Shown here piece after piece: positions 1-64,000 of a stretch of DNA of 64,000 nucleotides (positions are counted from its first letter, which is position 1; each line of letters starts with the position of its first letter). The position numbers and the translations under genes were made by a program. The stretch comes from Thermoanaerobaculia bacterium. Lineage in GTDB: Bacteria > Acidobacteriota > Thermoanaerobaculia > Multivoradales > Multivoraceae. Location of the stretch: contig OY762911.1 in assembly GCA_963666565.1 (NCBI GenBank), forward strand, positions 1,152,001-1,216,000. The letters run 5' to 3'. The notes below the pieces were generated by a model. That model did not search any database. It was given only the letters and a program-made list of their open reading frames with translations, and had not been told where the DNA came from.

Positions 1-21
1 TCGCGGAGGGGGTGGCGGCAG

Positions 22-1179
22 ATGATCGAAGGGCGGACGGGCGATCGGCGAGAAGCTCCGAAGTGGCGCGGAATCCTGCAGATCGTCGTCATTGCCGCGG
101 TCATCCTGGCGGCGATCCTCCTGGCCCGGGCGCCGCGCCAGGAGTTTCTCGAACTCGATTCGGAAGCGGGTCGACGGGGCGTCGAACCGACGGCCGCGGT
201 GTTGCAGCCTCGAACGACCAGCGCGTCGCACAGCGTGGCGCTGACGGGCACCGTGACCACGCTTGGCAACGTGACCGTGATCCCGGAAGCGTCCGGTGAC
301 GTCGTCTTCGTTTCGGAGAAGTTCCGCACCGGCGGCGCCTTCGCCGCCGACGAGACGCTTGCCCGCATCGATACGACCGATTACGACATCCGCCTTGCAA
401 TGGCGAAGCTGGATCTCAAGTACGCCCAGGCGCACCTCAAGGAAGTGAAGGACCGGTACGGCCGGAGTTCCGAGTACTACGCCACGGCGCCGAACGGAAC
501 GGTGCACCCCTGGCCCGCGCTCGATGGCGAAATCGAGAAGGCCGAGTCCCTGGTCGAAACCGCCAGGCACCGTGTCGCGCTGGCGGAAATCCAGTTGGAC
601 CGGACCCGCATCCGCATGCCGTTCGCCGGCTACGTGCGAGCGACCTCCCTGTCCGTCGGACAGGTGGTCAGTGCGCGGACGTCCAGGCTCGGCGAGGTCT
701 TCGCCAGGAACCGACTGCGGGTACGGGCTCAGATCTCCACGCTCGACCTGGACTCCCTGCGGCCGGCCATCGGACGGACCGCCTCGGTGGTGGCGGACGG
801 ACGCACGTACCGGACCGAGGTCGAGCGGGTCTCCCGGGTCGTGGATCTCGAGACGCGTCTCGCCAGCCTCTACCTGCGGGTTCTCGATCAGACCGGGCAG
901 GCGGTCCTTCCGCGGCCCGGCACGTTCGTCGATGTGACGGTCGAGGGCCCACTTCGCGACGACGTCTTCGTACTGCCGGAGTCGGCCATGCAGCTCAATG
1001 CCAGCGTCTGGCTGGTCGACGACGGCACGCTGGTCTCCTTCGTTCCCGTCTCCCGCGGCTACGCGGACGACGGCTGGATCGTGGACGCCTTCGATGCGAA
1101 GGGCGGCGTGGTGGTCGGAAGCGTCGCGGGCGCGCGAGAGGGTTTGGCGGTCAATCCCGTCCCGGTCGACGTCCCGTGA
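22..1179 (+). CDS. RND efflux periplasmic adaptor (membrane fusion protein)
   Basis: N-terminal TM anchor, lipoyl/hairpin pattern (LARIDTTDY...RTRIRMPFAGYV), directly upstream of two RND permeases. Confidence 0.9.
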   Translation: MIEGRTGDRREAPKWRGILQIVVIAAVILAAILLARAPRQEFLELDSEAGRRGVEPTAAVLQPRTTSASHSVALTGTVTTLGNVTVIPEASGDVVFVSEKFRTGGAFAADETLARIDTTDYDIRLAMAKLDLKYAQAHLKEVKDRYGRSSEYYATAPNGTVHPWPALDGEIEKAESLVETARHRVALAEIQLDRTRIRMPFAGYVRATSLSVGQVVSARTSRLGEVFARNRLRVRAQISTLDLDSLRPAIGRTASVVADGRTYRTEVERVSRVVDLETRLASLYLRVLDQTGQAVLPRPGTFVDVTVEGPLRDDVFVLPESAMQLNASVWLVDDGTLVSFVPVSRGYADDGWIVDAFDAKGGVVVGSVAGAREGLAVNPVPVDVP

Positions 1180-1227
1180 GGCGCACCCCGGCGGCAGGGC
1201 AGGCGTCGGGCGAGCGATATCGCGCTC

Positions 1228-4200
1228 ATGGCTGAACCCGGCGAGGTCGGCGACGCCGCGCAAACGCGCCGGGGCCCGGTCGCCTGGTTTGGCCGCAATC
1301 CGGTCGCCGCCTACGTCCTCCTTTTCCTGGTGTTCGTGAGCGGACTCCTGGCGTTCAACCTGGTACCCGTCGAGACGTTTCCGAAGTACGACCCGGGGGT
1401 GATCCGCGTCGTCGTGCCCTATCCGGGCGCGACGCCGACCGAGGTCGAAGAGGACATCGTCAAGCGCATCGAAGAGAGCCTGGTCGGAGAGATCGGCATC
1501 TCCCGCTTCGTCTCGTCGTCGCGGCACGCGCTCGCCGTCGTCGACGCCGAAATCGACGACTACGCCGATCCGGTAGACGTGATCAACAACGTGCGTACCG
1601 CCGTCGAGCGAATCGAGGATTTCCCGCCGGGAAACGCCGACCAGCCCGAGGTCACCCGGGTCGAAGTCACCCGGAACCTGCTGACCCTCGCCGTCAGTTC
1701 CGACGTCCTTGGCGCGTACGACCTGCGCCGGGCGGCGGAGTCCCTGCGGGACAGCCTGCTGCTGCTGCCCGGAGTCGCGATCGTCGAACTGTTCGGCACG
1801 ATCGACCAGGAGATAAAGGTCGAGGTCAGCGAGGAGACGCTGCGCCGCTACGGGCTGACGTTCCAGGATCTGGTCCAGGTCATCCGCACGACCTCGGTGA
1901 ACATCACGGGCGGCGAACTGCACACCGATACCGGTGAGATCGTCATGAGCACGCTGGCCAAACGGGGTCGTGCGGACGAGTTCGCCGACGTCGTGGTGAT
2001 CGCGAGGCCCGACGGATCGCTGGTGCGCCTGGGCGAGATCGCGGAGCTCCGGGACGGCCTGCTGGAACAGGACGTCCGGACGACCCTGGACGGCAGTCCG
2101 GCCGTGCTGGTGCAGGTGAAGGCGGCGCCCGGACTCTCGCCCCGGGAGGCGAGCGGCCAGGTGCGCGGATTTCTCGAAGGCTGGCAGCCCCCGGAAGGCA
2201 CACGGCTCCAGGTGTGGGAAGACGAGTCGTGGGCCGTGGCGGACAGCCTCAATCTCGTCGTCCAGAACGGCGTCTACGGTCTCGTGCTCGTCTTTCTGAC
2301 GCTGATGCTGGTCTTCGACGTGCGGACCGCCGCCTGGGTGACGGTCGGCGTTCCGGTGGTGTTCGTCGGCGCCCTGATCTTCTTCCCCGTCTTCGGACTC
2401 TCCATCAACGTCATCACCCTGTTCGCCTTCTTCATCCTGATCGCGCTCGTGGTCGACGACTCGATCGTCGCCGCGGAGAGCATGGCGGCGGCCCGCACCC
2501 AGGGGCTCGGCCATGTCGAAGCGTCGATCGTCGGTACCCGGCGGGTGCTCGGCCCCCTCGCGGTCGCGGCGCTGACGACCGTGGCGGCGTTCGCCGCGCT
2601 GCTGCCCCTTGGCGGCGTCATCGGGCAGATGTTCGCTCCGATTCCCATCGTGGTGGGCGTCGTCATGCTGCTGTCCCTGCTCGACACGGCCCTGGTGCTG
2701 CCCGGGCATCTGGCGAAGGGCTCGGGCCCGAAGACCTGGCCCCTGTCGGTGATTCAGGACAGGCTCCGCGCGTCGATGGACGGTTCGATCGAGTCGAGCA
2801 TCGTGCCGTTGATCACCTGGTCGGTGCGGCGACCCTTCTGGCCGCCCGTCATTGTCGCGGCGGCTCTCGTCCTTGCGGCGTGCGCGCTGCTGGTCGGATG
2901 GGTGCCGTGGAGCCCCAGTCTCAGCATCGCGGACGATCAGCACATCCAGGCGGACCTCGTGCTGCCGGTCGGTGCGCCCCTCGACGACGTGGTGGCGGCA
3001 ACCGATCGCATGGTCGATGCCGCAATGCAGCTCGACGAGGAACTCGGCGGCACCGTCATCAGCGGCAGGGTGGCGGTCGTCGGCCGGCGCCTGCCGCTGG
3101 CGACCTATGCCGGCGGCGACCCCGGGCGCTATCGGCCCAACGTCGCCTCGGTTCAGTTGAAGCTGCATCGGGACTCGGACCGCACGGTCACCAAGGACGA
3201 GTTCCGATTCGGCTGGCAGCGCAGGCTGGCCGACCTTCCGGTGACCTTCCCGACCCGCCGCAGCCGTCCGACGGGAGCGGTCTCGTACGCGCTGATGCAC
3301 CCGGAGGACCGCGTGCTGCGCGAGGCGGCGGGTTCGCTGCGCGACGACTGGTCGCGCACGGCCGGCGTTGCGTCCGTGGACGATACGCTGGACAAGGGCA
3401 ACCGCCGGCTCGAGGTGACCCTGAACGCGGCCGGCCATGCGGCGGGTCTCACGCCGGCGATCGTCGCCACCCAACTGCGGGATGCGTTCTACGGCGCGGA
3501 GGCGCAACGGATCCAGCGGGGCCGCGAGGAAGTGCTGGTGATGGTGCGCTATCCGAGCGATCGCCGCAGCAGCTACGCCGAACTGCTGAACGAGCGCATC
3601 CGTCTCCCGGGCAGCCGTGCTCAGGCGCCGCTTTACACGGTGGCCCGGATAGGCGAAACCGAGAGCCAGGCCAACCGGCTCCGCATCGACGGCCGCGCCG
3701 CGGCCGTCGTGACGGCGAATCTCGACATCGACGCGGCGCTCTCCGGCGACGTCGCCGAACGCGCGGAGAACGAGCTGGTTCCACAGCTCAAGGCGCGCTA
3801 CGAGGGCCTGGAGGTACGCAAGCATGGCGGGTCGCGGGACGTCGAACGCCTCGGCGACACGCTGCTGGTCTCGGCGCTGATCGCCCTGTTGGCGATCTAC
3901 TGTCTGGTCGCGTCGTTCCTGCGCAGCTTCATCCAGCCGGCGCTGGTGCTTGCCGGCATCCCCGTCGCGTTCGTCGGCGCCGCGGCCGGCCACTGGTTGC
4001 TGGGTTACGAGTTCACGATCACGTCCCTGTTCGGCCTGATCGCCGTGTCCGGCGTGGTGGTCAACGACACGATCCTGCTGATGCACCGATACAACGCCAT
4101 CCGGGCCGAACTCCCCGACGTGCCCGAGATCGCGGCGATCTCGGCGGCTGCCCGGCAGCGCGCCCGGGCGATTCTCCTGACGTCCTTCACGACGGTGATC

Positions 4201-4392
4201 GGCCTGCTTCCGATCCTGTTCAGCCGCGCCGAAGCGATCCAGTTCCTGATTCCGCTCGTGGTCAGCCTGACCTTCGGCCTGGTGTTCGCCGGCGTCGGCC
4301 TGCTGTTCCTGCTGCCGTCGGTCCTCATGATCGTCGAGCTGGCCAAGGTCCGACTGCACGCGACGCGGGCCGCGCTGGGGATGCGCGCATGA
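1228..4392 (+). CDS. RND efflux permease (AcrB/AcrD/AcrF family)
   Basis: 1054 aa; YPGATPTEVEE..I, TM4 VVDDSIV, TM10 GVVVND, RARAILLTS. Confidence 0.93.
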   Translation: MAEPGEVGDAAQTRRGPVAWFGRNPVAAYVLLFLVFVSGLLAFNLVPVETFPKYDPGVIRVVVPYPGATPTEVEEDIVKRIEESLVGEIGISRFVSSSRHALAVVDAEIDDYADPVDVINNVRTAVERIEDFPPGNADQPEVTRVEVTRNLLTLAVSSDVLGAYDLRRAAESLRDSLLLLPGVAIVELFGTIDQEIKVEVSEETLRRYGLTFQDLVQVIRTTSVNITGGELHTDTGEIVMSTLAKRGRADEFADVVVIARPDGSLVRLGEIAELRDGLLEQDVRTTLDGSPAVLVQVKAAPGLSPREASGQVRGFLEGWQPPEGTRLQVWEDESWAVADSLNLVVQNGVYGLVLVFLTLMLVFDVRTAAWVTVGVPVVFVGALIFFPVFGLSINVITLFAFFILIALVVDDSIVAAESMAAARTQGLGHVEASIVGTRRVLGPLAVAALTTVAAFAALLPLGGVIGQMFAPIPIVVGVVMLLSLLDTALVLPGHLAKGSGPKTWPLSVIQDRLRASMDGSIESSIVPLITWSVRRPFWPPVIVAAALVLAACALLVGWVPWSPSLSIADDQHIQADLVLPVGAPLDDVVAATDRMVDAAMQLDEELGGTVISGRVAVVGRRLPLATYAGGDPGRYRPNVASVQLKLHRDSDRTVTKDEFRFGWQRRLADLPVTFPTRRSRPTGAVSYALMHPEDRVLREAAGSLRDDWSRTAGVASVDDTLDKGNRRLEVTLNAAGHAAGLTPAIVATQLRDAFYGAEAQRIQRGREEVLVMVRYPSDRRSSYAELLNERIRLPGSRAQAPLYTVARIGETESQANRLRIDGRAAAVVTANLDIDAALSGDVAERAENELVPQLKARYEGLEVRKHGGSRDVERLGDTLLVSALIALLAIYCLVASFLRSFIQPALVLAGIPVAFVGAAAGHWLLGYEFTITSLFGLIAVSGVVVNDTILLMHRYNAIRAELPDVPEIAAISAAARQRARAILLTSFTTVIGLLPILFSRAEAIQFLIPLVVSLTFGLVFAGVGLLFLLPSVLMIVELAKVRLHATRAALGMRA

Positions 4393-4413
4393 AAGTCGCG
4401 GCGCCGGCCGCCC

Positions 4414-7400
4414 ATGGGGTTGGACATGCCTGACGGCGCGCGGCCGCGATCCGTCTTCGAGTACATGGCGAACAACCGCATCGCCGTCATGCTCGGGACG
4501 GCCGGGCTCCTCGCGCTCGGCCTGATCGCACTCGCCAACACGACGGTGGAGCGCTATCCCGCAATGGATCTGCGCAGGATCACGATCACGGTGCCGTACG
4601 ACGGCGCGACGCCCCGGGAAGTGGAGGAGGACATCCTCCGGCGCATCGAAGAGAGCCTCGCTTCGCTCGACGGCGTGGACCGGATCACCGCCAACGCCTG
4701 GGAAGGCAAGGGGGAGGTGATCGTCGAGTTCAAGCAGTGGCAGGACACGGTCGCCAAGCTTGACGTCGTGAGGACCGCGGTGGAGGGAATCGAGGACTTC
4801 CCGCCGCCGGGAGCGGATGAACCCGAGATCGTCCGCCACGAGATTCTCCGCGGCGCCCTGTCTCTCGTGCTGACGTCCGCCACGGCCAGCGAGCACGAAC
4901 TCACGCTGGCGGCGGAGGAGCTGCGCGAGCAGCTCCTCTTCCTGCCGAAGGTGGCGGTCGTCGACCTGTACGGCGCACGCGAGCGCCAGATCCAGATCGA
5001 CCTCGACGAGACCCGGTTGCAAAGCCATCGCCTGACAGTCGATGACGTGATCGGCCGCATCCGGAACTCGTCGATCAACCTGTCCGGCGGAGAACTGGAC
5101 GCCGGGGCCGGCCCGCTGGTGTTGAGCGTGCTGCAGAAGCGCAACAGCGGACCCGAGTTCGCCGACATCGTCATCCTGAGCAAGCCCGACGGATCGATCG
5201 TGCGGCTCGGCGACATCGGCGCCATCCGCGACGGCTTCGTCGACGATCCCCTCGTCAACACCGTCGATGGCGTGCCGGCGGTCTTCGTCGAGATCAGCGC
5301 GCCCAAGGGCGTGGATCCGCAAGAAGTTCGCGACGAAGTCGACGCCTACCTGTCCGCCAACGATCCGCCCGCCGGCATGAAGCTGGACCGCTGGATGGAC
5401 CGGGTGTTTTCCGTCAAGAAGCCGCTCCTGTCCGTCGCCGACAGCGCGCTCGTGGGCGCGGCGCTGGTGTTCGTCGTCCTCGTGCTGCTCCTCGACCTGC
5501 GATTCGGCCTCTGGGTGGCCGTCGGGGTCCCGACCGCCATCGTGGGTTCCTTCGCCGCCCTCCATCTCCTGGACGCAACCTTGAACATCATGGCCGTCAT
5601 CGGTTTCGCCGTGGTGGTGGGCATCGTGGTGGACGATGCGCTCGTGGTCGCCGAGAACATCGAGCGCCACCGCAAGGCGGGGGCGCCGCCGCTCGAGGCA
5701 TCGGTGCGGGGCGCGCGCGAGGTCATGGCGCCCGTCACGGTCGGCGTGCTGACCACCCTGTTCATGTTTGCCGCGCTGCTTCCCCTGGACGGCGTCCTCG
5801 GCATGATGTTCAGTTCGATGGCCGTCGTGGTCATCGTCGTGCTGCTCTTCTCGCTCCTGGACGCCTTCTTCCTGCTCCCGGCGCACGTCTCCGGCACGGG
5901 AGAGATCGGTGGCTGGCCCCTGCGCGTCTGGCAGCGAGCGGCGAGACGCCGATTCGAGGGGTTCATCGACCGCCGCGTGGGGGCGACGATCCGGTTCTCG
6001 CTCCGGTATCCGTGGACGTCGACCGTCGCCTTCGCGGCGCTCGTCGGCATGGCCGTCTGGCTGCTGGCCGTCGATGTCATCCGCTTCAACACCACCGGCA
6101 ATCGACTCGACGAGCAACAGCTTCAGATCGACCTGACCATGGCGGCCGGGTCGACGTTCCCCGAGACCGTACGGGCGGTGGAAGGCATCGCGGCGGCCGC
6201 CGCCGCGGCCAACACCGCCACGGGCGGCACGGCCGTCAACGCCGTCAACGTCCTCGTTGGCCAGCACAAGTCGATGGAGACGGCGGCTGGCGCGAATCAG
6301 GTCGAGCCGGGGCCGCAACTCGCCTCCGTCCAGTTGCGGCTGAACACCTATCCGGAGCGCGAAGTGTCGGTGGCCGAGCTCCGCAAGGTCTGGGTGGAGA
6401 CGATCGGCACGGTGCAGGGCGCGGAGACGATCGCGTTCCCGCAGGCGACCGGCTACACCTCGGCCGGCGTCGGCTTCGTCCTCCTGCATCCGGACGAGGA
6501 CGCCCTGATGGCGGCCGCGACGGAACTCAAGCGCAGGATGGCCGCTCATCGACCGATCTACCAGGTCGACGACACGCTTGAGCTCGGCAGCCGGCGCTAC
6601 GAAGTCGAACTGACGGACGCGGCACGCGCTTCGGGGCTCACCGCCGCATCCGTCGCGGCGCAGCTGCGCAACCGGTTCTATGGCGCCGAGGCCCATCGCG
6701 TCGTCAGGAACCAGGAGGAACTGGAAGTCGTGGTGCGCTATCCGATGGAACGGCGCAGGCGGCGGGCGGACCTGGACGACGAACTGATCCGCCTGCCCAA
6801 CGGCGAACTCGGTTCCTTCGCCAGTCAGGCGCGCCTCGTCGAGAGCCAGGAGCTGGCCCAGCGCCAGCGCATCGACGGCCTGCCCGCGGTGACGATGAAC
6901 GCTCTCTACAACGTGACGGCGACGAGTTCCAGAGAGCTCCGGGCTCTCGTGCTGGGCGAGTGGATCGCCGACCTGTCGGTCCGGTATCCCGGACTTCGCT
7001 ACCTGCCGGACGGATCGTCCCGCGACACGGCGAAGATCGCCCGCATGCTCGGCATCAGCTTCCCCGCGGCGCTCCTGGCCATGTTCGTCCTCATGGCCAT
7101 TCAGCTCCGGAGCATCGTCCAGCCGCTCTACGTGCTGGTGGGACTCCCGTTGACGGTGGCGGGCGCTCTCTATCTTCATCTCGCTCTCGGCTACGACGTC
7201 GGTCTGGCGTCGGTCTTCGGGATGGTCGCGGCGACAGGCGTCGTGGTCAACGACGCACTGGTGCTGCTCGACATGCACAACCGAATCCGGCTGGACGAAC
7301 CGGGCGTGACGGTCAGGAAGGCCGTGACGCGAGCCGCCCTCCTCCGCGCGCGACCGATCGTCCTGACGACCGTCACCACCGTCGTCGGACTCATGCCGCT

Positions 7401-7620
7401 CCTGTACAACAGGGCCGAATCCGTCGAACCGTTCCTGACCGTGATCGTGAGCCTGGTCGGCGGCCTCTCGCTGGCCGGCGTTGGGCTGCTGGTGTTCCTG
7501 CCGGCCATCATGGTGTTGGTCGAACGCGGCGCCGGCGTCGCCTCGCGGTGGCGTAGGGCCTTGGCGGAACGCTCCGGCGCGCTCCCGGCGGGGACCGGCC
7601 GGGAAAAGCTCGAGGCGTAG
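4414..7620 (+). CDS. Second RND efflux permease (AcrB family paralog)
   Basis: 1068 aa; GATPREVEE, GIVVDDALV, GVVVND, RARPIVLTT; colinear with the upstream permease. Confidence 0.93.
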   Translation: MGLDMPDGARPRSVFEYMANNRIAVMLGTAGLLALGLIALANTTVERYPAMDLRRITITVPYDGATPREVEEDILRRIEESLASLDGVDRITANAWEGKGEVIVEFKQWQDTVAKLDVVRTAVEGIEDFPPPGADEPEIVRHEILRGALSLVLTSATASEHELTLAAEELREQLLFLPKVAVVDLYGARERQIQIDLDETRLQSHRLTVDDVIGRIRNSSINLSGGELDAGAGPLVLSVLQKRNSGPEFADIVILSKPDGSIVRLGDIGAIRDGFVDDPLVNTVDGVPAVFVEISAPKGVDPQEVRDEVDAYLSANDPPAGMKLDRWMDRVFSVKKPLLSVADSALVGAALVFVVLVLLLDLRFGLWVAVGVPTAIVGSFAALHLLDATLNIMAVIGFAVVVGIVVDDALVVAENIERHRKAGAPPLEASVRGAREVMAPVTVGVLTTLFMFAALLPLDGVLGMMFSSMAVVVIVVLLFSLLDAFFLLPAHVSGTGEIGGWPLRVWQRAARRRFEGFIDRRVGATIRFSLRYPWTSTVAFAALVGMAVWLLAVDVIRFNTTGNRLDEQQLQIDLTMAAGSTFPETVRAVEGIAAAAAAANTATGGTAVNAVNVLVGQHKSMETAAGANQVEPGPQLASVQLRLNTYPEREVSVAELRKVWVETIGTVQGAETIAFPQATGYTSAGVGFVLLHPDEDALMAAATELKRRMAAHRPIYQVDDTLELGSRRYEVELTDAARASGLTAASVAAQLRNRFYGAEAHRVVRNQEELEVVVRYPMERRRRRADLDDELIRLPNGELGSFASQARLVESQELAQRQRIDGLPAVTMNALYNVTATSSRELRALVLGEWIADLSVRYPGLRYLPDGSSRDTAKIARMLGISFPAALLAMFVLMAIQLRSIVQPLYVLVGLPLTVAGALYLHLALGYDVGLASVFGMVAATGVVVNDALVLLDMHNRIRLDEPGVTVRKAVTRAALLRARPIVLTTVTTVVGLMPLLYNRAESVEPFLTVIVSLVGGLSLAGVGLLVFLPAIMVLVERGAGVASRWRRALAERSGALPAGTGREKLEA

Positions 7621-7632
7621 CGGGACTGAGAA

Positions 7633-7678
7633 CTGGGTGCGCGGGTCTTCCGACCCGCTTGCCGCCGAAGGCGGCCAG
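7633..7678 (+). repeat. REP-like palindromic repeat (CTGGGTGC-GCGGGTC ttcc GACCCGC plus GCCGCC-gaa-GGCGGC hairpin)
   Basis: Same sequence recurs in many intergenic sites of the window. Confidence 0.85.
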
Positions 7679-7715
7679 ACAGACGCGCCGCGCAGCGGCG
7701 ACCATACTCCCTCCC

Positions 7716-7733
7716 CGCTGCTACACTCCCGCG
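7716..7733 (+). promoter_or_regulatory. Extended -10 (TGCTACACT) plus GC-rich discriminator of the tRNA-Ser promoter
   Basis: cgctgctacactcccgcg; 17/18 identical to the sequence upstream of tRNA-Gln (21442-21459). Confidence 0.6.
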
Positions 7734-7737
7734 TCCG

Positions 7738-7829
<92 letters not shown>

Positions 7830-7867
7830 CGAGACACGTCGCCGCTACCCGTCAGGATGCCCAAACG

Positions 7868-8755
7868 ATGAAACCGCGGTGGTTGTGGGCCCTGTTGCTG
7901 GTTGCCGTTCCGGCGGCGGCGCAAGACTCGGACCGGGGCTTCTACCTGGGCTTCGGCGCCGGCGTTTCGCGGGCGGACGCCCTCGACGTGCCCGGCTGGG
8001 GCGTCGACCAGGGTACGCGCTGCGACGTTCAGCAGGAGCAGGGGGTGGTGGATCCGACCTGTTCGGACGGCACGCCGAGCATCATCGGCGTGACCGCCTT
8101 CGACGCGGCTTCGGGAACCGCGGCCGGCCTGCGGCTGGGCTACGACTTCGGACGCTACCGGCTGGAACTCGAGCGGCAGCTTCGTCACGGCGCCGAGCGG
8201 TCGGGCGACCCGCTCGGCGTGTCGCAGGACGCCGGGCTGGCGAGCAAGGCTTCGGAATGGAGCGCCTCGATGCCGCCGGCGGCGCTGTCCGGATTCCGCG
8301 GCGAGGAGTACTTCCTGACCGTGTTGCGGGAGTGGCGCGCGGGCGAACGCTGGACGCCGTACGTGGGCCTGGGCGCGGGCTGGGCCCGCGTCCGTGTCCG
8401 CTACGCGATGACGTTCATCCGCAAGACGCTGGCGGAGGGCTACCAGGACGTGGAGCCGCCCCTGACGCTGGAGGACCGCCCGGCCGAGGCGGCGGGCACC
8501 GTCAGCGTCTTCGACCAGACGTTCCGCGGCGACGTGTTCGGCTGGCAGGCGGTCGTGGGCGCCGAGTACGCGCTGACGGAACGGACCGGACTGCGCTTCG
8601 GCCTGCGCCGGGCGGACTTCCGGGATCTCGCCCGCACCGGGCAGTGGGCGTCGGTCCGCAGCCTGAAGCCGGTCGGCGACGCTGGCGACATGCCGGTGGA
8701 GTTTCGCGGCCTCGGCTACGCGGCGCTGGAAGTCGGCCTGACGCACCGCTTCTGA
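7868..8755 (+). CDS. Outer-membrane beta-barrel protein (OmpA-like/opacity-type), copy 1
   Basis: Signal peptide MKPRWLWALLLVAVPAAA; GFYLGFGAG, GYDFGRYRLELE, TPYVGLGAG, C-terminal Phe; start moved to ATG 7868. Confidence 0.8.
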   Translation: MKPRWLWALLLVAVPAAAQDSDRGFYLGFGAGVSRADALDVPGWGVDQGTRCDVQQEQGVVDPTCSDGTPSIIGVTAFDAASGTAAGLRLGYDFGRYRLELERQLRHGAERSGDPLGVSQDAGLASKASEWSASMPPAALSGFRGEEYFLTVLREWRAGERWTPYVGLGAGWARVRVRYAMTFIRKTLAEGYQDVEPPLTLEDRPAEAAGTVSVFDQTFRGDVFGWQAVVGAEYALTERTGLRFGLRRADFRDLARTGQWASVRSLKPVGDAGDMPVEFRGLGYAALEVGLTHRF

Positions 8756-8984
8756 GGCAGCGCCGCGCCTGCACGGCCCTGTCGCGCAGGGAACCGAGCC
8801 GCACACCGGGTGGTTCCCCCAGGCTTGCCGCGCCGACTGAAGCGGGTGTTTCCGCGGCCAGGCCGGCACGAACGCGTTCCAGGTCTGGGAGCCTGCGCCG
8901 CGGAATGCAGCGAAGCGAGTCCAGCGCCGCCGGGTCGGCCGCCGCCAACGGGTATCGTGGGGCCCTGGAAGGCGAGGGCGGCAG

Positions 8985-10565
8985 TTGACGAACGACAGAC
9001 CAGGCGCCGCCGCGCGACCGTCCGCGCCCAGCGGGAAGTACGACGTGTTGATCGTCGGCTGCGGGCCCACGGGCGCCACGCTGGCGAACCTGCTGCGCGC
9101 GCACGGCCGTTCGGTGGCCATCTTCGACCGCGAGCCGGACGTCTATCCCACCCCCCGGGCGATGGTCCTCGATCCGGAAAGCTGCCGTGTCTACACTTCG
9201 ATGGGGATTCTCCAGCGGCTCGTCCCGGACGACGCCTCGCCCTACGCGCGAAACGTGTTCGTCGATGGGAAACGACGGGTACTGATGACTCTGGACTTCC
9301 TGCGCGCTCCGGCCCGGCTCGGGTTCCCGATGGGCGGCCTGATCTTCCACCAGCCCGCGCTCGACCGGCTGCTCCGCGAGGACTTCGCTGAGGGTGTCGG
9401 CGTCGACGCGTTCCTCGGCTACGAGGTGAGCGAGGTCGACGGTTCGGGCGAGGCCGCGAGAGTGGTGGCGACTGACCGCAAGACCGGCGAGCGCCGCGAA
9501 TTCGCGGGGCGCTACATCGTCGGAGCGGACGGCGGCGGCAGTTTCTGCCGCGCCGCGGTCGGGTCGGAGCGTGTCGACTTCGGCTACCGGCGCCAGTGGA
9601 TCGTCGTCGACCTGGTCGTACACGACCGGCAGCTCTTCGACTCCCTCCCGGACGGCTCCGAGATCCGGTGCCGGCCGAACCGCTCCGTGGTGTACTTCAA
9701 GGGGCACCACGGCCATGTCCGTTTCGACTTCGAAGCCGGGGAGGAGCTCGCTCGGAGCTTCAGCCACGAGGAGGCGCTCCAGGCCGTCTCCGAGTACTTC
9801 GACCCTTCCTCGTGCGAGATCCTCCGCCTTCAGCCGTTCCTGTTCCACGGCTCGATGCCGAAGGAGTGGCGGGCCGGCCGGCTGCTGCTGGCCGGAGACG
9901 CCGCCCACCAGTCGCCGCCGTTCTCCGGCCAGGGTCTGAACATGGGCATCCGCGACGCCGTCAACCTGGCCTTCAAGTTCGAACTCCTGTTCCGGGGCCT
10001 CGCCGGACCGTCGCTTCTCGACACGTACCGGGAAGAGCGCTGGGACCACTGCGCGCGCCTGACCGAAGGCGCGTCCGAGCGGGGCAGGATGATCAGCGCC
10101 TCGACTCCGCTCGCGATCGCCCGCCGCAACTACTCTTTCTTCCTGGGCCGCAGGAAGAGAAGGACCGGCTTCGCCCGGATGCGGCGCATGACCAACCGGC
10201 AGCCCTACCAGCGGGGGTTGCTCGGAGGTTCGGAGGCCGCGGGAGCGCGCATGATCAGGCCGCGCGTGACGACCGCTGCCGGCGAGGCCTGGCTCGACGA
10301 CCTGCTGGGTTCCGGGTTCTCCCTCGTCGCGGACTCGCCGACGGCCGGCGCCGACATCGACTGGTTCACGGACACCCTCGGCGGCGTCGTCCTCGAGATC
10401 GGCCGCGACCTGTCGGACGCGAACGGCGAACTCGCCCGCTGGCTCGGCCGCGACGAGGCGTCCAGCGTCCTGATCCGGCCCGACCGCTACGTCTTCGCTA
10501 CCGGCGACGACGGTGCCAGTCTTTGCCGGTCGCTCAGGGAGAAGCTCGAGGCGTTCCAGGACTGA
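8985..10565 (+). CDS. FAD-dependent aromatic monooxygenase (MhpA-like)
   Basis: GCGPTG Rossmann motif, VGADG, LAGDAAHQSPPFSGQGLNMGIRD, C-terminal IRPDRYV. Confidence 0.88.
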   Translation: MTNDRPGAAARPSAPSGKYDVLIVGCGPTGATLANLLRAHGRSVAIFDREPDVYPTPRAMVLDPESCRVYTSMGILQRLVPDDASPYARNVFVDGKRRVLMTLDFLRAPARLGFPMGGLIFHQPALDRLLREDFAEGVGVDAFLGYEVSEVDGSGEAARVVATDRKTGERREFAGRYIVGADGGGSFCRAAVGSERVDFGYRRQWIVVDLVVHDRQLFDSLPDGSEIRCRPNRSVVYFKGHHGHVRFDFEAGEELARSFSHEEALQAVSEYFDPSSCEILRLQPFLFHGSMPKEWRAGRLLLAGDAAHQSPPFSGQGLNMGIRDAVNLAFKFELLFRGLAGPSLLDTYREERWDHCARLTEGASERGRMISASTPLAIARRNYSFFLGRRKRRTGFARMRRMTNRQPYQRGLLGGSEAAGARMIRPRVTTAAGEAWLDDLLGSGFSLVADSPTAGADIDWFTDTLGGVVLEIGRDLSDANGELARWLGRDEASSVLIRPDRYVFATGDDGASLCRSLREKLEAFQD

Positions 10566-10669
10566 GACCCGAGCGGCCGGCGCCCAGGGACTCGCGCCGG
10601 CCGGCAGGTCGGCTCCGCTCTGGCGGCCCCTCCAGTGGTCAGCCGCGCCGCGGAAGACCGCGCAGCGAA

Positions 10670-10966
10670 TCAGCCGGGCCGGCCGGTCAGCCAGTTCAAC
10701 GGGCGGATCTGACTCTCCGCGATGATCCCCGCCTGGGCGTAGGGACTGCCGGCGACGAAGGCGCTTGCGGCCTCGAGCGAGGGCGCTTCGAGCAGCAGGA
10801 GCAGGCCGTTGGGGCCGCCGCTCTCGCCCATCGTCTGTCCTCCGTGATGAAGCGTGATGTCGGGGTGACTGGCGGAGTCGTGCAGATAGGCGGTGAAGTC
10901 GCTCTGCAGACCGGCCCGTTCCTCCTCCGTTCCGGCCTTGTGGGTGGCGACGACTACGAGGTACAT
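10670..10966 (-). CDS. YciI-like protein
   Basis: 98 aa; GLLLLLEAPSLEAASAFVAGSPYAQAGI matches the YciI C-terminal pattern. Confidence 0.7.
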   Translation of the reverse strand: MYLVVVATHKAGTEEERAGLQSDFTAYLHDSASHPDITLHHGGQTMGESGGPNGLLLLLEAPSLEAASAFVAGSPYAQAGIIAESQIRPLNWLTGRPG

Positions 10967-11191
10967 GAAACTCCTCTCTTTCCGGTTCGGCGAACCTGAG
11001 TTTGGGTCGATTCGGACCAGCAGGCCCTCAGTGGCGGTCGTGTGGCCACCATCTGTAGCCTACAGGACCGGCGCCCAGACGGGCTCATGCGGCGGAGCCT
11101 CGGCCGTGCGGCATGGGCGGATCCTAGCCACGGCCGGGACGCTTACCCTGGTCGCGGCGGGTTGCGGACTGGCGAGTCAGTGCCCAGCGGC

Positions 11192-11221
11192 TTGACAGCC
11201 TGGTCGTGAGGTCGCCAGAGT
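11192..11221 (+). promoter_or_regulatory. Putative sigma70 promoter of antitoxin gene (leaderless)
   Basis: TTGACA (11192-11197), 18-nt spacer with two GGTCG repeats, CAGAGT (11216-11221); ATG 6 nt later. Confidence 0.5.
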
Positions 11222-11227
11222 CGAGCG

Positions 11228-11467
11228 ATGAGAGCGCTTCCAATGGCCGAGTTGAAGGCCAGGTTCTCGAAAGTCCTCGCCGAGGTGCGTCGGGGCGAGC
11301 GCATCGGCACCCTGGACGGGAGATCGAAGACCCCGGTCGCCATGATGGTTCCGTACAAGCCGGAGCCCGCCGGCCGGCGTGAGCTCGGTTTCCTCGACGG
11401 GGAGGTCGCGATCGAGTTCACCGATGGCTTCGACATGACCGAGGTGGAGTTCTTCGGCGGTGCGTGA
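11228..11467 (+). CDS. Phd/YefM-family antitoxin (no adjacent toxin)
   Basis: MAELKARFSKVLAEVRRGE..TPVAMMVP..RELGFLDG..F pattern. Confidence 0.8.
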   Translation: MRALPMAELKARFSKVLAEVRRGERIGTLDGRSKTPVAMMVPYKPEPAGRRELGFLDGEVAIEFTDGFDMTEVEFFGGA

Positions 11468-11545
11468 GGGATTTGCTGGATAGGGTTAGGGTCTGGTAGT
11501 CGCGGGTTCGAGCGCGAGTAGAGTCGTGGCCGGGACTTCGGGGCC

Positions 11546-12916
11546 GTGCTGGTTTCGCTCTTCATCAGGAACTTCAAGAGCATTCGCGAAGCGCATGTTC
11601 GCTTCGGCTCATTCACGTGCTTCGTCGGCCACAATGGGGTCGGGAAGAGCAACCTCTTCGACGCGATCCAGTTTCTCAGCGCCTTGGCGGATCGTCAGGT
11701 TTCGGTCGCCGCCACAGGCGGGAGGCCGGCGAGCCATGGCGGCCATTCGCCTCTCGACCTCGTGTTCGGTCGGGACCCGCGACGTTCGATCGAGTTGCGC
11801 GCGAACATGGTGACGCCGCCCGAGATCGAAGACGACTTCGGTGAAACGGCGAAGCCCAGCACGACGCTCCTCACCTACGACATCAAGCTGGGCTACGACG
11901 GGGACTCGGACCGGCTGCTCGTGGAGCGGGAGAGGCTGACGTACGCGAAGCTCGGAGACTTCAAGCGCTTCACCCGTTTCAAGTCGGCGGGCGAGTTCCG
12001 TGAATCGGTGGCTTCGGGAGTTCGAAGAGGCGGGTCCCTGATCTCGACGAAGGGCGACAGGATTCGACTCCACGGCGACAGGGGGAGCCGCTGTCGTTCG
12101 GTGCCCGTGGGCAAGTCGCCGCTCACCGTCGTCGGGGGAACGAAGACATCCGATTACCCAACGGTTCTTGCCGCCAAGCGGGAGATGTCGTCATGGCGGG
12201 TCCTTCAACTCGATCCGAGCGCCATGAGGGCGCCAGACGCGCGCAGCGCGCCGACCCACGTGTCGGCTTCCGGCGCCCACATGCCCTCTACGCTCCGCGC
12301 GCTTGTCGCAAGAGAGCCGGATGTCAAGGCCGAGATCCTCTGCCGGCTCCGACAACTGAACTCCGACATTGCCGACCTGGCGGTCTACGAGGACGACGTG
12401 CGCGGTCAACTTGCGCTGCGGGCTCGCGTGTCCGGAGTCGACGAGTGGCTCTACGCGCGGTCGCTCTCGGACGGCACGTTGCGGTACCTCGCTCTCGTTC
12501 TCATGCTGGTCGACGTGTGGGATCGCGCCGTGCTCTGCTTGGAGGAGCCGGAGAACGGCATTCACCCTTCGAGAGTGCCGAATCTGGCAGAGCTACTGCG
12601 GGACTACGCCGTCGACGTCGATGGCCCGGTTGCCCAGGACAACCCGCTCCGCCAGGTCGTGGTCAACTCGCATTCCCCGGAGATTGCTAGGCAACTCTCC
12701 TTCGGCGACATCGTCTTCGTCGAACGGGCGGCGACCAAGGACGAGGGTTCCGTCAGCGTGTTCAGGCCCGTTGCCGGGGAGTGGCGGTCGAAGCCAGGAA
12801 ACGGCGACATCGCGTCTCTTCCGGTTGATCGGCAGGCGGTTGTGGACTTCATCGGGGGCTCTCCCCTGAGCCGCGAGTTCCGGCGGTTCGAACCGACGTT
12901 CGGATCGGCGACGTGA
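11546..12916 (+). CDS. ABC-type (AAA_21/SMC-like) ATPase
   Basis: IRNFKSI, Walker A GHNGVGKSN, signature LSDGTLR, Walker B LCLEEPENGIHP, NSHSP. Confidence 0.88.
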   Translation: MLVSLFIRNFKSIREAHVRFGSFTCFVGHNGVGKSNLFDAIQFLSALADRQVSVAATGGRPASHGGHSPLDLVFGRDPRRSIELRANMVTPPEIEDDFGETAKPSTTLLTYDIKLGYDGDSDRLLVERERLTYAKLGDFKRFTRFKSAGEFRESVASGVRRGGSLISTKGDRIRLHGDRGSRCRSVPVGKSPLTVVGGTKTSDYPTVLAAKREMSSWRVLQLDPSAMRAPDARSAPTHVSASGAHMPSTLRALVAREPDVKAEILCRLRQLNSDIADLAVYEDDVRGQLALRARVSGVDEWLYARSLSDGTLRYLALVLMLVDVWDRAVLCLEEPENGIHPSRVPNLAELLRDYAVDVDGPVAQDNPLRQVVVNSHSPEIARQLSFGDIVFVERAATKDEGSVSVFRPVAGEWRSKPGNGDIASLPVDRQAVVDFIGGSPLSREFRRFEPTFGSAT

Positions 12917-12978
12917 GGTTGTCTGTCATGCACGCCTTGATCGAGTCCCACCGAGCCGAAGTCCGCGCCAGCGCTCGC

Positions 12979-13560
12979 CTATTGTCCCCGCTGCAACACC
13001 GGATAGAACTGCGTGAACACATTGTCCGTCGCCGCATGCTCCGCGTGGCAGTCGTAGCACCGTTCCTTCGGGAACGCTGACGCCGACTCTCTCAGCCCGC
13101 CGGACCGGTCGCGGAAGCTGAGGTAGGCCCAGCCTTCGGGGTACCGCTCGCTGTCCTTGACGGCCGCTTCCATGCCTAGGAAGTCCTTCTCGAAGAAGCC
13201 TGCCTGGTTGATGGACTCGCGGGAGCCGGGGCGGAAGACGTCCATGGGAAGCATGGTTCCCTCTGGGAACTCGCCGGTCGCCATGAAGTAGCGGTACGCC
13301 TCCGGCTGGATGTAGACGTTGGTGAAGGCGCCGGGGCCTTCGCGCTCGGCGGCGTCTTCGTCGTAGCTGAGGCCGAGGGATGCTCCGACGAAGACCCAGG
13401 TGCGGTAGCCGTCGGGGCGGATGAGGTCGCCGTCGGCGGTGTAGGTGGGCATGGCCATGCCGTCGAGCGGTGGCCGGGCGTCGGCAGGTGGCTCCTGCGC
13501 GACCATGACGATGGCGGCGACCAGCGCGATGACTGCGGCCCCGATGACGATCTTGCGCAC
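12979..13560 (-). CDS. Cytochrome P460/c'-beta family protein
   Basis: GTG start at 13560 with GAGGGG RBS; signal peptide; RPDGYRTWVFVG, FPEGT, VKDSERYPEGWAY, C-terminal CYDCH, VFTQFYPVL. Confidence 0.85.
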   Translation of the reverse strand: MRKIVIGAAVIALVAAIVMVAQEPPADARPPLDGMAMPTYTADGDLIRPDGYRTWVFVGASLGLSYDEDAAEREGPGAFTNVYIQPEAYRYFMATGEFPEGTMLPMDVFRPGSRESINQAGFFEKDFLGMEAAVKDSERYPEGWAYLSFRDRSGGLRESASAFPKERCYDCHAEHAATDNVFTQFYPVLQRGQ

Positions 13561-13612
13561 TGTAGATCCCCTCAGAGTTTCGGATGACCTTGATGTCGAG
13601 CGGTCTGCTCGG

Positions 13613-14197
13613 CTACGAAGCGTCGGCGCCGTTCTTGAGCGCGTCCACGAACCCACTGAAGCTCGGGCTTCGTTGCTCGATGGTACGCCCGTCGAGTCGC
13701 TTCGCAATCTCCTCGGAGGTCCGGGCCGTGTAGACGCGTCCTCCCAGGAGGTTGATCAGATGCCGTTTCGGGTCGTGAATCGTGTCCGGACTTGATGGTT
13801 CCGCGCTGCCCAATGAGCGGTCCAGGTACTGGCGAAGGTTCTCGCTGTCGGCGAAGAACCAGGCCTCCAGGTGTTGTTGCGCGTAGGCGAAGAGGACGTC
13901 CGCCGCCACGGTTTGTTCGACTCGCTGCGGCAGTTGTTCCTGGAGGGGGGCGAGGACGTCGTCGGGCGCCGCCTGATCGACGTCCACGAGCACCACGAAC
14001 TTCGTCGGTTGGACGGGGTAAGACTCGTACCAGGCCGACTTGATGATGCCCTCCACCACGTTGGCGCGGAGTTGGCGGTGCCGAGGTGGGATGCGAACGT
14101 CCAGCGTCATTCCGCTCTTGGTGAGGAACGAGACCAGATGCGGAAGAGCTCGTCGCTCGGTGTCCCCGGACGCCACAACGACCACATGCTTGTTCAT
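13613..14197 (-). CDS. DUF4276-family (TOPRIM-like) protein
   Basis: VVASGDTE, VLVDVD, LEAWFFAD, PK, RSPSF motifs; overlaps upstream ATPase (ATGA). Confidence 0.78.
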   Translation of the reverse strand: MNKHVVVVASGDTERRALPHLVSFLTKSGMTLDVRIPPRHRQLRANVVEGIIKSAWYESYPVQPTKFVVLVDVDQAAPDDVLAPLQEQLPQRVEQTVAADVLFAYAQQHLEAWFFADSENLRQYLDRSLGSAEPSSPDTIHDPKRHLINLLGGRVYTARTSEEIAKRLDGRTIEQRSPSFSGFVDALKNGADAS

Positions 14198-15330
14198 TCC
14201 GCGCCGAAACCCTTCGTCTCGTAGAACTCGCCGAGACCGAAGCCGGAGGCGTCGAGCGCACGCCGCACGCTTTCGGGATCTTCCTTGGCGAGGACCATTG
14301 TCGCGCCGTCTGTGCCGCGTTGGACGACGCGAACTGCCGCCGGGTCGTCCAGGGCGTCAAGCAACATGGGCGAGTGGGTCGTGACGACGAACTGCACGCG
14401 ATCCCTGGCGCGCATCAGATGTTCCGCGAAAGCGCTCAGCGCCGTCGGATGGACGTAGTTCTCGGGCTCTTCGATGCCGATGAGGTTCGTTTCCGGCTCG
14501 GCGAGAAGAGCGGTCATCAGAGCCAGCATGCGCAGCGTGCCACTCGACACGCCCATCTGATGGACCCGAAAGTCGAGCCCCGGTTCCTGCTGGACGAAGT
14601 AGGTGCGGTCGTCGGACTCTCGCAATTCGATGCTGGAAGGCAGGCCTAGGACCGACTGCGTAGCGTCGACGATTCCCTCGAAGATCTCGGGCGACGAGCG
14701 CTGCAAGGCGTGGAGGGTCTCGGCTAGGTTCCTGCCGTACGGATCCAGCTTCGAGGAGTTGAGGCTGGACCAGTCCCGGCGTAGCAGGAAGGGACTCGGG
14801 TCGAAGAACCCCCAGCGCCGGACGAACTGGGCGACTTCGCGCGCTTCGAACGAGACGTGATCTGCGGCCGCCGCGAGGGCACAGGCTGTGGGCTCCTGTT
14901 TGAGATAGACCTTCTCTTCCCGTTCGGGGGACCACCACCAGCCGTCACCGCCTTGGGCCTCGAGCAGCGTTGCCGGTGGTTCCTTGGACGACCGCTGGGA
15001 AGTCAGGCGCTCTTCGACGCGGAAGTCGTACCCGTGTCTGACGAGGTTCACTTCCCACTCGTAGGTCGCGTCGCCGTCGACCACGGTTGCGGTCAGGTCG
15101 GTCCGTCGCGCCTCTTCACCCTTCCACGCCAAGTGGATGATCCCGCCTCGCGCGTACATCGGCTGGCGAAAGTCGCGGCTGGCGGCGCCCTCGTGGAGAA
15201 AGCGGAGCGCGTCCAGCACGTTGCTCTTGCCTGCGGCGTTGGCGCCGATGAGCAGGTTCAGAGGCCCGATGTCTATGGCGTCTCTGCGAACGCTTCGGTA
15301 GCGACGTGCGGAGAGCCGGGTGAGTTTCAT
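14194..15330 (-). CDS. ABC-type (AAA_21) ATPase
   Basis: Walker A GANAAGKSN, SSGTLR, Walker B IGIEEPENYVHP, TTHSP. Confidence 0.88.
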   Translation of the reverse strand: MKLTRLSARRYRSVRRDAIDIGPLNLLIGANAAGKSNVLDALRFLHEGAASRDFRQPMYARGGIIHLAWKGEEARRTDLTATVVDGDATYEWEVNLVRHGYDFRVEERLTSQRSSKEPPATLLEAQGGDGWWWSPEREEKVYLKQEPTACALAAAADHVSFEAREVAQFVRRWGFFDPSPFLLRRDWSSLNSSKLDPYGRNLAETLHALQRSSPEIFEGIVDATQSVLGLPSSIELRESDDRTYFVQQEPGLDFRVHQMGVSSGTLRMLALMTALLAEPETNLIGIEEPENYVHPTALSAFAEHLMRARDRVQFVVTTHSPMLLDALDDPAAVRVVQRGTDGATMVLAKEDPESVRRALDASGFGLGEFYETKGFGAE

Positions 15331-15429
15331 GGGCGGAACTCCGTTGGGTGGTGGTCGCCAGGAACCATGAGCCTAGCCTGTATCGAGGGCTACCGGGGGC
15401 CGCCGCTTCGCGGCGCGGTCTTCTCGGAA

Positions 15430-15455
15430 GCGGGTCGGAAGACCCGCGCACCCAG
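15430..15455 (-). repeat. REP-like repeat, reverse orientation
   Basis: gcgggtcggaagacccgcgcacccag is the reverse complement of the core. Confidence 0.85.
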
Positions 15456-15474
15456 TGCCCGAGCACACAGTGGG

Positions 15475-17811
15475 TCAGGTCCAGGTCAGGTCGTGCCTTG
15501 AGATCGGCAGGGAGCGGATCCGCTTGCCGGTCACGGCGAAGATCGCGTTGCACAGGGCCGGCGGGACCGGCGGCAGCGCGGGTTCACCCAGGCCGGTCGG
15601 CTGGTTGTCGCTCATGACCCAGTGGACTTCCACGGGCGGCGCCTGGTCGATGCGGAGCAGCTTGAAGTTGTGGAAGTTGCTCTCGTTCGTGCGGCCGCCG
15701 TCGAAGGTGATCTCCTGGTCGAGCGCCTGGCCGAGGCCGTCGAGGGCGGCGCCCTGGACCTGGTTGACGGCGTTGCTCGGGTTGACGAGCTGCCTGCCGA
15801 CGTCGCCGGCGACCCAGATCCTGTCGACGCCGAGTTCGCCCTCCTTGCTGACGGTGGCCTGGACGACTTCGGCGAAGTAGCCGCGGTGGCTGAAGTGGAA
15901 CGCGACGCCCTGGGCGGTGCCCTCGGGCAAGTCCGCCTTGCCCCAACCCGACTTGTCGCGCACGAGTTCGAGCACGGCCTTCATTCGCTTGGGGTCGAAC
16001 GCGGTCCTGGTCCCGGCGGGAGCCGAGTCGAGCAGGTCGAGCCGGAACTGGAGCGGGTCCTTGCCGGCTTCGGCCGCGAGTTCGTCGATGAATGACTGGA
16101 CGACGAAGGAGATCGCGTTGCTGGTCGGAGCACGCAGCGCCCCGGTCGGGATGCCGAGCGGCATCTTCGAAGCCTGGAGCGCGAAGTTCGGCACGAAGCC
16201 CTGCGGGAACTCGTTCGGCATCATCTCGGCGCTCGGGGCGAACCGCCGGCCCTTGCCGAAGCTGACGAAGTGGTCGCGCCACGCCGTCAGTTTGCCGGCC
16301 TCGTCGAGACCGCCCTCCAGGTAGTGGTAACCGCCGGGGCGGAAGTAGTCGAAACGCGTGTCGTCCTCGCGGTTCCACACCAGCTTGACCGGGACTCCCG
16401 CCTGCCGCGCGATCAGCGCCGCCTCGAGCATGTAGTCCCAGTACAAGCGCCTCCCGAAGCCCCCTCCCATCCGGGTCAGATGGATCGTGATCCGGTCCTC
16501 GGGAATGCCGAGCGCCTTGGCAAGGTCTCCGCGTGCGAACTGTGGAGTCTGGATCGGTGCCCACATCTCGAGCCCGTCATCGTGGAAGTGTGCGGTCGTG
16601 TTCTGCGGCTCGAGCGGCGCGTGGGCGAGGAAGGGGTACTGGTAGGCGGCGTCGATCGTCTTCGCCGCCGAGGCCAGGGCCCCGGCCGCGTCGCCGTCGT
16701 TCCTGAGATCCTGTTCCGGTGCCTGCTTCGACAGCTCTTCGGCCTGCCGGTCGAAGGCTGCGCTGCTCTGGGACGTGGTCGGCCCCTCGTCCCATGTGAC
16801 TTCCAGCTTGCTGCGTGCTTCGTTGACCAGCCACCAGGAGTCGCCGACGATGGCGATGCCGTTTGGCAGCCCGACCTGGAACATCGAGGGCGCGGGCGCG
16901 GCGCTTCCCGCCTGAGCGGTCGAGTCGACGACGAAGGCGTCGGTGACGCCGGGCGACGCCTTGACCGCGTCGAGGTTGGCGCTCTTTACCTTGCCGCCGT
17001 GGACCCGGCACTTCTCGAACACGGCGTACTTCATGCCGGGCACGGTGACGTCGATGCCGAAGAGCGGCTTGCCGGTGACGATCTGCGGGTTGTCGACGCC
17101 GGGAATCTCCTGGCCGACGATCGTGAAGTCCGCGGGCGTCTTGAGCGGTACCGTCCGCGGATTCGGCGGCTCGACCTCGGCCGCGGCGCTCGCCAGCTCG
17201 CCGTAGGACAGCGACTTGTTCTTGAAGTGGACGGCGCCGGCTTCGGTGGTGCACTTCTCGGGCTTGGTCTTCCACTCCTTCGCCGCGGCTTCGACGAGCA
17301 TGGCGCGGGCGGCGGCGCCCACGCGGCGCATCGACTCGTAGTGCATCGGCGTGGCCATGCTGCCGCCGGCCATCTGGCCGCGGTACTTCGTCGAGTCGAA
17401 GTCCGCCTGCTCGACGCGCACCTGGCTCCAGGGGATGTCGAGTTCCTCGGCGATCAGCATCGGCAGCATCGTCTTGACGCCCTGACCGATCTCGGGGTTC
17501 TGGGCCATGATCGTCGCGATGCCGTCCGGCGTCAGGCGGATGAAGGCGTTGAGCGCCGTCTCGGTATCGGCGGTGGCGGCGACCGCGCCGCGTGCGCCGT
17601 CGAGCGAGAAGCGCGCTCCGAGGAGCATGCCGCCGCCGGCCAGGGCCGTGACGTGAAGGAAGCCGCGCCGGGAGAGGTTGCCTGCGTCGTTCGTGGCAGT
17701 CGTGCTTGGCTGCTTCCCGTGCCGGGAGAGGCCGCCTGCCTCGTTCGCGCCTGTCATGCCGCGGTTCCGCTCGCGCAGGGAGAGGTTGCCTGCCTTGTTC
17801 GTGCCAGTCAT
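15475..17811 (-). CDS. iorB: Molybdopterin-binding aldehyde/isoquinoline oxidoreductase large subunit, Tat-exported
   Basis: SRRGFL Tat motif, [30 protein letters not shown]; ATG 17811 overlaps the small-subunit stop. Confidence 0.88.
17650..17811 (-). repeat. Imperfect 54-bp tandem triplication at the iorB 5' end
   Basis: [18 protein letters not shown] / [18 protein letters not shown] / [16 protein letters not shown]. Confidence 0.75.
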
Positions 17812-18320
17812 GCCTCGCTCCCTCCCGCGCCGGTCGCCGTTTCGTGGCCGCCCGCCGGCGGCGCCTGCGCGATGTCGGCGGCGCGGTGAATCGCCGTCCG
17901 GATGCGCGTGTAGGTCGCGCAGCGGCAGATGTTGCCGCTCATCGCCTCGTCGATGTCGCCGTCCGTGGGCTGCGGGTTGCTCGCGAGGAGCGCCGAGGCC
18001 GACATGATCTGGCCGGCCTGGCAGTAGCCGCACTGCGGTACGTCGATCTCCTGCCAAGCGAGCTGCACGGGATGGGCGCCGTCCTCCGACAGGCCCTCGA
18101 TCGTCGTGATCTCCTTGCCCTCGGCGCGCGAGACCGGCATGCGGCAACTGCGCTCGGGCTCGCCGTCGACGTGTACGGTGCAGGCCCCACAGAAGGACCG
18201 GCCGCAGCCGAATTTGGTGCCCTTGAGATCGAGTTCGTCGCGGAGGACCCAGAGCAGGGGCATCTCCGGCGGCGCGTCGACCGTCGTCGACTTGCCGTTC
18301 AGGGTGAAGGCGATCGCCAT
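17808..18320 (-). CDS. iorA: (2Fe-2S)-binding small subunit
   Basis: [31 protein letters not shown]; start MAIAFTLNG at 18320. Confidence 0.92.
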
Positions 18321-18463
18321 GTTCGTTCTCCTCGAGGGCCGTTGCGGGGCGGCGACTTGCTGGCCGATCATACAGTTGGCGAAACGCGGCGCGCGCTTCC
18401 TCGAGCGGGAAGCTCTCGAAGCCGGGAACCGGTAGCGGCGTTTAGGCCGGCGGTGATTCTCTC

Positions 18464-18506
18464 GCCGCCTTCGGCGGCAAGCGGGTCGGAAGACTCGCGC
18501 GCCCGG
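18464..18506 (-). repeat. REP-like repeat, reverse orientation
   Basis: gccgccttcggcggcaagcgggtcggaagactcgcgcgcccgg. Confidence 0.8.
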
Positions 18507-18511
18507 CGGTC

Positions 18512-18916
18512 CTACTGGCGAGACGCCAGCAGAGCGACGTCCGGCAGCCGCGCCGCCTGCCGGTCGAAGGTGTAGAGCGGCACGGCGCCGGCCCGGCTCG
18601 CCGCGGCCGCGATCATCCGGTCGGCGAAGTCGGCGCCGCCGCGCCGGTAGCCACCAGTGGCCTCCGCTACGTCGCTCGCGCACTCGATCTCGACCGCCGC
18701 GACATGGAGGAGTTGATCGAGGAGGGTGGCGATCCGTTCTCGCCCAAGGCGGAAGGTGTACTCCAGTGCCCAGACCAACTCGACCAGGACCTCTCGACTG
18801 ATGAAGCCCGGTTCGTCGAGCGTCAACTGCAGCATCAGCCTCTCGGCCGCCCCCGCCTGCTCCTCGTCGTCCCGAAGCAGAAACCGGAGGAGGACGTTCG
18901 TGTCGAGAGCGATCAT
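18512..18916 (-). CDS. vapC: PIN-domain toxin VapC
   Basis: [30 protein letters not shown]. Confidence 0.92.
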
Positions 18917-19245
18917 CCGCGACCGGCGCCCCGGGCGACTGCTCGCTCCGCCTCCTCAAGCGTCTCCGGCGACCAGTCGTCCCCCAGGGCGCTACGGCAC
19001 GCTCCTTCGATGATGCCGCGCTCCATGTCTTCCAGGGTCAGGGGAGGACCGTCGTACTTCAGGATGCCGAACAGGCGGCTGAGCGGAAGCACCGGCGCGA
19101 TGCGCACTTCCCCATCGTGGACGAAGTAGCGCACCTTGTCCCCTGCCTTCAGGTCGAGCGCGTCGCGCACCTCCTTGGGCAGGGTCGTCTGTCCCCGGGA
19201 GGTAACGGTCGATTCCGGCAAGCGGGATGGGAGTCGTGCGTTCAT
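18913..19245 (-). CDS. AbrB/MazE/SpoVT-family antitoxin (VapB-type)
   Basis: [27 protein letters not shown]; ATGA overlap with vapC. Confidence 0.9.
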
Positions 19246-19251
19246 TCCTCA

Positions 19252-19280
19252 AGTCTGCATTACTCTGTGATCCGATGCAA
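19252..19280 (-). promoter_or_regulatory. Putative vapBC promoter/operator
   Basis: Minus strand TTGCAT-17 nt-CAGACT; TGCAT...ATGCA inverted repeat spans the spacer. Confidence 0.55.
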
Positions 19281-19552
19281 GGCTGCTCGGCGCGCCGCCA
19301 CCCGGACGACGGGGCTGCCGGCACAGCCGCCGGCCTGCCTCGCTGCGGCCGCGATCAACCGCGACCGGCGCTGCCGGCGGCTCCCCGCTCCGCCTCGTCG
19401 AGCGTCTCCGCCGGTCAGGCGCATCCGGGGGTTCGTTGCGTTTCCGCGGCCCAGGGTCCTAGACTTCGCCGGCCGAAGGAGTACGGCGACGGACAGCGTC
19501 GTCACGGGCAGGGCGATCCATGTCCTGCGCAACCGTCTGTGGGAGCGGGAAG

Positions 19553-20440
19553 ATGAGGTCGTGGTTGCTGATCGTGTCGTTGCTGGTCGCCGCGCCAGCG
19601 TCGGCGGAGGAATCCGGCCGGGGCTTCTACCTGGGCTTCGGCTTGGGCGCGACGCGCGCCGACGCGCTGGACATTCCCGGATGGGGCGTCAACCAGGGGA
19701 CGAGGTGCGACGTCCAGCAGGAAGAGGGGGCGACGGACCCGACCTGCTCCGACGGCACGCCCAGCATCATCGGCGTCACGGCGTTCGACGCCGCGTCGGG
19801 CGACGCCTCGGGGTTGCGCTTCGGCTACGACTTCGGCCGCTACCGGCTGGAGCTCGAGAGCGTGCTCCGCCACGGCGGCGAGCGCTCGGCGGCCCCGCTG
19901 GGCGTGGGGCAGGACGAGGGGCTGGCGAGCAAGGGCTCGGAGTGGAGCGACTCGATGCCGCCGGCGGCGCTGTCGGGCTTCCGCGGGCAGGAGCTGTTCC
20001 TCACGGTCCTGCGCGAGTGGCGTGCCGGGGAGCGCTGGACGCCGTTCGTCGGCGTCGGGGCGGGCTGGTCGCGCATCCGGGCGCGCTACGCGATGACCTT
20101 CATCCGCAAGACGCTGGAGGAGGGCTACCAGGACGTCGAGCCGCCCCTGACGGTGGACGACCGACCGGCGGAGGCGGCGGGGACGGTGAGTGTGTTCGAC
20201 CAGACGTTCCGCGGCGACGTGTTCGGCTGGCAGGTCGTGCTGGGCGCCGAGTACGCGGCGACGGAGCGGACCGCGCTGCGCTTCGGCCTGCGCCGGGCGG
20301 ACTTCCGGGACCTGGCCCGCACGGGAACCTGGGCTTCCGTTCGGAGCAAGACGCCGCCCGGCGACACCGGCGACATGCCGGTCGAGTTCCGCGGCCTGGG
20401 CTACGCGGCGGTGGACGTCGGCCTGACCCATCGCTTCTGA
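19553..20440 (+). CDS. Outer-membrane beta-barrel protein, copy 2
   Basis: Same length (888 nt) and near-identical mature sequence to 7868-8755. Confidence 0.8.
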   Translation: MRSWLLIVSLLVAAPASAEESGRGFYLGFGLGATRADALDIPGWGVNQGTRCDVQQEEGATDPTCSDGTPSIIGVTAFDAASGDASGLRFGYDFGRYRLELESVLRHGGERSAAPLGVGQDEGLASKGSEWSDSMPPAALSGFRGQELFLTVLREWRAGERWTPFVGVGAGWSRIRARYAMTFIRKTLEEGYQDVEPPLTVDDRPAEAAGTVSVFDQTFRGDVFGWQVVLGAEYAATERTALRFGLRRADFRDLARTGTWASVRSKTPPGDTGDMPVEFRGLGYAAVDVGLTHRF

Positions 20441-20447
20441 CCCTCCG

Positions 20448-20590
20448 CTGGGTACGCGGGTCTTCTGACCCGCTTCTGGAGCGAAGCCGCGAAGCGGCGC
20501 AGCGCGGACAGAGGGCCGCCGCCCAGGTGCCGGCGACGATGCTGTCCGCCGCCTTCGGCGGCAAGCGGGTCAGAAGACCCGCGCACCCGG
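20448..20590. repeat. REPIN-like inverted REP doublet (~143 bp)
   Basis: Forward core ctgggtacgcgggtcttctgacccgc ... reverse core gcgggtcagaagacccgcgcacccgg, with internal hairpins. Confidence 0.85.
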
Positions 20591-20622
20591 TGCTGGGTGG
20601 TAGCTTCGCCGACACGTACGGC

Positions 20623-21423
20623 ATGAGCAGCTTCCAGCAGATCGCCGACTTCCGGGCCGAGTGCGACTGCCTCGCCGAGGTCCTGGACCCCCTCGCGGAC
20701 GCCGATTTCGAGCGGGCCACTCTGTTCAAGGGATGGACGCTCCACGACGTCGTCGCCCACCTCCACATCTTCAACTACGCCGCCGACGCCTCGTACCACG
20801 ACCTGGCCGCGTTCGACGGCTTCAGGCAGTTCATGGCCGAACGCCGCGGCCGGCTCAACCTCCGCGAGCTGACCGACGAGTGGTTCGAGGGCAAGCGCAA
20901 CCGCGCCGTCTACGACGTGTGGCGCGCGTACTACCCGCGGATGTGCGACCGGCTGGACGGCGTCGATCCCAGGAAGCGGGTGGAGTGGTTCGGCCCGCCG
21001 ATGAGCGTTCGCAGCTCGGTCACCGCGCGGCAGATGGAGACCTGGGCGCACGGCCAGGAGGTCTTCGACGTGCTCGGCCTCGACCGCGACGAGACGGACC
21101 GGATCAGGAACATCGTCTTCCTCGGGCTGAACACCTTCGGCTGGACTTACGCGGTGCGTGGCCTCGAAGTCCCGGGCGTCGTTCCGGCGCTCGAGCTGAC
21201 GGCGCCGTCCGGCGAGGTCTGGACCTGGAACGAGGACGAGACGGCCAACCGTATCACCGGCGCCGCGGTCGAGTTCGCCCAGGTGGTCACCCAGGTCCGC
21301 AACGTCGCCGACACGTCGCTGGAGATCGTGGGGCCGGTCGCCACCGAGTGGATGAGCATCGCGCAGTGCTTCGCCGGCGGGCCCGAGACGCCGCCGGCGC
21401 CGGGGACGCGACACAAGGCGTAG
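20623..21423 (+). CDS. TIGR03084-type / MDMPI-family (DinB superfamily) metal-binding protein
   Basis: GWTLHDVVAHL, WFGPPMSVRSSVTARQMETWAHGQE, AQCFAGGP. Confidence 0.82.
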   Translation: MSSFQQIADFRAECDCLAEVLDPLADADFERATLFKGWTLHDVVAHLHIFNYAADASYHDLAAFDGFRQFMAERRGRLNLRELTDEWFEGKRNRAVYDVWRAYYPRMCDRLDGVDPRKRVEWFGPPMSVRSSVTARQMETWAHGQEVFDVLGLDRDETDRIRNIVFLGLNTFGWTYAVRGLEVPGVVPALELTAPSGEVWTWNEDETANRITGAAVEFAQVVTQVRNVADTSLEIVGPVATEWMSIAQCFAGGPETPPAPGTRHKA

Positions 21424-21441
21424 CCAGCGGAGGCCGTCGGT

Positions 21442-21459
21442 CGCTGCTAGACTCCCGCG
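21442..21459 (+). promoter_or_regulatory. Extended -10 (TGCTAGACT) plus discriminator of the tRNA-Gln promoter
   Basis: cgctgctagactcccgcg, matches the tRNA-Ser upstream element. Confidence 0.6.
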
Positions 21460-21473
21460 CTTGCCGCTACCGC

Positions 21474-21547
21474 TGGGAGGTCGTCTAACGGTAGGACATG
21501 CGGCTCTGGACCGTAGAATCGGGGTTCGAATCCCTGCCTCCCAGCCA
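21474..21547 (+). tRNA. tRNA-Gln (CTG)
   Basis: TGGGAGG/CCTCCCA acceptor, anticodon loop CT-CTG-GA, GGTTCGAATCC, CCA end; 74 nt. Confidence 0.97.
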
Positions 21548-21609
21548 CTTCGTCCCGCGGGTGCCGGACGCGCGTCCCCCCGTCGATTCAGACCCCGGAG
21601 CGTCGGCGT

Positions 21610-23388
21610 TCAGGGCAGCGCGAAGACGAACAGGTTGTTGCCCGAACTGGGCCGCAGCTCCGGCGTGAGGCCGGAGAGGAGCGCCGCCGACCGGCTGCCG
21701 GTGCTGGCGGCGACGTACTGCCGTCCGTCCACCGCGTAGGTGATCGGGAAGCCGGTCACCGGCGAGCCGAGGTTGATCTCCCAGAGGCCCTCGCCGGTCT
21801 CGTCGTCGAGTGCGCGGAACCGGCCGTTGCCGTCGCCGACGAAGACCAGGCCGCCGCCGGTGACGAACAGCGACATGAGGCCGGCCCGCTGCTCGTAGGT
21901 CCAGAGCGACTTGCCCGTTTCGGCGGACACGGCGTGGATGGATCCGCTCAGGTCGGTGCCGGGCGCGATCTGGTGCTCGGCGTCCAGGGCGTAGATCGGG
22001 AGCCGGCCGGCGCGGGTCGCCGTCATCAGGGCGCAGGAGTTGCGCATCGGCACGTACATCGCGTTCGTCAGCGGGCTGTAGGCGCCCGCCTGCCAGTCCT
22101 TGCCGCCGATGTAGGTGGGGCAGACGTAAGCCTCCTGGCCGAGTTCCCGGAACACCACTTCCGAGTTCTCGGTGACCGCGCCGGTGGCGCCGTCGATCGT
22201 GCTGATCACGTTCTGCCGGATCGTGGGCCGTGCCCAGAGGAACTCGCCGGTCTCGCGGTCCAGCGTGTAGACGACGCCCGTCTTGCCGGGAACGCCGGTC
22301 ACCACCTTGCGCGTCTCGCCCGGTTCGAGGCGCGGATTGATCCAGGCGACTTCGCCGGCGTCGGGGGCCACCGCGGTATCGACCAGGAGCCGCTCGAAGG
22401 GGTGGTCGAGGTCCCAGTGGTCGTTCAGATGCTGGTAGTGCCAGGCGATCTCGCCGCTGTTCGCGTCCAGCGCGAGCGTGGAGTTGTGGTAGAGGTGCCG
22501 CAGTTCCCTGCCGCCGAGCAGGAACTTCGGCGCAGGCGAGGTCACCGAAGTGCCGATGTAGATGAGTTCCAACGCCGGGTCGTAGCTCGGCACCATCCAG
22601 GTGCCGACGTGGGTCCGGTCCTCGAACGGCGTGTCGCCCCAGGTTTCGTCGCCGGGCTCGCCGGGCGCCGGAATCGTGCGGGTTCGCCAGAGCTCGGCGC
22701 CGGTCTCCGCGTCGTGGGCGACGATGACGCAGGCGTCCGGGCCGCCGCGCGGCAGGCAGCTTCGGCCCGAGATCACCTTGCCGTCGGCGACGATGGGGCC
22801 GGAGCTCTGCATCGCCGGGTGGGTCTTGTAGTCGAGGATCATCGTCTCCCAGACCAGCTCGCCGGTCGCGGCGTCCAGGGCGAAGACGAACTCGTCGACG
22901 CTGGTGTCGATGATCAGGCCGCCGTGGATGGCGATGTTCCGGTTGTTGGCGGCGAGCCCGCCGACCTGCTGGAGGATGTTCTCCGGGTGCTCGCGCCGGT
23001 ATTCCCAGATGAGGTCTCCGGTCACGGCGTCGATGGCCTGGATGACGTCGATGGGGTTCGGCATGTACAACACGCCGTCGTAGGCGAGCGGAGTGCCCTG
23101 CTGGCGGCCCTCGCTCAGGCCGCGGGACCAGACCAGCCGCAGATTGCCGACGTTCTCGGCCGTGACCTGGTCGAGCGGGCTGTAGCCCCAGCCGTCGAGC
23201 GTGCGGCGCCACATCAGCCAGTCGCCGTCGCTCGGATCCTGGAGCATGGCGTCCGTGACGGGGACGATGTCGCGGCGGTCCGGCGTGGGCGCCTGCGTCG
23301 GCTGGGCTTCGGCGACCCGAGCGTTCGGGGCCGCGATGAGAATGGTGGCGAGTAATGCCGCCCGCCGGAAGAGATCGCGTTGAGTCAC
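21610..23388 (-). CDS. PQQ-binding beta-propeller dehydrogenase (divergent alcohol dehydrogenase type)
   Basis: Signal peptide; YSPLDQVT, repeated ALDA.TGE..W docking motifs, ITYAVDGRQYVA. Confidence 0.88.
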   Translation of the reverse strand: MTQRDLFRRAALLATILIAAPNARVAEAQPTQAPTPDRRDIVPVTDAMLQDPSDGDWLMWRRTLDGWGYSPLDQVTAENVGNLRLVWSRGLSEGRQQGTPLAYDGVLYMPNPIDVIQAIDAVTGDLIWEYRREHPENILQQVGGLAANNRNIAIHGGLIIDTSVDEFVFALDAATGELVWETMILDYKTHPAMQSSGPIVADGKVISGRSCLPRGGPDACVIVAHDAETGAELWRTRTIPAPGEPGDETWGDTPFEDRTHVGTWMVPSYDPALELIYIGTSVTSPAPKFLLGGRELRHLYHNSTLALDANSGEIAWHYQHLNDHWDLDHPFERLLVDTAVAPDAGEVAWINPRLEPGETRKVVTGVPGKTGVVYTLDRETGEFLWARPTIRQNVISTIDGATGAVTENSEVVFRELGQEAYVCPTYIGGKDWQAGAYSPLTNAMYVPMRNSCALMTATRAGRLPIYALDAEHQIAPGTDLSGSIHAVSAETGKSLWTYEQRAGLMSLFVTGGGLVFVGDGNGRFRALDDETGEGLWEINLGSPVTGFPITYAVDGRQYVAASTGSRSAALLSGLTPELRPSSGNNLFVFALP

Positions 23389-23420
23389 GGAAGGCGCGAC
23401 TCTAGCGCGACGGTGCCGGA

Positions 23421-23565
23421 CTGGGTGCGCGGGTCTTCCGACCCGCCTTCGGGCGAAGCCGCGGAGCGGCGCAGCCCGAGAACCGAATCAGCCGCCGGCC
23501 CGAGGCCGGCGACGTTCTGTTTGGCCGCCTGCGGCGGCAGCGGCTCAGAAGACCCGCGCACCCAG
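23421..23565. repeat. REPIN-like inverted REP doublet
   Basis: Same architecture as 20448-20590. Confidence 0.85.
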
Positions 23566-23587
23566 CGGAAGGGCCGCCTTCGCCGCG

Positions 23588-24724
23588 CTAGGGAGGCGCC
23601 GAGAGCCGCACCTCCGCCTCGGTCTCCTCTTCGCCGCGCAGCAGGGTGACGGTCACGGTGTCCCCCGGCTGCTGCCGCTCGAGCACCGCGCGGATGTCGG
23701 GCACCGACCGGACCGGCTGACCCTCGATCGCGACGATCACGTCGCCGAGGACGAAGTTGCCGCGCCGCGCTTCGCGAATGCCCCGGAGCCCGGCGCGGTC
23801 CGCGCCCGAGTTCCGAACGACGTCCCAGACGACCACGCCGTCGACCGGCGGCCGTACCCGCGTGCCTTCGACGAGGCTGACCCCGAGTTGCGGGCGGTTC
23901 ACCTGCCCGTGGGCGATCAGCTCCGGAACGACCCAGTTCACGGTGTCCACCGGGATGGCGAAGCCGATGCCGGCCCAGGCGCCGCCGGACGCGACGATCT
24001 GCGTGTTGACGCCGATCAACCGGCCGCTCGAGTCGAGGAGCGGCCCCCCGGAGTTGCCGGGGTTGATCGCGGCGTCCGTCTGAATGACGCCCTCCAGTTC
24101 CCGGCCCGTGATCGACTGCACTTCCCGGTCGAGGGCGCTGATCACGCCGGTCGTCAGGGTGTAGTCGAGGCCGAAGGGGTTGCCGATCGCCAGCACCGAC
24201 TGGCCGACCTGCAGGTCGTTCGACGACCCGACGGGGATCGGCCGCAACTTCTCCGGAGGCGCTTCGATCCGGAGAACGGCGAGGTCCATGTCCGGGTCGG
24301 TGCCCACCAGGGAAGCCGGCCAGGTCGTCTGGTCGTGGAGGGTGACCTCGGCGGCCTGGGCGTTCTGGATGACGTGGAAGTTCGTGACGATGTGGCCCCT
24401 GTCGTCCCACAGGAAGCCGCTGCCGGTGCCGTCCTGAACGCGGTCGATGCGCCGTCCCAGGAAGCTGACGCGCCGTTCGCGCAGGGTCGTGATGTAGACG
24501 ACCGACGGCTGGGTCTCGCGGAAGAGATTGACCGTGGCGCGCTCCTCGGGGAGGAGCCCCGAACTCGGGGTAACCGGCCGCGGCTCGCCCTGACTCTCCG
24601 CCTGGAGCACGTTGCCCTGCCAGCGCGAGCCCACCAGGAAGGCGAGCCCGGCGAGCACGAGGAGGCCCGCCGCCGTGGCGATCCGCGGCCGTTCGGTGGG
24701 GCCGCGTTGGACTCCGTCGGGCAT
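23588..24724 (-). CDS. HtrA/DegP-family serine protease with one PDZ domain
   Basis: TNFHVI, DLAVL, IGNPFG, TDAAINPGNSGGPL, C-terminal PDZ; N-terminal TM. Confidence 0.93.
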   Translation of the reverse strand: MPDGVQRGPTERPRIATAAGLLVLAGLAFLVGSRWQGNVLQAESQGEPRPVTPSSGLLPEERATVNLFRETQPSVVYITTLRERRVSFLGRRIDRVQDGTGSGFLWDDRGHIVTNFHVIQNAQAAEVTLHDQTTWPASLVGTDPDMDLAVLRIEAPPEKLRPIPVGSSNDLQVGQSVLAIGNPFGLDYTLTTGVISALDREVQSITGRELEGVIQTDAAINPGNSGGPLLDSSGRLIGVNTQIVASGGAWAGIGFAIPVDTVNWVVPELIAHGQVNRPQLGVSLVEGTRVRPPVDGVVVWDVVRNSGADRAGLRGIREARRGNFVLGDVIVAIEGQPVRSVPDIRAVLERQQPGDTVTVTLLRGEEETEAEVRLSAPP

Positions 24725-24773
24725 CGGCCAAAACTAACAGGCGGTTGAGCGGGTTTGTTCCAGCGTGGGTCGG

Positions 24774-24914
24774 CTGGGTGCGCGGGTCTTCCGACCCGCC
24801 CAGGCCAGCGCCGCGGAGCGGCGGAGGCCGCAGAACAAGGCCGCCGGCCAAAGGCCGGCGACGATGCTGGACGCCGCCTGCGGCGGCAGCGGGTCGGAAG
24901 ACCCGCGCACCCAG
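24774..24914. repeat. REPIN-like inverted REP doublet
   Basis: ctgggtgcgcgggtcttccgacccgc ... gcgggtcggaagacccgcgcacccag. Confidence 0.85.
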
Positions 24915-24968
24915 TCTGGAACGCCGACCGTGGAGCGCTGGCGCCCAGCAAGTCACCGACGGTACACA

Positions 24969-25023
24969 CCGGGTGTGCCGGCGTCCCCGCCGGCTTCCGA
25001 AGAGAACGCGCCGCGAAGCGGCG
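24969..25023 (+). repeat. Variant REP (GGGTGYGCCGGCGTCCCCGCCGGC type)
   Basis: Same 5' GGGTG foot, different palindrome; second copy at 48532. Confidence 0.7.
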
Positions 25024-25050
25024 ACCATCCCGGCGGCGTAGACTCCGCGC

Positions 25051-26154
25051 ATGATCCTCACAGGCAAGACAGTCTCCAGGACCGACTTCGAGGCCGGCAC
25101 CGGCTGGCAACTCAAACCGGAGGGCGCCTGCAAGGGCACGGCGTGCATCCCGCTGTTCGGCCGCGCGCCGGCGTCGTCGGGCGAGGTCGACGCGCTGTCC
25201 CTCGCCGAGGCAATCGGCCTGCCGGTCGCGCACGACCCTAAGCACGGCGTCTGGGCCTTGGGCCCGGAGTCGATCGGTTCGCGGGCGCTCGTGTCCGCCG
25301 AGGACGCCGACTTCGAACTGCCGGATCTGGACGGAAAGCCGTTTCGACTGTCCAGTCTGCGCGGGCGGAAGGTCGTCGTCTACGCCTGGGCGCCCTACTG
25401 AGGCTGCTCGGCCCACCTGCCCGGGTGGCAGGCGTTGCGCGACGAGCTTCATCCGCGGGGGTTCGAACTGGTCACGGTCGGTCTCGACACGCTGGGGGCC
25501 GAAGGCTGCCGCCGCTTCATCGAGGCCGCGAAGCCGAAGCACCCTTCGCTGGTCGACGAGCGCCACCTGCTGGCGCGGCTCTTCGGCGTCGTCAACATCC
25601 CCAGTTCGGTGTGGATCGACGAAGCGGGCACGATCGTCCGGCCCGCCGAGGCCGCGCCGGCGCCGCCCGCCGGCGGCGGTCCGAGCTTGAGAACCGGTTC
25701 GGGGATTCCGGGCCGTTTCGGAGAGATGCTGGAGGAGGCGGCGAAGATCCCGGCCGACACGGACGACTACCACCGGGCGCTGCGCAACTGGGTCCAGAAG
25801 GGTGCCGCGAGCCGGTTCGCGCTCTCGCCGGAGGAAGTCGTCGAGCGGTCGCGCCCGCGCAACGCCGACGTGTCGCTCGGCCACGCCCACTTCGAGCTCG
25901 CCTCGCACCTGGAGAGGGAAGGCCATCACGAAGCCGCGGTCCGCCATTTCCGCGAGGCGCACCGGCTGGTGCCCGAGAGCTGGAGCTTCCGCCGCCAAGC
26001 CTGGTCGCTCGAAGGCGGCGCCGAGGGACCGCTCGCACGCTTCTGGCAGGGGCCGAGCGAGGACGATCCCGAGGCGTGGCCCTACGAAGGCGACTGGCTG
26101 AGCGACATCCGCGCCGAGGGCCCGGAGAACTACGCGGAGCGCTTCGAACCGTAG
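25051..26154 (+). CDS. Redoxin/ResA-like selenoprotein (WAPY-U-GC), in-frame UGA at 25399-25401
   Basis: ORFs 25051-25401 and 25435-26154 are in the same frame; readthrough gives FELPDLDGKPFRLSSLRGRKVVVYAWAPY-U-GCSAHLPGWQALRDEL, a thioredoxin-fold active site; hairpin follows the UGA. Confidence 0.8.
25416..25432 (+). promoter_or_regulatory. Candidate bacterial SECIS apical hairpin
   Basis: CCTGCC-cgggt-GGCAGG, G-containing loop about 21 nt after the UGA. Confidence 0.6.
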
Positions 26155-26160
26155 TTTCTG

Positions 26161-26229
26161 CTGGATGCGCGGGTCCTCTGACCCGCTGCCGCCGCAGGCG
26201 GCCAGGAACGCCGCCGGCCGAAGGCCGGC
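26161..26229 (+). repeat. REP-like repeat with extra hairpins
   Basis: ctggatgcgcgggtcctctgacccgc-gccgccgcaggcggc-gccggccgaaggccggc. Confidence 0.8.
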
Positions 26230-26243
26230 TCCGGTCTCTGGCA

Positions 26244-26873
26244 CTACCAGAAAGCTGGACGATAGTCCCGCGGATCGAGGCAGTTATCGTAGAGGTCGCG
26301 GTCCAGAACGATCCAGTCCGTCCGGTCGATGCTCTTGCGCGATGTGGCTGTTGAACTGACCGGGTAAGCGCAGGCGATCTTCAGCCAGCGGCCAGCGGTG
26401 CGCGCAATGTCCCGAATCTCGGATGCCACCTCGGCGAGATCCTGGTCCTGGCTGAAGACGATGGCGACATCCAACTCGCCGTTCCGCGCCATTCGGACAA
26501 CGTCGAGTCCGAGGCGGAGGTCGATGCCTTTCTCTCGAGGAACAAGAACCTCCTTGGAGGAGCCGCCGGGCAGACGGATAGCCTCGCGACGGTAGCGCAG
26601 GGGCCGTGAGGTTACGTGGATGCCTGCACGCCTCATGGCCACTAGACGGCGGGACCAGTAGCCATGCCATCGCGGATCATGCCGGCGGCTGGGAACTCCC
26701 GTGTAGAAGCGGACCTGCTGGCTGAACCACCCCCGTCGCGCGGACACTGCCTCGGCAAGCAGCGACGGATCGTAGTTGGGGTGGTAGTGGCCGAACGCAT
26801 CCTTGGCATGGCGGAACAGGTTCTGGCCATCGACGAACGAGACGGCGCGCTTGGTCGGGGGTTCGGGCGGCAT
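26244..26873 (-). CDS. NYN-domain (LabA/DUF88, PIN-like) ribonuclease
   Basis: FVDGQN, VRFYTG, REKGIDLRLGLD, FSQDQDL acidic motifs intact. Confidence 0.88.
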   Translation of the reverse strand: MPPEPPTKRAVSFVDGQNLFRHAKDAFGHYHPNYDPSLLAEAVSARRGWFSQQVRFYTGVPSRRHDPRWHGYWSRRLVAMRRAGIHVTSRPLRYRREAIRLPGGSSKEVLVPREKGIDLRLGLDVVRMARNGELDVAIVFSQDQDLAEVASEIRDIARTAGRWLKIACAYPVSSTATSRKSIDRTDWIVLDRDLYDNCLDPRDYRPAFW

Positions 26874-26882
26874 TCGATTGTC

Positions 26883-26939
26883 AAAAAAATAACCCTACCG
26901 GGGCCTCGGAAATGAGGCTAGTCCGGTAGGGAGCAAGTG
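26883..26939 (-). ncRNA. Structured leader RNA / intrinsic terminator upstream of the NYN gene
   Basis: Minus strand CCCUACCGG-ACUA-GCCUC-AUUUCC-GAGGC-C-CCGGUAGGG followed by UUAUUUUUUU, between promoter and ATG; 5' end approximate. Confidence 0.65.
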
Positions 26940-26944
26940 ACGGA

Positions 26945-26973
26945 AGGCTAGAGGCCGGCTGGCTACATGTCAA
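26945..26973 (-). promoter_or_regulatory. sigma70-type promoter for the NYN locus
   Basis: TTGACA (26973-26968), 17-nt spacer, TAGCCT (26950-26945). Confidence 0.75.
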
Positions 26974-26979
26974 GGTGTC

Positions 26980-27058
26980 CCGGGTGCAGCGGGTCTTTGG
27001 GCGCTCGCCGCTGCCGCCTCGGGCGGCCAGGAACGCGCCGCTTGGCGAAGCCCGGCGT
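26980..27058 (+). repeat. Degenerate REP-like copy
   Basis: ccgggtgcagcgggtct...gccgcctcgggcggccaggaacgcgccg resembles 26161-26229. Confidence 0.55.
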
Positions 27059-27083
27059 CCTTCCCCGGCTACGATTCGCGCCG

Positions 27084-28745
27084 ATGCGCCTCAGCGACGC
27101 CGACGCTCGCCTCGCGGCAGCCCTGGAGGAACGCCGCCGGCAGTGGCGTGAAATCGACGGCACGGCTCGAGTCTGGTCCCGCGACGGCTCGCTCTGGACC
27201 GATTCCGGGGAGGAGGAGTGGCTCGGCTGGCTCGATGTCGAACGCCTGGGCTGGCTGACCCTCCTTGACGCCGACGGCAGGCGCGTCGATACGGAGGCCG
27301 CCAAGCTCGCCCGGCATCTCTCGGGTCCGCCGTTCGAGCGCTGCCTGCTGCTCGGCATGGGCGGTTCGGCCCTCGGCGCCGACCTCCTCTGGCGCTCGCT
27401 GCCGCGGCGGGCCAGCGCCGACTTCATCGTCCTCGACACGACGGACCCGCGCGAGATCGCCGCCGCGGTCGACGGAGTGGACCCGGCGGCGCTGCGGGTC
27501 GTCGCGGCGTCGAAGTCGGGCGGGACGCTGGAGACGCGGCTGGCGTTCGAGTTGCTGCTCGACCGGCTGGACGATGCGGCGCCCGCGGCCGCGCTGGCGA
27601 TCACCGACCCCGGGTCGGCCCTGGAGGCGCGAGCGAGGTCCGCCGGCGTGCCGGTCGCGTTCGGCCGTCCGGACATCGGCGGCCGGTTCTCCGTGCTCTC
27701 CGCCTTCGGCCTGGTGCCGGCGGCGGTCGCCGGAACAGATCCCGAACCCCTGCTGGCGAGCGCGGCGTCGATGGCCGCGGCGTGCCGCCTCGACGCCGGT
27801 GCAGGCGCTGATACCGACGTCGACGCCGGCGCCAGCGAGGCGCCCGCCAATCCCGGCGTCGAACTGGGCCTGCTGCTCGCCGCGGCGCACGACTGCGGCC
27901 GCGACAAGCTGTACCTCCACGCGCCGGACGGTTGCGCGACGATGGTCGCCTGGGTGGAGCAGCTACTCGCCGAGTCCCTTGGCAAGGGCGACGTGCTGCT
28001 GCTGCCGGTCGCGGCGGCCGGTTTGTCTGAGGCGCCGGGGCCCGATCGACTCGACATCGTGCTGGGAAGCGGCGCTAGTACCGGTGTGCCCGCGGGCGCG
28101 CCACTGGCGCACATCGAAGCAGACCTCCCGGCCGATCTCGGCGGCGAGTTCTTTCGCTGGCAGTTCGCCACGTCGGTGGCCGGCGCGTTGCTCGGTGTCA
28201 ACCCGTTCGACCAGCCGGACGTGGAGTCATCCAAGGTCGTCACGCGGCGGTACGTCGAGCGGATGAAGGCCGGCGATGCACCGCCGCCGGGCGGCGTGGT
28301 GCGGCTGAGCGAAGTCAGCGCGCTCGGCCTCGCCGAACTCCTGGGCACGCACCTGGCGACGCTCCCGGAGCGCGGCTACGCCGTCGTGTCGGCCTACCTG
28401 GACCGCAGCCGGCGCAACCGCGAGTTGCTGGAGACCCTGCGTCGGCGCATCGCCGGCGCGACGGGCGGCGCGTCCGTGCTCGGCTTCGGGCCCAGCTTCC
28501 TGCACTCGACCGGCCAAGCCCACAAGGGCGGACCGAACCGGGGGCTCTTCCTCCAGATCACGGCCGATCCGCCGGCCGCCGACGTCGCGGTTCCCGGCGA
28601 AGACCTGACTCTCGGAAAGGTCCAGCTCGCCCAGGCCTGGGGCGACTACGAGGTGCTGGCGGAACGTGGCCGGCGGATCCTCGCCATCCATATCGACGGC
28701 GACGTGGAGGCGGGGCTCCGGCGGTTGACCGAGGCCATCGCCTAG
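27084..28745 (+). CDS. pgi: Glucose-6-phosphate isomerase (resembles the PGI half of Tal-Pgi fusions)
   Basis: GMGGSALG, ASKSGGTLET, IGGRFSVLS, GVNPFDQPDVESSK, HSTGQAHKGGP. Confidence 0.82.
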   Translation: MRLSDADARLAAALEERRRQWREIDGTARVWSRDGSLWTDSGEEEWLGWLDVERLGWLTLLDADGRRVDTEAAKLARHLSGPPFERCLLLGMGGSALGADLLWRSLPRRASADFIVLDTTDPREIAAAVDGVDPAALRVVAASKSGGTLETRLAFELLLDRLDDAAPAAALAITDPGSALEARARSAGVPVAFGRPDIGGRFSVLSAFGLVPAAVAGTDPEPLLASAASMAAACRLDAGAGADTDVDAGASEAPANPGVELGLLLAAAHDCGRDKLYLHAPDGCATMVAWVEQLLAESLGKGDVLLLPVAAAGLSEAPGPDRLDIVLGSGASTGVPAGAPLAHIEADLPADLGGEFFRWQFATSVAGALLGVNPFDQPDVESSKVVTRRYVERMKAGDAPPPGGVVRLSEVSALGLAELLGTHLATLPERGYAVVSAYLDRSRRNRELLETLRRRIAGATGGASVLGFGPSFLHSTGQAHKGGPNRGLFLQITADPPAADVAVPGEDLTLGKVQLAQAWGDYEVLAERGRRILAIHIDGDVEAGLRRLTEAIA

Positions 28746-28756
28746 CGAGGCAGAAA

Positions 28757-28801
28757 CCGGGTGCGCGGGTCTTCCGACCCGCATCCGGCGCGAAGCGCCG
28801 G
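28757..28801 (+). repeat. REP-like repeat
   Basis: ccgggtgcgcgggtcttccgacccgc plus ccggcgcgaagcgccgg hairpin. Confidence 0.85.
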
Positions 28802-28863
28802 TTTCTGGACCTTCTGCCGCGCCGGGCCGAGGGGCGCTCTCCCGGCGCGAGTCGCCCCTGGCG

Positions 28864-29148
28864 CTACCGGCGGCCGCGCCGCCGGCCCCGCCCTCCAGCC
28901 GGCTTGCCCGTCAACTCGTCGAGGCCGACGTTGAACTCGGCCACGATGCGGATCAGCACGTCGAGGCTTACCCGCAGTTCGTCGCGCTCGATGCGCGAGA
29001 GATCCGACGCCGGGATGCCGACCCGCTCCGCCAGCGCCGGCTGCGTCAGCTTGTTCTTCCGTCGCAGGCGCCGGATCCGGTGGCCCATGAGCTGGACCTG
29101 CCGGACGGGGGCTTGCTGCGCTGGAGCTTCCTGGTTCATCGCCGTCAT
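28864..29148 (-). CDS. XRE-family helix-turn-helix regulator
   Basis: GHRIRRLRRKNKLTQPALAERVGIPASDLSRIER; start 29148 or 29139. Confidence 0.85.
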   Translation of the reverse strand: MTAMNQEAPAQQAPVRQVQLMGHRIRRLRRKNKLTQPALAERVGIPASDLSRIERDELRVSLDVLIRIVAEFNVGLDELTGKPAGGRGRRRGRR

Positions 29149-29191
29149 CGCCCGAGAGACGGGCAATCCTAGCGGCGCAGGCCACATCGGT

Positions 29192-29315
29192 GCCGGCCTT
29201 CGGCCGGCGCGTCCTTTCGGCCGCCTTCGGCGGTAGCGGATCAGAGGACCCGCGCACCCGGCGCGTCCTTTCGGCCGGCTTCGGCGGCAGCGGGTCGGAG
29301 GACCCGCGCACCCAG
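29192..29315 (-). repeat. Tandem pair of reverse REP copies
   Basis: Two ~54-bp direct units ending gacccgcgcaccc. Confidence 0.85.
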
Positions 29316-29322
29316 CGGCCGA

Positions 29323-30054
29323 TCAGACCGACGTGCGGAGATTCTCGTTGGCGGTGATCGTCGCTCCGCTCGCTTTGTAGCGCTCCCGGCGCTCCTTGCT
29401 GAAGCTGTCGACCTCGTCCTTCGGCACGCCGTAGGCCACTCCCCTGTCCACGCCGGGGCGCGCGCGAACGCGCTTCATCCAGTCCACGACGGCGGGCTGG
29501 GTCGTGATGTCGACCTTGGCCCACTTGTACGCCCGGATCCACGGGAACGCGGCGATGTCGGCAACGGTGAAGTCGTCCCCGCAGATGTAGGGGTGCTTCT
29601 CGAACCGGCGGCCGAGAATCGCCACCAGCCGGAGCGACTCCCTCCCGAACCGTTCCAGCGGGTGCGCCTTCTCCTCGTCGGGCACGTCGATGTAGCGCGT
29701 GTAGCTCACCATGTTGCCGAACGCCGGTCCCAGGTTGGCGGCCTGCCAGTAGAGCCACGGGAGCACGTTCCAGCGCCGCTCGTCCGTCGGCAAGAGCGAA
29801 GTCGGGTACCTCTCCCCGAGGTACTGCAGGATGGCGCAGCTCTCCATGACGGCGCGGCCGTCGTCCACCAGGGCCGGTTGCTTCTGGTTCGGGTTGACGG
29901 CGGTGAACTCGGGCGTGAACTGCTCGCCGGCCGAGAGGTCGACCATGTGGATGCGCGTCTCGGGCAGTTCGACTCCCGCTTCGCGTAGCTCCTCCAGCAT
30001 GATCGAGATCTTCCAGCCGTTGGGCGTCGCGCCCATGTAGACGTCAAGAGCCAT
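29323..30054 (-). CDS. Glutathione S-transferase (YfcG/YghU-like)
   Basis: TPNGWKISIMLEEL, NPNQKQPAL, ESCAILQYL, TVADIA. Confidence 0.92.
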   Translation of the reverse strand: MALDVYMGATPNGWKISIMLEELREAGVELPETRIHMVDLSAGEQFTPEFTAVNPNQKQPALVDDGRAVMESCAILQYLGERYPTSLLPTDERRWNVLPWLYWQAANLGPAFGNMVSYTRYIDVPDEEKAHPLERFGRESLRLVAILGRRFEKHPYICGDDFTVADIAAFPWIRAYKWAKVDITTQPAVVDWMKRVRARPGVDRGVAYGVPKDEVDSFSKERRERYKASGATITANENLRTSV

Positions 30055-30074
30055 GCCGCGTTTCCTCCTCCTCG

Positions 30075-30177
30075 ATGCCGGCGACGATCATCGGCGGTCC
30101 GATGACGTTGGCCTTGCCGTCGTCCAGGGTGACGAGCGCCACGTCGCCGACCTGTTAGTAGTGGTCCGTTCCGTCAT
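30075..30177 (-). pseudogene. 5' relic of a crotonase/enoyl-CoA hydratase gene
   Basis: ATG ACG GAA CGG, then a frameshift and TAA, then QVGDVALVTLDDGKANVIGPPMI, a typical crotonase N-terminus; truncated at the GST RBS. Confidence 0.55.
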
Positions 30178-30215
30178 GAGCCTCGGTTCCTTCGTCGTTT
30201 CGCTCGATTGGGTGC

Positions 30216-31412
30216 TCAGATCGTGCGCCCGACGATCCACGCGCCGGCGACGAAGGTAGCCAGCACGCTGCCCAGGTTGCACAGGACGACGACCAGGAGG
30301 ATGCGGGTGAGGCGATTGCTCCAGAAGCCGCGGACGGAACCGAGGCTGTCGGCGAGGTTCTCCATGTCCGCAACCAGGGGCTTCCGGAGCAGAGCCTGGA
30401 TGAGGCCCGCGACCCAGCCGGCCGCCATCAACGGGTTCAGGCTGGTCAGGGGCGCGGCGGCGAAGGCGGTGAGGATCGTGACCGGATGGGCGAGGGCGAT
30501 GGCGGCGCCGAGGGCGGCGAGGCCGCCGTTCAGCGCGACCCAGATGTACACCGATTCGACGGTGCGCTCCCGGTCGCCCCAGACGAGACCGTAGGCGAAG
30601 AGGGCGACGATGAGGATCGGCGCCAGCCAGGCGACGACGCGCGGCCACACGGGCGGGTCCGGCACCTGTTCGAGTTCCTTGAGGTTGCACGAGGAGTCGG
30701 CGAGGCCGGAGATGCCCGGCAGGTGCCCGGCGCCGACCACGGCGACCGTCCGCGGGCCGGCGGACTGGCGCAGCTTCTCGGCCATGTAGGCGTCGCGCTC
30801 GTCGATCAGCGTGCCCTTGACGGTGGGCAGCGCCTCGGCCAGGGCGCTCATCAGGTCGCTCAGGTTGCCGCTGTCGCGCAGCTTCTCGATGTCCTCTTCG
30901 TCGAGGTCGTCGCCGACGAAGACGCTGCCGGTCAACTGGGTCATCACCTTCATCCGCTGCCAGAAGCCGAGCGACGACCAGGTCCGCTTGAGCGAGATCT
31001 GGATGTCGCGGTCGATCAGCTCCAGCCGGGCGCCGCGGTCCCTCGCCTGGGCGATGGCCGCCCGCATCTCGGCGCCGGGTTCGATGCCGAAGCGCTGCGC
31101 GATGCGGCGCTGGAAGGAGTGCATGAGGAAGGAGCTCAGCAGGAGCGCCGCCTTGCCCTCGCGCAGGACCTGGAAGATGTCGAGATTGCGCCAGGACTCC
31201 TGGTTCTCCAGGTTCTGGTAGCGCGCCTCGCAGAGCTCGACGCAGACGGTGTCGGGCTCGACCGCTTCGATCGTCTCGTTCGTGTCGCGGACGCTCTGGG
31301 GCGAGACGTGGGCGGTGCCGACCAGGAAGACCTCGCGGTCGTCGAGGGCGATCTGCCGCACGGAGGCGGGCAGGTCTGGACGCGGCGGCTGGCTCGCGGT
31401 TTCGACGGTCAT
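30216..31412 (-). CDS. TraB/GumN-family protein (pheromone-shutdown TraB type)
   Basis: LVGTAHVS, VCVELC, PGAEM, DRDI, LIDERDAYM, VGAGHLPGI; C-terminal TMs. Confidence 0.92.
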   Translation of the reverse strand: MTVETASQPPRPDLPASVRQIALDDREVFLVGTAHVSPQSVRDTNETIEAVEPDTVCVELCEARYQNLENQESWRNLDIFQVLREGKAALLLSSFLMHSFQRRIAQRFGIEPGAEMRAAIAQARDRGARLELIDRDIQISLKRTWSSLGFWQRMKVMTQLTGSVFVGDDLDEEDIEKLRDSGNLSDLMSALAEALPTVKGTLIDERDAYMAEKLRQSAGPRTVAVVGAGHLPGISGLADSSCNLKELEQVPDPPVWPRVVAWLAPILIVALFAYGLVWGDRERTVESVYIWVALNGGLAALGAAIALAHPVTILTAFAAAPLTSLNPLMAAGWVAGLIQALLRKPLVADMENLADSLGSVRGFWSNRLTRILLVVVLCNLGSVLATFVAGAWIVGRTI

Positions 31413-31474
31413 GGCAGCGCGGAAGCGTAGCCCACGCGGCAGCCGTTAGGGACGGCCTTCGGTACGCTCTCGGC

Positions 31475-33103
31475 GTGCGCGGTGGATGGAGGCAAGGCGG
31501 GAGATGGTCGCAGGTCTGGAACGGTAGCCTCCTGGCCGCCTTCGGCGGCAGCGGGTCAGAGGACCCGCGCACCCGGCGGAACGGTGGCCGCGCTCGGCGC
31601 CGTCCGCGAACCGGGCGGAACGTTCGTCGCCGGCCACTCGCGGCCCTGGCGGCGGCCGCGGCGTTCGCACTGGCCTGCGGAGCGCCCGACCCCGGACCGC
31701 CGAACGTCGTCCTGATCCTCGCGGACGATCTGGGCTACGGCGACGTCGGCGTCTACGGCAGCGAGATCATCTCGACGCCGCACATCGACGCGCTGGCGGC
31801 GAGCGGCGTGCTCTTCACCGCCGGCTACGTCAGCCACCCGGTGTGCAGCCCGTCGCGGGCCGGCCTGATCACCGGCCGCTACCAGCAGCGCCACGGCTGG
31901 GAGTTCAACCCGGCAGGCCGCGACGTGGCGGCCGGCATGAGCGTCGACGAGACGACGATCGCCGACCGGATGAAGGCGCTCGGCTACCGCACCGGCATGG
32001 TCGGCAAGTGGCATCTGGGCCACCAGGAAGAGCACCACCCGATGAGCCGCGGCTTCGACGAGTACTTCGGCGTGCTCGAAGGCGCCAGCCTCTTCGTCGA
32101 CTCCAGCCTGCCCGGCGTCGAGTACGGCTCGCTTCGCGGCGAGGAAGGGCCGACCGAGCGCCGCAACAAGGTGCTGCGCGGCTTCGAGGAGGAGAAGATC
32201 GAGCGTTACCTGACCGACGTGTTCACCGACGAGGCGACGGGCTTCATCGAGCGAAGCGCCGGCGGCGACGAGCCGTTCTTCCTCTTCCTGAGTCACACGA
32301 CGCCGCACACGCCGCTCCAGGCGACGGCCGAGTACCTCGACGGCCACCGCCACATCGAGGATCCGCGCACCCGGGTCTACGCGGCGATGGTCGCCTCGCT
32401 CGACGAGAGCGTGCGCCGCGTGGTCGAGACGCTCAAGGCGCAGGGCGTGTACGAGAACACGCTGATCGCCTTCGCCAGCGACAACGGCTGCGCCGGCTAC
32501 ATCGGCCACGCCTGCTCGAACGGCCCTCTGTTCGGCTTCAAGCGCTACCACCACGAGGGCGGCGTGCGCGTCCCCTTCATCATGAGCTGGCCGCGCCGGA
32601 TCGAGGGCGGCCGGACGATGGCCGATCCGGTGATCACCCTTGACTACGCGGCCACGTTCACGGCCGCCGCCGGCGAAGAGGCCGACACCGGCGACAGCGT
32701 GAACCTGCTGCCCTGGATGACGGGCGAGGCGGACGGCGCGCCGCACGAGTACCTCTACTGGCGGGCCGGCGCGACCCTCGCGATCCGGGACGCGCGGCAC
32801 AAGCTGATCAAGCTGAACCGCACCGACTTCCGCCCCGACAACCTGCGCGCCGACGGCCGTCTGCAGCCGCCGGAGGGCGGCTGGCCGACCGACTCGCCGC
32901 ACGGCCAGCTCACCCTGCTGTACGACCTCGACGCGGATGTTGGCGAGATGCACAATCTGGCCGCGGAGCAGCCGGAGATCGTCGCTCGTCTGGAAGCGGA
33001 GCTGGACGACTGGCGGGCCACCCTGGCGACCGAGCAGATCCTGCCCGGCGTCCGGTCCACTCTCGCCGAGATCGATGGAGAGTGGGTGCAGTTGGTATTC
33101 TGA
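31475..33103 (+). CDS. Arylsulfatase-family sulfatase (probable lipoprotein); start uncertain
   Basis: PNVVLILADDLGYGD, formylglycine motif CSPSRAGL, GKWHLG, SDNG; lipobox-like ALAC. Confidence 0.88.
   Translation: MRGGWRQGGRWSQVWNGSLLAAFGGSGSEDPRTRRNGGRARRRPRTGRNVRRRPLAALAAAAAFALACGAPDPGPPNVVLILADDLGYGDVGVYGSEIISTPHIDALAASGVLFTAGYVSHPVCSPSRAGLITGRYQQRHGWEFNPAGRDVAAGMSVDETTIADRMKALGYRTGMVGKWHLGHQEEHHPMSRGFDEYFGVLEGASLFVDSSLPGVEYGSLRGEEGPTERRNKVLRGFEEEKIERYLTDVFTDEATGFIERSAGGDEPFFLFLSHTTPHTPLQATAEYLDGHRHIEDPRTRVYAAMVASLDESVRRVVETLKAQGVYENTLIAFASDNGCAGYIGHACSNGPLFGFKRYHHEGGVRVPFIMSWPRRIEGGRTMADPVITLDYAATFTAAAGEEADTGDSVNLLPWMTGEADGAPHEYLYWRAGATLAIRDARHKLIKLNRTDFRPDNLRADGRLQPPEGGWPTDSPHGQLTLLYDLDADVGEMHNLAAEQPEIVARLEAELDDWRATLATEQILPGVRSTLAEIDGEWVQLVF
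31532..31576 (-). repeat. REP-like repeat, within the predicted sulfatase 5' region
   Basis: ctggccgccttcggcggcagcgggtcagaggacccgcgcacccgg. Confidence 0.85.
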
Positions 33104-33127
33104 GCCGCCTGCGGACGCGGCGAGCTG

Positions 33128-34945
33128 ATGAACGGTAACCCGAAGAACGCCGAGCGCGGCCTGTGGCCTCCGCGCCGCCGGGTTCTGGCTGCGCTGGCGC
33201 TGGCGCTTGCCGTGGCGGCCGTCCTGCTGTTCCGTGTCCGGCAGGACGTGGGCCAGGCGCGCATCGACCTGCGGATGGCGGAGGCGGCGACGGCGGGCAA
33301 GGACTTCGATGGTCTCGCCGAGCGGGCGCCCGAACTGCTCAGTCTCGCCGCGCGGCAGGCGGCCGGCGAGGGCCGATGGCGGGAGGTCGCGGCGCTCTAC
33401 GAGGAGTACGCCGAGCATCTTCCGCCGGCCCTGCTGGCCGCCGCGGAGGTGGAGCTCGGACGGAACCGCGCAGTCGGCGAACAGGCGTCCGAACCGGACG
33501 CCGAGGGTGGCGAAAGAGCCGAGGGCGTCGAAAGAGCCGAGGGTGGCGAAGGAGCCGAGGGCGCCGAAAGGGCCGAAGGGACCGAAGCGGCGCCGGCCAC
33601 GGCGCTGCCCGCCGGCGAAACGCCGCCCCTCTCGGCCTTCGAGCGGCGCCTCCGCCGGGCCCAGCAGGTCGACGCCTCGGGCGTCCAGCAACTGCTGTTC
33701 GACCGCCGGGGCCGCCCGCTCGGATCGATCGGCGACGACCGCTCGGTGACCCTGGAAGACGACCTGCCGGCGGGCCTGGTGCCCCCGGAACTGGCGACCC
33801 ACCTGCTGCCTCCGGCGCTCCAGCCGCCGGGCCTCGCCGCCGCCGGGCCGGGAGCGATGGCCGCGGCCGCTGCCGGCGCGCGGGCGCTTCGCCTGACGAT
33901 CGACCGGGCCTGGAGCGAGGCGGCCGACCGGGCGCTCGGACGGGAGGAGGGCGCGATCGCCATCCTCGAGATCCCGTCGGGCGCCGTGCTGGCCGCGGTC
34001 AGCAACCGGAACCGGCGAAGCCGCTGGCGGGCGCGCGGCGACAGCGTGCTCGACCCGCGCGAACCGGCCTCGATCGCCAAGCTGATCACGACGACCGCCG
34101 CCATGCGCGCCGGCCTCGACCCGGACGGCGAGATCGCCGACATGACCTGCCGCGGCTCGGTGCTGATGGGCGGCGAGCGCCTCTACTGCGCCGCCATCGG
34201 CGGCCGGCTCCGCGGGCTCGCGGACGCGATGGCCAGTAGCTGCAACGTCGCCTTTGCCCGACTCGCGATGGACGTCGGCGACAGGGCCCTGGTGGAGGAG
34301 TACGAGCGCTACGGCTTCACGATCGGCGGCCCTCAGGGCGAAGCCGTGCCGAGGAGCGCGGTCGGCGTGGTGCATCGATACCGTCATCCCGGCAAGCGGC
34401 TCGGCGAACTCGCCGTCGGCCTGGAGGAGGCGTCCATCACGCCGCTGGGCGCGGCCGTGTTCGCCGCCACGCTGGCGGACGGGCAGCGGCGCGAACCGAG
34501 GTTCGTGCTGCAGGCGGACGGACTGCTCGGCATCTCGCCGCGGACGCCGGTCGGTGCCGACGCGCGGCCGGTCGCCGTGCTGGACCCGTCCTGGCTGCCG
34601 GCGCTCCACGAGTCGATGCGCGCCGTCGTGGCGCCGGGCGGCACGGCGAACCGGGTGGCGCCGAAGCGCCTGCGGGTGGCGATGAAGACGGGGACGGCGC
34701 GCGATCCCGACAAGCCGTTCCACGTGAACTACGTCGGCTTCTTCCCGTCCGGCGGCGGGCAGCCGCCGCGGTACGCCTTCGCGGTCCGGGTGACCGCGCA
34801 GTCGACGTCGGCTCGCGTGCGCCGCGCGGGCTACGCGGTGACGAACCGGCTGCTGCGCGCCCTCGACGGGCTGGCCGGCGACGAGATCGAGGCCGCCGCC
34901 CGGAGCGCGGTGCGGCTGACGGGAGCGACCGGAGCGGGACCGTGA
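33128..34945 (+). CDS. Penicillin-binding transpeptidase-domain protein
   Basis: SxxK (PASIAK), SxN (SSCN), KTGT; N-terminal TM. Confidence 0.85.
   Translation: MNGNPKNAERGLWPPRRRVLAALALALAVAAVLLFRVRQDVGQARIDLRMAEAATAGKDFDGLAERAPELLSLAARQAAGEGRWREVAALYEEYAEHLPPALLAAAEVELGRNRAVGEQASEPDAEGGERAEGVERAEGGEGAEGAERAEGTEAAPATALPAGETPPLSAFERRLRRAQQVDASGVQQLLFDRRGRPLGSIGDDRSVTLEDDLPAGLVPPELATHLLPPALQPPGLAAAGPGAMAAAAAGARALRLTIDRAWSEAADRALGREEGAIAILEIPSGAVLAAVSNRNRRSRWRARGDSVLDPREPASIAKLITTTAAMRAGLDPDGEIADMTCRGSVLMGGERLYCAAIGGRLRGLADAMASSCNVAFARLAMDVGDRALVEEYERYGFTIGGPQGEAVPRSAVGVVHRYRHPGKRLGELAVGLEEASITPLGAAVFAATLADGQRREPRFVLQADGLLGISPRTPVGADARPVAVLDPSWLPALHESMRAVVAPGGTANRVAPKRLRVAMKTGTARDPDKPFHVNYVGFFPSGGGQPPRYAFAVRVTAQSTSARVRRAGYAVTNRLLRALDGLAGDEIEAAARSAVRLTGATGAGP
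33500..33589 (+). repeat. 5 x 18-bp in-frame tandem repeat (AEGxER)
   Basis: gccgagggtggcgaaaga-like units. Confidence 0.85.
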
Positions 34946-37865
34946 CCCAGGACGCGGGCTCGTCTCCGCGGCCCGCGCGACGCCGCTACCGGCCGGCCAT
35001 CGGCCCCCGGCTGAAGCCGCTCCTGTGGGTGGTCTTCGGCCTGTTCGCGCTGCTGGCCGTGAACTCGTTCTACCTCTCCGGCGTTCGCGTCGCCGAGGCG
35101 GCGACCGGCGAGACGTACCAGAACTGGTTCTACATCTCGATGTTCCTGCTCCACCTGGCGGTGGGCGGACTGTTCGTCGTGCCGGTCATCTGGTTCGGCC
35201 TGGCGCACATGCGCAACGCCCGCAACCGCCCCAACCGGCGGGCGGTGAAGGTCGGCTACGCGCTGTTCGGGACGGCGCTTGCGCTCCTGTTCAGCGGCAT
35301 CGTGCTGACCCGCGTCGAGGGCGTGATCACCGTGAACGACCCGGCGGTGCGCGGCGTCGCCTACTGGATCCACGTGCTGGCGCCGCTGGTGGCGGCGTGG
35401 CTGTTCGTGCTGCACCGGCTTGCCGGCAAGCGGATCGACTGGCGGATCGGCGGGCGGGTGGCGGCGGCGGCCGTGGTGCTGGTCGGGGTGGCGCTCGTGC
35501 TGCAGTTCCAGGATCCGCGGGCCTGGAACGTCGAGGGTCCGGAATCGGGCGAGCAGTACTTCTTCCCGTCGCTGGCGCGCACCGCGAGCGGCGGCTTCAT
35601 CCCGGAGCGGGCGCTGATGAACGACGCCTACTGCATCGAATGTCACGCCGACGTCCACGAGCGCTGGAGCTACAGCGCCCACCGGTTCAGCTCGTTCAAC
35701 AACCCGGCATACAGCTTCTCCGTGCAGCAGACGCGTGAGAAGGCGTACGAACGCTCGGGCGACGTGCAGGCGTCCCGCTTTTGCGCCGGCTGCCACGACC
35801 CGGTGGTCTTCTTCTCGGGCGCCTTCGACGACCCGGACTTCGACATCGACCAGCCGGCCGCCCACGCCGGCATCACCTGCACGTCCTGCCACGCGATCAC
35901 CCACATCAACAGCCCGCGCGGCAACGCCGACTACACGATCGAGGAACCCCAGCACTACCCGTTCGCGTTCTCGGACTCGCCGCTGCTCCAGTTCGTCAAC
36001 CAGCAACTGATCAAGGCGAAGCCGGAGCTGCACAAGCGGACCTTCCTCAAGCCCCTGCACACGACGTCCGAGTTCTGCGGCGCCTGCCACAAGGTCCACC
36101 TGCCGGAGGAACTGAACCACTACAAGTTCCTGCGCGGGCAGAACCACTACGACTCGCACCTGCTCTCGGGCGTGTCGGGGCACGGCGTGGCGAGCTTCTA
36201 CTACCCGCCGGAGGCCGAGCCGAACTGCAACGGCTGCCACATGGAGCTGCTGCCGTCGGAGGACTTCGGCGCCCGGCGCTACCCGGAGAGCGAGCAGCCG
36301 GACGTCACGCAGGTCCACGACCACCTCTTCCCGTCGGCGAACACCGGCATTCCCCATCTGCTCGGCTTTCCGGACTGGGTGATCGAGGCGCACCGTGAGT
36401 TCAACGAGGGCGTCGTCGACGTCGACATCTTCGGCGTCAAGCCGGGCGGCGGGATCGAGGACGAGCTGATCGCCCCGATCCGGCCGGAGGTGCCGGCGCT
36501 CGAGCCGGGCGAGGAGTACCTGCTGGAGGTCGTCGTCCGCACGCTCGGCCTTGGCCACCACCTGACCCAGGGCACGGCGGACTCGAACCAGCTCTGGCTG
36601 GACGTCGCCGTGCGCGACGGCGCGGGCCGGCTGCTGGGCCGCAGCGGCGGCTTGGGCGAGGGCAACCGGGTGGATCCCTGGTCGCACTTCGTCAACGTCT
36701 ACATGCTCGACCGGGAGGGGGCGCGAATCGACCGCCGCAACGCCGAGGACATCTTCGTGCCGCTCTACGATCACCAGATTCCGCCGGGAGCAGCCGACGT
36801 GGTCCACTACCGGTTGGAGACGCCGCGCGCCGCCGCCGCCGCCAGCCTGACGGTCGAGGCCGTGCTCCGCTACCGGAAGTTCGACACGACGTACCTGCGC
36901 TACATCTACGGCGAGGACGCGGTCAACGAGTTGCCGATCCTCGACCTGGCCCGGGACACGGTGACGTTCACCTTGGCCGGCGCCCGAGATCGCGAGGATG
37001 CGGGTGGCGCCACCCGCGTCACGGGCGAACCGCAACCTGCGCCCGATGCCGCACGGGCGGAGGGGCGCTCCGGCGTCATGGCCGCGTCGGGCGCCTCGGT
37101 CCGGCAACCGGGCAAGCAGCTCTGGCAGCGCTGGAACGACTACGGCATCGGCCTGCTGCGCAAGGGCGGCGCCGGCCGGGGCGAACTGCGGCAGGCGATC
37201 GAGGCGTTCACGCGGGTCGAGGAACTGGGGCGCCCCGACGGACCGCTCAACCTCGCCCGCGTCTACCTGGCGCAGGGCACGGTGCGGGACGACGCGATCG
37301 CGGCGCTGGAGCGGGCGGCTACCTTCGAGCCGCCGGCGCCGAGTTGGTCCGTGGCCTGGTTCTCGGGACTGGTCAACCTGCAGAACGGCGCGGTGGACGA
37401 GGCCATCGCCAACTTCCGCTCGATCCTCGATGCCGACAGCGAGGAGATGCGCCGGCGCGGCTTCGACTTCAGCCGCGACGTGCGGTTGCACAACGAACTC
37501 GGCCTGGCCCTGTTCGAGCGCGCCAAGCGCGAACGCGGCCCGGCCCGGGCCGATTCGCGGGCGGAGAGGCTGCACGAGGCCCGCGAGTCGTTCGAGCGGG
37601 CGCTTGTCATCGATCCGGAGAACGTGGCGGCCCACTACAACCTCGGCCTGATCCACGCTCAGCTCGGCGACCCCGAGAGCGCGGTCCGCCACCGCGAACT
37701 GCACGCGCGCTACAAGCCGGACGACAACGCCCGCGACAGGGCCATCGCGATTGCGCGCCGCGCCGACCCGGCTGCCGATCATGCGGCCGAGGCGATCGTC
37801 ATCTACGACCTGCATCGGCCCGGGCGGTTCGAGGGCGACCGGGCCGGCGTCGCCGGAGGCGGCGG

Positions 37866-37869
<4 letters not shown>
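34942..37869 (+). CDS. Membrane-anchored multiheme c-type cytochrome with C-terminal TPRs
   Basis: N-terminal TMs; five CxxCH (CIECH, CAGCH, CTSCH, CGACH, CNGCH); TPR motifs WNDYGIGLL, AHYNLGLIH. Confidence 0.85.
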
Positions 37870-39977
<2,108 letters not shown>

Positions 39978-39998
<21 letters not shown>

Positions 39999-40021
39999 CC
40001 CGCTGCCGCCGTAGGCGGCCG
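39978..40021 (+). repeat. REP-like repeat supplying the CRTAC1 stop codon
   Basis: ccgggtgcgcgggtcttcTGAcccgc encodes PGARVF*. Confidence 0.85.
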
Positions 40022-40083
40022 GAAGAGATGCGCCGGCCGCCTTCGCCCGCGGGCGGTGTACAGTTGACCACTCGCTCCCTGCG

Positions 40084-41475
40084 ATGAAAACGCTCCGCAC
40101 CGGTCTGGTTCGGGCGCTGCCGATACTCCTTGCCGGCCTGCTGCCGGCCGGCGTCGCCGCGCAACGAATCGTCCTCACGGACGTCAACATCATCGACGGC
40201 AACGGCGGTCCGGTCCAGGAGGACATGACGATCGTCATCGAGGGCGAGCGGATCGCGTCGATCACGGAGGGCGGCTACCAGGCCACGGACGGCGGCGACG
40301 GCGCCGATGTCCACGACCTCGACGGCGCCTGGGTACTGCCCGGCTTCTGGAACATGCACGTGCACCTCAGCGTGATGTTCCCGCACAACCACGCCCTGGA
40401 CGACGAACTGGTGCCGTCCAAGGTCATCCGCGCGGGGCTGAACGCGATCGACGGGCTGCGGCACGGCTTCACCAGCATCCGCTCCGTGGGCGAGCAGGAC
40501 TACATCGACGTCGCCTGGGGTTTGGCGTTCGACCAGGGGTTCTTCCTCGGTCCGCGGGTCTTCGGCAGCGGGGAGCCGGTCAGCCCGACTGCCGGGCACC
40601 GCGGCTCGGTCGCCGAGGGCGCCGACGGCGTGGCCGCGATCCGCAGGGAGGTGCGGAAGCGGGTTCAGAACGGCGCCCGGGCGATCAAGCTGTTCAGCGT
40701 CGAGATGCTGCCGGACGAACTTGAGGCGGCGGTCGAGACCGCCGACAACCTGGGGGTTCACGTGACATCCCATGTCCGCGAGCCGGGGGCTTACGCCGCG
40801 GTCGCGGCCGGAGTCGACTGTCTCGAGCACGGCTACGGGCTGACCGACGAGACGATCGAGCTGATGGCGGAGAAGGGGACGTTCTACGACCCGACGATCA
40901 TCTGCAACCTGAGCGCGGAGTACATCGCCGAGCGGGAGGCGCGGCTGGCGGAGTTGGGCTACGCGGAAGACGAGGAGATCGTGCGGCTGCGGACGATGGT
41001 CGCCTTCGCCGACGAACGGTCGCCGGAGTTTGCACGCGAACAGCGGCGCATCCTGAAGAAGTCGGCCGAGGCGGGCGTCAAGCTGCTGATCGGTTCGGAC
41101 TCGATGCCGATCGGCGAGATGGGATTCCTCGAGATGGAGCAGTTCGTCCTCTCCGGCGTCAGCGAGATGGACACGATCGTCGCGGCCACCCGCAACGGGG
41201 CCGAGATGCAGGGCCTGCTCGACGATCTCGGCACGGTCGAGGAGGGGAAGCTGGCCGACCTGGTCGTCCTGGGGGCCAACCCGCTTGAGAACATCTCGAA
41301 CATCCGCGAGACCGTGATGGTGCTCAAGGGCGGCGTGATCGTCGACCTCGACGCACAGCTCGGAACGTCGACCTACTGGGACTACTACGGATCGATGGAA
41401 CTGCCGGAGGGTTTCCTTGCGGAGTCCGAGGAGGCGGCCGGCTTCCAGCGCGGCAACACGGCAACGGATCAATAG
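40084..41475 (+). CDS. Amidohydrolase-family protein (secreted)
   Basis: LPGFWNMHVH, AIK, TSH, EHG, GSD, GTVEEGKLADLVV. Confidence 0.9.
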   Translation: MKTLRTGLVRALPILLAGLLPAGVAAQRIVLTDVNIIDGNGGPVQEDMTIVIEGERIASITEGGYQATDGGDGADVHDLDGAWVLPGFWNMHVHLSVMFPHNHALDDELVPSKVIRAGLNAIDGLRHGFTSIRSVGEQDYIDVAWGLAFDQGFFLGPRVFGSGEPVSPTAGHRGSVAEGADGVAAIRREVRKRVQNGARAIKLFSVEMLPDELEAAVETADNLGVHVTSHVREPGAYAAVAAGVDCLEHGYGLTDETIELMAEKGTFYDPTIICNLSAEYIAEREARLAELGYAEDEEIVRLRTMVAFADERSPEFAREQRRILKKSAEAGVKLLIGSDSMPIGEMGFLEMEQFVLSGVSEMDTIVAATRNGAEMQGLLDDLGTVEEGKLADLVVLGANPLENISNIRETVMVLKGGVIVDLDAQLGTSTYWDYYGSMELPEGFLAESEEAAGFQRGNTATDQ

Positions 41476-41505
41476 CGCGATCGGCGCATCGCAGGAGGAC
41501 GAGGG

Positions 41506-42822
41506 ATGAAGCGGAACACGAACGGGAACCGCGGAGTTCTTCTGGTGACTCTCGGTCTGCTGCTGCCGATCGGGGCCGTCGCGCAGACGACCGTTCTCGC
41601 CAACGCCACGGTCATCGACGCCACCGGCGCGCCGCCGATTGAGGACGCCGCGGTGGTCATCGAGGGCAACCGGATCGTGGCGATCCACACGCCGTCGTCC
41701 TCGGCGCCGGAACCCGGCGACGACGGCCGCGTCCTCGACCTCGGCGGCGCCTACGTCCTGCCGGGCCTGTGGAACAACCACTCCCACCTCGGCGACCTGC
41801 TGCCGGATCCGAAGGGCATGCTGCCGGACGAGCCGCTGCTGCGGGCCATGATCCGCGCCGGCCGCAACGCAATGGACGCGCTGAAGGCCGGCTTCACGAC
41901 GCTGCGGATCACCGGCGAGCGCGACTTCATGGACGTGGCCTGGAAGGAGGCCTTCGATGCCGGCGTCTTCGTCGGCCCGCGGATCGTCGCGGGCGGCCCG
42001 CCGCTCTCGACCGACGGCGATACGGACTGGCTGGTGCGGACCGGGAAGGGGCCGGAGGGGATCCGGGCGATCGTCGCCGACAACATCGCGAACGGGGTCC
42101 AGCTCATCAAGTTCCTGGGCAGCCGGATGCCGCCCGAGGAGTTGATCGCCGGGATCGAGGAAGCGCATCGACACGGCGTTCCGGTCACCATCCATGGCGG
42201 GGACAGGACGGCCCGGATCGCCGTCATGGCCGGCGCCGAGAGCATGGAGCACGGCAACGACCTCTCCGACGACACGATCCGGATGATGGCCGAGGCGGGG
42301 ATGTTCCTCGACCCGACGATCCAGTGCAACCTGAGCGACGAGTTCATCGTCGAGAGGGAACGGCTGATCGCGGAGGCCGGGTACGTTGCGCCGCCGGAAG
42401 TCATCGAAGGCCGGGTGCGGGTCTCCCGCGCCGACGAGCGCAGTCCGGAGTACGCGAACCACGCGCGCGACGTGATCAACAAGGCCTACGCGGCGGGCAT
42501 CCGGCTGACCACCGGCAGCGACTCGAACCCGATCTCCGAGATCGGGATTCTCGAGATCGAGCAGTTCGTCTTCCACGGCATCCCGGCGATGGGCGCCATC
42601 CAGGCGGCGACCCGCAACAGCGCCGAGATGATGGGCATGCTGGACGACCTGGGCACGGTCGAGGCCGGCAAGCTCGCCGACCTGATCGTGCTCGAGAAGA
42701 ACCCGCTCGAGCACATCTCGCACCTGCGCAGCCTGTCCATGGTGATCAAGGACGGCAAGATCGTGAACCGCTCGCAGGACGAGGGTCAGGCCAGCTTCTG
42801 GGAGCTGTACCTGCAGGACTGA
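41506..42822 (+). CDS. Amidohydrolase-family protein (tandem paralog)
   Basis: LPGLWNNHSH, EHG, GSD, GTVEAGKLADLIV. Confidence 0.9.
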   Translation: MKRNTNGNRGVLLVTLGLLLPIGAVAQTTVLANATVIDATGAPPIEDAAVVIEGNRIVAIHTPSSSAPEPGDDGRVLDLGGAYVLPGLWNNHSHLGDLLPDPKGMLPDEPLLRAMIRAGRNAMDALKAGFTTLRITGERDFMDVAWKEAFDAGVFVGPRIVAGGPPLSTDGDTDWLVRTGKGPEGIRAIVADNIANGVQLIKFLGSRMPPEELIAGIEEAHRHGVPVTIHGGDRTARIAVMAGAESMEHGNDLSDDTIRMMAEAGMFLDPTIQCNLSDEFIVERERLIAEAGYVAPPEVIEGRVRVSRADERSPEYANHARDVINKAYAAGIRLTTGSDSNPISEIGILEIEQFVFHGIPAMGAIQAATRNSAEMMGMLDDLGTVEAGKLADLIVLEKNPLEHISHLRSLSMVIKDGKIVNRSQDEGQASFWELYLQD

Positions 42823-42835
42823 AGGGGAGGCGCAG

Positions 42836-44086
42836 ATGAGACTCGCTCGAACGTTCGTGCTGGTAGCGGTTCTGGTGCTTCTACTGGTGTCCTGCGCCCC
42901 GCGGGAACTCGTCACCCTGCCGGAAATCGACACCTCCGGTTCGCCCGACGGCATCGTCGACCTCCCGGCCGACGTGCCGGAGGTGTTCCACAGGTACTTC
43001 AACAGGTACGCCTACCACCCGACGCCGGACGGCAGGCGGATCCACTTCCTGGTCTCGGAGGGCTGGACCCGCGACCAGATCAAGCACGGCCTGAACGTGA
43101 TGGAGCACCTGCTGGCGGATCACCCGGGCTCGGTCTACGGCGACGACAAGAGTGGCATCGCCGCCGCGATGGCGGACCGCAAGGCGACGATGGTCTTCTT
43201 CGACGACGCGCCCGACCTGCGCCAGGCGATGAGCGGGGGACTTCCCGACGCGACGGACCTCAGCATGCAGGACCTGCGGGCGAACGAGAGTCCGGCGCCC
43301 GGGGACGCGGACTACATGGCCCACGTCACCAGGGACGCGTCCTACGAGGAGATCTGGCACCTGATCCACGACTACGGCGTCGTCCCGACCCTGCCGGACA
43401 TGGTCGCCGAGATGAGAACGGCCAACGACGAGGCGGCGGAGAAGGGCTGGGTGGGCACGCCGGAAGACGAGCCGGAGAACCACCCGAACGAGTACGTGGG
43501 CGCCCTGATCGACAACTACTACGACCTCTGGACCGTGCCGCCGACCATGTACGAGGGCCGCGACATCGAGCCTGGCCAGAACCCCGAGGGTCACTCGCAC
43601 TTCGGGGAGTACTTCGCCGGCAGTCGCGCGGCCATGCCGGAGAAGGACCCGCTCGGCTACGCGCTGGTCACGAACTTCGTCGGGCCGTATCTGACCTACA
43701 CGCCGGAACTGCCGCTGGACTTCAGCGGCGCCTTCTCGATGACGTTCGACCCGGACGTGCGGTACACGATGAAGACGCAGCATCTGCGGAACGTCGCGCT
43801 GACGGGTGACGGCGACGCGGACCTGCGCGGCAACGCTCACGACAACGTGCTGACCGGCAACGCCGGCGCGAACGTGCTGGAGGGCGGCGGCGGCAACGAC
43901 ACGCTGGACGGCGGCGAAGGCAGCGACACGGCCGTCTTCAGCGGGCCAGCCGCCGACTACGAAGTGGCCACCGACGCGGACGGAACGACGGTGACCGACT
44001 CGCAGACGGACCGGGACGGCGTCGACACGCTACGGGGCGTGGAGTCCCTGCAGTTCAGCGACGGGACCGTCCAACTGGAACAGTAG
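42836..44086 (+). CDS. Lipoprotein with EEIWH motif and C-terminal RTX-type Ca-binding repeats
   Basis: Lipobox LVSC; RDASYEEIWHLIHD; GGGGNDTLDGGEGSD nonapeptides; DGVDTLRGVESLQFSD. Confidence 0.75.
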   Translation: MRLARTFVLVAVLVLLLVSCAPRELVTLPEIDTSGSPDGIVDLPADVPEVFHRYFNRYAYHPTPDGRRIHFLVSEGWTRDQIKHGLNVMEHLLADHPGSVYGDDKSGIAAAMADRKATMVFFDDAPDLRQAMSGGLPDATDLSMQDLRANESPAPGDADYMAHVTRDASYEEIWHLIHDYGVVPTLPDMVAEMRTANDEAAEKGWVGTPEDEPENHPNEYVGALIDNYYDLWTVPPTMYEGRDIEPGQNPEGHSHFGEYFAGSRAAMPEKDPLGYALVTNFVGPYLTYTPELPLDFSGAFSMTFDPDVRYTMKTQHLRNVALTGDGDADLRGNAHDNVLTGNAGANVLEGGGGNDTLDGGEGSDTAVFSGPAADYEVATDADGTTVTDSQTDRDGVDTLRGVESLQFSDGTVQLEQ

Positions 44087-44095
44087 GAGAAACAG

Positions 44096-45397
44096 ATGAA
44101 GTTGACTCGGACCTATATGAGGTCGACTCGGACCGATGTGAGATTGGTTCGCACATGCGTTCCGATTGCGGTTCTCGCGCTGCTGGCCGTCTCATGCGCC
44201 CCTCGGGAACTCGTCACGCTGCCGGACATCGACACGTCGGGTTCGCCCGACGGCATCGTCGACCTGCCGGCCGACGTGCCGGAGGTCTTCCACGAGCACT
44301 TCAACCGCTACGCCTACGTGCCGACGCCGGACGGGAGGCGGATCCACTTCCTGGTCTCGGACATCTGGACCCGCGACCAGATCAAGCACGGCCTGAACGT
44401 GATGGAGCACCTGCTGACCGACTTCCCGGGCTCGGAGTACGGCGACGACAAGAGCGGCATCGCCAGCGCGATGGCGGACCGCAAGGCGACGATGGTCTTC
44501 TTCAACACGGAAGAGGAGCTGAATGAAGCGATGCGATCCGGGCTGGGGCGGGCGACCGATCTCAGCATGCAGGACCTGCGCGCGAACGAGTGCCCGGCCC
44601 CGGGCGACGCGGACTACATGGCCCACGTCACCCGCGACGCTTCGTACGAGGAGATCTGGCACCTGATCCACGACTACGGGATCAAACCGACGCTGCCGGA
44701 GATGATCGCCGAGATGCGGGCCGCGAACGACGTCGCCGAGGCGAACGGCTGGCGCGGCTGGCCCGACGACGAGCCGCAGGAGCACCCGAACGAGTACGTT
44801 GGCGTGCTGATCGACAACTACTACGACCTGTGGACCGTGCCGCCGACCATGTACGAGGCAGTCGACATCGAACCCGGCGAGATCCCCGAGGGGCAGTCCC
44901 ATTTCGGGCGCTACTTCGCCGCCAGCCGATCCCGGATGGAGGAGAACGACCCGCAGGGCTTCGCCCTGATCCGGAAGTTCGTGCCGCCGTACCTGACCTA
45001 CACGCCGGAGCTGCCGCTCGACTTCAGCGGCACCTTCTCGATGACGTTCGACCCGGATGTGCGCTACACGATGAAGACGCAGCATCTGCGAAACGTTGCG
45101 CTGACCGGCAACGGCGACGCGGACCTGCGCGGCAACGCTCACGACAATGTGCTGACCGGCAACGGCGGCGCGAACCGGCTCGAGGGCGGCGGCGGCAACG
45201 ACACCCTGGACGGCGGCGACGGCGACGACACCGCGGTGTTCAGCGGCCCGGCGGCGGACTACGACGTGACCCAGGACGGCGACAGGGCGACGGTGAGCGA
45301 CTCCCAGCCCGACCGGGACGGCGTCGACACGCTCCGGGGCATCGAGTCCCTGCAGTTCAGCGACGGAACCGTGCCGTGTGACCCGTGCGCTCGATGA
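44096..45397 (+). CDS. Tandem paralog of the EEIWH/RTX lipoprotein
   Basis: Highly similar to 42836-44086; the real start may be any of three repeated start codons. Confidence 0.75.
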   Translation: MKLTRTYMRSTRTDVRLVRTCVPIAVLALLAVSCAPRELVTLPDIDTSGSPDGIVDLPADVPEVFHEHFNRYAYVPTPDGRRIHFLVSDIWTRDQIKHGLNVMEHLLTDFPGSEYGDDKSGIASAMADRKATMVFFNTEEELNEAMRSGLGRATDLSMQDLRANECPAPGDADYMAHVTRDASYEEIWHLIHDYGIKPTLPEMIAEMRAANDVAEANGWRGWPDDEPQEHPNEYVGVLIDNYYDLWTVPPTMYEAVDIEPGEIPEGQSHFGRYFAASRSRMEENDPQGFALIRKFVPPYLTYTPELPLDFSGTFSMTFDPDVRYTMKTQHLRNVALTGNGDADLRGNAHDNVLTGNGGANRLEGGGGNDTLDGGDGDDTAVFSGPAADYDVTQDGDRATVSDSQPDRDGVDTLRGIESLQFSDGTVPCDPCAR

Positions 45398-45484
45398 CTC
45401 GCCCACGGACCGGGTCGCGGCTCGCGCGTTCCGCGCGGCCCGGGCTGGAACAGTAGAGCGACCGGATGGGTTGGATACCGTTGC

Positions 45485-46156
45485 ATGATGCAGGAGCGAA
45501 ACCCGGATGGCGCGTCCGCGCGCCGGACGCCTACGGCTTCCGACGCCCGGCCGCGGGCGGCGGAACGGCACGGACGTCTCGCGCGGCAGATGCGCTTCCT
45601 GGTCGAAGTCGACCAGCTCAAGCAGGTGCTGCGGCGCACGTCGATCGTCGGCAACGAGCGGCTGGAGAACTCCGCGGAGCACTCGTGGCATGTGACCTTG
45701 ATGGCGCTGGTGTTGTCGGAGCACGCGGCCGCCTCTGGCCTCGATCAGCTCAGGGTGCTGAAGATGCTGATCGTGCACGATCTGGTCGAGATCGACGCCG
45801 GCGACACCTTCGTTTACGACCAGGCGGGCCTGGAGGACCAGGAGGAGCGCGAAGAGCGTGCCGCGGAGCGCATCTTCGGCCTGTTGCCGGCCGAGAGCGG
45901 CGCCGAGCTGCGCGCGATCTGGGACGAGTTCGAGGCGCGGCAGAGCCCCGAAGCGAAGTTCGCGAGGGCGCTCGACCGCCTGCAGCCGATGGTGCTCAAC
46001 TACACGAACGGCGGCGGCCCCTGGCAGGAGCACGGCATCCGGGCCGACCAGGTGCGCGACATCAACGGCTGCATCGAGGACGGCGCGCCCGAACTCTGGC
46101 GCTACGCCGAGGAACTGATCGAAGACGCCGTCCGGCGCGAACTCCTGGCTCCGTAG
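45485..46156 (+). CDS. HD-domain hydrolase (HDDC2/5'-deoxynucleotidase-like)
   Basis: ENSAEHSWH, VHDLVEIDAGD, ALDRLQP. Confidence 0.9.
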   Translation: MMQERNPDGASARRTPTASDARPRAAERHGRLARQMRFLVEVDQLKQVLRRTSIVGNERLENSAEHSWHVTLMALVLSEHAAASGLDQLRVLKMLIVHDLVEIDAGDTFVYDQAGLEDQEEREERAAERIFGLLPAESGAELRAIWDEFEARQSPEAKFARALDRLQPMVLNYTNGGGPWQEHGIRADQVRDINGCIEDGAPELWRYAEELIEDAVRRELLAP

Positions 46157-46199
46157 CTTCAGGGTCGTCGGTGCGGCAACGCTGCAAGGAGGACGAACC

Positions 46200-48479
46200 A
46201 TGAAGACCACTGGGTGCGCCGGCCTGACATCCGACCGCCCGAAGACGGGCGCTCGGACTGTGACGCGGCTGGCGCGGGTACGCGCCAGCCGGGTGCTGGC
46301 CGGCATCAGGCGCGCAGCGGCGAAGCGGCGCGCGCGAGTCGTTCTGCCAGCTCTCGTGTGCAGCGCGATCCTGGCTGCCTGCGCCGGCGCGCCCGACGCC
46401 GGCGAACCCGCGACCGAGATCGCCTGGGTGAAGAAAGTGATGGTCCACGGCGTGCCGATCTACGCCACGAACACCACCGGCGACGACAAGCTCCTCCACG
46501 CGGCGGGCGTCCTCGCCCAGTTCCTCGACAACGACGAGGACGGCGAGATCGACAACCCGAAGGTCCACCAGGCGATGCTGGACACCGGCGGCACGATCGT
46601 CATGACCGGCACCCAGCGGGAAGCCGAGTACATGGACTGGGCCAACGCGCCCCGGGGCCAGGGCCTCTACGACGAGGAGACCGAACTCGACGCCCGCGCC
46701 CGCGGCGTGTTCGACGCGGCGCTGGAAGAGATCTGGCACATGGTTACGGACAACGGCTACGGCGTGGCCTATCCGCACGTGTTCGGGACCGAACCCGGAA
46801 CGGCGCTCACCGACGCGATGGACATCGCCCGCGGCGGCGCCTTCGACGGACCGCCGGACGAGTACCCGGAGGGCGCCTGGTACACCTACGACGACGTCAC
46901 CTGCGACTACGGCTGCATGGCCTCCGAGTACATCTACTGGGTCTACACGTCGATGATCGGGGCGCAGGACCTGCCGGGCCGGCTCGACCGGATCGGTCAC
47001 GAGTGGCCGCTCAACACGCCGGAGAAGCTCCAGGAAGGAGAACCCGTTCTTTACGAGATCCTGAACGATCCCGAGTACAGGATCCCGATGGTCATCCCGG
47101 ACGGGAACTACGAGGGCGCGCCGCTCGTGATCGAGCCCTACGAATTCCGCTCTCCCTACGAAGCGGCAAACCGGCAGATCCGGCGCGACAAGTTCGATCT
47201 CGTTCTCCCGGAGATCATGAGGGAGCGCGGCGTCGACATGTGGATCCATGTGATGCGGGAGTCGATCGCCGACGACTTCGGTATCGACGAACTCGGCAGC
47301 GCCTCCGGCGTCTTCGTGTTCACGGACCGGGGCGGCGACCGGATCGAGCGGGCCATCCTCGGACGCCGCTGGGGCGCCACGCAACGTGGCTGGGGCGAGA
47401 CGGACTACCGGTACGTCGAAGAGAGCGGCGCCTACGACATCGTCGCGCCCGCGGTCCGGGTCCAGGAGCCGGTGGGCGGCCCGTTGACGGAGTACGACTA
47501 CCGCTTCGAGGGGCTCAGGGACTTCGTCGCCGAGCGCGACCCGGACGTCATCGCGGTCAACTTCAAGCACGAGCTGGGCCCGTGGCCGACCTACCGGGGC
47601 GAGATCGACGGCCTTTCGCACACCGATTATCTGTTGCTTTCCGAAGAACTCGGCGCGATGTACGCGGGCCGGCTGATCTCGTCCGAGTGGCTGATGATGG
47701 ACTACATCAACCACCAGGTGCCGAGCGAGGTCGAGCTGCTCAGGCGGCTGCGACGCGACGAGCTCTGGCTGTTCGAGGACGCGCTGGAAGCGATCAAGCC
47801 TGGCGTCACCAGGGTCGACGAGACCGGACTGACGATCATGCGCCGCATGCGGACCGGCCAGTCGCAGCGCGGTCGCAGCGAGGGTTGGGAGGATGCCGTC
47901 GTTCAGGGCGGCGACATCGTCACGAACCCGAGCATCGGCATGTACGCCTACGTGCTGCGCGACGGCGAGACGGAGCCGCCGCCGGAGATTCAGGATCTCT
48001 GGGCCGAGTACCTGCGCGTCGAGGCGATCCTCGCGGAGACGATCAAGGCAGGCCTGACGCCGCGCGAGATCATCCGCGACTACGAACGGATGTTCGAGGA
48101 AGCCGGCATCGTCGTGCGCGACAACCAGCTCCACATGGTGACGCCGAAGAACGACTTCCCGGCCTACGCCGCCGGCTTCGACACGACGAAGACCCACATT
48201 TCCATGGACTCCCATGGACAGACGAAGGGTGCCCGGCCCGCATCGGTCGAGACCTACTTCGGCCCCCGGATCGGCTCCCTGGGCCCGGACTGGTCGAAGG
48301 ACATCTCGCTCGCGCCGCACCACCACTTCGTCATCGAGTACTTCTTCTACATGCCCTCACCGGCCCCTGAGGGCGAGGACCAATACCTGTTCTGGTGGGC
48401 CCACGAGGAAGCGCTCGCCGGCGAGGACGGCATCGAGTACCTCTCGCCGCCGCAGACGGAGCTCATCCTGATCCGGTAG
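46200..48479 (+). CDS. Lipoprotein: EEIWH-motif domain fused to an M24/Xaa-Pro aminopeptidase-like domain
   Basis: AGGAGG RBS; lipobox LAAC; FDAALEEIWHMV; second half RRDKFDLVLPEIMRERGVDMWI...YLSPPQTELILIR. Confidence 0.65.
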   Translation: MKTTGCAGLTSDRPKTGARTVTRLARVRASRVLAGIRRAAAKRRARVVLPALVCSAILAACAGAPDAGEPATEIAWVKKVMVHGVPIYATNTTGDDKLLHAAGVLAQFLDNDEDGEIDNPKVHQAMLDTGGTIVMTGTQREAEYMDWANAPRGQGLYDEETELDARARGVFDAALEEIWHMVTDNGYGVAYPHVFGTEPGTALTDAMDIARGGAFDGPPDEYPEGAWYTYDDVTCDYGCMASEYIYWVYTSMIGAQDLPGRLDRIGHEWPLNTPEKLQEGEPVLYEILNDPEYRIPMVIPDGNYEGAPLVIEPYEFRSPYEAANRQIRRDKFDLVLPEIMRERGVDMWIHVMRESIADDFGIDELGSASGVFVFTDRGGDRIERAILGRRWGATQRGWGETDYRYVEESGAYDIVAPAVRVQEPVGGPLTEYDYRFEGLRDFVAERDPDVIAVNFKHELGPWPTYRGEIDGLSHTDYLLLSEELGAMYAGRLISSEWLMMDYINHQVPSEVELLRRLRRDELWLFEDALEAIKPGVTRVDETGLTIMRRMRTGQSQRGRSEGWEDAVVQGGDIVTNPSIGMYAYVLRDGETEPPPEIQDLWAEYLRVEAILAETIKAGLTPREIIRDYERMFEEAGIVVRDNQLHMVTPKNDFPAYAAGFDTTKTHISMDSHGQTKGARPASVETYFGPRIGSLGPDWSKDISLAPHHHFVIEYFFYMPSPAPEGEDQYLFWWAHEEALAGEDGIEYLSPPQTELILIR

Positions 48480-48531
48480 CCCCGTGGGTGCATCTCACAC
48501 TAGGTGCGCCACGCACTGAGTACGCCACACA

Positions 48532-48601
48532 CTGGGTGCGCCGGCGTCCCCGCCGGCTGCCGCCGGAGGCGGCCGGGAACACGCGCCGGCCGACGGCCGG
48601 C
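48532..48601 (+). repeat. Variant REP with hairpins
   Basis: ctgggtgcgccggcgtccccgccggc-gccgccggaggcggc. Confidence 0.75.
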
Positions 48602-48635
48602 TCCGTCACCTACCTCAGGAGCTGCGGTTTTGCAC

Positions 48636-49682
48636 TCACCAGGCGAGCAGCGTCTTCATCCAGCCCGACGTGTTGTGGAAGTCGGACACGGCGCTGCCGG
48701 GCGGCACCAGGGCGTCGCAAGCGGCGGCGACCTCCGGATCGAGCGTCATCTCCTGAACCGCGACGAGTTCGTCGACATGCTCGAACCGTCGCGGGCCGAT
48801 CAGCGGCGCGGTGATCCCCGGCTGGTCCTTGCACCAGAGGATCGCAAGCTGGGCCGGCGTGATGCCGGCCTCGGCCGCGAGCCTGGCGAACTCCACGCCG
48901 ACGCGGACGGCGCGTTCCGTCACCCGCCGGGCGTAGTACTTGCCGAGCAAGTCGGCGCGCGAGCCTTCCGGGTACTTCGCAGCATCCGAGTACCGGCCGG
49001 CGAGGACGCCCATCCCGAGCGGCGCCCAGGCGAGGATGCCGAGGCCGTGCCTGCTGCAAAGCGGGATCAACTCGTTCTCGATCCGGCGGTCGAGCAGGTT
49101 GTAGGGCGCCTGCTCGGACGAGAAACGGACATAGCCCTTCAGCTCGCTCGTCATGAGCGCTTCCATCACGCCCCAGGCGGGGTACGTCGAGCAGCCGATG
49201 TAGCGGACCTTGCCGGCCCGGACCAGGTCGTCGAAGGCGCGCAGCGTCTCGTCGATGGGGATGCCGAAGTCGGGCCGATGGGTCTGGTAGAGGTCGATGT
49301 GGTCCGTCCGCAGCCGGCGCAGCGCCGCGTCGCAGGCGTTCAGGATGCCGGCCCGCGACAGCCCCTGCTCGTTCGGATTGCGTCCGGGAACGTGCTCGAC
49401 GCGCGCCAGCCCCGTTTCGTCATTGAACTCGCCCGGGTAGACCTTGGTCGAGATCACGACCTCGTCGCGCCGGCCGGTCTCCTTGAGCACGCTGCCGACG
49501 ATCCGCTCGGCGAGGCCGTCGCCGTAGATGTGCCCGAGGTCGATCAGGTTCACGCCGGCGTCAAGCGTCCGCTCGATAATCCGCCGCGCCTCGTCCTCCG
49601 GCGTGACGTCGCCGAAGTTGCTCGTGCCGAGCCCGAGCGGCGAGACCTTGAGGCCGGTGCGGCCCAGGGTGCGGTACTTCAT
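48636..49682 (-). CDS. Aldo/keto reductase
   Basis: MKYRTLGRTGLKVSPLGLG, STK, LRTDHIDLYQTH, GKVRYIGCS, WAPLGMG. Confidence 0.93.
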   Translation of the reverse strand: MKYRTLGRTGLKVSPLGLGTSNFGDVTPEDEARRIIERTLDAGVNLIDLGHIYGDGLAERIVGSVLKETGRRDEVVISTKVYPGEFNDETGLARVEHVPGRNPNEQGLSRAGILNACDAALRRLRTDHIDLYQTHRPDFGIPIDETLRAFDDLVRAGKVRYIGCSTYPAWGVMEALMTSELKGYVRFSSEQAPYNLLDRRIENELIPLCSRHGLGILAWAPLGMGVLAGRYSDAAKYPEGSRADLLGKYYARRVTERAVRVGVEFARLAAEAGITPAQLAILWCKDQPGITAPLIGPRRFEHVDELVAVQEMTLDPEVAAACDALVPPGSAVSDFHNTSGWMKTLLAW

Positions 49683-49683
49683 G

Positions 49684-51687
49684 TCAGGGGGACTCCTCAC
49701 GTTCGGGTCTTGGGTTCTCGCCGTCGATGGCGTCGCGTTCCCGTCTCGTCTTCGCCAAGCTCAGTCGAATGTCCTTGGCTACTTCCTCCACCTCGCGCGC
49801 GACTCGTGGCGCACGTCCTAGTTCCAGTTCCAGCGCCGTCGTCAGCGGAAGAAGCAACTCGGCCGAAGCCGAACCATCGATCAGTTCGAGGATACGGGCC
49901 GCGCCGAGCTCCACCGTGGCCTCGGCGAGAGCGCCGAACGTCTCGCTTGGAAGAGAATCCAAGGCCGGCAGCATGTCGAGGGCAGCTGCGAGATCGCTCT
50001 CGGCTGACCGGGGAGCGTCCAACAGAGCGGATCGGGCGCGGAGCAGGAAGGCCAGGCAACGGTAGTCGGGGGCGCTTTCGCGGTCGTGAGCCAACAGCTC
50101 GCTGGCGATCTCCCGGGCGCTGCCGTACTCCTGGCAGTCCAACTCGAGATGGCCCCGCAGGAGCCGTAACCTGGCTCGCCAATCGGCGGTGCCATCGGCC
50201 TGCTCGCCCACCAAGCGCTTCAGGGCGTCGCTGAAGGCTGCTCGTGCAGCGTCTTCGTGACCGAGCTTCCAGAGCAGTAATCCCCTTTTCGTGAAGGTGG
50301 CGAGGACGAAGTCATCGGCTTCGGAGAGGTTGCTGTTCTCGAATCGCCGCATCGCTTCGTCAAGAGCGACTAGGGCTTCTCTTGGCCGATCCCAGCGGTA
50401 GCCGGTTCCCTCGACATCGGCGAGAGCCACGCCCGGTAGCTGTTCCATCGCCGCTGCGCGAAGGGGGTTCACTTCGCGTCGCGGCTTGGTGGTGGTCTTG
50501 ACGAACTCGAGCGTCGTCTCCGCCAACTCGAAGCCTGAGTAGTACGACGACATGAATCGGAGAAGGGCCCGAACCGGCCGGTCCGGGCCTCGACGTCGCC
50601 GAAGCAGGTAGTAGATGTTGAAGAGCCGTTCCGTCAGATAGAACTGCTTGCGGCGCGCCGAGCCGCCGACGACCCGCACTGCGCCGCGGTCGGACAGGCG
50701 CTTGAGTTGTGCGCTGCACTTGTTCGTGTCGAGGCGGGCTCGACCTGCGACCTCCTTCGTCGTCGCCGGTTCCCAGAGTTCGGCGAGGGCCAGGTAGACG
50801 CGGCGCTCCTGGGCCGGGAGCGCCTCGATGTGGCTCTTGAAGTACTCGGTGTGGTCATCGATCAGGTCGAGGAGGTGGTCCAGCAGATCCCCCAGGGATC
50901 TGCCTGCGCCCATGCGCGCGACGATCGTCAGCAGGCGCGGGCTGCCACCGGTCAGGATCTCCAAGGGCCGGACCTCGTCGCGCGATGGGGACTCGCCGGA
51001 CTCTGCTTCCCAGAGGACCACGCATTCGTCGGTGGCCAGAGGCGCCAGCGTGTGGACGCGGAGGAGTTCGTAGAGGGCGCTGTCCGGGCTGTCGATCTCC
51101 TCGAACCGGCTAGTCGCGCTGGCCAGCAACACGATCCGCGACTCGGTCTGGAGGGTGTGGCGGAGTCTCCAGCCCGCATCGGGATCCGCCATGTCCCGGA
51201 ACATCATGTTCAGGTTCTCGACGAGGAGGACCAGGCGTTTTCCTTGGTGGTCGGCGTAGTCAAGCAGGGCGCCGAGGCAGCGGTCCGCAAGCGTTCGATC
51301 GTCCTGGATCGTTCGGAACTCCGCAAGCGTTCGCGGCAGATCCGGGCTGTATTCCTCGGAAGGCGCCTGATTGGAGATTTGGGACAGGCACTCGAGCCAG
51401 AACTCGCCGGCTGTCGAGACTTCGTAGCATTCCTCCGCGAACCGAACGGGCAGGAGACGGCTGGAGAGGTCGGTGTCGCGGCCGATTTTGGCGGCGACAC
51501 GAAGCAGCAAGGTCGTCTTGCCGCTGCCGCGCGGTCCGATGACAATCTGGTGCTGGTTCGAGTTCCCGGTACATCCGCGGAGGGTTTCGACGATCGACTC
51601 GAACTCGTGAATCCGCACACAGAACGACGCCACGAGTTCATCCTCGGTCAGGAATCCCGGATTGAACTTCCGCGTCGCCACGGTCAT
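49684..51687 (-). CDS. STAND-like P-loop ATPase with winged HTH and short TPR-like C-terminus
   Basis: Walker A GPRGSGKT, Walker B-like LLVEN, GGSPR (GxP), wHTH-like ATTKEVAGRARLDTNKCSAQLKRL. Confidence 0.75.
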   Translation of the reverse strand: MTVATRKFNPGFLTEDELVASFCVRIHEFESIVETLRGCTGNSNQHQIVIGPRGSGKTTLLLRVAAKIGRDTDLSSRLLPVRFAEECYEVSTAGEFWLECLSQISNQAPSEEYSPDLPRTLAEFRTIQDDRTLADRCLGALLDYADHQGKRLVLLVENLNMMFRDMADPDAGWRLRHTLQTESRIVLLASATSRFEEIDSPDSALYELLRVHTLAPLATDECVVLWEAESGESPSRDEVRPLEILTGGSPRLLTIVARMGAGRSLGDLLDHLLDLIDDHTEYFKSHIEALPAQERRVYLALAELWEPATTKEVAGRARLDTNKCSAQLKRLSDRGAVRVVGGSARRKQFYLTERLFNIYYLLRRRRGPDRPVRALLRFMSSYYSGFELAETTLEFVKTTTKPRREVNPLRAAAMEQLPGVALADVEGTGYRWDRPREALVALDEAMRRFENSNLSEADDFVLATFTKRGLLLWKLGHEDAARAAFSDALKRLVGEQADGTADWRARLRLLRGHLELDCQEYGSAREIASELLAHDRESAPDYRCLAFLLRARSALLDAPRSAESDLAAALDMLPALDSLPSETFGALAEATVELGAARILELIDGSASAELLLPLTTALELELGRAPRVAREVEEVAKDIRLSLAKTRRERDAIDGENPRPEREESP

Positions 51688-52940
51688 CCGTTCGTCCCCC
51701 TGGAGGGCTCGCGTTCAGCGATCGGTACGAAATGCCGGGCGTGGCGGGCTCGCCACCAATCTTCGACCAAGCCAGATACGAACCGATGACCGTCTGCCGA
51801 CGGCCCAAGATACCCGTCGTGCTCAAGGACGTGGAGCACATGCTGGATGGAGGTGGTCCCTGCGTAGTCGGCGTTGTACCGGGCGACGGCGTCGCCGGTA
51901 AGCAGGCCGTCGTTCGTCGCGGCCTCGGTCAGAAGTTCGAGTGCTGCCTTGTAGCCCTCCGGGTCCAGGGCCAGCTTCAGCCGGCTCTCGTAGTGGTCAA
52001 GGTCCGTTTGACCGCGAACGCCAAGCAGCTCCTGCTCGTACACGTGAGCCACGTCGTCGAGCGAGGCAGTACGGCGACTCTGGCGGCGCAGGTGCTCGTG
52101 CAGGTGGTCGAAGAACTGCTGCACGTGGTGTGGAACGAGACAGCGCAAGCGGCGGCACATCGCGACTCGAACATCCGGCGAGAGGTCGAGGTCGTACGTC
52201 TCCGCCAGCTCGGCGAGGCAGGCGGTCGCCGTTTTCTGGTTCCAGGGCCTGAGATCGAAGGGGGCGTAGATGTTGGCCTGGGCCGTCAGCCCGACTTGAT
52301 GGAGGACAGGTTGCAAGCCGACGCTGCCGGAGAGGATCAGATGGATCTTCCCTCGGTGGGTCTGGCCGCTTTTTCGGAGCCAACTCAGGAACTCCTCCGC
52401 CAACTTGGCTCGCTCCGCGTCGACTTTGTGGTCCCTATCTCTGAGCAGGCGGTTGACGAGTATCGGCAGTTCGTCGATGGCGAGTGCGACTGGCTTGTCG
52501 CTCCCCGCCAGAGCCTGGAAGATCTGGTCGCCCTTGAGCCGCCAGTCGCCCGGGTTCATCCCCGCTCGTAGCTTGATCTTCGCTTCGGAGACCGAGAGCT
52601 CATCGACGTACTCGCCAAGGCCTCGCAGACTGTTGGCGAAGGCGTTCTTGATGGCCAGCCACGCCCCGCTGACAGATTTCGACTGGACTGCGATCTCCGC
52701 AACGGCGTCCTCCGGACCGTTGGCGGCTTCCAGGTCGACGAAGACCGTCTCGCACACCTCCTTTTCCGCCAGACGGCGCAGTAGCTCCCGAACGAGGCTC
52801 GTCTTGCCCATCCGCCGCTGAGCCGTCAGAAGTGTGTGCGTTCCGTCCTCGACCCGCTCCTTGAGCGCCTCAAGCTCCGTCTCACGATCGAAGAACCGGT
52901 CGCCGTCGACCCAGTTGGAACCCGCCTTTCTCAGTGCCAT
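51684..52940 (-). CDS. Archaeal-ATPase/STAND-like P-loop ATPase
   Basis: FFDRETEL, AQRRMGKTS, Walker B LAIDELP, LSGS; ATGA overlap with the downstream ATPase. Confidence 0.8.
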   Translation of the reverse strand: MALRKAGSNWVDGDRFFDRETELEALKERVEDGTHTLLTAQRRMGKTSLVRELLRRLAEKEVCETVFVDLEAANGPEDAVAEIAVQSKSVSGAWLAIKNAFANSLRGLGEYVDELSVSEAKIKLRAGMNPGDWRLKGDQIFQALAGSDKPVALAIDELPILVNRLLRDRDHKVDAERAKLAEEFLSWLRKSGQTHRGKIHLILSGSVGLQPVLHQVGLTAQANIYAPFDLRPWNQKTATACLAELAETYDLDLSPDVRVAMCRRLRCLVPHHVQQFFDHLHEHLRRQSRRTASLDDVAHVYEQELLGVRGQTDLDHYESRLKLALDPEGYKAALELLTEAATNDGLLTGDAVARYNADYAGTTSIQHVLHVLEHDGYLGPSADGHRFVSGLVEDWWRARHARHFVPIAEREPSRGTNG

Positions 52941-52969
52941 GCGCCCTTCTCCTCTTCCGGGGCGGTCTA

Positions 52970-53021
52970 CCAACGATCTTGTTGGCAACAGGATTGTTGG
53001 CAAAACGGGGCGGGTTGTCAA
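52970..53021 (-). promoter_or_regulatory. Promoter and palindromic operator for the twin-ATPase operon
   Basis: TTGACA (53021-53016)-17 nt-AACAAT (52998-52993); 31-bp imperfect palindrome 52970-53000. Confidence 0.6.
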
Positions 53022-53095
53022 GCTCTGCTCGGCGAGCCGCTGGATCGAGCGGAGCCCCGGAACCCGGTCAAGCCGGAGCGGGCGCGGTCGCTCGC

Positions 53096-54778
53096 CTACA
53101 TCCGGCCCGCGAGCTGCAGCGCCGGATCGAAGACGCGGTTCGGCACGTCGTCTTCACCCAGGAGGAACCGGATCTCGTCGTCGTAGCCGGTCATCTCCCA
53201 GCGGATCAGGGAGATCGGGATGATGCCGCCGGCCAGGAACTCGTCGATGAAGTCGCGGAGCACGAACTGGTCGCCGAGTTGCATCGCGCGCTCGCGGAAG
53301 AGCTTCATGAAGTGGGCCTTGCCGACGACGACCCCGGTATGGAAGCCGGGGAAGCGGAGGTTGGACTCCATCTCGTACCAGACCATGCGCTCGTCTTCCT
53401 GGGTCCAGCCCTTGGACATCAGGGCGGCGCAGAGCGCCCGCGACTCGTCGAAGTCGATCAGGTTCGCGTGCATGGCGAGGTCGGGGAGCGCCAGGCTCAT
53501 GTGGGAGATGTTCATCAGGTACTCGACTTCGCGGCCGCGGCGCGGCCGTTCGTCGAGGACGCCGGCCTGCATCGTGAGTTCCTCCAGGGCGACCGCCCAG
53601 CCCTCCATCCGCATCCACTCCATGTTGAAGCGGCGGTCGGCCCCGCGGATCGGTCGGTCGTCGCGCTGGCGGCGCTGATCGTCGAGCATGTGGCCGACGT
53701 ACTCGTGGGTCTCGCCGGGCAGGATCTCGCGCTCGCGCGCCTTGTGGTCGATACTCGTGTCGGACGGCAACGGCTCGGGCGGCTCGTCGGGGTCGCTGTA
53801 GTCGGTCGGGTCGACCCAGTCCGGCACGGTCATGACTTCGCCGTCGCGCAGGAAGTCGACCACGTAGGCGAGCGCCTCGTGCAGATTGTCGGCGTACTTC
53901 TCGGGCGTGTCGGCGATCTCGAACGGCGGCAGGTCGCGGTTGCGGTGCTCCTCCAGCGCCAGGAAGGTGACCAGCCGGTTGTACTCCTGCTCGACGATCG
54001 TCCGGCTCTCCTCCCAGCCGTAGGGCGAGAGGTGGACGTTGCGCAGCCACCAGTCGTAGTTCTCCTTGCCGATGCCGGCAACGCCGCTCCAGGACGGCTT
54101 GTTCTCCTCGACCCAGGCCCCGAAGGCGAGCACTGCATCGCGGGCCGCCTCGGCGTCGGCGACGAGCTCCGGATGATGCTCGGCGAGCTGCTCCGCGATC
54201 TCGTCGTAGATGCGCGCTTCGCGGGGAGCGGCCCAGATCGCGATCGTGCCGAGATCGGGAACGGCCTCGGTCAGGTTGGACTTTGCCTGCTCGTAGACCT
54301 TCGGCACCGCCTGGAGCGTCGTCCGGTAGTCCTCCATCTCGGCGTCGTCGAACGGCGGTTCGCCGCGGAACAGCGACCGGAACCCCGACATGGCGGGCCC
54401 GGCGCCCCCCTGGGACATGAGGTAGAACGCGGGGTCGCGTGACCAGGGCCGCGTGACGCGGTGGTGGAAGTCGAGCCCGTTCATCTCGGCCCGGACCAGG
54501 TGGTGGTCGATCTGCTCGGAGACGGTCCATTCGGAAATGTCGAAGGCGCCGAGCCGGCTCTTGTAGTCCTCGAGTTCCTGGCGCTGCTGCTCCATCGCGG
54601 TGGCCGTGTAGTCCGGCACCCCGTCGACGATCACCGGCTCCTGGAAGACGCGGAAGTCCTCGAAGAGCTGGAGCAGATCGGCGTGGGTGCCGGGTGCGGT
54701 CTCTTCAGCGGCTGGCGGCGCGGGGGCGCAGGCTGCCACCAGCGCTGCGGAAGTGAGGAGTGCTGTGGTCAGGCGCAT
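53096..54778 (-). CDS. DUF885-family lipoprotein
   Basis: Lipobox VAAC; PWSRDPAFY, THEYVGH, EGWAVALE, FVLRDFIDEFL..G.IPI. Confidence 0.8.
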   Translation of the reverse strand: MRLTTALLTSAALVAACAPAPPAAEETAPGTHADLLQLFEDFRVFQEPVIVDGVPDYTATAMEQQRQELEDYKSRLGAFDISEWTVSEQIDHHLVRAEMNGLDFHHRVTRPWSRDPAFYLMSQGGAGPAMSGFRSLFRGEPPFDDAEMEDYRTTLQAVPKVYEQAKSNLTEAVPDLGTIAIWAAPREARIYDEIAEQLAEHHPELVADAEAARDAVLAFGAWVEENKPSWSGVAGIGKENYDWWLRNVHLSPYGWEESRTIVEQEYNRLVTFLALEEHRNRDLPPFEIADTPEKYADNLHEALAYVVDFLRDGEVMTVPDWVDPTDYSDPDEPPEPLPSDTSIDHKAREREILPGETHEYVGHMLDDQRRQRDDRPIRGADRRFNMEWMRMEGWAVALEELTMQAGVLDERPRRGREVEYLMNISHMSLALPDLAMHANLIDFDESRALCAALMSKGWTQEDERMVWYEMESNLRFPGFHTGVVVGKAHFMKLFRERAMQLGDQFVLRDFIDEFLAGGIIPISLIRWEMTGYDDEIRFLLGEDDVPNRVFDPALQLAGRM

Positions 54779-56525
54779 GGTGTCCCCTTGGTTGGAACAG
54801 TAGATCGGCGATTGGTTGCCGTCCAGCGCGGCTGGATCTCGCTCCCACGCAGACAACGACGAGAGCTGTCCCGATGGACGAGTAGTGGTGGGCCTGTGCT
54901 CGGCCAAGCGACCGCCCTCGGACATCGCCTTTGGGACGTCATCGACTCCGCCGACGGTCCTACTCGTGTGGCTGGAGGGGGCACCGGGGGTGTCGGCCAA
55001 ACAGATGCGCGGTCGCTCGGCACTCCTATCTGGAACTGCAGCCTCGGCCGAGCTCCCACCAAACGCGCCGAATCGAAGGCCCCGCCAAGCACAGGTGCTA
55101 CCGGCCACGGACAAGCTAAGTTACGCGATTCGCTCCCCGGGGTTGTACTACCGAGCCGCCGTCTCCCGGCTCCTCGTCCGAATCCGACGATTCCATCTCT
55201 AACGGCACCCGCAAGAGCTGGTCCTTCAAGAGCTTCACCGTCTCCGGCGCGACCGCTGAGGTTCGAGCGCGCGCCTGCCACTCCGCTACCGAATCGTAGA
55301 CGCAGTGCCGCAAGTAGTCCCTGACGCTTTCGGCCGGACCGAGCTGCGTGCTCCAGTACGGATGATTCGTGTTCACGACAACCGTAATCTCGTCCGCCCT
55401 GGTCGAGTCGCTGACGACGTAGGGGTCGTTAGGGGACGTGCCCTCCAAAAAGATCCTCCAAGCGATCTGAGGCGTTCCCGCAATGATCCCCTTGAGCGTC
55501 GGCGTCTGCGTAGTCACGACCGACTCGATGATCTTCTCATTGCTCGCGTCGATCGTCTCCGGAGGTGGAATGACCCGGATGTTGATCTGGTCGACCATCT
55601 CGGGCGACTTGAGCTCCCTCTCAAGGTCGTCGAGCGCGGTCCTCACGTCTACGTCGCTCGGACCACGTTCGTCATCCTTGGCCTTTCGTCGCACTCTGGC
55701 AAAGTCCCGATAGTCGCCACAGCATTCCCGTAGCTGCGCCTCAACCTCCTCTTCTTGGCCTCCTTGCCATAGGATGTCGTCCTTTGTGTGACTGACTTCG
55801 AAGCCGTCAAGGTGAATCTCGCCGACCAACCTCTGGTTCACTAAGTCATTTGACCCCTGAAGCTGGCCGTAGAGAGTCGAGGGGCGCCAAGCGTCCGGCC
55901 AGCCTCGCACTACACGATCCGCCTGCAAGATGGAGAAGCCGGCGTCCGCCCGACTGCCTCTGTCCAGGATCCCTACCCATCCCTTCACTTCCTTGCCGTC
56001 AACCTCGAAGTCGAAGCACTTGTGGTACTTCTTCCCATCGCGACTGACCAGAAGCCGGGACTCCATCGACTCCCATTGAAGGACTTGGTCCCGCCAACGT
56101 AGACTCAAAACACCGGCGCGCAAGTCGGATCGGTACATGGAGCGGAGAAAGTCGCCGATCTTTCCCAAGGTCCGTCCGTGAAAGGCCCTGTTCATCTCTA
56201 CAATTTCGACGATCGTGTAGTGCTCGCCGGCCGCCTTCTCCTTGCGCGAGTAGACTAGGGAGCCTTCCTCTTCCCTAGCTACCTTCTCGACATCGACGCT
56301 GACCGAATGCTCCACTTCGTCGCCTAGCTTCTTCGTGGTAACGGTCCACTTGTTGCCAAGCCAGCATGCCGCGGTCTTCATTCCCATCCCGTACTTTGAA
56401 CGTCCAGACGTGTTGGCAGGCGGGCGCGCGACATGGAGGGCACGCTGCAGATCCTCGAAGGACATTCCCATCGCGTTGTCTGCGACGGAACCTGTCAACG
56501 AGTTTGACACAGGGGCTTCTCGGAT

Positions 56526-57524
56526 TTACTGAGCCATCTCCGATGCTTCGGGGCTCGGCTTGTTGATCCAGACGGCCTGAGGCAGGGGTTGGTGCATCGG
56601 CTCGCCGCCGACGAATCGTTCCGGGTGGCGTCTCCAGGCGGCGCCCAGCGCTCGCTGGCGCTGTTCGATCGCGGCTTGGGCCCGGCCGTAGTGGACGGTC
56701 TCCGGAGTCAGCATGGCGATGCCGGCATGCCGGTGCTCGGTGTTGTACCAGGGGAAGAAGGACCTGCAGTAGCCGGTCGCCGCGTCCTGGTCGGGGAAGC
56801 GGTCGGGAAAGCCGGGGTGGTACTTCAGGGTCTTGAACTGGGCTTCGGAGAAGGGGTTGTCGTCGCTGACGCGAGGTCGGCCCAGGGATCGGTTCACGCC
56901 GAGGCGGGCGAGCAGTTGGGCGGTACCCTGGCTGGTCATGGGCGCGCCCCGGTCGGAGTGCAGGGTGAGCACCGAGGGTTTCACGCCGTGCTTGAGGCAG
57001 GTCTCCTCGATGAGCCTCTGGGCGAGCGCGGCATTCTCGCGGTCGGCAACCATCCAGCCGACCGCGTAGCGGCTGAAAAGGTCGAGCAGGACGTAGAGGT
57101 AGTAGTAGCTCCAGGGCCGCGGGCCGAGCAGCCTGGTGATGTCCCACGACCACACCTGGTTGGGCGCGGTGGCGACCAACTCCGGCTTGGCGTAGGGCGG
57201 GTGGACCCGCTGGTTGCGACGGTCCTTCACCTCCCCGTTCGCGCTCAGGATGCGGTACATCGTGCGTTCCGAGCACAGGTACCGGCCCTCGTCCAGCAGC
57301 GTCGCTACCACCTCCGCCGGCGAGCGATCCACGAACCGGGGAGACGCGAGCGTCGCCTGGACCCGCTCCCGCTCGATCTCGCTCAGCGCCCGGGCGGGCG
57401 CGGGTCGGGGCAGCTGGCGCCCGGGAGCGGGCCTCGCCCTACGGTAGAACGTCGATCGCGACACGCCCAGCGCCCGGCACGCCGGCGCGACGCCGACCTT
57501 GCTTGCCAGGGACCGGGCCGCCAT
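56526..57524 (-). CDS. IS3-family transposase OrfB (DDE/rve core)
   Basis: PNQVWSWDIT, LDLFSRY, LHSDRG, DNPFSEAQFKTLK, YNTEHRH. Confidence 0.92.
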   Translation of the reverse strand: MAARSLASKVGVAPACRALGVSRSTFYRRARPAPGRQLPRPAPARALSEIERERVQATLASPRFVDRSPAEVVATLLDEGRYLCSERTMYRILSANGEVKDRRNQRVHPPYAKPELVATAPNQVWSWDITRLLGPRPWSYYYLYVLLDLFSRYAVGWMVADRENAALAQRLIEETCLKHGVKPSVLTLHSDRGAPMTSQGTAQLLARLGVNRSLGRPRVSDDNPFSEAQFKTLKYHPGFPDRFPDQDAATGYCRSFFPWYNTEHRHAGIAMLTPETVHYGRAQAAIEQRQRALGAAWRRHPERFVGGEPMHQPLPQAVWINKPSPEASEMAQ

Positions 57525-57988
57525 CAGCAGTCCTTCCCGTCTTCGAGGCTGAATCCCAGCAGCCCTGCAACTTTTCCCTGCACGTCCAGGATCGTGTGGG
57601 CGGCGGCGAGCTCCCTCTCCAGCCGCTTCACCTTCGGCGCCAGAGGGTTGGCCTCGGTCGGCTTGCGGCCCCGCTTCTTCGGCCGCAGACCGGAAAGCGC
57701 GCCCTCGCGCCGCGCCTTGCGCCAGTTGGCCAGGTGCGAGCTGTACAGACCCTCTCGCCGAAGCAGCCGGCCCACTTCGCCGCGGTCCGTGCATCGGTCC
57801 GCCTCCTCCAGAATCCGAAGCCGGTACTCCGCCGTGAACTGCCGTCTGGTCGGCTTCGCCACGACCTCCGGGTCGGGAACACCCCCCGCGGGCGACGCGC
57901 CGGCCCCGGGGGCCTCGTCGCTCCGCTCCTCACCCCCCGGGGCCGGGAGCTCCGGGCCACCCCAACGTCTCTGCTCTCGTCTCGCCAT
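57524..57988 (-). CDS. IS3-family transposase OrfA (HTH)
   Basis: RRQFTAEYRLRILEEAD..LLRREGLYSSHLANWRK; slippery G GGA AAA at 57578-57572 with open -1 frame into orfB. Confidence 0.88.
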   Translation of the reverse strand: MARREQRRWGGPELPAPGGEERSDEAPGAGASPAGGVPDPEVVAKPTRRQFTAEYRLRILEEADRCTDRGEVGRLLRREGLYSSHLANWRKARREGALSGLRPKKRGRKPTEANPLAPKVKRLERELAAAHTILDVQGKVAGLLGFSLEDGKDC

Positions 57989-58314
57989 CGATCCTCCTTG
58001 CCAACGTGTGCCCTCCACTATTCAACGGGATGCCCGCTGTGTCACGTACGTTGGCAGAGAGGGCGACCCGAAGTAGGCCCGCGTTTCTGTCATAGACGAT
58101 ACTGACCGTGAGAGGTTCAGAGGTGTCCTCTCTCGTCTGACCGTCCAAAGCAGGTCGATTGTCGAAGTAGGACTGAGTGGAGTTGTCAACGAACTCCGCG
58201 ATCGCGTGCCATGGCGAATAGGCCAATCGCCTATAGGAGGTGATGGCTTCTGGGCCAATGATCAACTGGATTGGCATTCGTTTCCTCTCTATCGTACGGG
58301 TCGCCGACCGTGGC

Positions 58315-59100
58315 CTAGCCCTCGCGGATGAGCAGCGTCTGGTCGCCTTGCCGCACGATCTCGTATCGGCGACCGGGTAACAGGCTATGGTCCCTACGCG
58401 CGTGCAAGTAGATCTGGTGGCCTGTGTCGGTCCGCACCCACTCGGACGCACGGCCGTTGTGGTAAAGAAGCACTGTCTCTCCTAGCCCCACAGCCAGCTT
58501 CGCCGGTGCGTGGATGCGGAGGAGACGATGAATGAGCGGCTCACACTCACAGGTTGTGACGACCTCGTCGTCATCGGATGGGTACTCACCGTTGACCCTC
58601 AGGAGATAGCGGTTCAGCCTTGACCGGAACATCTGGCAGACTAGCACCCGGACCCCAAAGGGTGCAAGGGTGGCCGTCCATCCGATGACAGGAGCGTTCA
58701 CTATAACCAGGACTCGTGGCTGGTCACCCTTGAACATCTCCGATACCCTTCGGATGTCCAAGTGCCGGTTGCGCCTACAAAGGTAGTGGGCCTCGCGAGA
58801 ACCGTAGATCGCTCTCGAGAGAGTCCGGACCTGCGGAAGCACATGACGGTGTAGCGAGTGGTGAGCGAGCTCCACCTCCACAACCCACCAGCTTCCGTAG
58901 TTCTCGTGAATCAGTGCGAAGTCGGCCTTCCGCACGTCCCGATCCTCTGCCGAAACAACGGGAGTCTTGAACTCGACCCAGCGATAGTTGGCGAATAGGT
59001 TCGGAGCCTCCTGCCCGAGCACCTTCTCGAACTCACCCTCGTAGTGACCCCGACTGGCGATCTCTTCGAACCACTCGCCTTCATGAAGAATGCGCGCCAT
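58315..59100 (-). CDS. Hypothetical protein, possible PD-(D/E)xK-fold nuclease
   Basis: E..FE helix, then KADFALI...WWVVEVE..H pattern; translationally coupled to the helicase. Confidence 0.55.
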   Translation of the reverse strand: MARILHEGEWFEEIASRGHYEGEFEKVLGQEAPNLFANYRWVEFKTPVVSAEDRDVRKADFALIHENYGSWWVVEVELAHHSLHRHVLPQVRTLSRAIYGSREAHYLCRRNRHLDIRRVSEMFKGDQPRVLVIVNAPVIGWTATLAPFGVRVLVCQMFRSRLNRYLLRVNGEYPSDDDEVVTTCECEPLIHRLLRIHAPAKLAVGLGETVLLYHNGRASEWVRTDTGHQIYLHARRDHSLLPGRRYEIVRQGDQTLLIREG

Positions 59101-60355
59101 TCCGTCCCTCACCATCGGGAAGACGTTCGGCCACCGACCAAGTGACTCCAGCTACGCCCTCCAGTTCCGCTGCTTCAGTCTCTAGGCGCGCTCTTTCGTG
59201 CTTAGTTGCAAAGAGCGTGTACACGAGCGCGTCCTTCTTTCCCCTGGCGGGCCTCAGCACTCGGCCCAGCCGCTGGATTCGCTGCCGTCGGCTTGCCGTA
59301 GAACTGGCGATCACGGCTACAACAGCCTCGGGGACGTTCATGCCTTCATCGAGCGCGCGACAAGCTACAAGGACGTCGAAAACGCCCCTCCGAAACAACC
59401 GCAGATTGTCGCGGCGGACGTTCGGTGCGATCCTCGAGTGGTAGAGAGTCACGCTGTGATTCCGGGCCTTAAGCACGCTTGCTAGCGCGTCAGCGTTACC
59501 GACGCGCTCGTGGAAGACAATTGCGCGTGCTCCCCGGTGTGCATCGACCAGCTTGGCGGCGACTGGTACACGCATCGTCGCCGTCGCGGAAACCGCCGCC
59601 CGCATTTGAAGGGCTCGTCGTAGCGCCTCGTCTACAGCAACGTCTCCATTCTCGTTGGCCCTCCTGCGCGCCAGTCGCGCCACTCGGCCCGTCAGCCGGT
59701 CGTACTCGTCCCGTTCGTGTGGGAGGAGTTGCACCTGTACGTTCACGAGGCTAAACGGGGCGACCACGCCGTCGATGTAGGCCTGTTCGTAGCCGTAATC
59801 GAAGATCAAGGGCCCCAAGGCCGGCAAGACCCGTTCTTCGAAGCCGGAGTCGTACTCCCGTTTCGGTGTGGCAGAGAGCCCAAGTGCTGCTGCGAACGTT
59901 CCCTTCAGGGCTTTGGCGTTCTCAGGGCTGCCGGCGCGATGACACTCGTCGACGACGAGAAAAGCCGGTTCGCGAGTCTGAAGGCGCTCAAGAAGCCGGC
60001 GAGCGCTGTTGATTACGAGCACATTGACCGTACGGGCGGCCTTCATTCTCTCCTGACTTGAAAAACACGCTATCTCGTCTGCGGGAACACCGAGCTCCTC
60101 TTGGAGGCTCACGCACCATTGGTCGACGAGGGTCAGCGTCGGGACCAGAACAAAGATCTGCCCAGCCGGGTACTTCTTCCGAAAGCTCTCCATACACAAG
60201 AAGGCAAATATGGTCTTACCGCCGCCGGTGACCACGCTTACGACACCGCGCATAGCCGGCCGCCACCGCTCCAAGGCCCGACGCTGCCACCGTCGAGGAG
60301 GTATCCTCAGCGACCAGTCCGGGGAGCCGAGATTACCGCTCCGAGGTTTCGCCAT
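59081..60355 (-). CDS. SF2 DEAD/DEAH helicase (Res/XPB-like)
   Basis: TGGGKT, VPT, DECH, LSAT, LDEGMNVP, QRLGRVLR. Confidence 0.9.
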   Translation of the reverse strand: MAKPRSGNLGSPDWSLRIPPRRWQRRALERWRPAMRGVVSVVTGGGKTIFAFLCMESFRKKYPAGQIFVLVPTLTLVDQWCVSLQEELGVPADEIACFSSQERMKAARTVNVLVINSARRLLERLQTREPAFLVVDECHRAGSPENAKALKGTFAAALGLSATPKREYDSGFEERVLPALGPLIFDYGYEQAYIDGVVAPFSLVNVQVQLLPHERDEYDRLTGRVARLARRRANENGDVAVDEALRRALQMRAAVSATATMRVPVAAKLVDAHRGARAIVFHERVGNADALASVLKARNHSVTLYHSRIAPNVRRDNLRLFRRGVFDVLVACRALDEGMNVPEAVVAVIASSTASRRQRIQRLGRVLRPARGKKDALVYTLFATKHERARLETEAAELEGVAGVTWSVAERLPDGEGRNGAHSS

Positions 60356-61292
60356 CGAGTTCCTCGAACCGCCCGCGAGAGCCGGCGACATATGGTTCGT
60401 TCGGCTCGATCGCAAGCCAGCGGCGCCCCAACTGCTCGGCGACCGCTCCCGTCGTGTTACTGCCGGCGAACGGGTCTAACACGAGCATTCCCGGTTCGGT
60501 TAGGAACTTTACAAAGAAGTCCGCCAGTCCGGAGGGCATTCGCGCAGGATGAGGCCGTAGTTCGTTCGCTCTGCAGTATCTCAGATAGGCGGAGCTAGAC
60601 TTGGTGTTTGCGAACGTCAAGACGTTAGAAGGAATGGCTCCCATGTTGTCCTTGAGGAATGAGGTGGAGCCGATATGGTGTTCCGACGGACGTTCTCCTG
60701 TGTTGTAACGTCTGCGAGCAAGTAGTCGGCGCATGGAGTCGCTGTACTCTGTCAGCACTTGGCGGTTGCTTGCGTGCGGCCGGTCAGTCTTTGCCATCCA
60801 CCAGAGATGGGTGAACGCGTCCTTTACGCGAATCCTCTCGACGTTGACCCATTGGGCTGGACTCGGAAGTCGCGCTGGGTTGTGCCACACGAACTGCTGG
60901 CACAAGGTGAGTCTACCCTCAGCCAAGAAAGCGAGGAGAGCCCTTAAGGCCAAAGTGGACATCACGGGTCGGCCCGGCTCCCATGCGTTGCCGAGTTCAA
61001 GTACAATCGAGCCCCGGGGCTTTAGCATTTTCCTGAAGAGGGCCGCGAAGTTCGCCAACCAGTGGACGTACGCTTCTCCTTGTTCGTTGCCGTACCGCTT
61101 CTTCCGGTTGAGAGGGAAAGGGGGAGAAGTGAAGATGAGGTCGACGCCATGGCGAAGATCATCGGCATAGGCACCGGAAGTCAAGACATCCTCAGCTCTT
61201 CCGACAACGATGCGCCCTAGGTCGGTGCCGTAGGCCACCGGCGGGACACTGGTCACGGGATTTGCCAGAGGTTCAGGCGTGGTCGGACTCAT
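60333..61292 (-). CDS. beta-class site-specific DNA methyltransferase (probably N4-cytosine)
   Basis: Motif IV TSPPF precedes HPARMP and motif I LDPFAGSNTT. Confidence 0.92.
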   Translation of the reverse strand: MSPTTPEPLANPVTSVPPVAYGTDLGRIVVGRAEDVLTSGAYADDLRHGVDLIFTSPPFPLNRKKRYGNEQGEAYVHWLANFAALFRKMLKPRGSIVLELGNAWEPGRPVMSTLALRALLAFLAEGRLTLCQQFVWHNPARLPSPAQWVNVERIRVKDAFTHLWWMAKTDRPHASNRQVLTEYSDSMRRLLARRRYNTGERPSEHHIGSTSFLKDNMGAIPSNVLTFANTKSSSAYLRYCRANELRPHPARMPSGLADFFVKFLTEPGMLVLDPFAGSNTTGAVAEQLGRRWLAIEPNEPYVAGSRGRFEELDGETSER

Positions 61293-61769
61293 CGGCGATC
61301 AGGCCGCGCTGTTGTATTGGTGGGCTCGCGGTGCGACTGCTTTCGGCGACTTGGGACGGTCTGCTTCCTGTTTCGGGCGGAGTTGGACGCGAGCGGCCGC
61401 TCGGGGCCGCTGTGACCGAGGTTTGGAGACTGAGTCCGAGGCCTTCTCGGGTGCTTCTCGGCAGGTAGTCGGGGCGAGAGGCGCCTCGCCTTGAGCCCGG
61501 AGACGGTCGGTGCCGAGCGGGCTATGGCGTACAAGGGGTGACGGTAGGGGATCATTGGTCGTGGACCAAGCGGTTCGGGGGCGCTTGGGGCTTCCTGCTG
61601 GCCTCGGACGATTGTATTGGAGGGACGAGGCACGGGCCGAGGTCGTCCTTAGGGATGGCCACTACGAGTTGCACGAAGATCGCCGGATCGCGGAGGTGGA
61701 AGCATGTACAAAGCCGGGGTGAGCGGCAGCTGAGGATCGTCGGGAGCTCAAGACTGGGAAGCCGGCCGG

Positions 61770-63347
61770 TCAGGGGATGTTGACCAGTGTGTAGTACGCC
61801 TCCGGGTGAAGCAGCGGCTCGCCGGCGCCGCTACGGACTCCGTCGAGATGCAGTTCGTGGACGTAGCCCGCGCGCAGCGGCTCGACGGTCAGGCGGACGC
61901 TCATTCCGTCCTCGGCCACGCCGGCCGAGCGAACGGCGACCTCCAGCTTGTCCTCCTCGGGTCCGCCGTAGTTCTCGCTCAGCCGGTACGTGTAGCTCTC
62001 CATCCGGTAGGACGCCGTGTCGCCGGCTGCTTCCGGGTCGACCGGCGCGGTGAAGGTCAGTTCGAACCCGTCCGGCCGCGCCCGCATCTCGCGGATCTCG
62101 AACGGTGTGTCGCCGGTCCAGACGAGCCGCTGGAGACCGTGCGACTTCGGACCGATGCTGCCCCAGCCGCGCTCGGACAGGCCGGCGAAGAGCGAGCCGT
62201 CGTCCGCGAACGCCAGGCGGATCACGCCGCTGTCGAGGCCGCGCCGGAAGTTGAACGCGGCGCCCTGCCAGTGGCCGCCGACCTTCTCCAGGAACACCCG
62301 CATGACCATCGCGTGGTGCTGGTCGCCGACGAAGACCTGGCCGGCGAACGGTCCGAACCCGCCGCCGGTCGTGTCCCACCTGAGGCCGGACGGCGACTGG
62401 CCCATCTTCACGTAAGGGAACCAGACGGAAGGCATGCGGAAGTTGGGGATGAGCTCGGGCAGGTCCTTCATGAACGTCCCGCCTTCGGGCTGGCCGTCGG
62501 GCGGCGGCTCGACCAGCGACCCGGGGCGCCGGGTCGAACTCATGCCGTGCGGATGGCCGTGGAAGTCCCCGACCTCGATCAGCGAGAGCTTCGAGGCGTT
62601 GTTCCACTCGCCCTGGTTGTCGGTGTAGAAGACCTCGCCCCAGGGGCTGACCTCGATCCCGGCGGGCGAGCGCAGGCCCGCGGCGACGAACTCGGTGTCG
62701 CCGGTCGCGGGATCGACCCGCACCGCCCAGCCGCGCCAGTCCACGGGTCCGTACGGCTCGGCGCCGAACGGAATGTTGAGCGTCAGCCAGAGCTTGCCGT
62801 CCGGCGCCAGCCGCGGTCCGAAGACGTACTCGTGGTAGTCGCCGCTGGTCTCCCAGGCGTCGGACACGGTCTCGAAGACGTCGGCCCGGTCGTCGACGTC
62901 GGTGTCCCTGATCCGGGTCAGTTCGCCGCGCTGCGAGGTGTAGATCCAGCCGTCGAGTTCGAGCAGACCGAGCGGCTGTCCGAGCCCGAAGGCGTACTGC
63001 TTGAAGACGGGCGCCGGCGGATCGCCGAAGGCGTTCTCGACGATGAAGATCTCGCCGCGCCGGGTCGCCGCCATGATCCGGCCGTCCTGGAGTTGCAGCA
63101 GGCCGCCGACCTCCATCGACATGCCTTCGGGAAGCGGCATCGTCAGGACGCGGTAGTACCGCTCCTCGGCGGCGGTCTGCGAACCGAGCGCCTCCCGCTG
63201 GCTGGCGAGGAGCGCCTTCTCCATGTCTCGCCGGTCTTCCTCTTCGGGCGGTTCCTGGGCGACCGCCGGCAGCGGGAGCAGCGCCGCGAGCAGCGCGGTG
63301 GCGGCGGCCTGCCCGACGCTCGTTCGTTGGCAACGAGGGAACATCAC
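61770..63347 (-). CDS. Secreted beta-propeller protein (sugar-dehydrogenase-like, PVC large secreted protein type)
   Basis: Signal peptide; GLGQPLGL, DYHEYVFG, GLRSPAG, YTDNQGEW, GDFHGHP, AYYTLVNIP. Confidence 0.7.
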   Translation of the reverse strand: MMFPRCQRTSVGQAAATALLAALLPLPAVAQEPPEEEDRRDMEKALLASQREALGSQTAAEERYYRVLTMPLPEGMSMEVGGLLQLQDGRIMAATRRGEIFIVENAFGDPPAPVFKQYAFGLGQPLGLLELDGWIYTSQRGELTRIRDTDVDDRADVFETVSDAWETSGDYHEYVFGPRLAPDGKLWLTLNIPFGAEPYGPVDWRGWAVRVDPATGDTEFVAAGLRSPAGIEVSPWGEVFYTDNQGEWNNASKLSLIEVGDFHGHPHGMSSTRRPGSLVEPPPDGQPEGGTFMKDLPELIPNFRMPSVWFPYVKMGQSPSGLRWDTTGGGFGPFAGQVFVGDQHHAMVMRVFLEKVGGHWQGAAFNFRRGLDSGVIRLAFADDGSLFAGLSERGWGSIGPKSHGLQRLVWTGDTPFEIREMRARPDGFELTFTAPVDPEAAGDTASYRMESYTYRLSENYGGPEEDKLEVAVRSAGVAEDGMSVRLTVEPLRAGYVHELHLDGVRSGAGEPLLHPEAYYTLVNIP

Positions 63348-64000
63348 CAGGACAGGATCACATCCAGTTCGAGGGCGCCGTGCGGTTCAAGCTCGATCCG
63401 TTGCAGGAGTTGCCGGACGCCCTGGGAGTCGCGGAGGAGCGGCGTGAGATCCTCTTCGGAAACGAGCGAGACCTCGAGCGTGCCGTCGACGGTCCAGGCG
63501 CCCGCCGGACCCGGCGCGATCTCCGCGCCCTCGGCGAGCAGCAGGAAGAGCGGTCGCGGCGAGGCGCCCGCGGCGAGCCGGAAACGCCGCACCAGGTCGG
63601 CGCCGCCGGCGCCGGGCAGGGGCGTCGGCGTTTCCTCGATGACGACGTCTCCGAGGCGATAGCGGAGGGAGGGGCGCCCCAGATCGTCCAGGCGGTAGCC
63701 GAGGAAGCGGCCGCCGACGTTGCGGTCGTAGCGGCTCGTCGCCGGCCAGGGGCTGTCGACGTCGTCCAGATCGGCGAAGGCCGGACCCGCCGGCAGGTTG
63801 AGAACGTCCGTGCCGTACGGGCCGAAGAACTGCCCGGCTCTTCCCTGCCAGGTTCCCTTCGCGTCGAAGAAGGCGCCGCGCCAGACCTTCGCCAGGCGGA
63901 CCGCGTTGGCGTCGAAAGCGGCGTGGACGTTCTCCGGGTAGCCGATCGCGATCGCCCTGGGGCCGACGTCGATCATGTGCGTGCGGAAGACGAGCGGCCG
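63344..64000 (-). CDS. Partial CDS (C-terminus), probably DUF6797-like domain of a cytochrome-associated protein
   Basis: Frame open to the window edge (RPLVFRTHM..RAIAIG..AFDA..VW.G.F); GTGA overlap with the next gene. Confidence 0.55.
   Translation of the reverse strand, partial: RPLVFRTHMIDVGPRAIAIGYPENVHAAFDANAVRLAKVWRGAFFDAKGTWQGRAGQFFGPYGTDVLNLPAGPAFADLDDVDSPWPATSRYDRNVGGRFLGYRLDDLGRPSLRYRLGDVVIEETPTPLPGAGGADLVRRFRLAAGASPRPLFLLLAEGAEIAPGPAGAWTVDGTLEVSLVSEEDLTPLLRDSQGVRQLLQRIELEPHGALELDVILSW

Follow-up and report, generated by a model that had tools for sequence, protein, structure and literature searches.

A conserved leader hairpin before mobile NYN nuclease genes as a candidate type III-like RNA-antitoxin module

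The toxin folds known to be controlled by an RNA antitoxin are few, ToxN-like proteins, AvcD and AbiF being given in the part of the survey cited here, in which tandem repeats before the terminator serve as a criterion of type III toxin-antitoxin (TA) loci (PMC12283969). AbiF turned out to be a Cas13 ancestor. Its leader RNA RCd22 was reported to terminate transcription in cis and to neutralise the toxin in trans (10.1101/2025.04.15.648962, also PMC12373285). Among NYN proteins the one relative tested is HEC-09. A construct in which an added inducible promoter preceded the gene and its putative promoter region did not protect against the phages used, according to the section of the report drawn on here (10.1101/2024.01.29.577857), where neither an RNA nor a toxicity test is mentioned; the result counts against a simple defence role. 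The wider family NYN.COG1432 is listed as of unknown function in the portion of the source cited, with neither an RNA partner nor a toxin role given there (PMC5499597).

The stretch of DNA analysed, called the window below, comprises 64,000 nucleotides of a Thermoanaerobaculia bacterium. Its minus strand carries a cassette of about 730 bp, which as read from the sequence is composed of a promoter, a conserved hairpin followed by a U-rich tail, and an NYN gene whose predicted active site is intact, without a protein partner. The features of the cassette and of its surroundings are the following:

26968..26973, minus strand: -35 box TTGACA, upstream edge of the cassette
26945..26950, minus strand: -10 box TAGCCT, weak (3/6 of the consensus), with a 17-nt spacer from the -35 box
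26883..26938, minus strand: predicted leader RNA of about 55 nt, with a putative +1 A at 26938 and the U-tract as its 3' end
26893..26931, minus strand: leader hairpin, with a 9-bp outer stem, a 4x1 internal loop, an inner stem and a variable apical loop
26883..26892, minus strand: U-rich tail UUAUUUUUUU, putative tail of a leaky intrinsic terminator, its third letter a conserved A
26244..26873, minus strand: NYN gene, 209 aa, ATG at 26873
26157..26232, plus strand: REP-like repeat, left copy, a host repeat outside the family-wide cassette
26979..27049, plus strand: REP-like repeat, degenerate right copy, in direct orientation
25051..26154, plus strand: gene of a WAxxUGC ResA-like selenoprotein, flanking, outside the system
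27084..28745, plus strand: phosphoglucose-isomerase-like gene, flanking, outside the system; start approximate; Pfam PGI E = 5e-8

The arrangement resembles that of AbiF (RF03085), as far as the latter is described in the parts of the sources cited above, in its one promoter, its structured leader ending at an intrinsic terminator, the read-through to a single nuclease gene and the lack of a protein antitoxin. The AbiF toxin belongs to the Abi_2/AbiD/F family, linked to Cas13, whereas a PIN-fold NYN is found here, and RCd22 is described there as two motifs and a separate terminator within about 100-130 nt, whereas in the window one hairpin of 55 nt apparently does both. Membership of the AbiF family was rejected, the leader giving no match to RF03085 and the protein no Abi_2/AbiD/F Pfam domain. 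With ToxIN, CptIN and TenpIN the cassette shares the order promoter, RNA, terminator and RNase and the patchy horizontal spread, but in the window clade neither tandem pseudoknot repeats nor a separate terminator are apparent, the array of locus L033 excepted; these families were also rejected, the toxin fold (NYN) being unrelated and the window having one hairpin. An earlier note on this DNA had proposed a ToxIN-type layout, of which the gene order stands, but no pseudoknot is apparent in the fold, the RNA unit is usually single and the hairpin is itself the apparent terminator. In the alignments examined, the covariation of the leader is accounted for by nested stems. The broad type III layout, that is, a shared promoter, an RNA, a terminator and a nuclease without a protein antitoxin, can be read from the sequence, and AbiF appears to be a closer analogue than ToxIN. 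VapBC is likewise a PIN-like RNase in a small, mobile and often decayed module; membership was rejected for lack of VapB or any other conserved protein partner among the 180 of 292 predicted flanking ORFs scanned, and in view of the protein being an NYN and not of the VapC subgroup. The cassette is most likely a new type III-like RNA-antitoxin module, and is presented here as a candidate.

The elements of the cassette as previously described were all recovered. The sigma70-type promoter TTGACA-17-TAGCCT lies on the minus strand with the spacing claimed for it; a strict consensus promoter scan of the window did not call it (-10 box 3/6), and the pattern TTGAC..TAnnnT occurs once in the window and 76 times in the genome. 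The A at 26938, the probable start, stands 7 nt past the -10 box (6 nt between) and 7 nt before the stem. RNAfold returned the same hairpin as had been drawn by inspection, in which 26931-26923 pair with 26901-26893 on a near-invariant CCC/GGG base, followed by an ACUA/C internal loop, a 5-bp inner stem and an AUUUCC apical loop, with an energy of -25.4 kcal/mol (z = -5.3; 0/200 shuffles as good). The opposite strand also folds strongly (z = -6.4), so that the strand cannot be called by folding energy alone and is settled by the covariation. The A7 run, said to be the sole such run noticed in this GC-rich window, is indeed its only A/T homopolymer of at least 6 and one of four runs of at least 7 in the 4.79-Mb genome. 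Between the tail UUAUUUUUUU and the NYN ATG 9 nt were counted, against about 10 in the earlier note. The leader motif is present in one copy in the window genome, for which reason its interpretation as a REP element was rejected.

The NYN gene is intact, as had been supposed: its ORF of 209 aa has PF01936 (NYN) as its only Pfam match (33 bits, cut-off 24.2; E = 1e-7). The predicted acidic active site D15, E114, D118, D143 and D145 is complete in the window protein, and 129-130 of 130 intact homologues have the same residues. The AlphaFold2 model (pLDDT 96.9) was matched best by 2qip (VPA0982; Z 16.2, rmsd 3.2, 158 residues aligned) and by the MARF1 NYN domain 5yaa (Z 13.4, rmsd 3.1, 145 aligned), both of them NYN domains, the next rows following at Z 8.5. 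A PDB sequence search with the single window protein gave no match, and a profile search recovered 2qip at E = 0.003. By its sequence the protein is classed as a PIN-like NYN of the LabA/COG1432 type, for which ribonuclease activity is predicted from fold and active site. It has the fold and the acidic active site in common with LabA-DUF88/NYN.COG1432 (PF01936, VPA0982, PDB 2qip), from which the window clade differs by the addition of a basic beta-hairpin (residues 93-113, with a conserved R-Y-R) and of the leader. NCBIfam gave no match for the protein, the ESM Atlas only unnamed NYN clusters, and the annotated phages no match; viral contigs gave none by single protein or DNA pattern and 13 with an alignment query. 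In one relative (P0126) the clade NYN is fused to a C-terminal GNAT acetyltransferase domain.

No match to the leader was found in Rfam for the window, 12 homologue loci or six distant loci. A seed of 38 genome loci was assembled by protein search alone, and the leader was visible by eye in most of them. In the alignment of 34 leaders 95.8% of the cells were paired and 7 of 12 pairs had changed on both sides. The covariance model R1, built from this alignment, matches 36 of the 38 seed loci, all 11 new clade loci from a sample of 301 genomes of the phylum (one weakly, E = 0.03) and the region upstream of NYN in 91 of 93 metagenome and viral loci; the metagenome scan had confirmed 543 relatives, of which the best 80 were used. 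In a pool of 157 loci there are 131 intact NYN genes, 130 of them with upstream DNA, and the leader precedes every one of these 130, which include 28 training loci. The association holds at protein identities down to 40%, and the clade spans at least 10 phyla as judged from titled records. It is nevertheless rare, with 15/301 genomes in the phylum of the window (one a distant match) and 3/401 in another phylum. A cultured carrier, Methylobacterium bullatum (NZ_LR743510), has a gene of 54% identity with a divergent leader.

In an independent set of 87 distinct rows, unused for model building, 92.8% of the cells were paired (outer helix 99.5%) and 8/12 pairs had changed on both sides, with 0/500 shuffles as high and no slide near, the alignment being fitted to the model, which favours the pairing score. 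On a tree of 119 proteins made with FastTree, pairs 5, 8 and 9 change 13, 15 and 6 times, and their left and right sides change together (12/12, 12/11 and 5/5). The hairpin for which the earlier note had suggested a search upstream of NYN homologues is conserved there, and its covariation holds outside the training loci. The type of internal loop follows the protein tree, on which it changes 10 times where shuffled labels change 27 times on average, a match which was rejected as evidence of co-evolution because kin share labels. A widespread structured RNA, absent from Rfam and tied to one NYN clade, is on these comparisons judged to be real.

The details were counted in 146 distinct leaders, after 3 mis-registered and 10 duplicate or edge rows had been dropped and L204 skipped. 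The outer stem contains 119 G-U and 1 A-C cells of 1314, and the apical loop is a GNRA in 121/146 leaders; on account of this wobble and of the loops the fold was assigned to the mRNA strand. TTGAC is found 38-46 nt before the stem in 82/146 leaders as against 38/5941 control windows, a TAnnnT-like box at the spacing of the window is visible in many homologues, and the A 7 nt before the stem, kept in 95% of the leaders, fits a transcription start. The first three pairs of the outer stem are almost invariably C-G. Of the internal loops 86 are of the 4x2 and 41 of the 4x1 type (127/146 together); the loop begins with A in 95%, and C precedes the 3' arm in 96%; the 5' flank and the UUAUU tail are conserved as well. 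A 3-bp inner stem was present in 140/146 leaders when parsed directly, and the inner helix is only 72-86% paired in the alignments because loops of both types, 4x1 and 4x2, are aligned together there. The apex is free to vary and tolerates long insertions (L029, L165). The tail opens with TTAT in 118/146 leaders and has 5-7 T among its first 8 nt in 139/146; it often falls short of a perfect run (at most 5 T in 8 nt in 35/146), so that some members may have little of the free small RNA. From the end of the stem to the start codon the median distance is 21 nt, and an SD-like word occurs in 50/107 leader-to-ATG spacers, so that the missing SD remarked upon in the window does not hold as a general feature.

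The GC-rich stem, the GNRA loops and the U-rich tail are ordinary traits of a terminator, and in L014 and L226 the leader now heads a different ORF. These observations would suit a plain attenuator, that is, a constitutive leaky terminator which lowers the expression of the nuclease without any recognition of RNA by protein. Such a device has no need of a fixed internal loop, an invariant CCC/GGG base or the A in the tail, and it would not be expected to remain bound to one protein clade over 10 phyla, or to lead, when searched for by the RNA first, to NYN or what is left of it with few exceptions. We consider the attenuator improbable; it had been put forward as the simple alternative in the earlier note, and the conservation of unpaired positions and of the asymmetric loop argues against it. 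The leader appears to conserve more than a terminator needs, and its fixed unpaired letters together with the free apex resemble a putative protein-binding site. One match of the model (L082, E = 0.004) was discounted because it was judged to be an ordinary terminator.

The surroundings of the cassette point to movement between sites. The selenoprotein gene and the PGI-like gene are adjacent without an intervening gene in 14/24 genomes of the same genus, as read from coordinates. Genomes G005 and G013 have one REP copy where the window genome has two around the cassette, and another (G019) carries an 86%-identical cassette at a different site. The GC3 of the cassette gene is 0.76, as against 0.89 in the flanking genes. 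Contigs from three runs contain the cassette in one piece, and a close strain in two of those runs (X1, X4) has 744 other letters in the slot (window 26155-27010). The homology between loci spans the -35 box to the stop codon, and no shared sequence was found upstream of the -35 box among the homologue loci. The two REP copies which the earlier note saw as framing the unit are real, but they are specific to the window genome and the homologues share no flanks. The REP 41-mer has 337 genome copies at up to 8 mismatches; the REP-like family is abundant (window 20440-31580 and genome-wide), often as inverted pairs between genes. The neighbouring selenoprotein has an in-frame TGA at 25399-25401 and, when this is read as Sec, scores 486 bits on NF041054 (WAxxUGC_long; cut-off 300), a known family.

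No recurring protein partner was detected among 180 of 292 predicted flanking ORFs scanned, which bears out the claim that a protein antitoxin is not adjacent, no protein neighbour being conserved across loci. By hand count, 15/70 non-viral loci lie beside or inside restriction-modification (R-M) operons, TA genes, integrases or a relaxase, and the other 55/70 have housekeeping or unassigned neighbours, the figure of 15/70 standing without a background rate. The R-M insertions take the form hsdM-NYN-hsdS in L101 and L105 and mod-NYN-res in L029, and six related viral loci are found among terminase, portal and capsid genes. In L195-L201 the cassette is located within phage- or GTA-like head-packaging operons (terminase, portal, DUF6127, capsid). 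Taken together, the sequences indicate that the cassette moves between sites, is patchy and is short-lived. When cassette ends were compared, no conserved ends, inverted repeats or downstream terminator were found.

Two further explanations of the hairpin were considered. It could be an element acting at the DNA level, a recombination or end site by which the cassette is moved, as the many unrelated sites without a transposase, the stacked leader copies (L068, L119, L155, G101, G136) and the close strain with 744 other letters in the same slot might suggest. The fixed distance to the promoter and the +1 A, the GNRA loops, the strand-specific wobble (119 vs 1) and the lack of a conserved right end or inverted repeats make this scarcely credible. 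Alternatively, the RNA could be an activating cofactor, forming an active RNP with NYN, or a sensor of a phage protein, an antiterminator or a ligand, by which read-through is brought about; the conserved unpaired nucleotides would accord with this, as would the cassettes inserted within R-M operons or between a terminase and a portal gene, sites at which transcripts from outside would run on into them. Within 55 nt, however, no alternative fold or expression platform is seen, and a variable guide-like segment is missing except for the apical loop; the cofactor or sensor is regarded as very improbable.

The explanation which we hold to be probable, with moderate confidence, is that of a mobile RNA-nuclease module of AbiF-like design, in which a type III-like RNA antitoxin doubles as terminator and the toxin is a PIN-fold NYN. 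Most transcripts would end at the U-tail, releasing an abundant RNA of about 55 nt, and a minority would read through and allow NYN to be made. The nuclease would recognise the CCC/GGG base of the stem, the conserved single-stranded flanks and the asymmetric loop, and the excess of small RNA would sequester it. As the read-through mRNA has the same site about 21 nt before the start codon, free NYN may in addition repress its own message. It is tempting to speculate that when host transcription stops, by phage, stress or loss of the element, the RNA is the first to decay and so sets the nuclease free, and that the freed NYN might then act in abortive infection or addiction. The RNA-antitoxin reading is favoured because the leader is conserved at 130/130 genes, covaries and keeps more than a terminator needs, because the tandem modules of L033 have the array layout of type III antitoxins, because HEC-09 loci show a module with a separate terminator and decay seems to be toxin-first, and because of the missing protein partner, the 15/70 defence or mobile contexts and the precedent of AbiF.

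Conservation and covariation of the leader would fit equally well a protein-binding site that acts in cis only. The NYN protein would then bind or cut the hairpin of its own 5' UTR and so block translation or destroy the mRNA; the terminated RNA would be a by-product and the enzyme perhaps mildly harmful. Autoregulatory leaders of RNase genes are well known, as in rne, rnc and pnp, and this precedent is joined by the single RNA unit of nearly all loci, by the end of the stem at a median of 21 nt ahead of the start codon, where a ribosome could reach it, and by the occurrence of the motif once per cassette and, here, once per genome. The conserved promoter-proximal terminator tail speaks against cis-only autoregulation, as do the tandem modules of L033 and the module with a separate terminator in sister clades, and patchy, mobile, often broken cassettes suit a selfish or defensive role better than housekeeping. 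Purely cis-acting autoregulation is accordingly rated as unlikely, though it is a serious competitor of the RNA-antitoxin reading.

The array in L033 consists of three tandem RNA modules behind one promoter, with a U-tail after the last only. Such an array was met in this one locus out of about 160, and an insertion interrupts the NYN gene there. Upstream of the array (L033:2454-2670) there are two inverted matches to Acido-Lenti-1 (RF01687), which resemble REP-type repeats. Stacked leader copies occur in L068, L119, L155 and G136, and stacked decayed cassettes in G101.

The decay of the cassettes was followed in 42 genomes of the genus, in which 7/7 intact clade genes have the leader. A search by the RNA first gave 14 strong non-self matches in the genus: 6 with an intact NYN, 1 running off the contig, 1 truncated and 6 without NYN directly behind, and in four of the latter the ORF is deleted at a site where a sister retains it. 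In 151 genomes of the phylum, 10 non-self RNA matches comprised 5 intact NYN genes, 4 remnants and 1 with nothing. Promoter and RNA are thus kept with NYN lost or shredded in 6/14 genus and 5/10 phylum matches. The decay looks toxin-first, as would be expected of a protein that does harm in the absence of its RNA. The evidence is weak, because the ORF presents a target about ten times larger than the leader, loss of the leader usually removes the promoter, and some breaks may be assembly errors. Other rearrangements were noted: an ORF of 125 aa without a Pfam match lies between the leader and an intact NYN in L014 (2563-2937), an in-frame internal deletion joins the start and the end of NYN in L220 (46 aa), and in L226 a second leader precedes a YhcG-type gene fused to an NYN-like start.

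More distant NYN genes also have structured leaders, which are not matched by model R1. Many of them belong to HEC-09 (PADLOC PDLC04163), which is a sister family, likewise a stand-alone NYN of about 200 aa, embedded in defence operons according to the part of the source cited above, and its genes too are preceded by structured leaders. The difference is that these are other RNAs and that true members score about 300 bits on the model PDLC04163 (299-317 for L234 and L238), as against 25 for the window protein, whose membership was rejected on this score; a gene of the window clade in G350 is also absent from the HEC-09 matches at E <= 1e-25. In the 18 HEC-09-like loci obtained from 401 genomes, a terminator-like hairpin lies within 110 nt of the start in 8/18, as against 9/720 random windows; near heuristically called starts of neighbour genes it was seen in 4/248. 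Five loci (L257, L262, L259, L231, L263) show a promoter, a CCC..GGG module, a separate terminator and NYN in this order. At the six strongest HEC-09 loci no such terminator is seen, the structured leader there being a different one. As shared by the strongest members (L248-L253), it has two hairpins and a C-run about 60-140 nt before the start, and the C-run could pair with a G-run downstream (pseudoknot or three-way junction). An alignment of the sister-clade leaders was tried and was uninformative, and at four loci of a further NYN clade no structured leader was seen.

It is conceivable, and we put it forward tentatively as slightly short of an even chance, that the mobile NYN/COG1432 nucleases as a whole form an unrecognised class of RNA-antitoxin systems, in which the 55-nt hairpin of the window clade combines the roles of terminator, antitoxin and operator, and the sister clades (HEC-09 and the NYN genes of small enterobacterial plasmids) use related or other modules with a separate terminator. 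If the RNA-antitoxin reading is true, a PIN-fold nuclease under a 55-nt RNA would be a new fold for such toxins and a very compact design, a first function would be provided for part of a large bacterial family listed as of unknown function, and HEC-09 would be worth re-testing with its leader in mind. Even under cis-only autoregulation, a widespread structured RNA outside Rfam with an obvious protein partner would have been added. The literature on NYN, DUF88 and LabA, mainly open-access, was searched for RNA antitoxins, leaders and toxicity, and no description of the NYN-RNA pair was found in it, although supplementary tables of RNA-motif surveys or of the HEC preprint might list the motif.

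Related modules on small E. coli plasmids offer a directly testable system, WP_000257472.1 being one such plasmid NYN. An HEC-09-like NYN occurs on ColE1-like plasmids from E. coli, Salmonella and Klebsiella (L063:2560-2790, L207:860-1100, L208:900-1142), preceded, as seen by eye, by a multi-hairpin region of about 170 nt and a perfect terminator. Apparent compensatory changes were observed in this region among the three plasmid records, and 20 plasmid records match it, 17 of them over the NYN gene. A distant NYN clade with CxxC pairs, present in the genus of the window (L094, L096 and L097, from G049, G048 and G042), has a promoter-like box, a structured module of about 45 nt and a separate terminator upstream. 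Finally, divergent single hairpins with a CCCC/GGGG base and a U-rich tail, missed by the model, stand before distant NYN genes in L113 and L064.
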